Positions 1 through 64,000 of a DNA stretch of 64,000 nt are shown here, piece by piece; positions within the stretch are counted from its first letter, which is position 1; each line of letters starts with the position of its first letter. The DNA is from Zygnema circumcarinatum SAG 698-1b (lineage: Eukaryota > Plantae > Zygnematophyceae). The position numbers and the translations under genes were made by a program. The stretch spans positions 1,178,001 through 1,242,000 of the forward strand of contig CM074820.1 in the NCBI GenBank assembly GCA_037447605.1, given 5' to 3'. The notes below the pieces were generated by a model that was not told the origin of the DNA, did no database searches, and saw only the letters and a list, made by a program, of their open reading frames with translations.

Positions 1-359
1 ACCATGGCGATGCCATCAAATGTACATGGACAACAACAACATGGGGAACCACGAGGGATATTCATGAGTTCAAGATAAGCATTAACGTTTGCATAATGCT
101 AATGCTAGTAGAACCGCACTGGTAGATTTCTAGCATTTCAACATTGTAAAGCCGACCCGATACTAAAGGATGAATAATCATGAAAGGCAAAGCACACATC
201 TCTCTCTCCCTCTCTCTCTCACTGTCTTCTCTTTCTCTCCCTCCCCCCTCTCTCTCTCTCTCGCTCTCTCTCTCTAAGCGTTCATGTTTAATTCTTCCTT
301 TGCTTGATCACTTCTACTTGGTCACCCCTTCCCTAAACCTTGAGATGCTCTGCCTGCAG

Positions 360-1955
360 CTGATCATTATCGACCTCATTCTGCACCGTCAGCAGGCGTA
401 CTACCACACTATCTTCAACCACTTCGTCATACGGCCGCAGGAGGCCAAGGTGGGCGGCTCAGTCTCTCATAAGGTAGGTCTGCTGCTTCGAGCCCTCAGC
501 ACTTCATTAAAGTGTGTGCATTTCTCTTTTCTCTCCCCTTTTTGTGGCTGCAGAAGCTCTTGTGGTGGAGTGTCTGCGCCTTGGTGGTAATGGATGCTTG
601 TATCCTCTCAGATAAAAGTTGACGAGCAGTACCTTGGTAATGTCGTGCACTACTCCTGATAGAAACAATAAGGTATTATATGGTATTATTTAATATATAT
701 ATATATATAATATGATATTGGATATCCGTTTGGGATTTACCCTTGTCTTGGTAATTATCCCGAAGAGAAGCAAGCATGAGGCACTGGTTAAATGTCTAAC
801 TGATGTAAATTGTTGCTGCTGATTCACTGGACGCATTTCCTGCAAACTTTGAGAATTTCTGCCCTTTTAAGCATTAAGTTTTTGTGAGCCAGGAAAACCT
901 GGCTTGCCAACAAGCCTTGACAGTTCCACTATAAGGCAGACAACCAGTATTGAATCTCGCAGAGTGGGAACGAAGATGGAGTACATCTCAATTTGATATT
1001 GGGCTGGCTGCTGTGAAGGTGAGCTGTACTGCTTCCTGGACGGCGCACTCGTGAACTGCATTTCTGCCCCTTTGATTGACACTTGCTTTCAGGATACATT
1101 CATATTTTACCCTTTACTTGGTCTGCCACCTTCAGCAGGTGATCGCGGCTTCTATTCTGTCCAATACTTTGTTCGCCATTACGTTAGTTTTGGCATTATC
1201 GTTCTCCGGAGCATTATCCAAAGCACACTCCCTCCCACTCGAGTGCGTAATTCTCCACGAGAACTTTGTTCTTATCTGCAAGTCTGCCTGCCATGGCTAC
1301 AATATATTACCTTTCTCTTATGTCCCAGCATGGGGACGAGTATGAAGGAACGAACTGTTCGAAGTTGTATCCAACAGAGCGCACTGATTCAGATGCTCTG
1401 ATGATGATGATGATGTATGGCAGAAAAGGGATCGTCTTACGCGCAATTCCTCTTTCAAGTTTCTTCAAACTCCTGCTGATTCCCATGATGGTATGTATGA
1501 AGCCCTCCCTCCTCCGAGGGAACAGCATGGGGTCATTCATCACTTTCCTGCATGACCAATGGGCTTAATTGAGGGTGGCAGCATGGTACACTTATGGAAA
1601 GTTACCTATCTGTATTTATGATGAGTGGTGTAATTGTGTTTTACACATAACAGGTATGGCGATTTTCTCCAGGAATGGTGTTTATCATAAACTTTTTTGT
1701 CTTCACTTCAAACACAGTGGCTGTTCAAGGTCAGCCTTACAGCCACTTGCACCAAACCTTCCTCCCAATGCTCATCTGTGAGCTGTTCAGCAGTGCCTTC
1801 TTCTTGTTGTTGTTGTTAAAGCAAATCTCTTGCATTTGTGCAGCCAAACGCAGTGACTGCGAGAGCATGTTTGGAGCCTGGAGGTCGGTCTGTCCCCAAG
1901 GGGGAAGTCGAGAAGAGTGTTCTCACGATGTCCACGACATTGTTCTCATGCCCTC

Positions 1956-1993
<38 letters not shown>

Positions 1994-2100
1994 CAGCGGC
2001 GAGCGAGAGGTCGTTCCTCTCCGCCGTCCTCTCCCTTGCAGTTGCAGTCCTGTTCAAAGCCGTCGCAGGAAGGGTCCTCCTCGCAGCTTTCCTTGTGTGA
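360..2100 (+). CDS. ARV1: ARV1-family ER sterol/lipid transport protein, multi-exon, 5' end outside the window
   Basis: Exon peptides LIIIDLILHRQQAYYHTIFN, KLLWWSVCALVVMDA, VIAASILSNTLFAITLVLA, LRAIPLSSFFKLLLIPMMV and VWRFSPGMVFIINFFVFTSNTVAVQ occur in the order of plant ARV1 segments with AG/GT boundaries; stop TGA at 2098-2100. One internal exon is not resolved. Confidence 0.8.
1958..1990. repeat. (GT)n microsatellite in the last ARV1 intron
   Basis: Direct reading of the sequence. Confidence 0.95.
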
Positions 2101-2220
2101 GTGAGTGAAGAAAAGCAAGTTTCCCTCTCGGCAGCTGGGACCATGCCAACCCATGTGAGTGCAGACCATGACATGACATGTTGTTGTTGCGATGGAACAA
2201 CAACAACATGTAATCAAACG

Positions 2221-2307
2221 TACCATCATGACCATCTTCACCATCATCATCATCATCATTATCATCATCATCATCATCATCATCAACATCATCAACATCA
2301 TCATCAT
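2221..2307. repeat. (CAT)n microsatellite downstream of ARV1
   Basis: Direct reading; it explains the poly-His/poly-Met/poly-Asp ORFs in the track. Confidence 0.95.
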
Positions 2308-2445
2308 GTGAGGTACTACTTGACACTTGTACAATGTGGACACAATTCGGGGGAAATTCAATCAATGTGTGCACGCTCTCAAAATGCCAACACATTGCTT
2401 CCTCATATTGCTCTTTCCTGTGCCTTCGCAAGTAGCAATCACAAT

Positions 2446-2720
2446 CACACGTGGCATATCCGACGGTCAAAAATAAAAACCGTCACAGGTGGCAATCCGC
2501 ATAATGATACGTGGCATATCTGACGGTCAAAAGTCAAACGTCAGAGGTGGCAAACTGCACAATGACACGTGGCATATCCGACGGAACCGTCACAGGTGGC
2601 AATCCGCACATTGACACGTGACATATCGAACGGTTCAAAAATCGAAACCCTCACACGTGACAATCCTCACGTTGACACTTGACATATCTAACGGTCAATA
2701 ATGAACGCGCACACGTGGCA
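2446..2720. repeat. Degenerate tandem array of ~50-60 bp units containing CACGTG(G/A)CATATC..ACGG and CAGGTGGCAATCC
   Basis: About five units are readable; CACGTG occurs at 2448, 2566, 2615, 2654 and 2712. Confidence 0.85.
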
Positions 2721-3179
2721 GTTCGCTCGGTACCTGTTCCATGTTCAGTCGCAGGCGCAGTTGCGGACGGTTTCTTCCGCAGTGGTGACGCAATCCCGTA
2801 TCGCCACGTGGCCCATTGCTCGTACAGGCTTCGTACGACCCAGCCCGGCCCTGCCCTGCAGGTCCAGAGAGTGCAGAGGCGGAGGTAGGGAGAGGGCAGT
2901 TGCAGTTTTCTTGCAAGGCTGGCTCCGAGGCAGAACAAGCAGAGCAGCTGGACTTGAGGGAGGCCGGGGAGGGAGGAGGGAGGGAGGAAGGCCCTGCAGA
3001 ACGCACGCGCGAGCGTGGCCTGAACCACCTTGTTTGTAACACCTGCAAGCGTTCTCGAGGAGGGCTGGAGAGATATGGAAGGAAGGGAAGTCATTTGACG
3101 ATGCCGGAACGTTAAAATGATGAAATAAGGCGTGTAGTGATGGTTTTTTAAAGTTTGGAGGTTCATTGGAGGGTATTTT

Positions 3180-6100
3180 ATGGCTTTGAGATGCCGTGGA
3201 GCGCCGCTATGGAAGATACGGTGGATGCTGGTGGTTGCGCTGCTGCCATCCTTGTGCTCATGCTCCAACACGGCCCTGGAGAATGCAGCTGTTCGAGAGG
3301 ACATACGGCAGATGTGAGTTCTAAATCCTCATTCAGTATTCTGTAGATGTCAGGGAACTTGTTTATGTTCCTGTGGAATTATTGCTGCAGGATGGAAGTC
3401 TCCTGAGCCACTTGTGGCTGCATCATGTCATGTAGGTTGTGAAGCTTTCCGCAAGCTAGGAAAGTAGCCTTTCATATAGATTTATATATATATTTTTTTT
3501 TCTTTAATTCCTCCGCTTTGGCTCCGTTCAGTTACAGCACATGAACGAAATCTACGTCAAATTTGACTCTACCACGAATAGGAAAGGGAATTATGCTGAC
3601 CATGTAAATGCGTATATAATTATCGAGCGTCTCTTGACGATTACTTCATCAAGTAGTTGTATGTTCGATTTAATCATAAATGTCAATGTTTGCAACTGCA
3701 CATTACTATTATCACTCTGTGTAGCGCCTGTAGCTGGAACAACGCCATTGGCCTGACGGAATTGGCCCTTCCATTAAAAAAAAGGAGTGAATTGGAAATC
3801 CTGACGACGAATTTCTTTATCTTGCAGGTTTTTTCACGCCTATGACAATTACATGCATTATGCCTTCCCGGTACAGTTTATTCCTTCCTCACCCGTAAGG
3901 GGAGACAGAGGCTCAGGTCTAGCCTCATGCTGATGAAGCACAGTAGAAGCTCGTTGAGGTTGATCCCATTTAACTAAATCACGCTATGCTTCGTCTCATG
4001 TTGGAGCATGAATGCATAGAGTTTCTTAAGTTGGGTTGCATATTGTATACTTTTATATATTCCGTACATGACAAGGCATTGCCGAGTTTACCGTCGGTTC
4101 AGTTGTACAGTAAATCAAATTAATATGTGTGTGCCTTCTTGGTGGATGGCAGCATGATGAATTGAAGCCCCTCTCAAAATCTTATACAGATTCCTTAGGA
4201 GAGCTTGGCAACCTGCAGGTGAGCAGGGCATGTGTGAAACAAGTTTCACTGGTAACTGATATGTCTTCAGTTTTCATCTTTCTTTGATGTAGGCAGAGGT
4301 CACATAGGTCTCAAAAAGCCTCACCGGTCTTTTGGATTGCTGCAGAAGAGCCTTTCGGAAATCAGTTCTAAATATCCTCAGCTCACACTACTACTGTGGT
4401 TGACTATGGAGGGCTGGTTGAGTGCAGCTGGAGCATCTTTCGCAGACATATAACGGAACAGCCCTCACGCTTGTTGACTCCCTTTCCAGGTTGGTTCCGA
4501 GAAGCCTTATACTGGGGATCTCAGAATTCTTAGGCATGCCGCTTTTAAGTGCATTGAAGCAATTCATGTCTCTGGCCTTTTAAGAATGGAAAGCGGAAGG
4601 AGATTGTGGCAAGTTTGAGAGGAAGGCGGCTGCCAGTTGATACACTTCCACTGTCACCTTTTCTTCCCTTTTGAAGAACTAAGCTCTGAACATAAAGACA
4701 AAAGGGACTGTTATTTCTGGCCTTTTCTTCTACACTTCCCACATGTAGGATATGAGAAAGTAGGGCCCATTGACGTTACATCCTCCAGCAATATGGTCAG
4801 TTGGTTTGCCACTTCTCGTACATTTATCAGGTGTAAGTCTTGAGTTTAATACACGATGTACATCAGAAATGTTTCACTTATTGATATTAGATTTCTCTAT
4901 TTGCTGTCGTCAATTTGACAGCTTGGCTGTGTTTCGTAATGGTACGGAGTTTGAAAAGGCCGTCCTTTGGCTTGGCGATAACCTAAGCTTTGACATCGAC
5001 GTGAGAGTGAATGTCTTTGAGGTGCGCTGAACAATCTGCCACTACAGTTACTAAGAGTCCCCAACATTTGCAAGACAGATATCAGCGTAGGACTTTGAAC
5101 TGGCTGGACACATTTCTAGTCAACCATCACCTGACAGATCCAAAAGCAGTGGTTTAGGTTTACAATGCCAGATACCAAGCCAAGTGCAAGTTAAAGAGGA
5201 TTGGAACTACTACAGCGACGAACGTGGAAGTACTTCAGTATGGGACCATAAATTATCTTCATGGATAGGTTAGGTTGTGAAGTTGAAAGCGTTCTGATGC
5301 TTCGGGTGTCGGAAAGAACGGAGAAAGATAGTGCAAGGTAACCGACTGGTAGGGGATAGGGCTGCAGGCATTTTTCATAAGGAGAGAAGGAAGAGCCTGG
5401 CAGCAGGTGGGGCCGAAGCATAAAAGGCGGCTGCATAAAGGAAGGATCGCTTGCAGGTAGAGCAGGTGCTTTACTGTGTATGTGTGGCTTATTTCCACAA
5501 CGGAGATTCGGGAAAACGTCGGGAGTGTACCATTGCCACCTGGTCTGTACATTCCATTCATGTGGACGGAGCCGTATTTATGTCCTTTGTGTTTCTCTCT
5601 ATACCTTTCCGTCAGCAATGTAGACGCATTTCACACATCCTATGAAGATGTGAAGGCTTAAGAGTATGTGAAAGTAGCAATATGGCAGCCTCTCAACTTT
5701 ACGTGGAGGACACAATGCTGTGACTCCAGCAACTCTACTGCCACCTAACATCCTTAACAAACGGATGTAGGAAGTGGATTCCGCCATAGTGAAGTGTGTG
5801 CTGCTGCTATGGCAATCAAATGCGGTTCCTGATTCCTGCAGGTTCACCTCATGTGAGCAAAAATTCACAGAAAGAGCAATGTTTTAGAGCGAGATAGAGA
5901 GAGAAAGAGCAGTGATTCAGATTTTGATTTTGATTTTGTGCAGTGCAACATTCGGCTCCTTGGCGGTCTCATCTCTGCCCACACTTTGGCCATAGCTCCG
6001 AACAACGACCTCATGGCTGGTCCATACGAGGGGCAGCTTTTGCGTCTTGCAGAAGATTTGGGTCGCCGGCTTCTTCCAGCCTTTGAAACTCCAACGGGCA

Positions 6101-9100
6101 TTCCCTATGCCTGGGTTAATCTCAAGGTCAGTTGTGTCCATGCCAACGGTGGTATGCCTAAACGATCAATATCGATTCTTCTGTATGTGGTACTCGTTTT
6201 CTTGATTAAGTTCAGCATACATTACAATGCTGCACCATAGTCTTCGTGGCTGCTATGCCATTAACGTGTAAAGCTCGCATAAGTTCTTGAATTGATCATG
6301 CATTTGTAGGATAAATAAGGGGCTGAGGCTCGTTCTCTTTTTTTTCTTTTTCATCTCTTTTGTATGCAACATGACTTCAATATTGGCAACTCTATAGACT
6401 CAGGCTGCATCAGAGACTCTGGTTGCAGAATGGAGTTCGTCCAAACGAGACCACAGAAACAAGCACGTCAGGCTGTGGTAGGCTCCATTCTGTATATCTC
6501 TTCTTAAAAAGACAGCCCAGCAGAGCTATCTTTTTCAAAATAGACGTCGTATAGGAACCTGCATAGAGAAGCACCTCACCTAAAAGTAGCTAGGTGCTTT
6601 TTTTTTTATGGAACATTGTTAGGGCAAGAGTTTTTGCATTAAAATAATACACAAATGAATTGAATTAACGATCTTGAATCGGATCAGTTTGAGTTATCAG
6701 TTGTTAGTTTGCATTGTTTGGTGCTTATCAGTTAATCTTCACCTTGGATTGTCCTCAGGTTCCCTCATCCTCGAGTTTGGATTGCTCTCTCGACTGACGG
6801 GAGACTCAGTTTTCGAAGTGGCTGCCCGACGGGCACTTAGAAAACTTTGGAGCATGCGCTCTGTCCTAAACTTAGTGGGAACAACTCTTGATGTAGCCAC
6901 TGGCCAGTGGATAGAACATTCCAGCGGAATTGGAGCAGGGGTTGATTCATTCTATGAATACCTTATCAAGGCACATATTCTCTTTGGAGCCGAGGAGTAT
7001 TGGGATATGTTTCAATCTGCATACACTGCTGTGTTGCGCTACTATCGGGAGGGTGACTGGTACGACTTGTTGACGCTCCCTCCCACTTTCACAGGCCACA
7101 TGCATATTGAAGGTGTACGCATTCCTATATGTATTCATATCCTTTCGCATGTCATGTACTCACATGGTTGGAAGGGTATGACTACCTCGGCGATGGAGCT
7201 TAGTTGAAGTTCGCATTGGATAAGCACCTTTCTTCCGACATGTCTTGCTTTCTCGTTTGGCGGCCATGTAGGTACCATGAAGCGGATATACGAACAGGGC
7301 AAGCCACATACCGACAGTTCACATCTTTGCAGGCTTTTTGGCCTGCTTTGCAAGTGTGCTTCTTTCCCATCGTTTGATTTTCCGATACATCATCTGCGAA
7401 GTAGCATGCATGGCCAGCTTAGAATAAACTGGTGCTCTCTCATTTTTTATATGTTTTGCTTGCACGTCTCTCACATGCTACTTATGTGTCTTCTGCATTT
7501 TGGCACCACTCACTGAGATTTTGTGGTCTCCTAAGAATCGTTGAAACCCCAGAGTAGTGAAGCTTGATAGCTGATAACTGGTCAGGCTCAAGGTATCAGG
7601 CAGGTGAAGCTATCGATGTACTGTTTATTTATTTTTCTGCATGCAAGAAATCTAAGTGTTATTGTGCCAGTTTTCAAGGAAATAATGTTTTAGATTGTTG
7701 AAGCAATTATATTCGGATGTGGACTCCTCGTAGCAGCGGAAGTGAAGTAATGATATGGAGTTTTTTGCAGGTATTGGCTGGGGATGTGGCAGCCGCCAAT
7801 GACACCCATCGTCAGTTTTTTACTTTGTGGGAGGAATTTGGAGTTTTTCCTGAAAGGTGAGAGTGTGAAGGTGCATTTAAGGAGTGAGCCGAGCCTGCAT
7901 GTAGAGGAACAGTAGGACGACTCGTGCTCATTTCAACTTAACATGGGATTCGCCTGAACTTGGAAGAATTCTGTCGTCACTGCTTGTGCAAAACCAGAGC
8001 ATTGGCTGTGGAGTTCATACTTTATTGAGGTGAACGATGGGCCACAGATATTTGTTTGACATCGGCATTGTTCATCCAACGGAGAAGTACTATCCCCTTC
8101 GCCCAGAGCTTGCAGAATCCACATTCGCTCTTTTTCAGGCGACTCGAGGTGAGAATAAACGAGTTTCAAGTCAAACACCGCAATGGCAGAGCAGCATAAC
8201 TCAAGAAGGAAGTACCGAGCTTGTGTTTGAATGTCTTTATCCTAGAATCAGCCTGAAGATGAGGAGGAAGGATGGTGGGCTAAACGTAAGATTGGTAGGC
8301 ATGGGCTTGTTGATGTTCCTTAGTATCTCAAGTTACACATAAGAAGCATTTACACCTCAAGCAGGCATCAGCAGTGGAGAGTTGAGTCATGGCAGATAGG
8401 GGATCAAGGGCGGGCTCAGATCCATGGTATTTGGATGTTGGGCGGCAAATTGTAAAATCTCTCAACAAGCTGACGCGTGTCAGTGGGGGCTTCGCAAGCG
8501 TACGCGATGTTGTGACTATGGAGCTGGAGGATCACCAGCATTCCTTTTTCCTCGCAGAAACGTGAGTGGACGGACGCTTTTTGGCAGACTATATGTACCT
8601 CTGCTCACTGCTGAGGGCCGACCTTGGCGCATTCTGCACTCCAAACACTTGAAATGCATCATCAGCAGCATCACTGGCCACAGTTTGAACAATAGCATGT
8701 TTCATGGAAGTTCGTTGAACTGATTGTCTGGTGAAGTCAGGAAGCTGAGAAGTCGTTTGCACCGCAATACAGTGATGGCACAAATGCTTTTTAGTTCAAT
8801 GCGATTCTGTTCAAAGGTCAAGTCGTATCGTGGATGCGTGAGGGGATGTGGGCTGGGGATGATTGAGGGGTTTGCAAGTGATGTGGACTAACCCATCTAA
8901 TGGGATTGACAGCTGCACTCTGCTGTCCCGTTAACGAGTCAGACTGGAGAGTATGATTGGCGCTGCAGCACTTCCGCCAAGAATGAGAGTGTTCGCAGGT
9001 GACGAGTGTTGTTTAATTCTGCTCTCTGTGTGTGGAATTCTTTTCCTGCGCAGCCTTAAGTACCTCTACCTACTGTTTGATGACGAGTTTCTTAGAGGAA

Positions 9101-9668
9101 AGAACTTGGTCTTTTCAACGGAGGGCCATCTGCTGCCAGTGGTGGGCCCATGGCAGCACAATTCCAACGCGAGGGCTCCCGACATACCGCCGCCGCCTTT
9201 GACAACGGTGAGCTCTGAACTGACCTTAGTTGACTTGGATACATTTGTTGGTGATGATGAATAATGACGTGTCGTGTTTCGAGTGGGTGGTCTTACACCA
9301 TGCCCAGCCATGGCGGGTATCCATGCCGGAAAGTGGACATGTTGTAGTCGCTTCCGCTTTTGTGATCACTGCTTCTTGATTCCGCACCCAACTCGAGTCT
9401 GTGTCTTTTTGGATTGGGCTCCATCCCACAGGAGGATGGCGGAGGTCTTGACTTGAGCATGCAACAGAGCGCTCTCGTGCAGCGGAAGTGCCCAAACATG
9501 CGCTTCCGCAGCAGCGATGGCTCGCACTTTCAGCCGGAGAGCGTCTGCCATGTCGAGGACCGACACAGAAGCCACCGCTGCTCGGAAAGCGGCGACTGCG
9601 GGGTCGACTCGACGACTTGCAGAAAGCGAACGTGCAGCGCAGCTCAGTGGTGCGGGCTTTGGGCCTGA
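3180..9668 (+). CDS. MNS5: GH47 alpha-1,2-mannosidase, EDEM-like (plant MNS5 type), about 13 exons
   Basis: Signal-anchor exon MALRCRGAPLWKIRWMLVVALLPSL, then FFHAYDNYMHYAFP, HDELKPLSKSYTDSLGELGNLQ, CNIRLLGGLISAH, FETPTGIPYAWVNLK, IGAGVDSFYEYLIKA, KYYPLRPELAEST, EDHQHSFFLAET, LKYLYLLFDD, FSTEGH and the MNS5-type Cys-rich tail CGVDSTTCRKRTCSAAQWCGLWA*. Confidence 0.95.
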
Positions 9669-10106
9669 GCTCCTCGTGGGTCCCTCCTCGTGCCCAGGGC
9701 TCAGCTTGAAGAACAGAGCACACAGCCATAGGAAAGTCTGAGTTCTTTTTTGCTGTTCATGCATTGGCAATTCTGAAAGGTAATCACCTCTCTCCACCAG
9801 AAACAGAGACGCCCCAATTTCACCTCTCTTGAGTTTCTCTCGCAATTCGATTCCAACCAAGGCCACGCAAATTATGAAATTTCTAGGGGTTCATTTTGCA
9901 AATTTGCGAATGTAGAGAGCCCTTGTCCCCACTTCTCCAGCGAATTCATCTCTTTCCATGCCGACCACTAGAAGTCCAATTTTTTGCACAACGGGAGTGG
10001 CTGCCCTGTGGCCCTTCTAAAAAATCTTCGCAACACTTCGTAGAACTGCGTAAAGTTGAGGTATCACGCGTCGCTCATCTGTGTCTTTACAGTGTCTTTT
10101 TTTTAA

Positions 10107-11137
10107 GGAAAATTCTATTCTCACACCTTTTTTGTCTACGCACAGACCTCTTTTCGCTGGGCAGGTTTTAAAATAGACAAAAAAGGAACACACCTTTCAC
10201 ACCTTTTTTTTTTCACCTTTTTTTTTTCACCTTTTTTTTCACATCTTTTTGGAATCGATACACGCTACCAGTCCTGAGCGGCCGAGCGCCGTGAGACCTT
10301 TTTCTGTCGGGCAGATTTTACTCCTTATCATTTATTTTCAGAGAAAAAAATATCTGCCTGCCCGAATCCGTTCGCAGCGGAAGATCCGTCCGCCACGCGA
10401 TCGTTCGCGGGTGGCCGTCCTTCACACGTGCAATAATTTTCCGCCGTCGATATTCACGCAGATCGCACCATGGCAGATCACCGTTCGATCAGTAGCCGGG
10501 CTCTGTCCCACGTGTCCCACCCAAGCCGGCTCCAAGGACCGTACAAAAGGCGTACGCCCGCAGCTTCGAGGAAAGTCAAAAAACGTAATAATTAAAGTTG
10601 AGTGCCTGTACCAATCACAGTTTGCCACGTCTAAAAAGAGCACGCGGCAGATGGTGATTGATTCAAGCTCGCAATGTAAGGAATTTAGACTTTCCTCGAA
10701 GCTGCGACCGTACGAATTGTGTACGGACCTCGAGCCTGCTCGGGTGGGACACGTGGGCGTGTGCCATTCGCTGGAACCGAGCTGCCGATCGAAAGGTGGG
10801 GTGATCTGCCGTGGTGTGATCTGCTCTAGAATCGACGGTGTATAGTTTCTGCACGTGTGAAGGACGGCCACCCGCGAACGATCTCGTGGCGGACGGATCT
10901 TCTGCTCCGAGTGGATTCGGGCAGGCCGATATTTTTTTCTTTGAAAAAAACAAGAAAGGGTAAAATCTGCCCGATGGAGAAAGGTGTGTATCGATTTCAA
11001 AAAGGTGGGAAAAAAAAGGTGAAAAAAAAAAGGTGAGAAGGTGTGAAAGGTGTGTTCTTTTTTTGTGCTATTTTAAAATCTGCCCAGCGAAAAGAGGCCT
11101 GTGTGTAGACAAAAAAGGTGTGAGAATAGAATTTTCC
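10107..11137. mobile_element. Non-autonomous foldback/Mutator-like element (1031 bp) with long imperfect inverted arms
   Basis: Left end GGAAAATTCTATTCTCACACC is the reverse complement of right end GGTGTGAGAATAGAATTTTCC. Arms run to about 10578 and from about 10688. Identical 8-bp flanks TTTTTTAA at 10099-10106 and 11138-11145. No transposase ORF. Confidence 0.85.
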
Positions 11138-11332
11138 TTTTTTAAATGTAATGTCCTTTTTCGTCGGGCAACTTGTTCAAAGGATTTTCTTTGTTAAAAA
11201 TGTTGTTTCATACTTTTCAAAATAGATACATACCTTTTCTCATCGGTTGTACGGATGGCGATTTGAATTGGTGATTTGAATGTATGAAGCGTGCACTTCT
11301 ATAAGGTATAAGGGTGCAACACATGGAGCGAC

Positions 11333-11865
11333 ATGATTGGTCGCGGCAACATATGTCATGACAAGTATGTTTAGGACCGTAACGTGATGAAATGAGACTC
11401 GACAAAAGTGGAGTCCACGGACAACAGTCAGAAATTTCGGGAAAAAAACTGACAAACTTTAAAAACTCATTTTAGGGTTTCAACGTCTATAAAGAGACTT
11501 TTTAATATACACAAAATCCCCAGCCACACTATGGGTTCAAGAAAATTTTGTCATTTCATATGTCCAACATCCTAAATGCTTTTATGATTTCCTTGGTCTC
11601 AGTTGAACACCACTTGTTCCATCGTACTACTCGTGATGGCGAGGACAACTCTTTCTTGTATATACCTCTTCCTGTCATCTTCAATGAACTCCTCCTACGT
11701 AACAAACTCCATCTCCTGCTGCCTAGCGCAAACTGGGCAAAGGAGGTGTAGCAGACGCACTCAAAAACCCTAAAATGAGCTTTTGAAGTCTATCGGTTTA
11801 TTTCGTTTTGTCACATCATGGTCCCAAACATACTTGTTACATCATATGTTGCCGCGACCAATCAT
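11333..11865. mobile_element. Second inverted-repeat element (arms about 11333-11488 and 11753-11865), degenerate
   Basis: ATGATTGGTCGCGGCAACATATG..ACAAGTATGTTT pairs with AAACATACTTGT..CATATGTTGCCGCGACCAATCAT; CTCATTTTAGGGTTT pairs with AAACCCTAAAATGAG. No clean TSD seen. Confidence 0.6.
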
Positions 11866-11981
11866 CGTGTCATCATGTCATGGAGGACACAGTTAGGGAC
11901 TGCAAAATAATAGCTCCCCAATATAGCGTCTGTCCTTGGAGCAAGCAATGTTAGCAAACATTCCACCATCCCAGAGTAAGT

Positions 11982-12679
11982 CTAAAGCTCCAATTTCAAG
12001 TTGACGCTACCAGAAATCTGGCATGTGCGTTTATCCCAAAAAGTTACACTGTCGAAATGAGGCTGGACTGAAAAGCTAGTAGTTTTGACAAAGGCAGAGT
12101 TAACAAAGTTAGCGTCCACGCCAATGTCCAACAATACTACAGTACTCCTGCTGAGTGACCATCGATTGTCCCTTAGAAAATCATGGCACGATGTGACAAG
12201 TGAAAGATCGATCTCAACACATGTGATGTGTGGGGACATGCAGCCCGCCACACTAGTGAATGAGGGGGTCCCACGAGCTTGCTGGTGCTGGATCCTTCCA
12301 CCCATCGAAGAAAGGGAAAGCCTTTCTTGTATAGTTTGACCAACTTTGAGTCGGTCTGAGTGTAAACCTTGACTGTCACATGTTATGGAAGCAGCACTCA
12401 CAAGCTTCACACGACTGAAACAAGCGCAAAGCATCAAAGGTGCATTGTACGAAAGCATCATTGCCCATGGCATTCAAGATCACCACATGCCACTCACGCT
12501 TAATCATAGAATTTGCAAATGCTCTTGGAGTCACAATTGAAGCAAGAAGTAGAGAATCATTAGGAAGAAATGACATGCACACAACCATGACATCCTCATT
12601 AAAAACCCCACCAATCATTTTTAGAATGTCAAGTTTCTGCAGAATACAACATTCTAGTTTCGCTACCCCTTACACTCGC
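11982..12679 (-). pseudogene. Degenerate Ty3/gypsy pol N-terminus relic (element C): pre-protease domain plus aspartic protease
   Basis: Frameshifted peptides REWHVVILNAMGND, KLVGPPHSLVWR..HVLRSIFHLSHRAMIF and VLLDIGVDANFVNSAF parallel the intact pol at 16942-16300. Confidence 0.85.
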
Positions 12680-13376
12680 TGTAACAGCTGAAAACCGCCT
12701 CTTCAGCCTGCGCGGAATCACACACCAGCACTAAGCAAAACAGAGTTCAGATTGGGAGGGATTCAGAGAGGGAGAGCCCTTCAGAGTGGGGAGCAGCCCG
12801 GGATGGGCGTGCAACCGTATGCCGGTACGTTCGTTGGGTGACGACAGTCCCCCACGCCCCTATACGCTTCCCCCGTTGAACCTCCTACCAGCATGGAGGA
12901 TTGGAAGCAGGGCTGTCCAATGGCAAACTGCCACGTGTCCCTCTCTGACCTGCATGGGTCAGAGGTGTACAACGTACGAATGCTCGCCGCATTCCGCGGC
13001 GCGCGCCGCGACGCGGCGCGCCGCCGTACGTCGGTGCACGGTCGGATCCTACGCGCGCGGCGCGGGGTCCGACTGACAGTCCGTCCGTACCAACGGTAAC
13101 CCGTGATTGTACGGACGACGGTTACGTTCCAAAACGTAAGGAAGATGTGGTCGGGATTCCATGATCCCCCGACTGCATCGGGCCACTCGCCAGACGTATA
13201 TGTTTGCATGCTCGCTGACATCCAACCCTCGCAACCCTCGAAAGGTCCCGATCCCAGGAATCCTTCCCGGCTCCCAGCCTGGCTCCACGCGCGGTGATCG
13301 CCGTGCCCGCGGGGCTGAGAGTACTAGGACGGGAGCGCGTCAGCACACCTCCTGGTGATGGCAGCGCTCCGCCACA
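12680..13376 (-). mobile_element. 3' LTR of Ty3 element A (about 697 bp)
   Basis: On the minus strand it begins TGTGGCGG directly after a polypurine tract and ends ..GTTACA. The left boundary is inferred from the TGT...ACA rule. Confidence 0.7.
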
Positions 13377-13389
13377 TTACTCCCCCCTG
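13377..13389 (-). other. Polypurine tract
   Basis: Minus strand AGGGGGGAGTAA immediately precedes the TG of the LTR. Confidence 0.8.
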
Positions 13390-13410
13390 TGAGGATGTGA
13401 ACGCCCTCGT

Positions 13411-13848
13411 TCACGTGTGTGGGGTAGTAAAGGCAGCTCGTAGTTTCAACGGCACGCGTCGAACTCTACGTGATAACCGGGAGGGCTCAGCGATAATCCC
13501 GGTCAAGTCCCTTTCCGAGTTGCGCGGGGACGGCTCAGGAACCCCCCGTGCCGCCCTCGCCCGCTCTCCTGCGGCCTGCGCCTCCCAGTACAAGTTGATG
13601 AGCTCCTGGCAATTGGTTAAGTTGCCCTCGGCTTCCCAGGTGCTATGTTCAACCCCATAGCCCAACCATTTCACGAGGTATTCGTGACGGGAAGATCGAC
13701 CCTTTCTCACAAGACGGTGGGCTTGAATGGTTTCAACTTCATACTCAAGTTCACCCTCAAGCTCCACTGGTGGGGGAGGTGGCTGGATCCTCCCATCGCT
13801 ACGGTAGACCTTTAGCAAGCCCACATGAAAGACCGGATGCACCTTCAC
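13411..13848 (-). CDS. Integrase C-terminus with chromodomain (chromovirus), frameshifted from the core integrase
   Basis: VHPVFHVGLLK followed by EYEVETIQAHR..EYLVKWLGYGVEHSTWEAEGNL. Confidence 0.9.
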   Translation of the reverse strand: MKVHPVFHVGLLKVYRSDGRIQPPPPPVELEGELEYEVETIQAHRLVRKGRSSRHEYLVKWLGYGVEHSTWEAEGNLTNCQELINLYWEAQAAGERARAARGVPEPSPRNSERDLTGIIAEPSRLSRRVRRVPLKLRAAFTTPHT

Positions 13849-13956
13849 GGGATGGTAACCAACCTGTGTTTACATCACCAGCTTACCTAATCTTTAAAGT
13901 CCTATGAACGGGCCACAAAATTACGGTTCCGCTGATAAGCTTTGGAGTCCTCAAGT

Positions 13957-14880
13957 TCACTGCATTCTTAGCAACACCTCATCGCCTTCGTTGAAGGTGA
14001 GTTGGGTACGGTGACGGTCAGCATAGGCCTTTTGTCGCGACTGGGCCGCTAGCAGGGTCTGCCGTGCCCTCTGCAGCGCCTCAGACATTAGCCGGACAAA
14101 AGATCTGACTGCGGGAGGTTGAGTCCCATCAGTCCCTCTCAGCTTCCAAGGATCGGGGGTTCTGTGGACGCCCATGTTCCACGGATCAGGGGGCTGATCC
14201 CTTGGTTGCAGGGGATTTAGAGGATGCTGGCCAAAGTTCAAAAAGAAAGGGGTGGTACCAATGGACTCCTGGAAAGCATTATTGATGGCATACTCAGCCA
14301 CTGGGAGCAGTTCGTCCCACCCATCCGGGGTAGGTCCCACATAATGCCGGAGGTAATCCTCCAGGATCCTGTTCACCCGTTCCGTTTGGCCATCGGTTTG
14401 CGGGTGGAAAGCTGTACTCAACGCCTGCTTGGTCCCAACGATTTTGAGCACTTCCGCCCAAAAATGGCCGGTGAATCGTGGATCACGGTCAGACACAATT
14501 TCTGACTGAAGACCATGCTGGCTCCACACTTTGTCAACATACAACCGTGCAATCTCGTCGGCCCCAGCGGTCTTAGTAGTTGGTGCAAAATGCACCATCT
14601 TGCTGAGCCTATCGACAAAGACGAGGATGGAGTCATGCCCCCGAGGTGTCACAGGAAGATCTGTGATCAAGTCCATACCCACACTATCCCATTTCCGAAA
14701 AGGAGGTGTGAGGGGTTGCAGCTGGCCAGGAATCCTGCCAGTGCGGGGTTTGTTTCGTTGACAAGTTGGACAAGCGAGTACATACGCTTTCACATCCCTC
14801 GAGAGTCCAGGCCACCAGAACTCTCGGAGCAGTGCCTCACGGGTTTTGGCAACTCCCATGTGACCTCGGTACGGAGGATC
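13957..14880 (-). CDS. Ty3/gypsy integrase (HHCC and DDE core)
   Basis: GHMG..CPTCQRNK; VGMDLITDLP; FVDRLSKMVHF; IVSDRDPRFTGHFW; STAFHPQTDGQTERVN. Bounded by an N gap where RNase H is missing. Confidence 0.95.
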   Translation of the reverse strand, partial: DPPYRGHMGVAKTREALLREFWWPGLSRDVKAYVLACPTCQRNKPRTGRIPGQLQPLTPPFRKWDSVGMDLITDLPVTPRGHDSILVFVDRLSKMVHFAPTTKTAGADEIARLYVDKVWSQHGLQSEIVSDRDPRFTGHFWAEVLKIVGTKQALSTAFHPQTDGQTERVNRILEDYLRHYVGPTPDGWDELLPVAEYAINNAFQESIGTTPFFLNFGQHPLNPLQPRDQPPDPWNMGVHRTPDPWKLRGTDGTQPPAVRSFVRLMSEALQRARQTLLAAQSRQKAYADRHRTQLTFNEGDEVLLRMQ

Positions 14881-14891
14881 NNNNNNNNNNT

Positions 14892-16942
14892 TCATAAGGC
14901 TTGGACGGGTCCGCTAAACGGAGAGTGGGTGCGGTAACAAGTGCATGGCGCACACCTTCGAATGCATCCTGGCATTCAGGGGTCCATGTAAAGGGGACAC
15001 CGGAACGTGTCAAATTAGTCAAGGGGGTAACCAGTTTACTAAACCCTTGGATGAACTTACGAAAATAATTCGCAAAGCCCAGAAAAGACCTCAACTGATG
15101 CAAGTCAGTCGGTGGCGCCCAAGTTTCTACCGCGGAAACTTTGGCAGGATCAGGTCGAAGACCCTGATCATTGAGGATATGCCCAAGATAAAGCAACTCA
15201 CGTTGCATGAAGTGACACTTCTTCCTCTTGGCATAAAACTGGTGTTTCCTCAGGGTCTCAAACACTTTCCGAACGTGTTCAAGATGTGCCTCCTCCGTCT
15301 TACTGAAGACAAGGATATCATCGAGGTAAACCAAAACAAACTCATCCATGCCTATGAACATCTCGTTCATCACAGCCTGGAAAGTCGCCGGAGCATTAGT
15401 CAATCCAAAGGGCAACACCTTATATTGGAAATGACCAATCGGCGTCCGGAACGCAGTTTTTGGCACATCAGCTTCCGTGACGCGGATCTGATGATACCCC
15501 TGAGCAAGATCAAGTGATGTAAACACTTTGGCGCCGTGAAGACGATCCAACAGATCATCAATACGTGGTAAAGCAAAACGGTTCTTTACGGTGATCTTGT
15601 TGAGTGCGCGATAATCAATGCACATCCTCAACGATCCATCTTTCTTGCCAACAAACAAGATGGGCGCCCCAAAAGGGCTTTGACTGGGCTCAATCCAGCC
15701 TTTGTCACGTAAAGTGGCCAATTGCTTTCGCATTTCCTCGGTTTCCTTAGGGCTTAACCGATAGATCGGCCACCAAGGCGGCTTTTGCTCAGGCTCAAGA
15801 GGGATTGTGTGCCCGACTCCTCGGGACGGTGGCAATCCTCTTGGTAGGTCATCAGGGAACACATCCCTGAACTCATCCAACAAAGGTTGGAATTTGGATG
15901 GAACAGCCGAGAGCACATCCGTAGGTGTGATCTGCCATTCCTGATCTTCGTCATGGACATCTTCCGTGGGTGCCATGACTTGCACCATAAACAAGGTGCA
16001 ACCTTTCTTAACTGCTTTGGCCAATTGCATGGCCGAGCAGAGATAAGGAGTAACAGGCTGCTTGGTAGCAGTGGTTGTGGATCTGCCAGGGTGCAGGGTA
16101 ATCCGCCTGTCACCACTGTGCAGAATGCAATGTGGGACAGAAAAGTCCATTTGTGCCTTGACCATGGTTAACCAAGCACTCCCCAAAATAACATCAGTAC
16201 CAGGGGCCAGTTGTGTTAGAAGACACTTGACTGCCCCGGAGTAGGATTGGAGCTTGATCTTGAGTGTGACGCTACCAGAGATCTGGCCCTTGCGTCCATC
16301 CCCGAAAGTAACACTTTCCGAATGGGGATCTGTGGTCAACTTAAACCGCTGGGTGAACGCAGAACTAACAAAGTTAGCATCTGCCCCAGTATCTAGCAGT
16401 AGAACTGCTGGGTGACCATTGGCTGATCCGATGAAGGTCATGGCACGATGGGCAAGGTGGAACATAGATCGCACTATATGCGAAGGTTGAGGACGAGTCG
16501 TCCTCCACACCAATGTGTAGGGTGAGCCAACCAGCAAGCTGGTGGATCCTTCCATCTCTTGCACCAACATGTGCCCTTTCCTCAACTGTTTCACCAACCG
16601 CCAAGTGGCGTTGGGAAAGGTGCGAACTGCCATGTGCTGAGGAACCAGCACATGCAGCCCAAGGACATGGGAGGTGTTTCCCATGACATGCAAAGCATCC
16701 ATGGCACATTGCATGAGAACATCATTGCCCATGACATTGAGGATAAAGACATGCCAATCACCATTCATCACGACATCCATAAACCCAGAAGGAGTCACTA
16801 CAGTGGCAGGGGAGAGGGGAATGGAAACAGGGAGTGCATCAAACACAAAGAGATCGTGCATTCCCAAAGGTCTGCCAACCAAGTTTAGAATGTCCGAGGT
16901 TTTAAGAAACAAATGTCCCCTAGTCCTGGCAGCAGTTTCCAT
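14892..16942 (-). CDS. Ty3/gypsy pol: unknown N-terminal domain, aspartic protease and reverse transcriptase
   Basis: LLLDTGADANFVS (protease); LRMCIDYRALN, FTSLDLAQGYHQ, PFGLTNAPATFQ, VYLDDILVFS and LRSFLGFANYFRKFI (RT). Confidence 0.95.
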
Positions 16943-16997
16943 CCTTCCCCCTAACCTAGCATGTCCACCAGCAACGACCCCTAAGCTGCTGGTGGGT

Positions 16998-17600
16998 TAG
17001 TTTTCCCGCCCCTTGCCCTTCTGTCCTTGGTGTTCGTGAGGGCAACAAATCACGGCCTTGTGCCCTCCCTCCTCCTGGCGGCAGCGAAACACTTGTTCTC
17101 CGCTGCATCTTCCATTTCCTCCGAGTCAACCTCTCTCGCCGCAGTAGTGGGTGGGCGGCAGCCACTCCGCCGCTATGCTTGTTCTTTTCCCCTCGCCAGT
17201 TTGGCAGAGCTGAGGGTCCCGCCTTCCACGACCCTGTCACATCGCCCGACCTCTGCTGGGGTCGGGAAGGGCCTGCATCGCTTGCAGGGGCGGTGTCCAA
17301 CTGAATGACTGCATCAAAGTACAGCTCAGAGTCAGCGGGTCCCACGGTTTTAGAGTCTGTGGGTTGGTCCTGAGTTGCTTCCTCAGGTGTGGTTTGAGGC
17401 CATTCCTGAAGTGGAAAAAGAACTCAGCCTGACCAGGCTTGTGAGTGGTGATCTGAGGCACCACTTGTCGCAGGTCTCGCAGAAACTGCTTGACGCTGCC
17501 GGTTTGGACCATGTTCTGAAACTTATCCCGGGCCTCCAAGCCGGGATCCAAGGCCCCAAAGTGTTTGATAAGTTCATCTCTGAACTTATCCCTATCGTCC
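16998..17600 (-). pseudogene. Gag C-terminal half of element A, with indels in the zinc-knuckle region
   Basis: DKFRDELIKHFGALDPGLEARDKFQNMVQTGSVKQF..FRNGLKPHL; clearly paralogous to, but different from, the Gag at 17612-19300. Confidence 0.8.
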
Positions 17601-17611
17601 CNNNNNNNNNN

Positions 17612-19300
17612 CGCCCTAAGTACACCTCCCGTGGGTGACTGTAGCGTTTCGCTACACTCGCAATTCCACCCGCAGCGACTCTTAGACTGCTGGTGGGGGA
17701 TTGTTTCCCGGCCCCTTGCCCTTCCAATTCTTTTGGAATGTTGGGCATTCACAAAAGACTTGTGCCCTTTTTTTTGGCACAAAAAGCAACGATTCTCTTT
17801 CCGCAAGCACTCTGTCTCTTCCGGAGTCATCTTCGGCACTTTTGAATGTTGGTGCTGCTGAGATTGGGAAGCTTCATGCTTCCTCTTCCCCTTCTTTTCT
17901 GACCGTGCGAAGGGTACGGAGTTCCTCTGCGGCTGCTTCGCCTTCACCACACACTCTGGTCGAGAAGGCCGTGCTACACTTGCAAGAGTTGAGTCCATTT
18001 GGATGGCAGCTGCAAAAAGCAGATCTGCATCCTCTGGGTCCCACGGCTTTAGAGTCCGTGGGTTTAGCCGCAACTCCTTTTGAATGTATAGCTTCAAGCC
18101 ATGGCAAAACCGAAAGAAGAAATCTTCTTTGGTTGGCTTATGCTTGGTCACTCCTGTCCAAGCACCCCGCAATTCCCTCAGGAATTGAGCCACGCTACCA
18201 GTTTGCATCAGCGACTGGTACTTGGTTCTAGCCTCCACACTTGGATCTAGAACGCCAAAGTGTTTGAGAAGTTCAAACTCGAACTTCTCAAAGTCATCCC
18301 CTATGTCCACAGCGAGGCTGGAATATACATTCCAAGCCTCTCCTTGCAGGGATTGGGAAGCAAAGTTCACCCATTGAGGAGGGGGGCATTGGGTAGCGCG
18401 GAAATAACCCCGCACTTGCCCGATCCACTCCTCAATCGGGTAGTCGGAGCTTGGCCTGTCCCCCCAATAAGAGATCGGCGTCACCTCGGCCCGATTCTTA
18501 AAGGACAGGTCCTGGCGGTCGGGAGCAGCCCCCCTCATGGGGTCTCCCTTTTCGCTAGCAATCGGCCCCGCAGGGACCCCGTCACTGCTAGGCGGACCAC
18601 CACCCCCCGCAGGAGGATCCACCGCAGCCACAGGGGCAGCCGCGTGGATGGGTGGAGCCCCAGCCACACTGGGCTGGGTCCTTCCTGTTGATCCCCATCC
18701 GCTGCCTAAAGCAGCCGGACGGACAGGAGACGCCTGTTCTACAGGCGCTGCAGCCCCTTTACTTCCCCGAGGGGCTGCCGCCTCCCCTCCTGCAGGAGGG
18801 GGGGTAGTGGGCTTACCTTGCCCAGCAGGTGGAGGAACCTCTCGATTCCGGCGAACCTCCTCGCAGAGGTTGTTAATGAGCTGACGCATCGTCTGCTCGA
18901 AGCCATCCACCTTACTTGCGGTGGTGGCGATAACCTCCTCCAGCACCGCGAATTTCTTCGCGGCGCTCTCCTCTGCCGCGCGGAGGATCCATCCCGCCTC
19001 CATGCCGAGGGGGATGCCGGGGTTCAAGGGAGGGATCTGGGTCCACTCCTTAACGCGGGAAGGGACCCTTCCCGATCGCGAACGGGACGCCTCCCTTTGA
19101 GGCACCGCAGCGGTCGGCGATTGCGGCTGCAGTTGAGGCGCAGCCGGAGGATGCGGCTGCTGCACCCTCGGCGATTGGGGCTGCGAATGCAGCCATGGTG
19201 AAGGAGCCGGCCCCCGTGAGGTCGTCGGGGCAACTGGAGCAAGAGCCGGAGGCGCGTACCCCGTCTCCATGGGCTCGTGTGTCTCTGAGCCCCTCACCAT
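17612..19300 (-). CDS. Gag of Ty3 element B (retrotransposon capsid domain plus CCHC knuckle with a 2-nt lesion)
   Basis: Pro/Ala-rich N-terminus, EWIGQVRGYFRATQCP..WVNFASQSLQGEAWNVY, LMQTGSVAQF, FCHGLK and CFLCQKKGHKSF. Confidence 0.85.
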
Positions 19301-19316
19301 CTCCACGTCTTCAGGT

Positions 19317-19328
19317 GCTCAGATACCA
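19317..19328 (-). other. Primer-binding site, tRNA-iMet type (second copy at 21507-21518)
   Basis: Minus strand TGGTATCTGAGC lies 1 nt after the LTR end; 11/12 match to the canonical TGGTATCAGAGC. Confidence 0.8.
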
Positions 19329-19329
19329 C

Positions 19330-19791
19330 TGTAGCACCCTGCCCCCTAGCAGGTGCTCTGAGAGTCTAAGTTCGAAGAGAAGAGGAGAGGAGGGAGAGAG
19401 AGAGAGAGGACGTGAGCTCCAATGCTGGTAGCACGTGCCCGGATGCCTCCGCATCCGGGCGCAGTCCCCATACTGTATGCTTCCCCGCGCGCCGTCGTGC
19501 GGCGGCGCGCGGTCAGATCCTGCTGGCCGCGGGGTCCGTATGTCGGTCGGCCCGTACATAAATGTACGGACGATTAGTACTTTCCAAAAGGGGAATCAAA
19601 GGCCTCAGCGCCTTGGTTCGAACTCAAAGATGTTTCGGGACTTGAGAGATCTCCGGTATCTTTACCCTTAGTCAGGTACCGGGGTGAGGATACTAGGGCG
19701 AGTTATGCATTATGTAATGGTCCACGGATGACTGTACCTCTTTCACTTCAAAAGTATTCACTTATTCAGATTCACACGCATAAAGATCGAT
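19330..19791 (-). mobile_element. 5' LTR of element B, truncated by an N gap
   Basis: Ends ..GCTACA before the PBS; identical to 21520-21981. Confidence 0.8.
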
Positions 19792-19801
19792 NNNNNNNNN
19801 N

Positions 19802-21981
19802 CGCCCTAAGTACACCTCCCGTGGGTGACTGTAGCGTTTCGCTACACTCGCAATTCCACCCGCAGCGACTCTTAGACTGCTGGTGGGGGATTGTTTCCCG
19901 GCCCCTTGCCCTTCCAATTCTTTTGGAATGTTGGGCATTCACAAAAGACTTGTGCCCTTTTTTTTGGCACAAAAAGCAACGATTCTCTTTCCGCAAGCAC
20001 TCTGTCTCTTCCGGAGTCATCTTCGGCACTTTTGAATGTTGGTGCTGCTGAGATTGGGAAGCTTCATGCTTCCTCTTCCCCTTCTTTTCTGACCGTGCGA
20101 AGGGTACGGAGTTCCTCTGCGGCTGCTTCGCCTTCACCACACACTCTGGTCGAGAAGGCCGTGCTACACTTGCAAGAGTTGAGTCCATTTGGATGGCAGC
20201 TGCAAAAAGCAGATCTGCATCCTCTGGGTCCCACGGCTTTAGAGTCCGTGGGTTTAGCCGCAACTCCTTTTGAATGTATAGCTTCAAGCCATGGCAAAAC
20301 CGAAAGAAGAAATCTTCTTTGGTTGGCTTATGCTTGGTCACTCCTGTCCAAGCACCCCGCAATTCCCTCAGGAATTGAGCCACGCTACCAGTTTGCATCA
20401 GCGACTGGTACTTGGTTCTAGCCTCCACACTTGGATCTAGAACGCCAAAGTGTTTGAGAAGTTCAAACTCGAACTTCTCAAAGTCATCCCCTATGTCCAC
20501 AGCGAGGCTGGAATATACATTCCAAGCCTCTCCTTGCAGGGATTGGGAAGCAAAGTTCACCCATTGAGGAGGGGGGCATTGGGTAGCGCGGAAATAACCC
20601 CGCACTTGCCCGATCCACTCCTCAATCGGGTAGTCGGAGCTTGGCCTGTCCCCCCAATAAGAGATCGGCGTCACCTCGGCCCGATTCTTAAAGGACAGGT
20701 CCTGGCGGTCGGGAGCAGCCCCCCTCATGGGGTCTCCCTTTTCGCTAGCAATCGGCCCCGCAGGGACCCCGTCACTGCTAGGCGGACCACCACCCCCCGC
20801 AGGAGGATCCACCGCAGCCACAGGGGCAGCCGCGTGGATGGGTGGAGCCCCAGCCACACTGGGCTGGGTCCTTCCTGTTGATCCCCATCCGCTGCCTAAA
20901 GCAGCCGGACGGACAGGAGACGCCTGTTCTACAGGCGCTGCAGCCCCTTTACTTCCCCGAGGGGCTGCCGCCTCCCCTCCTGCAGGAGGGGGGGTAGTGG
21001 GCTTACCTTGCCCAGCAGGTGGAGGAACCTCTCGATTCCGGCGAACCTCCTCGCAGAGGTTGTTAATGAGCTGACGCATCGTCTGCTCGAAGCCATCCAC
21101 CTTACTTGCGGTGGTGGCGATAACCTCCTCCAGCACCGCGAATTTCTTCGCGGCGCTCTCCTCTGCCGCGCGGAGGATCCATCCCGCCTCCATGCCGAGG
21201 GGGATGCCGGGGTTCAAGGGAGGGATCTGGGTCCACTCCTTAACGCGGGAAGGGACCCTTCCCGATCGCGAACGGGACGCCTCCCTTTGAGGCACCGCAG
21301 CGGTCGGCGATTGCGGCTGCAGTTGAGGCGCAGCCGGAGGATGCGGCTGCTGCACCCTCGGCGATTGGGGCTGCGAATGCAGCCATGGTGAAGGAGCCGG
21401 CCCCCGTGAGGTCGTCGGGGCAACTGGAGCAAGAGCCGGAGGCGCGTACCCCGTCTCCATGGGCTCGTGTGTCTCTGAGCCCCTCACCATCTCCACGTCT
21501 TCAGGTGCTCAGATACCACTGTAGCACCCTGCCCCCTAGCAGGTGCTCTGAGAGTCTAAGTTCGAAGAGAAGAGGAGAGGAGGGAGAGAGAGAGAGAGGA
21601 CGTGAGCTCCAATGCTGGTAGCACGTGCCCGGATGCCTCCGCATCCGGGCGCAGTCCCCATACTGTATGCTTCCCCGCGCGCCGTCGTGCGGCGGCGCGC
21701 GGTCAGATCCTGCTGGCCGCGGGGTCCGTATGTCGGTCGGCCCGTACATAAATGTACGGACGATTAGTACTTTCCAAAAGGGGAATCAAAGGCCTCAGCG
21801 CCTTGGTTCGAACTCAAAGATGTTTCGGGACTTGAGAGATCTCCGGTATCTTTACCCTTAGTCAGGTACCGGGGTGAGGATACTAGGGCGAGTTATGCAT
21901 TATGTAATGGTCCACGGATGACTGTACCTCTTTCACTTCAAAAGTATTCACTTATTCAGATTCACACGCATAAAGATCGAT
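19802..21981 (-). repeat. Exact duplicate of 17612-19791 (Gag B, PBS and LTR part), offset 2190 bp
   Basis: The ORF translations are identical and both copies begin right after an N gap. Confidence 0.95.
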
Positions 21982-22069
21982 AAGTCAAAATAAGAGGAGT
22001 GAAGGCCTCAGGGAGGCATCCCCCCACTCACGGACTGAGTGTCCAAGGAGGTGGGCAGTGCGGCTTGCA
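21520..22069 (-). mobile_element. Complete 5' LTR of element B (about 550 bp)
   Basis: TG(CAAGCCG)...(GCTA)CA on the minus strand; shares short blocks with LTR A (GGATCCT/AGATCCT..CGCGGGGTCCG..GTACGGACGA..TTCCAAAA). Confidence 0.7.
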
Positions 22070-22174
22070 ATAATCCTCTCAGACAAAAGCGAAGGCCGCG
22101 GCAAAATTTGATATTCAAATCATCGACTGTACAAGAGGCCTGACGCAGTATAGAGGAGGCACTGGAAGGTGCCC

Positions 22175-23563
22175 CTACCGACCCCCCTCCATAAGGAGGT
22201 TATCCATGTCAGGTGTAAGAACCACGCGCTGCGTCACGTCACCAAGGAAAAGACAGGTGCCCGCTTCTGCATTGACAGCTGCCAGCTCTTGATGGAACAT
22301 GCACTTTGCTCCGGGGAGAGCCTGCATGACAATGGATATAATAACAAAGATAAATACCTTCAAGATGGCATCGTAACATGTTGAGAGAAAAGTAGAGAAG
22401 GAGAGGAGGGAAGGGAGAGAGGGAACGCAGAGAGAGAGAGAGTGAGAGGCAGAGAGACAGGGAGAGAGAGATCGAGGGAGAGATTGAGAGGGAGGGGGAC
22501 GTACTTCGAGCACAACAGAACCCAGGTGCAATTTAACTGCCCCACTTGCATGGATTTTTAACTTCCCCATAAGGCCACCTGGCAAGTCACTGAGCTTCAG
22601 TCGCCCAATCCCAGCAGAGGCTGCCTCTCCCTCGCCTTCTCTCTCTGCCAATGGGATGTCCCCAAGTGGCAGAGAAGATGGCAATTGAAAAAAGAGCAGC
22701 CTTTCCTCGTCGAGTTTCTCCTGCAAATATCGCAATGCCACACACAAGCCAACAAATAAAAAGCCCTCCGTTCGATAGCTTGTACTTTGCTTCTTAAAGG
22801 GTTTTCTGGGCTACACTCCTCGCATCCATCTACCTTGTCCTAATACATGTTTGCGGCACGAAATTATCGCCAAAACCACCGAATTCAAGCCGACCAAGTA
22901 CTGCCACCTCCCTTTCCATCCACGACTTTCTTGTTCGCACTACATCATCAAGAAGTTGCATACCTTCAGACCAAGCCCCTCTGCGGGCTTCACAGCATCC
23001 TCGTTAAACGCAGCCTTTTGAGCCGCCTCTCCAAATTCGGCCTCGTTTAAGAGTTCTATTACAATGCAGAGCACAAACAACCAACTTTTCCTTTTAAAGT
23101 TCGAGTTCTAGGCTTTAAATTGAGTTGTTGGAAAGGCAGTGAAAGAGATACCACGACTATGGAATGCATTATTTGCACTTTGTGTCTTCCAATGGCCAAA
23201 CAGAGTAGATGGAATCACCTGTTGGACCGGACTGTGGTAGCCGTAGAGGTAGAGTGGTCGGGTAATTTCGTGAATAGTCCTGCACAGAAACAGCAGTAGC
23301 TTTTTCAAGTTCAGAAGTACTCAAGCAAGAAAGAAGGACCTAAGCCTCTTCATTTTCTCCCTCCCCTCCTATCCCCTTCGCTCTCTCTCCCTCTCTCCTC
23401 CCCAACAACCCCCCCCTTCACCCCTCCCCCCTCGACCATTAGTTTATATCTTGGCACCCTTGTCAAAAGTATTATAAGCAAAAGCTTACCAGAGGATCAC
23501 GCCACTCCTTCTTCCTCGGCTTCACGTCTGGGAAGCGCTCGTCTGCAGAGGCAGGCGATAAGA

Positions 23564-23594
<31 letters not shown>

Positions 23595-26084
23595 GGGGTG
23601 AAGAGAGAGAGAGTGGTAAGAGATACGCCGGGAGGTGGGAGGCATAGTTCTCAAAATAAATCGGCAAAACTGAGCAGCACAGACTTCAGGTTTATGTTCA
23701 ACGAGCACAAACGCAACAGTGACAAATTAAACGTCTCAAAATTGAAATAAACAGCGATACAATTAGATGCAGTCTTGAAGAAGGTGAGGAGAGGTCAAGG
23801 GGCTTGTTTCATGGGTGACAGAGAAGAGACTCCATTAGGTGAACAGTAGGGATTCTCTCACACAAAAAGGTCATCATATTCTTGTCTGTAGAGAAAAGTT
23901 TGCTATAGCTGTCAGACCTTTGACACTCCGCTCAGCTCTATAGAACAAAGTTCCAACTGCGAGTCAGCAGGTTGAAAGCTATTACAGAGCTATGCCAGAC
24001 TCACCAACATGTTTCGCATGACGTGGACAAACAAAAAAATAGCAGTCAAGAGAAATCTGTCAGCAGCGACGGATGGAACGGTTGCTCAATAATCTCACCG
24101 TCGACTTCGAAAGTAGATCTGGAGAGAGTCTCAACTCCTTTCCTGTCTACCCCTGCTCTTCCTCCTCCTCCGCCTCCTTCTCCATCATCACCTCCCCCTC
24201 CTCCTCCCCTTCCTCCCCCTCCTCCTCCTCCCCCTCCCCCTCCTCCCCCTCCCCCTCCNNNNNNNNNNCTCCTCCTCCCCCTCCTCCTCCTCCTCCACTA
24301 ACACTGCTCTTGAGCCCGGAAGGAGCACCGACCCTTCCAACCGCTCCCGATCCAAATCCGAACGCAACTTGAAGAGGGACAGGGCCACCCGCTGCTCCAA
24401 ATGCATCCCCCTCCAATGCTTGGCAGAAGAAAATGCAAAATATGCAGCTGTAAACAAGTGATGCATACTCAAGAAAGTAATTCTTTCCCAAGAGAACATA
24501 AAATTTGCAAGTCTCTGTTCGAGCAGCAGAACCTTCCAGCCCGCAAAGCAGATAAGAGCATTGCCACGAAGCAGAGGGTTGAAGGTGGCAATGAAGCGCC
24601 AAACTCACATTTTGAGTCTCGAAAGCCGATCCTGCGGCCAAATGCTCCGCTGGGATTCTCTTGAGATTGCTGCATGCTTCAGATGACTCCCATTATTGAT
24701 GAAAAAGGGATCGATCGTTTGTCAAATGATATAAAAAAGACAGAGTAAAAATGCAGAGACATGACGGGGATATACATCTAAAGTTTGGAAAATGTCAAAT
24801 GGCAGTCTCCCATGATCTAGACAAAGATCTCCACTTTCTCCTTTTTGGAAGTTCACATTGAAGCAGTTCAATAACAAAAATAATAATAATAGTTTAAATT
24901 AGTTTTAATTTTAGTTTTTTAGTGTTAGGGTTTTAGTTTTTTTTTAGTTTCAATAATAGTTTAGTAACTTCAATGGGTGTAATGACGACAGAACTGCTTT
25001 GGACTGGAGTCTCCTGGAAGACATTTGGACCTGCTTTGGATAGTCACCTTAAGCAGAGCTTGCAACGATGCGTCCAGTTTGGTATCTTCCGCATCCGCCT
25101 CCCTGTTGACACAAAAGGCCAGCACATAGCCAGCCGGCAATTTGTCTGGTTTTGCATGTAATTGATCTAACAAACTGACACATGTAACAACCTTGGAAAC
25201 AAACTTTGTCATGTAATCGAAAACTCAGGCATCTGCTAAATATATGAATGCACATGCCAGCTTGGAAAAGGTCATCATTGTTGACTCAAATGGACTCCCT
25301 TTGATAAGGAATTGGATGGAGTTCAAGGCATGTGTAGAGTCTGAAGTTTCTATTTTCACACCACAGAGCGACTATCATAAACCAAATGATTATTCTCATA
25401 AAATTTCACATAGACATCACGTAGGGGCTTGACGTCATCTTACAGCGCATCATGGGACCACCAGAGCGACTTTGTTTTAGGGTCTCTCCCTTCATGTCAG
25501 TTGCCTTTTGCTCTTAGTGCAGTCCAAAGCTTAAGACACAAAGGCCTCCCGAGTTGGCTGCATCAGCGGCTTACTGCTTCACAGTCTTCTTCGGAGCTCT
25601 CCTCGTCGGGACCTTCGGGACAAACCGGGTCTGCACAACACTAGTGACACAGCGACCATAACGACCATGGTACTGCTGTCTTTAGTTCTCTAAATCATAT
25701 AAGTGCTCCATCAATTGGACACTCTACTTCACCTTCCACCTCCAACTCCGATTCATTGCCACTATCATACTCCTCAAACATCCACCCTTCGTTCAAATAA
25801 CTAGAATGCAGACTTCGGAAGAGTCATACCCCTCGGCGGAGGAGCATAACAGCTGACTCAGCAGCAACCTCGGGCTGCAGAAGGACAGAAACTGAAGAAA
25901 AGGGAGAAGGAAAGGAGGGGGAGAGGAAGATGCACACCTTCTTGACGCCACCGTGAGTGAGCTCCTCCTTCACTTCAGGCTTCACATCGCGGCCTCCTCC
26001 TCCTCCGCTCCCGCTCCCGCCCCCCGCCAGCGAGCCCAGGCGTCCCCCGCTCCGCGGCGGCGCACCGTCCTGCGCGGGCGCCAT
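22175..26084 (-). CDS. RPC4: RNA polymerase III subunit RPC4/RPC53, multi-exon
   Basis: TRFVPKVPTRR, QVAFGFG, KKEWRDPL, DYSRNYPTTLPLRLP, ERLLFFQLPSSLP, LSDLPGGLMGKLKIHASGAVKLHLGSVVLEV and GAKCMFHQELAAVN..LGDVTQRVVLTPDMDNLL. The start codon and small exons are approximate. Confidence 0.88.
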
Positions 26085-26214
26085 AGCCGGGAGGGAGGCA
26101 GCGGTGCTTCCCCTCCCTCCGCGCTCGCCTCCCTGCGGGAAGAGCCTGCTTCTGCTCCTGCTCCTGCTCCTGCTCCTGCTGCTTCTGCTGCAGAGCCTGC
26201 AAGGGCTCGGCTCA

Positions 26215-26585
26215 TTGGACCAACCATTGGAATGGTTGCGAACATTGCCGCCAGCCCGAGACAACCATTGCCAATGGTTCCATCCATTGCCGCCGATCCG
26301 AAACAACCATTGCCATCCAACCATTGCCATCCAACCATTGCCATCCAACCATTGCTATCCAACCATTGCCATCCAACCATTGCCATCCAACCACTGCCAC
26401 CAGATCGAAACAACCATTGCCAATGGTTCCAACCATTGCCACCGGACCGAAACAACCATTGCCATCCAACCATTGCCGCCAGACCGAAACAATCATTGCC
26501 AATGGTTCGAACCATTGGCGTCAGACTGAAACAACTACCTTATTGCCAATGGTCGCAACCTTTGGATCCAATGGTTGCCAACAAA
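26215..26585. repeat. Tandem/palindromic CCAACCATTGCCAT repeat upstream of RPC4
   Basis: Perfect 14-bp units around 26307-26395 plus AACCATTGCCAATGGTT palindromic junctions. Confidence 0.9.
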
Positions 26586-27668
26586 ATTTAAATAGTAATT
26601 TTCTTATGCATATGTTCACATCAGCCTTTACTATAATGGTTAGAAGTACGTTGCTTCCAAACTATCAAGTCGGAGCTCGCATCCGCCTCTCGCTAAATAG
26701 AAGTTTTTGCACTTTCTGTGTAGCTGTTCCAACCATTGCACACGTGGGACATTTGGATCGCCAACTGTTGGACACTCATTTCCATCCAATGGTTCGCAAC
26801 CATTTGAATGGTTGGCAATTCGGGTTTTGACCGTTGGACATACCACGCCTACGTCTCTATGCGTACGGATTACGGGGTGTACGGAGAAGTAATGGCGCCG
26901 TACGTCATGGTACGGTCCGGCCGACGTCGCGCGGGGCACTCCGTGCCGTCTGTACGGACGAGGCGGACTTTGCCGTCCGTACGGCGCCGACAGGCGGGAA
27001 TTTAGGGCCGTACGGCAAAATGTGGAGAATGGTCGAATAAGAGCATGACACGTGGGAAACTGGCACTGTTTACATGCTTAATGGATTGAAAACGGGAACT
27101 GTGGAGCATGGAGCGTGGGATGTTGCTCAGGGCTGAAGGGTGGGAGCGCTGGAGCATCCTGGCAACCAGCTCCGTCCTTTGAGCTTTCAAGCTTGGTTTG
27201 GGAGAGGAGAGGAGAGGAGAAGAGGCTGCGAGGAATGGAGCTAGCTGCATTATTGTTAGGGTCGCTACTATAATTTATCATTTCGGGAGGTGATATTGAA
27301 GAGAACGTCATCATTTTGTGTGTACCTGTCACTTCGGGAATGGTTTCTGTAGCGAAGTGCTGATCATCCTGCTCTTACAGGGAGCTTTCAGGGCTGCTGA
27401 CGGTTCAACAGATTCAGCCACTTTTCCTAGGTCTGCATTTCTTTATGCTGCTGCATGTCTCCGGACATTGGGCATATTCTATGGCTTTTGGCTCCCGGTT
27501 GAGCGCACTTTCCAGTTGTCCTTGACACAGCATATCCTTATTTCTTCATCGCCAGCCTATTTTCTGACAGTAACCTGTTCGTCTCAGTAGCGACTGAAGT
27601 CGCTATCGTTCATTATTGCGCTCAAGCTGGCGACCACCACTTCAACGAGGGTCCGCCATGTCCCCGAC

Positions 27669-30600
27669 ATGACTAAGATTGTAATTCGGGTGATAGACAT
27701 GTATGACTTCCGCATGGAAGTGACCTTGGAAGAAGCTGTGACTCTAAATCAGGTGCAAGAGAGAGTGAAGGAGCAGGGCCGAGTATGGTGGGCATACGAA
27801 GCAAACCGAGGCGTTGGTTGGTACTTACAACCGCAGGTTGCAAACTCTACACAGAAGGAATATCGAGAGGATTCAGAAAGCATCGCAGCAACCTTCAGTG
27901 CGTCCTTAGGACTTTCCTCGCCTCTAAGCTTCTCAAGTTCAGGCAATGCCATTCTGTTCAAGAAGCTTGTCAGGAAGGGCGTGCCCCCAGTTCTTCGGCC
28001 CAAGGTCTGGAAAGCCATTTCAGGAGCTGCAAAGAAGAAAGCAACGGCACCTGAAGATTACTACCGCGAACTTCTGCGAGAGGTTCTCGACAGAGAGACG
28101 AAGGCAACAAAGCAGATTGATAATGTAGGGGCTTATGACCATCACATTCACCTCGGGGGAACAAGACTGCATGCTTTTTAAATGGTATTCCTGAATGATG
28201 GCAAACTGGTTTAGGGGGATTGGCGTTTAATTGTGCTGGTCCACAGACAAATGTGATATGTGGGCAAGTGGGTCATATAGATGTCTTTATTGCCAGCCCG
28301 CCAGGTTGCAGGAGTTGTTACAATGCCTCGTGTTCCTGGAAGTTGGGGACACGCCAAAGCTTATCTCCTCCTCGTGTTGAGTTCACACTTGTAGCACGTC
28401 TGGTTCAGCCACTAGCGAGCTGTGATTTCCTTGTGTGGGTCACGGATGACCTTTCAGTGACATATCATTCTGCAGTCGTGCAATGTTGAGTATAGATCAC
28501 GGTGTTCAATTCACACGCTCTGCTCAATTGTTCCAATGGGTTATAGCCGTCGACCCTCGTACGTGGATGGCATAGGTTTGAGGCTGCAGGAGTGGTGCTC
28601 TTTACCTGTTGGTGAACTTTAGCTGTATGTAAAGTTGGCACATGCAAATCCTGACAACTTTGTATCTGAATCCTCTCAATTGTCCCAAGATTTATCTGCG
28701 TGATTTTGGATCATTCAGGCTTGTTCTCCTCTTAGCTTCAAATCTGAGCATTGTCGTCTTGCAAAGCTCCTGCGATGGGCTCGTTGGCTCTTTCCTTTCA
28801 TATCCGACAAGGAATGGCAAGTAAACGTGACTGACGATTAACAGCGACACTGATTGTCTTGATCACTTTCCATAGGCAGCATGGGATCTTCTGTAAGCTG
28901 CTGTGTTGGCTTATCGGTCTGGACTGACAAAAGTTTTCGGATATCCTCTCATGTACTCCTGGAGCTGACTGCAAATTGTCTGTTACATTGGCAGGATTTG
29001 CACAGAACATTTCCTGGGCATGCCAAAATAGATTCTCCCGAAGGACTGCAATCTTTGAAGCGGATACTAGTGGCCTATTCATGGAGGGACTCTCGCGTAG
29101 GCTACTGCCAGGCAAGCAGCTGTGCCTAGGAACTTCTTGCACCCAAGAAAAGTTTTTGGTTCGTTAATCAGTCTTAGTCGAATCCACTTGCAGTAGCCTT
29201 CCATGAACTGGTATCATCATTTTCTGAGGCGGTAGTCGCTGACAGGCTTTATACCCCATTCGATGAGTTACTATACTAGTTATGGAATTTAGCTGGAAGA
29301 GCGGTATTCAAGGGAACTTTCTGGACGCATCTTTCAATGACTAAAGGCAGGAAAAGCAGCCGTATTCTTTGGAAGGAATTTTGACTCTGAAATCTGCAGT
29401 GCAATATCTGCAATCGTTGTTTTTTGTCATGTTTAGGACAGAAACAACCATACACCAGAAGTGTGAAGTTGTCGATTTGCGGGTCAGTATTATGCTGACG
29501 GGGACATTTTCCTAATGCTGCAGGGTATGAATTTTGTGGTAGCGTATCTCCTCTTGGTCATGCGCGATGAAGAGGAGGCCTTTTGGATGCTGGCCACATT
29601 ACTGGAAGAGGTTCTCTACAACGACTGCTTTTCAGAGGACCTTTCTGGCACTCACGTTGAACAGCGAGTACTGAAAGACTTGTTGGTGAAGAAACTTCCA
29701 AAGTGAGTCTGCCAAGTCTCAGCTTGCATGTCTCATTTTTGAGCCGTGAAGATGCAGAGGTTAGGGCGTACTCAGGCCACAGAAGTAGCTATTTTAGGTG
29801 TTTAGGAAAATGGGACGTCACTACCTATAACTTAATGCACACTTGGCTGAATTCCCTTGTCGTCCGGAAGCCTCTGCAACGCCCTTAGTTTGTCAATTTT
29901 GGCCTCTGCTTGCAGATTAGCAGCACATCTGGATGAGATCAACTTTGAGGTGTCCCTTGTGACGACAGAGTGGTTCTTGTGTCTCTTCGCCAGAAGTTTT
30001 CCCACAGAGGTGAGTGCCTTTACTATTGTGGCCACGAGCTGAGTCTATCCACCTATTCTACCCTTACCATGTTTCGAAAAATTCAACAGCATCGGCATTA
30101 TCTAGGTTTTCTATCATTGCTGAGTAGTCTATGTTTCTGGTTGGCTTGGCCCCCTAAGCGCTACTACACACCGCTCTTGTTTGTGGCTTTTGTACCACTG
30201 TTATTGATAGAAAGACATTAAACTGCTTGCAGAACTCCATAATGTTGGTCCAGAGAGGAAATTCCTGAAAAAAATCAAATCACCTACTAGTAGTTTTCCA
30301 TCGGCTGGAGATCCTTGTAAATTTTCTTTTACTAAAAACGGAAATGAGGATAATCCCTAGCGCAAATAGTCAAGTGAAATTGATACCAATAGAAGCATCT
30401 GGTTGCAGCCTTACTTGTCTATCTAAGAATTCCATCAATAAAGTAGCCATAATACCTACACCGCCTGCTCCTATGATGACCACCAATGAAGTTCTAGAGC
30501 CATCTAGTAAAAACGCAATGACAATACCTGACCACACGGAAATCCTTTACAAAGACAGAAGGTCGCTGAACGGGCCACTGATAGTCTAATGCTCTAATGC

Positions 30601-31887
30601 CACTGTACAGCTTACTCTTGCAATAGGTTTTTTGAATGTCTGCTTGTTTTAACCTTTTTTTACTAGCTTGCCATGTTTATAAGTTGACCCTCAACCTACT
30701 CACGCTTTCCTTCAATCCACAGTAGGCTGTGTCGAAAGAATTGAACAACTCGTCCATTGGACTGTTCCAAAATAGACTTTGGCAATATTGTTGTGGCTCG
30801 TGTATGGACGCTTCGTAATGTCCATGTTCAAGTTCAGGCTTGATGATATTTCCAGTTAATAAGAAGAGGGGATTAGTTCATTGCCTCTTCTCTGACTTAT
30901 TTACGCTCATGGCTTGTGCAACGGCTGCGTGCAGACCACAATGCGAGTTTGGGACGTTCTGTTCAGTGAAGGGGCTAAGGTGCTCTTCCGTGTGGCTTTA
31001 GCCATTTTCAAGGTACTCTTGAGGGAGCTCTCTTTTTCATTGAGGAGGAGCCTAATCTAGGCTACTTCTAAGCAATGTTACATTTCAGAATGCGACCATT
31101 TCAGACATTGCGATCAGGGATTTCAATCAAGCGATCAGAGATTTCAATCACTGATATCTTCGACTGATTTCAATGTCAACAGCTGATCTCTTAGGAACCA
31201 TCATGCGACATTTGCTGTTACGATACTAAGGGTGAGGTATGGGCCGTTTACAGATAAAGGAGGAGGAGCTTCTTAAAGCAACGCATCTTGGAGAGGCCAT
31301 CCGAATTTTGCAGAACTCAACTCATCATATGTTTGACCCAGATTCGCTTCTCAAGGTGCATGTCATCCTTTTGCCGTTCTTGATAGCTGTCATGGTTCCT
31401 ATGCTATTTTCCAGCCTGAGAATTTCTCGGTTAGAAGCAAGCTTTGGGTTGTTGGAGTTGTTATGTGTATGAAGCAAGGACCTCCAGGGTTGCAAAACGA
31501 GGGGAAAGACGGGGAGGTAAGTTTAGAAGTTTCTGATGGCTGGTAGACTTATTGATGAACTCTCATAGCAGGTTCAAAAATAAACCAGTGCAGGTGCTGT
31601 GTTGAAACGTCAAAATCAATACTAGAGCCTAAATGTCATCCCCCATCTCACCATCGGAAAATCACTCTGTACTGCAGGTAGCCTTTGATAAACTTGGGCC
31701 TATGTCTATGACGGCTATTTCTAAGCAACGGCAGAAGCAGCAGCCGGCCGTTAGGGCTGAGCTGGAAGAGCGGGAAAGAAACAAGCCTGTACTGGCAAAG
31801 TCTTGCAGAGAAAACGAGCTTGCAGGTGAGGGATCAGCTCTTGGAGCCACTACTGATGACTTGCGGGGTCGGAGCGTTTCGCTATGA
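27669..31887 (+). CDS. TBC-domain Rab GTPase-activating protein (plant Ypt/Rab-GAP, GRTP1-like)
   Basis: VKEQGRVWWAYEAN, KKLVRKGVPPVLRPKVW, KQIDNDLHRTFPGH, AYSWRDSRVGYCQGMNFV, EEEAFWMLA, VTTEWFLCLF, TTMRVWDVLFSEGAKVLFRVALAIFK and VAFDKLGPMSMTAISKQR. The true start may lie further upstream. Confidence 0.92.
30069..30221 (+). pseudogene. Intronic fragment resembling the N-terminus of bacterial apolipoprotein N-acyltransferase (Lnt)
   Basis: MFRKIQQHRHYLGFLSLLSSLCFWLAWPPKRYYTPLLFVAFVPLLLIERH fits the LS.LS..L.WLAWP...PLLF.AFVPLL.IE pattern I recall for Bacteroidota Lnt; truncated. Confidence 0.6.
30328..30540 (-). pseudogene. Intronic fragment resembling a bacterial Mn/Zn/Fe ABC-3 transporter permease
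   Basis: GIVIAFLLDGSRTSLVVIIGAGGVGIMATLLMEFLDRQVRLQPDASIGINFT*LFALGIILISVFSK matches the ABC-3 motif DA.IG..FT.LFA.G..LIS; in-frame TGA at 30370-30372. Confidence 0.7.
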
Positions 31888-34521
31888 CGTATTGGACGAG
31901 GCGTGAAAGGGGAAAAAAGGGGACCCCCCCTCCCCCCCGCAAGAAAAACCTCCGCTTAGTTTTTTTTCCACTTCTTATTACTGTTGAGGTCTTTTTTCAC
32001 TTTTTATTACTGTAGAGGCGGCGTTAGGACCAGTTCGCCACTGGTGAGCTGATTGTATCCAGTAGCATTTAGTTGTAGCCATTCACAACATCGTTTTTTA
32101 AGAGTAGAGTTGTGAGAGAGCTCTATGGCGGGGTCCCTGCCGGAAATAGCCTGTGAAAAGGTGCGAATAGGAATTGGATGCGGCCCGGCGTATCGGCGAG
32201 GGACCCTCAACTACCACCAAGCAGGAAAAAGTCGGTCTTCTCTCTCTCGCAGTTCCCCAACCCTAAAAGACCCTGTTCTCCCACCCGTAGGTCTTTGGGC
32301 CGGGTTTGGCAAGCACAATGCTTTGCAGCATTCCTCTGTTCTCTGAGAAGGTCCTGCGTGGAAGGGTCCCTCCTATGACAAAAACTTCGTCTCAAGACAG
32401 ACGCTCCCTTGGGCCCTATTTCTCGAACGGTTTATAGAAAGACAGTAATACTGTAGGCCATACATTATAAATTCCAAAGCCTAAGTTTAAGCCTCTCTGT
32501 GACAGGAGGAGATGGAATGGGCAGGCATGGAGACTAAGTGGAGACTTCGAAGCAAAGAAGTATTATTTTGGGGCAGCCCGAATAGGCGAGAATTGGCTAA
32601 GTCCGATTTTTTCTGTCCCTTCTAGAGAGAACACTGGAGAGCTTTCTGAACCCCGCGGAAAGTCCCTCTAGGAATCCATTATTGGGGTTTATGTTGTGGA
32701 GGAATGTGAAAGGCATAGGAGGGCCTTTCAAGGTCGTGTAATGTAATTTTTTTTATATCCAGAGTCACAAAATGGGTATCTGGAAACCAGTTGATGAAAA
32801 TCTTTTTTTTCCTTCCTAAACCTCGCATTGTACCGATTTTTATGGAGCACGAACCATGGAACTGTCTCAGAATTGCCAAGGAAATAAGCAGCTCGGGTTC
32901 AGATTTGTTTGTGCTTCAAATGCTAAAATCAAGTGATATTGATATTGTAGACATTGCTCATAATGTCAAACTCTGAACTGCCAATCAACGGTTGAACCGT
33001 TAAACCAGTGTGAAAGGTGGATTTCCGAATCCACTTGTGGTTGAGGTGGATCTGACATTAGACGAGAGACCGGATGGTTACTGAAACTCATAGAAAAGTC
33101 AAGACAAACGAAATATTGGGAGAGGCGTGAGTCTGTGGCATGCACATGTGACGCAGTTGCGTTCCGTTTTACGGTAACTGCAATGGCGACAGGGGTTAAT
33201 GGAAACGCATTGGCATTGCATTGGCGTCCCTACAAAGCTGTGGATCGGCACTGGTCCCGCGATGTACCCACCCACCGCCCTCCCGCCTCTACTCCATAGT
33301 GCACTCTCATGCCTTCCTCGTGCGTTTCCCCTCTCAAAGAGGCGACGTTTCCTTGGAGCCCCTGTCAAGGGATTGAGGGAGGGAACCACGAGGGAAAGTC
33401 GTTCCCGTCGACCAACCAACAAGGCACGTCAGAACTGGAAAAATCGTCAGTATTACTGAACTGGGAACTATCACTAGTTCCATGCCAACAAGCGATCCAC
33501 ATGGAAAAGAGCGTCATTCACCGTAAAACTTATTCCAGTAATACTAGTGACACAGTTTCTCGTTCAGTTCCTTAAGTCTGACGTACCCCCCTAACGCTAG
33601 CGCATGGAGCGGAGTCAGCAGGCCAAACTTTTATGTGACTCGTGACACAATCCTGGCCGTCTAAATATTACACCAACAGCATCTCACCGTTGATTTCATA
33701 TCACATTCGAATATTCCTTCCAATTTGGACGGTTCGCTTTTTCAACTCGCCCTCACCACGTGGCGTGCACTGATTGTTCTTATCCTCCAATCTGACAAAA
33801 AGTACAGTAAGGCACCGATTATTCGTACACTGATTCCACCGACCAGTCCCTAGATCACTCGGCTGCCAGATCTTTTGATCGACGGTGGAGACCAAATTCC
33901 CCGATTCCCGTTTTGAGGTGTCCGTCCACTAATAGTACACCACGTGGCGACCGGCTTGGCTGTACGGTCCAAGTGGCGGTCGCGTCCAGCGTGGCGCGTC
34001 ATCATTTCGGCCAAAAACGTTGGGACGTGAATTTGGCCGGATCGCGGCAGGCCAAGGCTCGATTTTCGACTTTAATGTTTCTTTGTTCACAGTTTCAACT
34101 TCGCCGTTTCTGGTTCTACTAGTTTTCTATAGCGTTTGCATTGTTTCTATGGAGCGACATGATCAGTGTTTCCACGTGGCGAGTATTGACTGGGGGTTCA
34201 GAGTCGAGATGGAAAAATGATCATCATGGAATGCTTAAAATGCTTAAACTCCGTTAAACAACGTCGTTGGGTATCTCAGAAATTGCATAGAACCGTGCCA
34301 AATAAAGGTTTCGGACGCGTGCGAACATAGAAATCATGCGACTGTTGCACGACGCCGCGGAACATGGAACGTTGACTTTGGAGGAGTATCGCGATATATC
34401 TCTACTATACGATACTGAAAACAACAAGAACAAGAAATTGGGACCGGCCCTGGGAGGTGGCAGGGCTGCAGGCAGGGCCCTCCCTGGTTGCCCTGGAGCT
34501 GCAGCCCTGCTTCCTGGCGCC

Positions 34522-37500
34522 ATGGCGGAATTGGAGAAGCTCAAGGGCAGATTGCAGCAGCAGGTGAGAGTCACGGAGGAATGTAGAGGGATATTATGTA
34601 TCTATGTATCTAACCGTGCCATTGTCGCATTGCGTGTTTTCTTCGAATGGAAGAACCAGCAAAAGTGATGGGGCTGCTAGCAGATTCCTTCTGTTCCTAA
34701 AGGACGGTTCAAGCTTGGCTGCAACACTGTGTTTTAAAGAAGAATTCGTGATTCTTGCGCCGCATGAGTGCAGGAAGCAGAGCTCGTGCAGCTTCGAATT
34801 GCACGAGATGGCTGGCAGCGGTGCCATGCAGAAATGCAGACGGAGTGCGAATTTTTGCAGACATCTCTTGCTAGAATCGTAAGCCACTCAGATGCTGTCT
34901 GAATCATGCGCGTGGCTCTGAATATATCATTGCGTGCAAGAGTATATGTATCACTTTGGCTAACGTGCTGTCTACAATCTCTTTTGGATTTGCATTGCCC
35001 TGCTTGGCTACATGACGATTTGGATTATAGAAGTTTGATGTTGAATTCTTGGCAGCACTGAGGGGCTGTGCGATGAATGTGATGTTGGCCGGACAGCAAC
35101 AAGGCGAACAGGAAGTCTTGGAGGAAGTGCAGCTGCTGAAAGTACAGCTTCAGCAAGCACAGTCCCAGATACGAAACTTGAAGACCGTTCTCCAGTTCAG
35201 TCAGCAGGGTATTGAGCACTTTACCCTGCTCTTCAGGCTTGTTTGGTCTCATTTGAGAGACGTTTTGCTTGAGATCGCATTGTAACAGTAGGATCCCTTT
35301 GGTTTTTCTGAAATCCCTATTTCTACAGCATATAAAACACTTCGCTTCTCTACAGGAAGTGGCCGAGCTTCGGGAACCTGTTTATGAAGCTCGAGCGTAT
35401 GGTAAAGCCTTCGCTGTTTGACATTGGCATCCTCTCCAATGTCAACAATGATGGGTTCTCCTTACGTCCGAGTTTAAATGGTTCGCCAAGCTTGGGGGAA
35501 AGCTTGTTAATACAGGAGAAAGCAAGAACTGTTTACTTGTAGTGTTCGCTTTAGTGGTAGGGATTATGAGTTAGATCTTTGGCAGAAAGGTATTGAAGGT
35601 ACCCGAGGCCTTGCCAGTTGCTCAAGCGCAAAAGGTGAACTTCACTATATTAAGTTCTCGCGCTTAATCATCTGAGGCGTCCTGATGGCGATATGCTCTT
35701 AGTTGAAGGCGAAGTAGGGCGGATTTTTCCATTGCCAGTTTCATTCAATTGTACCTTTGGCAGCGCGGAGATTCGATAAGGCGCCTAAGTGCGTGAATAG
35801 GTTACCGCGGAGCAGATGCAGTTTTACCATCTTGTCTCCATGCGGGTTTGGCGTAGCAATGCATTCGTTTGAGACTTTGATTTTTTTTTTTGCTGCTGAC
35901 CATGTAGCGGCTCCTCACACTGACAATGTCTTCGTACTATAAATCGTTAAGCCATCTAGGAAGGCAGGATAATACAACAAGGCCTGGGGAATATAAATAG
36001 TCATTCTCGTTTAATTTTAACCATTCGTTCTGAAATCTTGCAAAGTATGTGTTCATGAGGATCTCGCTAAAGGTTTCCACAGAAGTTCGCATGGGTTGAA
36101 GGTAAACAACGCTGAGGTGGCTTCCAATATGAGAAGCATTATGCATCATCGCTTCTGAATTATGACGTTAACACTGTAATGCTTCTGTGATAGTTACTAC
36201 TCGGTGCTGCACTGGGCAGTTGTCAGGAACTGTTGGCAGGAATCGAGTGCATGTTTTCCGCGGAGAATTGACGTGGTCATTGACTGTATTTTTTTCCAAG
36301 AATGAGAGGGCTGAGCCACGTCTGCGAATCTTGTAATATTTGCTTCACCTTGGCCTATATTTTGAAGTGGAAGGTCAACTGCATGGCAGATTGTAGACGA
36401 GGTGACATAGAGATAAACTCGAGAAATATTCAGTATGGCGTACAACTCCGGGGTGGCAGCTTGAGTCCTTGACTAGGAGTGAGTTCACCGGTCACTTGAT
36501 AGAGCTGACTTGTGCTGTATAAGATTATTCACTGATTTGTAAAGTCAAACTCGAGTTTGTGCAAGATTCATAGCTGTTATTATCCTACAGGAGGCTTGAA
36601 GGTGTAATCTGACTCTCTTAGTTGTCTGAGAGTGTTGCCGTTCCCTTTGTGTCAGCGTAACATTTCCGTAGTTCATAGAGGCACAGCAGTCAGTATGGAT
36701 GATTGAGCCAAATGCACGGGTTGGATCATGATTCCGATCTAATGTCTCTTTCATGTTCGCTTTTTAACTGAGCTGTCAATTCTTCTTCTCTATGCAGAGC
36801 TGGAAGAGGAACGGAAGTTTTCAGCAGAGCTACAGGAGCAGGCTCTCAGGTAAGAATTGGCTCGTTTGCCTTGGGCCACTCGGAGGTTCCTTCTCAGAAG
36901 AAGACTACTAGGTGTTCAATACTAGATGAATTAAAATTTTCCCTTGCATATTACTAGTTGACTCTTTTGCACCTTATCTCTGCCTGGCTTTCAGCAGCTT
37001 CCATGGGTCTTCCGCCTTTTTCAATGCTCTTGTAGACATGGTCACTGTTCCACCCTGTAAGTGTGATGTAGTCTATTCCTGATCCCAGAAAGACCACTTA
37101 ATTTTGCTATTACGACTGTAGGGGTGTGAAGACGACGCTTGAGTACGAGGAGCCCGAAGGATCAGCTCACGAGGAAAAGGGAGTGGAAGATTTGTTAGGA
37201 GAAGAGGAGGCCATTATGAGAAGCTTTTTCAACTCACAGGACGTTGAATCGGTAGGCTACCGAAAGAAATAAGAAGTCAACTTTTGATGCATTTGATCAC
37301 GTCATGAAAACTCTTAACATTGGATGTACTCTTAGAGCACTACTAAGCGTGGATGGCTTGCTGACGAGTTTGAAACTGAAGAACTATCTGCAAACTTCTA
37401 ATCGCTTTCATAAAGTAATTAGGTATGGGGCTTGAAAATCTGTACCAACAATTTGTTAGAATTTGAAAGATTTTGTGGGGCCTGAGATCAGTTTGTTCCA

Positions 37501-38182
37501 TGGTTCTCTTTTTCCATGCATCGATCTAAAATCTGTCTGTAAGCTGAATTCTGCCTTCAATGCAGTGTTCTTCTTGCCGCTGTGTACGTGAAGGGCAATC
37601 TGCTTATGATCAGTTCACTGTGTTAATGCCATTAGAAGATACCATGCTTGACAACTTGTGACGCTTTGATTTGTTGATGTGCAGGTTGATGACTACGAGG
37701 AAGGCTCAACCTGGCCACTAGGTTCTGAGGAGCAGCACAGTGGGCAGTCGTCCGATCAAAGCATATGGTGGGAGGAGGATGCTGAGGGAGAGGAGCGTGG
37801 TGCCGGACTTTTGATTGATATTATGCAGAGGTTCGGTATGGATGTTGATGAGGAGGATGAGTTCAAGGACTGTGTTGACTTCTTCAGCCCATCTCAAGAT
37901 AAAGAGTCTCGATGGGACCATGAAGAACCGTCTGCAAGGATTGGCAAACCATCCACCGGATTGCAGGGAAGGTTGAATGGGGTGGGCGAAGCTGCACCTG
38001 TGAAGGATGGTTTGCCTATTGACGTTTTAGAAAGGATGGCTATGATTCAGCTGAGACAAGTCAGGGAAACCCAGGTGGAAAAGGAAGAGTACTGGTTTAT
38101 AGAGGAGGAGCACGAGGGCTTAAACCTAGATCGCTGTCGCATTTTGAGGCAGCGAGAGGCTTGTGAAGGGCAAGGAATGTGA
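34522..38182 (+). CDS. Hypothetical coiled-coil/acidic protein, multi-exon
   Basis: Spliceable exons MAELEKLKGRLQQQ, EVLEEVQLLKVQLQQAQSQIRNLKTVLQ, EVAELREPVYEARAY and ELEEERKFSAELQEQAL, plus a long acidic last exon at 37685-38182. No family recognised; exon chain tentative. Confidence 0.5.
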
Positions 38183-40482
38183 TTAATGTGTCAAATTGTA
38201 GCTGTAAGCTGGCTGTAGTTCTGCAGGCTGGAAGTTTATGAGAGGATAAGGGGTGGTTGGTAATGATAAGATAAGCAGCAGCTATTCAAAGCAGGGCGAG
38301 CGCACAGATAACTGGCATTGCAAAGGCGAGGCCGGATATGGGGAAGCATGTGAAGTAGGCACTCTTGTGAAGCGCAAGAAGTTGCTACAGGAAGGTAGAA
38401 TATAGGAGTTTCCACGTGAACATACAGAGCTCCGTGGTTTTGACGTGCTCTGCCTGCAAAAGGGCGCCAATGGTGACCTTTGGGAAGGCTGCAAAAGGCT
38501 AGGGTTGCTTTTAGGCATTTCTTGGAGGACGAAGGATACTTCTTACCGGGGATGCCGACAACTACTGCTTGTGGTTGGGGGGATTTTTTTTTTTTGAGTC
38601 GTTCTATTGGGTTACTTTGGGATAGTGGTTGGAATATGCCTGGGCATGAGGTACAAGAGCCATCAACCAGTTAGAATAGCAGAAGATGGGAATAGGAGCG
38701 TGCTGTGTGATGGAGTGCAGGGCAGTAGTGAGCAGTTTGCTGAGGGTGCTGAAGGGCGGGTGCAGCAGGCGGTGCGTGGGTTTTGGCAATAGGAGCCAGT
38801 TGATTGTATTTTGTAGACATGCAGGGCTTGTACTTTGGCTTTGGCTTTGGCTTTTGGAATTTGTATGTGGATGAATTGGTATAAGCTGAGATGGGGATTG
38901 GGGATGAACATTGTTGGCGACTATCGGCGATGGTTGCCAACCTTTGGCACTGGTTGTTCATTTTGAATATAGTGGAATTGCATTGCTTGATCCAATGGTT
39001 CGACCTGTGCAGTAGTAATGGCTCCTGAAAGTTAATGCAGAAGCAGTAACGGAAAGGAGAGAAATTTGCATGAATCTCACGGTGAGCGATGCCCCATTGG
39101 ACAAAAGCAGCATGGAGAACCACGAGAAAACCGGCTATAAAGGACCCAAGCACGAAAGCGCCTCCCTCCCTCCCTCCCTCCCCTCCCTCCCTCCCTCCCT
39201 CCCCTCCCTCCCCCTTCCCCCCCCCTCCCTCCCCCGTCCTCTTTCCCTCCCTCCCTCCCTCCCTCCCTCTTTACCTTCCTCCCTCCCTCCCTCTTTACCT
39301 TCCTCCCTCCCTCCAGTTGTTTACCGTTCAAAGCTGTTCAAACCAACCATTGCTGCCTTGGCCGCAAGACCATGTTTTTAAACCAGGGCGGATCCCAGCC
39401 ACACTCCAAGTCCTGTCGGTGCCGTACCGTACGGTCCATAGCCGCGAAAACGTGGACGACGCCGACCCACCGCATGCATGCGCTCCAAAATCAAGGAGCC
39501 CTACGAAACTTTCTGGCTGCCCGAAGACCGAATTATAACCAATTACGTCAAACCACGTGTACATGCTTGTTATCTTCACAGTCCAAGACCCAAATGGACC
39601 ACTTTTGACCGTTGGATCGATCTCCAAGATCTTGGTCACAAGTCCCGCGGGTAGACATAAAATTTTCTGCCACTGCCCGGAGCTGGCCCGGGAGAGGGAA
39701 TCTCCCGTTCCGAAGCGGCGGGGGCCGCCCGCCGCCGGGGAGCCACGATTCGCAGATTGTTTTTTGGCTGCCCGTTTCGGAAAACAAGGGGTGGGCGGCG
39801 GTAGGTGCGGGCGGCCAGCCAACAGCAGCGCGTCACGTGTCCATCCAGGCAGCCAAGGCAACCGACAGGGCGGCTCCGGCCAACCGCAGGGATCCGTCGC
39901 GCGTGCGAGGTCGCAACGCCGCTGTGTTGCGATCGACTGGGAGTATCTGACTCTGGCTGAAGCAGCTCTGCCCTGAAAATCGGGCAGGAAAATGTTTCGA
40001 AATAGAAAAAGGTGATTGGTCGAAAAGGCTGCCCATGGTGTGGGGCAGGTGAAAAAGGAGGGAGATTGGCCAGCGCGGCAGTTTCTGCGGCTGCCCGTCC
40101 GTCCGTGTCCGAGCCCGGGCGGCGCGCGCTGACAGGAGGGGGGGGAGAAGGCTGGCCATGGCGAGGGCACGGCAGAGGAGTAGGGCACACTAGCTGTGTT
40201 AGGGTTGGCTCTGGTTCGAGCTGGGCCCGGCGAGGAAGAGAGGAGAGGGAGGGAGGGAGGGAGGGAGGGAGGGAGGGAGGGAGGGAGGGAGGAGGAGGGA
40301 GGGAGGGATGGAGGGGTGAGATCGACTGTCGTGGTACAGACAGGGAGAGGCAGAGAGAGAGAGGGAGAGAGAGGGGAGAGAGAGGGGGGGAGAGAGGGAG
40401 GGAGAGGGAGGGAGAGGGAGAGGTGTGCACTGCTTGCAGGTGTTGTGTGCAGGCTGGAGGGGACTGGTGCAGCAGAGTGGGG

Positions 40483-43400
40483 ATGGCAGTGACTGAGGCG
40501 AAGGAGATCAGTATGGTGGAGGAGGAGGGTGGCTGCATAGTGGAGGAGAGGGCGCCGAAGCGCGTGGTAATCATGATGTCTGATACGGGGGGGGGGCATA
40601 GGGCGAGTGCCGAGGCGATTAAGCAGGCCTTCGAGCAGGAGTTTGGTGACAATTACCAGGTTAGTAGTTTCATGAGACGCAGAGCTAAAATCGATTAAAA
40701 GAAATCATTCAAGGTGACTTAGAGCAAGCCGACTGCATTCGCCTCTTATACTTTTCCTCGAGCGTTAATTTTAGCAGCATGAAGTTAATGTGCCTATTGA
40801 CAGACATTATCTGTCAGAAAATACATTCAAGGCACACTCGTACTCGCTTGGCAGTTCGTCTCTCTTAAGTTAGTTGATAAGCATTCCTTTTTATTCATAG
40901 TCCTCTAATCCTGACGCTTACGTAGATCTATGAATTCTATGGCCTCTTCACAGGTATCGATTGTAGACTTTTGGAAAGAGTACACGCCGTGGCCTATCAG
41001 TAACATCCTTGACAGCTACGGCTTTCTGGTCAAGCACGAAATCTTGTGGAAAGCTGCATTCCAACTTTACAAGAATCCTGCAATCCAACACGCACATTTA
41101 GCTGCTGTAGCGACAATTGCTGCGAAGTAAGAAACTTTGTTCATGTGTCGATATGCTCTTGAAGTGTGTCGATGTCCATTATACTTCTGTGTAGGACGAG
41201 TGGGATGTGGGCACCTTGGCGCTGGCTGCACTTCCATTTTTTGCAGTTTGTCAATGTCTAGTGTGCACCTTGCTAGTTTTAATTAGCAACACTTCATCAG
41301 CAGCTTACTCGACGTCCTGTCGTCTAGGAGACATGAGGCTGTTTGTGTACATGGGGCGGGACTTGGTTAAAAGGAGTGGTCTCACTTATGTTCTGTATCT
41401 TGGTTGCAGAAAGATTGCTGAAGGTTTGAAAGCGTATGAACCAGACATCATTGTGAGCGTCCATCCACTTTTGCAGCAGATTCCACTACAAATTATGCAG
41501 TCCACGGGTCTGCTGTACACTGTTCCATTTACTAGTGTCGTCACCGACTTAAGCACATGTCACCCAACATGGTGAGGAACTGCTTTTCATTCCTTTTCCA
41601 AATTACCTGACGTTCAGATTATCATGTACGACGGCCATACATAACCAACTCCTTATGCTATTGCCACTAGCATGGTTTTGTTTTGAATCAACGATCTAAT
41701 TCGTCTTATGAGGGAGCAAGGCATCCCTCTTCCCTGCAGCAGAGTATTTCCTGCAGCTCTGATATCAGCCGCCAAACAAATGGCAATTTACATCACTTTG
41801 TAAAACGGTCTAAATGTCTATTCTCCACTCACTAGCTCGTTTGCAATACACTTGTGAAGTCAGCACGTCCAATAGTGTGCCTGTCAGAAGACGAGATATG
41901 CTGCTTGGTTACAGGTGCCCTGCAGCTATCGATAATAGTCCGTCATTCTGAGAGATGATGCATAGTGAAGGTGGACGGAGTCTATTGCCTGACATGAGTT
42001 CATAAAACCAAATGTAGTGTGGCTGATTCTTAATCATGTGGTTTTAGCATTCTCAAATGTCAGGGTACAACCATTTGCAGCTAACAATGATAGTGTATTA
42101 TAGTTCAGTTTGCCAGGAACCGCTGCTATTCAAGGCGCCCTCCCTAGGGAAGGTGTTGTTGGCTGCAGTTGAGAGCACATGCCCTGTGTAGTGTGCTCAG
42201 CGGATTAGCCAGGGGTAAAAGTGATCGCTTAAATCCACCACATTAGGTGGTGTAGGCTGAGAAAGCTTTGGGCGAGACGATGGCGATGACGATTCAAGTG
42301 AACCCCCTTCTTGTTGATAAGGGGGTTCACTTGAATCGATAATCATTCGATGCGTGTTGACAAGCCCTTGGTTGTCTCGAAGTAGAATCATGGGTGGGAT
42401 CTGGAACAGACCCTGTTTCTTCTTGCTATCTTCACTAGTTTTAAGCTTGGTCCAAATATGAAATGAGAACAACTCCGGGTCTTGGCAGGTTTCACAAGTC
42501 TACATCGATATGCTTCTGTCCCGGCAAAGAGGTTGCTCAGCAGGCAGTCGACTGCGGTCTCAAACCCAACCAACTGAGAGTACATGGTCTGCCTATCCGG
42601 CCATCCTTCTGCAAGCCAACAGCTCCCAAGGTTAGTGGTACAGCTTCATTCTGGTCTATCTATTGGATGAGATGCTAATACAAGAAGGAACTTTTTAAGA
42701 AATAGTGGGCCCACCTGCATATAGAAGTTGCCTTTTGTTGTTTGTGAGCTATATGGTGCATATGTGAATATCTTACGAGTGATTTAGCGGAGAAGTATTA
42801 GCAAGATTGAATCGCCGGAGCAACTCTCACCTGCAAACACCCCGTTCACCAATCTGCGAAGTCTTTCTATTAGTCAGTCAAACGTGTTCCGTGTGAGAGC
42901 TGTCAACTGTCCCTCTTGACACATCGTATGTTCGATAGAAGCTATCTCTCAGTCACGTATGATAAGCGACAAGGTGACCCACAGGTGGTGTGCTATTCCT
43001 TTTTCAGGAAGAATTGCGAGTAGAACTCGGAATAGATGCAGACCTACCGGCAGTCTTGCTGGTAGGAGGAGGAGAAGGGATGGGTCCTGTGGAGGCAACT
43101 GCACGAGCTTTGGCTAAGTCTCTTGGCAGCACGAGGGAGGCCCCCCTTGGACAGTTGGTTGTTGTTTGTGGCCGCAACAAGAAGCTGCAGGCGAAGCTGC
43201 AAGCCATCGACTGGCCTATGCCTACAAAGGCGAGTTGAGAAAGTGTGAAAGAAGTGAATTGTGTGAAAGAAGTGAAAGTGTGGAAGAAGTGAAAGTGTGA
43301 AAGAAGTGAAAGTGGAAAGAAGTGAAAGTGGGAAAGAAGTGAAAGTGGGAAAGAAGTGAAAGTGGGAAAGAAGTGAAAGTGGGAAAGAAAAGTGAAAGTG

Positions 43401-44856
43401 GGAATGAAAAGTGAAAGTGGGAAAGAAGTGAAAGTGTGAAAGAAGTGAAAGTGGGAAAGAAGTGAAAGTGGGAAAGAAGTGAAAGTGGGAAAGAAGTGAA
43501 AGTGGGAAAGAAAAGTGAAAGTGGGAAAGAAAAGTGAAAGTGTGAAAGAAGTGAAAGTGGGAAAGAAGTGGGAAAGAAGTGAAAAAGAAGTGAAAGAAGA
43601 AGTGAAAGTGGGAAAGAAGTGAAAGTGGGAAAGAAGTGAAAGTGGGAAAGAAAAGTGAAAGTGGGAAAGAAAAGTGAAAGTGTGAAAGAAGTGAAAGTGT
43701 GAAAGAAGTGAAAGTGGGAAAGAAGTGAAAGTGGGAAAGAAGTGAAAGTGGGAAAGGAAGCCCCCGATGGCAAACGTCAACTCTCTGAACTGTTTTGTGG
43801 TCTTTCAAGTTTTGGCTCTTTGTGTACCTGCGGGTTTGGGTTGAGTATTGGATTGCTCAGTGGTTGGTCCCGAGGTTTCTACGATTTAAGTTTAGCGCAT
43901 TGACTGCTTTTGAATGGGGTTGACGGCTTACAGATAAATGGATTTGTAAGCAATATGCCGGAGTGGATGGCTGCCTGCGATTGTATCATTACGAAGGTAA
44001 GCTCACACCTTAAGGGTCTACCATTGTCGATGCGGCGCATTCTCTAGACCTTATGGGGCTTATTAATGAGAAGCTTGGTGAGACTAAAGCATGTTTGATG
44101 AGAAAGAGACTTAAGGCCATATAGAAGAATGGAAGTTACCTCCTATCGAGGCAAGGTGCAGTTTCTGACGCTTCTATATTTATAGGAATGTTAAGCAGAG
44201 AAAGTGCTTTGTTTCAGGTGGTCTGGCTTCTTCAAAAGTCGGCGAATTGTTCCAATTACAGAGCGAGGTAGGCTGAGCTTTTGGGTTTTGCCTTGCAGGC
44301 GGGTCCTGGGACTATCGCGGAGGCCATGATTAAGGGGTTACCTATAATTATTAACGGTTACATTTCAGGACAGGTAAACTATACAGCTCTTAATGGCTAG
44401 CCGGTGCGACTGAAACTGCTGAATACAAACTGTGTGATGAATTCCAAGGGGAGAAGTGCCTGTTTTGTAAGGGAAGAGCAAGTTTCTGGTAAAGATGAAA
44501 CTCCAAGTTGGGTCCTTTTGTGGGTTCTTTAGCTGTATCTGTTTTTTCTAAATACTGAGTCACTCAGTTGTTGGGAATTGCAGGAAACGGGAAATGTCCC
44601 ATTCGTAGTAGACAATGGGGCAGGGAAGTTTTGTCAAGACCCCCACAAAATAGCTGATATTGTGTACGACTGGTTTGGACCCAACATGAAGGAGCTTTTG
44701 GAGATGGCGGAAAATTCTCGAAAGCTTGCACGGCCTGATGCAGTTTTGAAGATTGTGCAAGACTTGGATCAACTCGTGCGGCAAAAGGAGGAGGAGGGAA
44801 AAGCCTCTTCAAATGTGAAGAAAATCGAAGAGAGCGAACCAGTTGCTGCTGCATAG
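40483..44856 (+). CDS. MGD: Monogalactosyldiacylglycerol synthase (GT28), about 8 exons
   Basis: [90 protein letters not shown] and [14 protein letters not shown]. Confidence 0.95.
43236..43757. repeat. 17-bp minisatellite (GAAAGAAGTGAAAGTGG)n inside an MGD intron
   Basis: Roughly 30 units with small variants. Confidence 0.95.
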
Positions 44857-46465
44857 TGCAGGTGAGCTGCAAGCTCGGTAGTTATGGGGAGTTGAGGAAT
44901 AAGGTCGGCTGAAATTGAAGGGCAAAAGTTCCTAGTAGAGTGAAGACTTCAAATTTCGATCGTTGGAGAGATCATAACGTGCTGAGGAGGGGGGGAATTT
45001 GAAAGTCTGGAACGATTTCTTTGGGAGTACACTATTCGGCCTCTCTCTTCATAGGAGCATTTGGAGGGGGAGAAGTTCCCTAATAGCGTGGAGCCCTCAG
45101 ATTTCGACTGTGGATAAGATCATAGGAGGGCGGAGAGAGGGTCTGTTTTCGGCCTCTTCTCTCGCTTCATACGAGCATTTGCTGCTGCTGGGGAGGTGAT
45201 CAAATGCTCACGTGTATCAAAGTGAGCACCTTATCCCATACATAACATTGGGATGGAAAGTCAGGATGAGAACTACATCAACAACAGTAACATGGAGACA
45301 TGCAGTGACCGCAGCATCCATGGAAGGGTGCGTGAGTGGAATTTTTATAGACACATTTTACTTTTTCGTATTCATTCTTAATGTTGTTTGTAGCTGGTTC
45401 ACAGAAGCAGAAATTGCCTATAGTGGTATTGCTGTAATTATAAAGGTTAGCGGAGGTAGCTAATCCCGAGGTGGCTTTCAGGGGCCTCCTCGATGAAGGA
45501 ACCCTACAACTGTGCAGCTGGGTAGCCGCCGTTTGTTGGGGAACTCTCCAATAATGGCCACGCTGTGAAAAAAAGAAAAAGTTGAAAAAAAGAGAAGAAT
45601 TGCCGTTTCCGCCCATTGAATTTCCTAACATTGGAATTGCCAGTGATCTTTATAAAAGGAAAACGACGAGCAGTGAGTCATCTGGACATTTTTTTTTCCT
45701 TTTTGCTTGTCTTCCTTCTTTGTCACTTCTGACAAATTTATGTGACAAGAAACTGATCTGCTGCAACCCGGTTTTGATTTTGGTGGGCTGTTAAGTGAAT
45801 ATGAAGTTCAGGAAAAGCAGGCCGTTGAAAGCTCAAATGTTCATATTCATGACTGCGGAAAAAGCATTAGCTTTCCAGTTCCTTTTCGCAAGACACTTTG
45901 AAGTGAAGTTTGAATGGTTTCGATTTGATTTGATGAATTTATCAGACCTGCATCAAAAGGGGGGGTCAGACTCCACGAAATCTTACGAACAAGAAAAATT
46001 CGGAGGTACTCCACCGCAGCAGGATCGCGATGTCGCCAGAGTACTCGTTCTGGTCTCAAATTTACAAACAACTTTTAAGTCTGACCCCTCCTAATACTTA
46101 CAACTGCATGCAAAATTTTTCACATGTTACGAAAGTTATTTAGTGAGAGTACACGAGGATGTCGTCCCGTTCATGGGGCGACCTTTGTTTCACCACAAAA
46201 CGACCCAAGTCCTTAAAGTAACTTTATTTCCAGACTTTAACGTATAATTGCACAAGTTAACTGTAACTGTCCGATGTATAGAAATCGGCAGAAAAAACCA
46301 ACTAGAACAACAACAACACAGACACCTTCCATACGACTAAAAATTCCCTGATCGGAGTCCTTTTTCAAACGTTTCTTAGCTCAGACCTAACCACAACTGA
46401 GTGTGAGAACAATCTTGAAAAAAGTTCTTACACGTGCATCCGTTGGCTCTCCGTTTCCAACAGCC

Positions 46466-51692
<5,227 letters not shown>

Positions 51693-52335
51693 GGATACGC
51701 ACCTCCCCGCACCACAGGAGCGAGATAGCGCAACCGCTGGCTCATGGAAGGCCGAGAGCGGCAGAGAGAGGGCCGGCCATGGCGGAGAGGAGAAGGCTTC
51801 AGGGGGGCCAACAGGGTGCCGATATTCAAACGATATTCAATACATATCGGAAACGGACGTTTCCCAATTCCGACATATCGCCTCTTTTATAGTTTCGATA
51901 TATTTAATACATTGAGATAATCGAAATAGACATACTCCGATATTATCGTAGATAGACATACAGTAACCCCCCCCCCCCATAGTATTTTCCACCCGAGAAC
52001 TTTCGTTACCCAAGAAATTTGCCCTGATTTGGAGGAAACCACTTTTCTCCGCACTTCTACTTTCCAATCCCAAGATTTTCGTCCAATATCGGCCCAAACC
52101 ATGGCGAAAATATTAGGGTGGGTACTGTATCGCGATATATTTCGATACGGTACGGAATTGGAAGCCAGCCTTCTCTCTCCCTCTTTCTCCGCTCCAGCGC
52201 AGGTCGGCGTTTCCGCCGCTCCCTCTCCCTCCCTCTCCCACTCTTCCTCTCCCGCTTTCCCTCTCTCCCTCCCTCTCTCCCTCTACTCTCTCCCTCCCTC
52301 CCTCACGCCTTCGCGGCCGCTCCGTCTCTGGCGCC

Positions 52336-55300
52336 ATGAGCTTCTCGCCGTCATCATGGACGCGGATGGTCCCTCAGGGAGCAAGGCCGTCGGGAGGAGT
52401 GGTGGGAGCGATAGCGGTGGGCGGAGCGTTGCTCTATGGCGCAGTGAACAGCCTCTACAACGTGGAAGGCGGGCACCGCGCCATCGTCTTCAACCGCATC
52501 GTGGGAGTGAAGGACAAGGCAGGGCTCTGCTGCCTTTTGCCTTTTCTCGGCTTATTGCAGATAATGTATGAGGGATGAGGGCGCTAATCAGGAGAATAGA
52601 GAACGATAAAATTCGTTTAATTCTTATCAAGAGTGGCGGCTTTATTGACTTCTAATTTAATATGCGGGTTGGGAGAGGCGCATGCAGGTGTATCCTGAAG
52701 GAACTCATTTGATGATTCCTTGGTTTGACCGGCCGATCATTTACGATGTGCGAGCGCGACCTAATCTTGTGGAAAGCACTTCCGGCAGCCGGGACCTGCA
52801 AATGGTACTTTTTTTGTGTGCACTAATGCGCTGCGCAATTTTAGAGAATGTATCTGTGGAAGTGCATGGGGTGGACAAGGCGGAGAGGGAGGTCTTGCGA
52901 CTTCAGGCCTTCCAATAGACATTCCATCTTGGGTGAATATGTCGTAATGAGAAACGAGCGTCTCCAAGGCTGTCTAGTCATGTTCACACTTTCGTTCAAA
53001 TTCTTCTGGTGATGTTGTGGTATTCATATTGGGGGATTTGATGTCTCCTGTGAACTTGAAATTGGTGCTTTAGGGTTTTGCTAGCTCTTTTTTTCTGGCC
53101 GACAAAACGCCATTTTCATGTTTCTCCTTCTAGTGTACTTTACAAAGTTGGCAAGAAAGTTATAGCGGAATTTTTTGCCTAGATTTCTAAGGATTTAAGA
53201 GCATTTTCTTGAAGATTTCTAAAGGATACAAAAGCTCTTTTCTGAAAACTAAAAAATGGGCGCATGTTTGTACTTTAAACTCATCTTCTAGTCGATGGTG
53301 TCACGTCACCGTCAATTAGTTTTCATGTCTCTTCCGTGACAGCATTCTTTCTGATTTCTGATTAAAAATCTTAAGATAACAGATGCATTTTTGTCATCCA
53401 CACTTAGGGTTTAGAAAACACGTTAGCAAGGGACATGAAAGATTGAAATTATGGAGGCAATGAGCTTCTTGGCACATCGTTTCCACGTAAAGGAAATAGC
53501 TCCTGTTGTTGACCTGTAACCTTTTTACTGCAAAAATCGGAATGGTTTTATTTTGGTTTCGTGTTGCCTGTATTCGATTTTCCGTCAGCTGTATGCAATG
53601 GGGCTGTACAACGTGGGTTTTCTGAAGTTCTCAAATCTGACCCAAAATGCGTAAGTTTCGAGTACTTAAGGACTCCAGATACTACAAGCTTGAAAGGAAA
53701 TCATATTGAAAACTCAGTAATTAGCTGGTTAGAGTTAAGTGGTGTCTTCAGTAAGAGTCTTTCAAACTTGCAGAACATTCTGTTCAGCTGTGGAATCCTC
53801 CAATGCTGACTGAGTAATTTCCGAGTTATCGTGGAGTTGGCATCGTCATACAAACTGTTCAGGACTTGGGTCTCGCATGAAGGATTGGTCAGCCGATGCT
53901 TGCTACTCGAGTCAGATCAAGTCAAGTATAATGTTTCAGGCCTGTTTCAAAGCTGGGAAAATTTGAGAGGAAGAGTCCCGATACCACTCTAGAATGAGAG
54001 CAGTTAATTGAAAATTGAATGTGAGGTTTATCTGACCGTCCACAGAATGGATGGGGTGCTGATGTGACCTTTAGGTTCGGATTACACTTCGAGTTTTGAC
54101 CCGGCCAATGGCTGACCGGCTCCCCCACATCTACCGCACACTTGGACAAGACTATGCAGAGAGAGTGTTACCTTCCATCGTGCAGGAAACACTGAAGGCA
54201 GTCGTTGCCCAATACAATGCGAGCCAGCTCATTACGCAGCGTGAGGTCGTCTCTCCCCCTCGCCTTTTTGTGTTTATTCACTCTCCCAACTACTCTAATG
54301 TTGTTGGTGCATTTTTTAAATACATCCGTAGTGCGAGCTTTACGGAGTCGCAATATTGCATGGCATCTCCTGAAAAAGCTCAGATTATGAGTGTGAGGGT
54401 GGAACGATGTTGAAGTTGGCAAGAAACGAGTTCATTCAGGACTTTCTGTCACTGAGAGAAGAGGTAGAGGTCTTTCTACTTGCGTGGCGAAATCACCTCC
54501 TATGCAGACACCGTTTCTTAATGGGCTAGGGAGCAAACGAGGAGCAGGAATATGCTGAGCGGATACTTTGCGGGTTCTCTTTGTTGCAGGTGGTAAGCCG
54601 AGAAATTCGGCGGATACTGCAGGAGAGGGCAGAGAGCTTCGACATTGCTTTGGATGACGTGTCCATTACAAACCTCACCTTTGGAAGGGAGTTCACAGCC
54701 GCCATTGAGGCCAAGCAGGTGGCTGCACAGGAGGCAGAGCGAGCCAAGTTTGTGGTAGAGAAGGCGGAGCAGGACAAGCGCAGCGCCGTCATCAGGGCGC
54801 AGGTAAATTGGTGGTAGATTATCGTTTGTGGGGTGTAACAAGCAGTATGATACGTGAATCCTGTTTGGGGCATTGGGTTGGAATTCAATTCTTTCATGTT
54901 TCTCCAAGGTATATATCTGAACAAACGTTGTTTGTTCAGATATATACCTTGGATATATACCTCTGAACGTTGTTCGTTCTGTGGATATGGAGATGTTTTG
55001 ATCGACAAAACTGTGAAGAAGAAGCGTGGTTCTAACCCTAACATTTATAAAAGAGGAATGTATTGGAATGTTAGTCTGTTGGCAGAGGAGAGAGAACGAG
55101 AGGAGTGGAGGTGCTGATGAGAGCCCATCTGCTTGTCCGCCTTCTTAATATTTAGCCTCTCTGGATGGGATGTGCAGGGAGAGGCGAAGAGTGCTCAGCT
55201 CATTGGAGAGGCCATTGCCAATAACCCGGCCTTTATCATTCTGCGTAAGATCGAGGCTGCAAGGGAGATTGCAAACACTGTCGCGCAGTCACAAAATCGT

Positions 55301-55393
55301 GTGTTTTTGAACTCCGATAATCTGCTCCTCAATTTGGGAGACGTGCAGGTGGAGGAGCCTAAGAATGCTGAGAACAAGGGGAAGGGCAAGTAA
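52336..55393 (+). CDS. PHB: Prohibitin, PHB2-type (class II), 5 exons
   Basis: [21 protein letters not shown]|[87 protein letters not shown] and [11 protein letters not shown]. Confidence 0.95.
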
Positions 55394-57140
55394 TGCAGGG
55401 AGCTGTCTTTGCTTTCTTCCTCTCTGTGAGAGGACGAGGGCCCTTATTCATGGTGCCTCTGTCAAATGCTTCGCTGCAACTTCCAATAAGTCCTTTGTGG
55501 CCCAATTTTGGTCGCTTATTGTTCAAAAGTCGGCTTGCTCGTACTGTAGAGAGAGCGAGTGCGAGATAGAGAGGAGAGAGGGAAAAGGAGAGGGAGAGGG
55601 AGGAGGGAGAGAGTGAGAAATGCTCAGTTGAGAGGAGTGGAGCAGATACCCCGAGGGACATTGTGAGGACGTGAAGGCAGCAGACCCGCATGTATAGGCG
55701 TGGAGTGTGCCTGAGTTGGCCAATTCGGTCGGTCATTCATTCACACGCTCGGTGCTGCGCACATGCACGTGGCTCTGCCCTTGAGGTTTCTGAGCCTGCT
55801 GCTGCTGCTGGTCGCCTCATGCACTGCATGGCCAGCGTAATGTGACTTTTGTTACCATGATGCTTTACGGTGTCATCTAAAGTTTCAGTTCAGCACACTC
55901 GTTCCTGTTTTTGCCATACTTGAACATGCGTGACAGTTCTGCACTGCATTATTACTTACTGCACAGGGAACCAAAACGTGCCTCTTTATAGAGTAGACAC
56001 TTGGGAGTGAAGGAAAGCAACAAAGAGAGGACGAATGCCACCAACTGGGAAGTGCCTGCACAGGTCTGACCATTATGTAAGCTACTATTGGACAACTATA
56101 CCAGCTAATGGTGTGTCAGCCATAGCATCCAATGGTTCGCAACAATTGTGATCCAGATTGATCCCATAGTCCTACAATTCCTGGTCCAGGGGATACATTC
56201 AAATACATGAAAACGGCCCTGTAGTAGTTAACTCTTGGAGACAGAATTGAGGCCAAGACTAGACCGACGAAATGGTGGAGATCTACTTGCTCGCCTTCCA
56301 TGCTCTTACTTCAACACTCGATCATCCAACGACCAACAACGACGTCAGCCGCGACAAAAATCAACCCATCAACAGGTTCAGCTTTGAAGGCCAAACTTTG
56401 GCTCGCTCTAGTGAGCCTATTCTTATCTGACCTAAACCTTCAAGCTGCAGGCGATCAGACCAAGTTCACTGAACCCAATAAGGGAGGGCCCCCCTTTCCA
56501 GAGCGCAGTAAATGTACATTAGAGAGAAGCCTTGAAGAACTCTTCACGCTTGGACCTACTAGCTCAAGAAAGCTTGTCCACCGGAATCCCTCAAAACATG
56601 GACAGAAAATGAACAAAAACCCAGGAGAGATGTGCATAAGCCTACCCGGCTAACTGTCAGACCCGCAACCTACCATGGAATGTAGGCAGAGCAACAAAGT
56701 ACAGGACTTTGAATCTCAGTGAGTGGACTTGAACTTTGCAGACCTTTCCAAAGTACCCAACATCAACATTTTAAGAAAATACCGTCAAACGAGAAGCTCG
56801 GAGAAAACTAGTATTCAAGATTTACACTCAGAACACTCGAAAACAATCACTTTATAAAAAAAATAGGCACCAAATTCACAGTTATCATCAAAACATGACC
56901 TACAAAACTTGTGTTAGGGGTTCTTGAAACTCCGCTCTACAAAAGAAGAAACCAAACAAAGTGCTGTGCCTTTATTGCATTTCTTGAAACGAATTGAATC
57001 TGCAAACTTTTTGGAAACATGGGTTCAAAGTCACCGATAATGAAACAAAATAGTCATTACATGTCAAACTGCATGTCAGAGTTGAAGAATATCAAGACGA
57101 GGATTGATTATCTCTGGCACAGTGATGAAAAGTTGCTCCT

Positions 57141-59595
<2,455 letters not shown>

Positions 59596-59899
59596 GGCTG
59601 CGTCTTCGAGGAAGCGAGCAGCAGCAGACAAACACGGAGACTGAGTGAGCGAGCGAGAGTGCAGCAGCAGCTGCAGCAGAACAGCAGCAGGCGCCGCAGG
59701 ACCGAGCTGAGTGCGCCGACTGCCTGCCTCCCTGCCTCCCTGTGCCCTTCCTGTTCCTGCTCCTGCCCAGTAACAGCAGTGTCGTAGTGACCGACTGACT
59801 GACTGCCTGCCTGACTGCCCTCCCTCCCTCCCTCCCTCCCTGTCCGCCCGCGAGTGTCTGACAGAGGCGCGGCGCTCCACCCAAGGTACCCCCCTGTTC

Positions 59900-60075
59900 A
59901 CCGTAAGCCAATTATGGTTCGCCACGTATGCCTATAATCTGACATGTCACGCCGTGATTGGCTACGGTCCAGCACAGTGCGCTCAATGGCGTCCCGCGCG
60001 GCGCTGGCTGAGGGCGGCGGCGCGCTCTGCCTGTCATTCGCCAGCCAATGAGGGCCGCTCCGGGCGGGCGGGCGG
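59900..60075 (-). promoter_or_regulatory. Putative beta-tubulin copy 1 promoter with CCAAT and GC boxes
   Basis: AGCCAAT, ATTGGCT and AGCCAATGA motifs plus GGGCGGGCGGG lie 300-480 bp upstream of the ATG. Confidence 0.4.
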
Positions 60076-61277
60076 TCTTTGGCAGATCCTGCGCGCCCAA
60101 ATCTTTTTGGCGGAAGGAATCGAGGAGGCGATCGGGGAGGCCTAGGCTAGGGGAGGCTAGGGGAGGCTAGGATAGGCTAGGCTAGGCTACCTACCAAGGG
60201 GGCGCGCCATTGGTCAAAAAATGCGGCGTTGCGAAGGGGATGGGGTACAAATGGGGCTGGCAGGGGACACGTGTCGGCGAAGGCGGGTTTAAATGGGGTG
60301 TGGATTTTTGAGTGGAAGTGAAACGTGTGCCGTACGTTTTGTTGAAGTTCAAAATTTGAAATCGGATGGCTGAACGGAGCGGAGCTATGGAGGCGCTGTT
60401 TAACTGGGAACGGGGAACAGAACTGGCTGAGCATGGGAGGGGCGTTTGGGCTCTCGATTCCCCTGAAGTTTCTCATACTCCACTCCCCACGGGAATGAAA
60501 GATCAGGGAAATATATCCTTCATGGTGTAGGAAAACGGGATATTTCCCCACTCGCAAGCCACCTCGTGCAACAGCTGCAATTGGCATGTCCTACTTGACA
60601 CTACAAACACGGGAAAGAGTTTTGCGGTTGCACGTTTTTGTTGTATCTGTCGAGTGATCCTTGGTCAGATTCCAAAACAGTGAATGGCATGGTGCCATAC
60701 TCAACCTATATGCCACACCATGCCATGACACATCATAAAAATTTACACGGTGACATCCTGCATGTGCGCAACATCCATGCGCACATCCATCAAACGAGGG
60801 CAGTGGCATTCAGCATACAACCAAGAGCTCAGGAAACCTGTGAGTAGCACAGCACAGAAACTACGCTATGCAGCAGATTGATATGTGCACATCACAATTG
60901 ACCTAAATTGCATGGCGACCAGCAAGTTAGGAGGCATCAAAAGTGGAGACCAGACTCTGGATAACGAAACATTCTGGACAACACTCGAAGCAATGGGCAA
61001 GGTTTAGACCCCAAATGTTGAAAAAACGCAATTCGGGCAATTTACAGTCTCCCTAGGGTTCATAGGATTATGGTCGACAGCAATTACATTTCTGACAGGT
61101 AATGCTTTTCAAGCGAAAAAATGTCCCGGCAGAATTGACCCCTAAACCCCTCTGCATGGCATTGACACTCCAGCCAGAAGTTAACCTACCACACCAAAAC
61201 GGTACCTCCATGCCTTGTTCCGAACAGCTAGTGTAATATTAACAAAACTCAAAATGGAAGTTAGAAAAACTTCAAAT

Positions 61278-63502
<2,225 letters not shown>

Positions 63503-63772
63503 GGTGGCGACGAAGCGTGAAGTGCACCGGCAGAAGGAAGTGCAGCGGAGCGGGTGGCGACCCGCAGCAGCAGAGAGGGGAGCAGAGGCAGTAGCAGCAG
63601 CAGCGGGTGCAGGAGGGAGGTGGTCAGTGCCAGAGAGGGGGCAGTCAGGGGCGGCAGCATCCACCAAGACCCGCCCGCCCGCCCTGTCTCTGACAGCCCG
63701 TTCAAACGCGGGCGGGAACTGTGCGCACATTTTTCCCCGAATTTGTCGTCACCCTAACGGCGCCCGCGCACC

Positions 63773-63897
63773 TCGGTTTCCGGTTTCTGGTTTCTGGTTT
63801 CCGGTTTCCAGTTTCTGGTTTCCGGTTTCCGGTTTCTGGTTCCTGGTTTCCAGTTTCTGGTTTCTGGTTTCTGTCTGGTTTCTGATTTCTGGTTTTT
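63773..63897. repeat. 7-bp tandem repeat (GGTTTCY/AGTTTCT)n upstream of beta-tubulin copy 2
   Basis: Direct reading. Confidence 0.9.
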
Positions 63898-64000
63898 TGC
63901 AGTTTTCAGTTTTCGTACGGCGCTGTAGGCTTCTGACAGGTCTTCAAGCTGGCCTTTGAGACGGAGGCTTTGGGACGAGCTTCGAAAAGAGTACTCTAGG

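What the first reader, a model, noticed from the sequence alone, without database searches (positions are those of the whole stretch)
30010..30934. TBC intron looks like a scrambled mosaic of bacterial DNA fragments
Seen: a normal GT-AG intron (925 bp, no N gap) of a conserved eukaryotic gene holds, within about 500 bp, a plus-strand Lnt-like N-terminus, a short unexplained piece, and a minus-strand ABC-3 metal permease piece. Each is cut off mid-protein and the segment appears more AT-rich than the exons. Established: Lnt and ABC-3 permeases are prokaryotic families, and organellar insertions (NUPT/NUMT) are often mosaics of short pieces joined during break repair. Inference: the same process captured DNA from an associated bacterium, possibly a Bacteroidota symbiont, recording a host-symbiont association in the nuclear genome.
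Basis: partly seen in the sequence, partly recalled or inferred. Interest (0 to 1): 0.8.

Follow-up and report, generated by a model that had tools for sequence, protein, structure and literature searches.

The report
Dead bacterial DNA scraps inside an algal intron
An intron of an ordinary green-algal gene carries about 500 letters of dead DNA from a small-genome bacterium related to known intracellular symbionts (Amoebophilaceae), which suggests, but does not prove, that such a bacterium once lived in or with this alga.

Summary
Window 30010-30934 is a real GT-AG intron of a RabGAP-TBC gene, and RNA contigs show it spliced out exactly there. It holds two bacterial gene fragments:
- Codons about 5-62 of an Lnt gene, at 30044-30218 on the plus strand.
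- Pfam ABC-3 profile positions about 41-110 of a metal permease, at 30324-30540 on the minus strand, with one TGG-to-TGA stop.

Between them lie 105 unexplained bases.

Each fragment is 82-85% identical in DNA to its nearest sampled relative. In trees, both fall in one clade of uncultured Cytophagales (Bacteroidota) with genomes of about 0.9-1.05 Mb. That clade includes MAGs labelled Amoebophilaceae. On one 1.05-Mb relative the two genes lie about 640 kb apart, so this is a true mosaic.

Contigs from two DNA studies and two RNA studies bridge every junction with no differences, so it is not a contaminant misassembly. Bases unique to the alga make up about 6% of both pieces and are spread evenly over codon positions. 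This fits one insertion followed by neutral decay.

The insert is an inert fossil, most likely pasted in during break repair. A symbiont donor is inferred, not shown. It is a new member of a known kind (Wolbachia insertions in animals, rickettsial DNA in Volvox). Three unchecked or partly checked notes from this scan report other Bacteroidota-like scraps elsewhere in this genome.

The parts
29917..30009 (+). Exon of the host RabGAP-TBC gene, upstream of the intron
   Evidence: Pfam PF00566, 27.4 bits, profile positions 152-181. Part of the spliced RNA contigs of X8 and X9.
30010..30934 (+). GT-AG intron of 925 bases, spliced out exactly at these ends
   Evidence: The joint 30007>30933 (cut +2) skips 925 bases with GT..AG ends in RNA contigs of two runs. 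Depth is about 120-160 for the spliced contig and 2-7 for the intron pieces.
30010..30043 (+). 5' end of the intron, with no bacterial match; taken as native intron
   Evidence: It does not align with the sequence upstream of Lnt in relatives. No blastn or tblastx hit.
30044..30218 (+). Fragment of a bacterial lnt gene (apolipoprotein N-acyltransferase), about codons 5-62. It lacks the native start and the catalytic domain, and carries one extra codon
   Evidence: phmmer E 1.7e-8 to the Lnt protein P0001. 72-80% protein identity to the P0128 clade. 82.3% DNA identity over 164 bases to L039. Boundaries from alignment A3. Tree placement.
30219..30323 (.). Unexplained filler of 105 bases between the two bacterial pieces; it continues neither gene
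   Evidence: No hit in Pfam or NCBIfam, in Rfam or tRNA scans, or in blastn/tblastx against 40 loci. It begins with an 11-base match to the acceptor of the previous intron, which may be chance.
30324..30540 (-). Fragment of a bacterial ABC-3 metal-transporter permease gene, residues about 39-110 of about 290, with a TGG>TGA stop at 30370-30372
   Evidence: Pfam PF00950, 25.7 bits. 84.5% DNA identity over 207 bases to L033, and 82% to L040 and L001. Up to 82% protein identity over 72 residues. Alignment and stop codon. Tree.
30541..30934 (+). 3' part of the intron, with no bacterial match; taken as native intron
   Evidence: No family, RNA or locus hit. Together with 30010-30043 it makes 428 bases, within reach of the neighbouring introns of 213-412 bases.
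30935..31012 (+). Exon of the host RabGAP-TBC gene, downstream of the intron
   Evidence: Pfam PF00566, 25.7 bits, profile positions 183-209. Part of the spliced RNA contigs.

Best explanation
About 500 bases of DNA from one bacterium were pasted into an existing intron of a RabGAP-TBC gene, 34 bases after its 5' splice site. The bacterium was a small-genome member of the Cytophagales, within or next to the Amoebophilaceae.

The insert is a patchwork: a piece of lnt on the plus strand, 105 bases of unknown filler, and a piece of an ABC-3 permease gene on the minus strand. These are two loci that lie far apart in a relative's genome. That pattern is what end-joining repair of a chromosome break produces when it captures loose DNA fragments, as it does for organelle-derived inserts.

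The insert has no function. It is transcribed as part of the pre-mRNA, removed by normal splicing, and has since decayed neutrally by about 6%, including one stop codon.

Shown: bacterial origin, donor clade, unlinked loci, physical continuity with the gene, and correct splicing. Inferred: the repair mechanism, a single event, and that the donor lived inside or closely with the alga.
For: - Origin and clade. The ABC-3 piece is 84.5% identical over 207 bases to L033, and 82% to the 1.05-Mb MAG and to Amoebophilaceae MAG OZ254961. The Lnt piece is 82.3% identical over 164 bases to L039.
- Trees. The ABC-3 piece sits inside the clade that holds the Amoebophilaceae MAG. The Amoebophilus asiaticus group is the neighbouring clade, and free-living Cytophagales lie outside. 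The Lnt piece sits inside a 24-33-row set with SH-aLRT support of 95-99 that holds P0159 (labelled Amoebophilaceae) and P0137.
- Same genomes hold both genes. Lnt P0137 and ABC-3 P0033 lie on one 1,047,305-base contig about 640 kb apart. Contig lengths also tie P0160 and P0150 to the genomes that hold P0026 and P0018.
- Continuity. The X1 contig covers 28500-32500 and the X5 contig covers 28500-31628, both with 0 differences. Intron contigs from RNA runs X8 and X9 bridge all four internal junctions.
- Splicing. The joint 30007>30933 is seen in RNA contigs.
- Decay. Alga-unique bases number 13 of 216 in the ABC-3 piece and 10 of 161 in the Lnt piece, with codon positions 11:4:8 overall. Differences between the bacteria fall 73% on third positions, so the alga's pattern differs from theirs (P = 0.00016).
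- Size. The intron is about 500 bases longer than its neighbours.
Against: - No donor genome is sampled closely; the best match is 85% in DNA and 82% in protein. The junctions therefore cannot be placed to the base, and microhomology cannot be read.
- The filler and 428 bases of the intron are unassigned.
- All DNA runs may come from the strain that was assembled, so there is no population or sister-species evidence, and the date is only a rough guess.
- Nothing shows that the donor was intracellular. Small genomes and the family label are circumstantial, and many relatives come from plankton metagenomes.
- The rest of the genome could not be searched, so a larger parent insertion elsewhere is not excluded.
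Confidence: 0.8

Rival explanations
1. Intron gain. There was no intron here before; the foreign DNA landed in the exon, and the whole 925 bases became a new spliceosomal intron.
For: The bacterial DNA starts only 34 bases from the 5' splice site. 428 bases of the intron have no known origin and could also be foreign. The coding sequence is seamless across the intron, with Pfam positions 181 and 183 on either side. From my own knowledge, an intron of mitochondrial-DNA origin has been reported (Curtis and Archibald 2010); I did not retrieve that paper here.
Against: The 34 bases that carry the GTGAGT donor site do not match the sequence upstream of lnt in relatives. The unassigned 428 bases equal a normal intron length for this gene, where neighbours are 213-412 bases. 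No clear duplicated target sequence flanks the intron.
Confidence: 0.08
2. Secondary copy. The pieces were not captured directly from a bacterium. They were copied or shuffled from a larger, older bacterial insertion, or from a horizontally acquired gene, elsewhere in the alga's genome, perhaps by a mobile element or by repair.
For: Notes from this scan report other Bacteroidota-like scraps in the same genome: s1-378339, s1-400613 and s1-390356. The filler could be host DNA. The rest of the genome was not searchable here.
Against: No second copy exists in the 64-kb window. No terminal repeats or transposon hallmarks flank the segment. Both pieces show the same low level of alga-specific change. 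Either way, the ultimate source remains the same bacterial clade.
Confidence: 0.1
3. Artefact. Contaminant bacterial reads were wrongly joined to the alga's gene during assembly, or the similarity is chance.
For: Algal cultures are rarely free of bacteria. All full-length DNA holders may be the source data of the assembly.
Against: Per-run contigs from two DNA studies span the exons and the insert with 0 differences. RNA-run contigs from two further studies bridge each internal junction as unspliced intron. The pieces are truncated, one has a stop, and both carry non-synonymous decay. The E-values are far beyond chance.
Confidence: 0.02

Closest known systems
Nuclear Wolbachia insertions in arthropods and nematodes, including species that no longer carry Wolbachia (PMC12693587, PMC3798261)
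   Same: Dead, fragmented DNA from a small-genome bacterium sits in host chromosomes and can serve as a record of a past association.
   Different: The donor is a member of the Bacteroidota (Cytophagales, Amoebophilaceae-like), not an alphaproteobacterium. The host is a green alga related to land plants. No living partner is known. This insert is tiny, about 0.5 kb.
Rickettsial DNA of about 9 kb in the nuclear genome of Volvox carteri strains that lack the endosymbiont (Kawafune et al. 2015, PMC4324946)
   Same: Bacterium-to-green-alga transfer of non-functional gene-like sequences, interpreted as a trace of a former endosymbiont.
   Different: The Volvox insert keeps several genes in bacterial order, and related living endosymbionts are known in other volvocine algae. 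Here two unlinked fragments are scrambled inside an intron, and no living donor has been seen.
NUPT and NUMT mosaics: organelle DNA pasted into nuclear DNA by end joining (established knowledge)
   Same: Short pieces from distant loci are joined in mixed orientation with filler, often in introns, and then decay neutrally.
   Different: The source is not an organelle. The nearest relatives are Cytophagales bacteria at 82-85% DNA identity.
Amoebophilaceae: Candidatus Amoebophilus asiaticus and Cardinium (PMC12342168)
   Same: The donor's ABC-3 and Lnt genes fall in or beside this family. Sampled relatives have complete genomes of 0.9-1.05 Mb.
   Different: The known members live inside amoebae, arthropods and nematodes. 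An association with a streptophyte alga was not found in the papers searched.

Membership tests
Nuclear insertion of bacterial (endosymbiont) DNA | The sequence is of bacterial origin | tested here: met
   Both pieces are 82-85% identical in DNA to Cytophagales contigs. Pfam ABC-3 scores above its cut-off. The phmmer hits are Lnt proteins.
Nuclear insertion of bacterial (endosymbiont) DNA | It is physically continuous with host nuclear DNA | tested here: met
   DNA contigs of X1 and X5 span the exons and the insert. RNA-run contigs bridge all internal junctions. The intron is spliced from the TBC mRNA. Caveat: the DNA runs may be the source of the assembly.
Nuclear insertion of bacterial (endosymbiont) DNA | It is non-functional and decaying | tested here: met
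   Both genes are truncated. There is a TGG>TGA stop. Alga-unique changes are spread evenly over codon positions.
Nuclear insertion of bacterial (endosymbiont) DNA | The donor is, or was, a symbiont of this host | not testable with these tools
Among 120 ABC-3 relatives from public data, none is more than 82% identical to the fragment. This needs read mapping to the MAGs, FISH or electron microscopy.
ABC-3 metal permease (PF00950) | A match to the family profile above the curated cut-off | tested here: met
   25.7 bits against a cut-off of 20.1, profile positions 41-90 of 258.
ABC-3 metal permease (PF00950) | A complete open gene | tested here: not met
   Only about 72 of about 290 codons are present, with an internal stop and sharp loss of homology at both ends.
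Apolipoprotein N-acyltransferase Lnt (LNT_N + CN_hydrolase) | A match to the family domains | tested here: inconclusive
   The fragment itself has no Pfam or NCBIfam hit. Its best database matches are the N-termini of proteins that carry both domains.
Apolipoprotein N-acyltransferase Lnt (LNT_N + CN_hydrolase) | A native start codon and the catalytic CN_hydrolase domain | tested here: not met
   Homology covers only about codons 5-62. The ATG at 30069 aligns with ATT or AGG in relatives. Homology ends at 30218.
NUPT/NUMT (organelle-derived insert) | The source is the plastid or mitochondrial genome | tested here: not met
   The nearest relatives are Cytophagales bacteria. The surrounding gene order is that of Bacteroidota: GldH-Lnt-RecX and DUF72-ABC-3-DUF3127-H+-PPase.
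RabGAP-TBC host gene (PF00566) | The flanking exons encode a continuous TBC domain | tested here: met
   The three exons match profile positions 91-151, 152-181 and 183-209.

The most novel reading that the evidence does not exclude
This alga, or a recent ancestor, housed an intracellular Amoebophilaceae-like bacterium that has since been lost or never been noticed. This intron is one of a scattered set of nuclear fossils from that one partner. Three other Bacteroidota-like scraps are flagged in the same genome. Together they could be used to reconstruct and date a symbiosis, unknown in the papers searched here, in the algal lineage closest to land plants.
Probability: 0.35. Interest if true: 0.65.

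Novelty: new member of a known kind. Interest (0 to 1): 0.5.

Why it matters
Dead bacterial DNA in a host chromosome is one of the few durable records of who lived with whom. Such records are well known for Wolbachia in animals and have been reported once for rickettsias in Volvox.

Here the donor belongs to, or sits beside, a family known only as intracellular symbionts of amoebae, arthropods and nematodes. The host is a green alga related to land plants. In my searches I found no paper on such a pairing.

If the other flagged scraps in this genome trace to the same clade, they would show repeated or massive DNA leakage from one bacterial partner. They would also give a testable lead, through FISH, read mining and sister-strain PCR, to a hidden or lost symbiosis.

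The case also shows that bacterial DNA can settle 34 bases from a splice site without disturbing splicing. By itself the insert is inert and small, so its value is as a marker, not as a new mechanism.

Tried and rejected
- Pfam and NCBIfam on the Lnt piece gave nothing. The call rests on phmmer and on the relatives instead.
- Ten stop-free segments from the filler and the 3' flank gave no Pfam or NCBIfam family. Rfam and tRNA scans of 29900-31050 gave nothing.
- blastn and tblastx of the intron against all 40 fetched loci (436 kb) hit only the two known pieces.
- I tested the idea that the two genes are neighbours in the donor, because a 724-residue ORF next to ABC-3 in L001 looked like the RecQ next to Lnt. 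I rejected it: that ORF is an H+-pyrophosphatase. On the 1.05-Mb contig the genes are about 640 kb apart.
- I looked for a living donor in public data. The best ABC-3 protein is 82% identical to the fragment, so none was found.
- A metagenome scan with the Lnt piece gave only 43-82% matches, the highest over 17 residues. A search with the N-terminal region of P0002 gave two more proteins.
- There is no second copy of the intron in the window. No flanking terminal repeats were found.
- A tblastx hit at 63774-63938 is a simple 7-base repeat, not bacterial DNA.
- A paper search for assembly GCA_023898545 and JAAGZP found nothing. One paper search failed on a term that was too long.
- I did not search the joined, spliced TBC protein. 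The exons were searched one by one by reference.
- The host species is coded in the tools. That it is a streptophyte alga comes only from earlier notes.
Full report
**The host gene and its intron.** Window 30010-30934 lies between two exons that continue one RabGAP-TBC domain. Exon 29917-30009 matches Pfam PF00566 positions 152-181, and exon 30935-31012 matches positions 183-209. Contigs of two runs that behave as RNA (X8 and X9; X9 is labelled 'DNA?' but holds spliced contigs) carry the joint 30007>30933. That joint skips 925 bases with GT..AG ends, and the neighbouring introns of 412, 213, 241 and 322 bases are also spliced out. The stretch has no N. I searched the exons one by one by reference and left out the joined protein.

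**The ABC-3 piece.** On the minus strand, 30373-30543 scores 25.7 bits on Pfam ABC-3 (cut-off 20.1) over profile positions 41-90. NCBIfam zinc and manganese permease models give weak hits.
- A scan of one genome per bacterial species returned two loci. One is the Amoebophilaceae MAG OZ254961.1, a chromosome of 899 kb, at 77% protein identity. The other is the uncultured Cytophagales MAG OY970075.1, 1.06 Mb, at 73%.
- DNA identity is 81.6% over 190 bases to the first of these, 84.5% over 207 bases to L033 (NCBI GCA_023898545.1), and 82% over 214 bases to L040.
- Alignment shows sharp loss of homology outside about 30324-30540 and one TGG>TGA stop at 30370-30372.

**The Lnt piece.** Family libraries find nothing for 30069-30218.
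- A phmmer search of 1.84 billion representatives gives seven hits. The best has E 1.7e-8. Four of the five hits scanned carry the LNT_N domain, and two of those also carry CN_hydrolase.
- The genes of these hits sit in a GldH-Lnt-RecX arrangement. GldH is a gliding-motility lipoprotein that I take, from my own knowledge, to be typical of Bacteroidota.
- A search with Lnt P0128 listed about 45 close proteins and then a drop to free-living Cytophagales at 51% identity or less. The fragment is 72-80% identical to about 20 of the close set and 82.3% identical in DNA over 164 bases to L039.
- DNA alignment places the homology at 30044-30218. The ATG at 30069 aligns with ATT or AGG in relatives, so it is accidental. 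The native start is absent, there is one extra codon, and homology stops at the TAA at 30219.

**One donor clade, two unlinked loci.**
- In a tree of 120 ABC-3 permeases, the fragment groups with P0019, P0024, P0025 and P0028 (SH-aLRT 84). That group lies inside a 21-row clade with the Amoebophilaceae MAG. The Amoebophilus asiaticus group is the neighbouring clade, and Fulvivirga, Cyclobacteriaceae and Imperialibacter lie outside.
- In a tree of 121 Lnt proteins, the fragment lies inside sets of 24-33 rows with support of 95-99. These sets hold P0159, named Amoebophilaceae by NCBI, and P0137. They sit within a 50-row clade with support of 100 that leaves the named free-living Cytophagales outside.
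- P0137 (Lnt) and P0033 (ABC-3) are on the same 1,047,305-base contig, near 756 kb and 111 kb.
- Contig lengths also link P0160 to OY970075.1, and P0150 to the contig that holds P0018.
- The ABC-3 neighbourhood (DUF72, ABC-3, DUF3127, H+-PPase) is conserved in relatives and holds no Lnt.
- The intron therefore joins two distant loci of one kind of genome, in opposite orientation, with 105 bases between them that continue neither gene.

**Not an artefact.** A 6.7-kb contig of X1 covers 28500-32500, and a 4.9-kb contig of X5, from another study, covers 28500-31628, both with 0 differences. Low-depth contigs of the RNA runs cover 30009-30395, 30095-30479, 30481-30643, 30527-30690 and 30678-30873. 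Every internal junction is thus bridged in unspliced transcript. The DNA runs may be the source of the assembly, so they are not fully independent. The RNA runs come from two further studies.

**Decay and age.**
- Differences between the alga's ABC-3 piece and each bacterium fall mostly on third codon positions, for example 25 of 37 against L033. Most of the distance therefore arose in working bacterial genes, which means the true donor has not been sampled.
- Bases seen in the alga alone number 13 of 216 in the ABC-3 piece and 10 of 161 in the Lnt piece. Their codon positions are 11:4:8 overall.
- This fits an even spread and not the bacterial pattern of 73% at third positions (P = 0.00016).
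- Equal levels of about 6% in both pieces fit one event followed by neutral decay. Turning this into years would need this alga's mutation rate. I offer only 'not recent, probably millions of years' as an inference.

**The unexplained parts.** The filler 30219-30323, the 34 bases at the 5' end and the 394 bases at the 3' end match nothing in Pfam, NCBIfam, Rfam, tRNA scans or the 436 kb of fetched relatives. The two flanks together make 428 bases, close to the size of this gene's other introns. This is why I favour insertion into an existing intron over intron gain. GC is 0.40 in the insert, against 0.42-0.48 in neighbouring introns, so the AT-richness is slight.

**Mechanism.** The pattern is short pieces from distant loci, mixed orientation, filler and sharp ends. 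It is the one known for organelle DNA captured during end-joining repair (established knowledge). I infer the same process here.

**Whether the donor was a symbiont.** This rests on three things: the family label, the complete genomes of 0.9-1.05 Mb, and the occurrence of related permeases in protist data sets (P0057 from MMETSP, P0087 from EukProt). It is not shown. No protein closer than 82% identity to the fragment exists among the 120 best public relatives.

**Context and novelty.** Bacterial DNA fossils are well known for Wolbachia (PMC12693587, PMC3798261) and have been described for rickettsias in Volvox carteri (PMC4324946). Amoebophilaceae are known as intracellular symbionts of amoebae and invertebrates (PMC12342168). 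Among 28 papers that mention the family together with algae, none of the 15 listed concerns a streptophyte. Earlier notes from this scan report a sufB scrap (followed up), an EF-G scrap and an 864-base two-gene Cytophagales-like scrap in the same genome. I did not check these. I class the finding as a new member of a known kind, of moderate interest.

Noticed in passing
window 63775-63900: An array of a 7-base tandem repeat (GGTTTC followed by C or T). It gave a spurious tblastx hit to a metagenome contig.
   Followed up: partly
window 29906-29916, 30223-30233 and 30925-30935: The 11 bases CTGCTTGCAGA at the acceptor of the previous intron recur exactly at the start of the unexplained filler, and with one change at this intron's own acceptor. 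This could be a small patch templated during repair, a cryptic acceptor, or chance; about 0.2 such matches are expected in 1.3 kb. No RNA joint uses the copy at 30223-30233.
   Followed up: partly
proteins P0057 and P0087: ABC-3 permeases of this bacterial group are filed under eukaryote data sets: an MMETSP transcript and a EukProt gene. This hints that such bacteria travel with cultures of microbial eukaryotes.
   Followed up: no
run X9: A run labelled 'DNA?' holds spliced contigs of the TBC gene and only low-depth intron pieces, so it behaves as RNA.
   Followed up: yes
L033 (NCBI GCA_023898545.1, contig JAAGZP010010275.1): The closest DNA relative of the ABC-3 piece sits in an assembly with more than 10,000 contigs and of unknown nature. 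It could be a eukaryote genome project that carries its symbiont. No paper was found.
   Followed up: partly
window 14881-14890, 17602-17611, 19792-19801, 24259-24268: Four assembly gaps of 10 N each lie upstream of the gene. None is near the intron.
   Followed up: no
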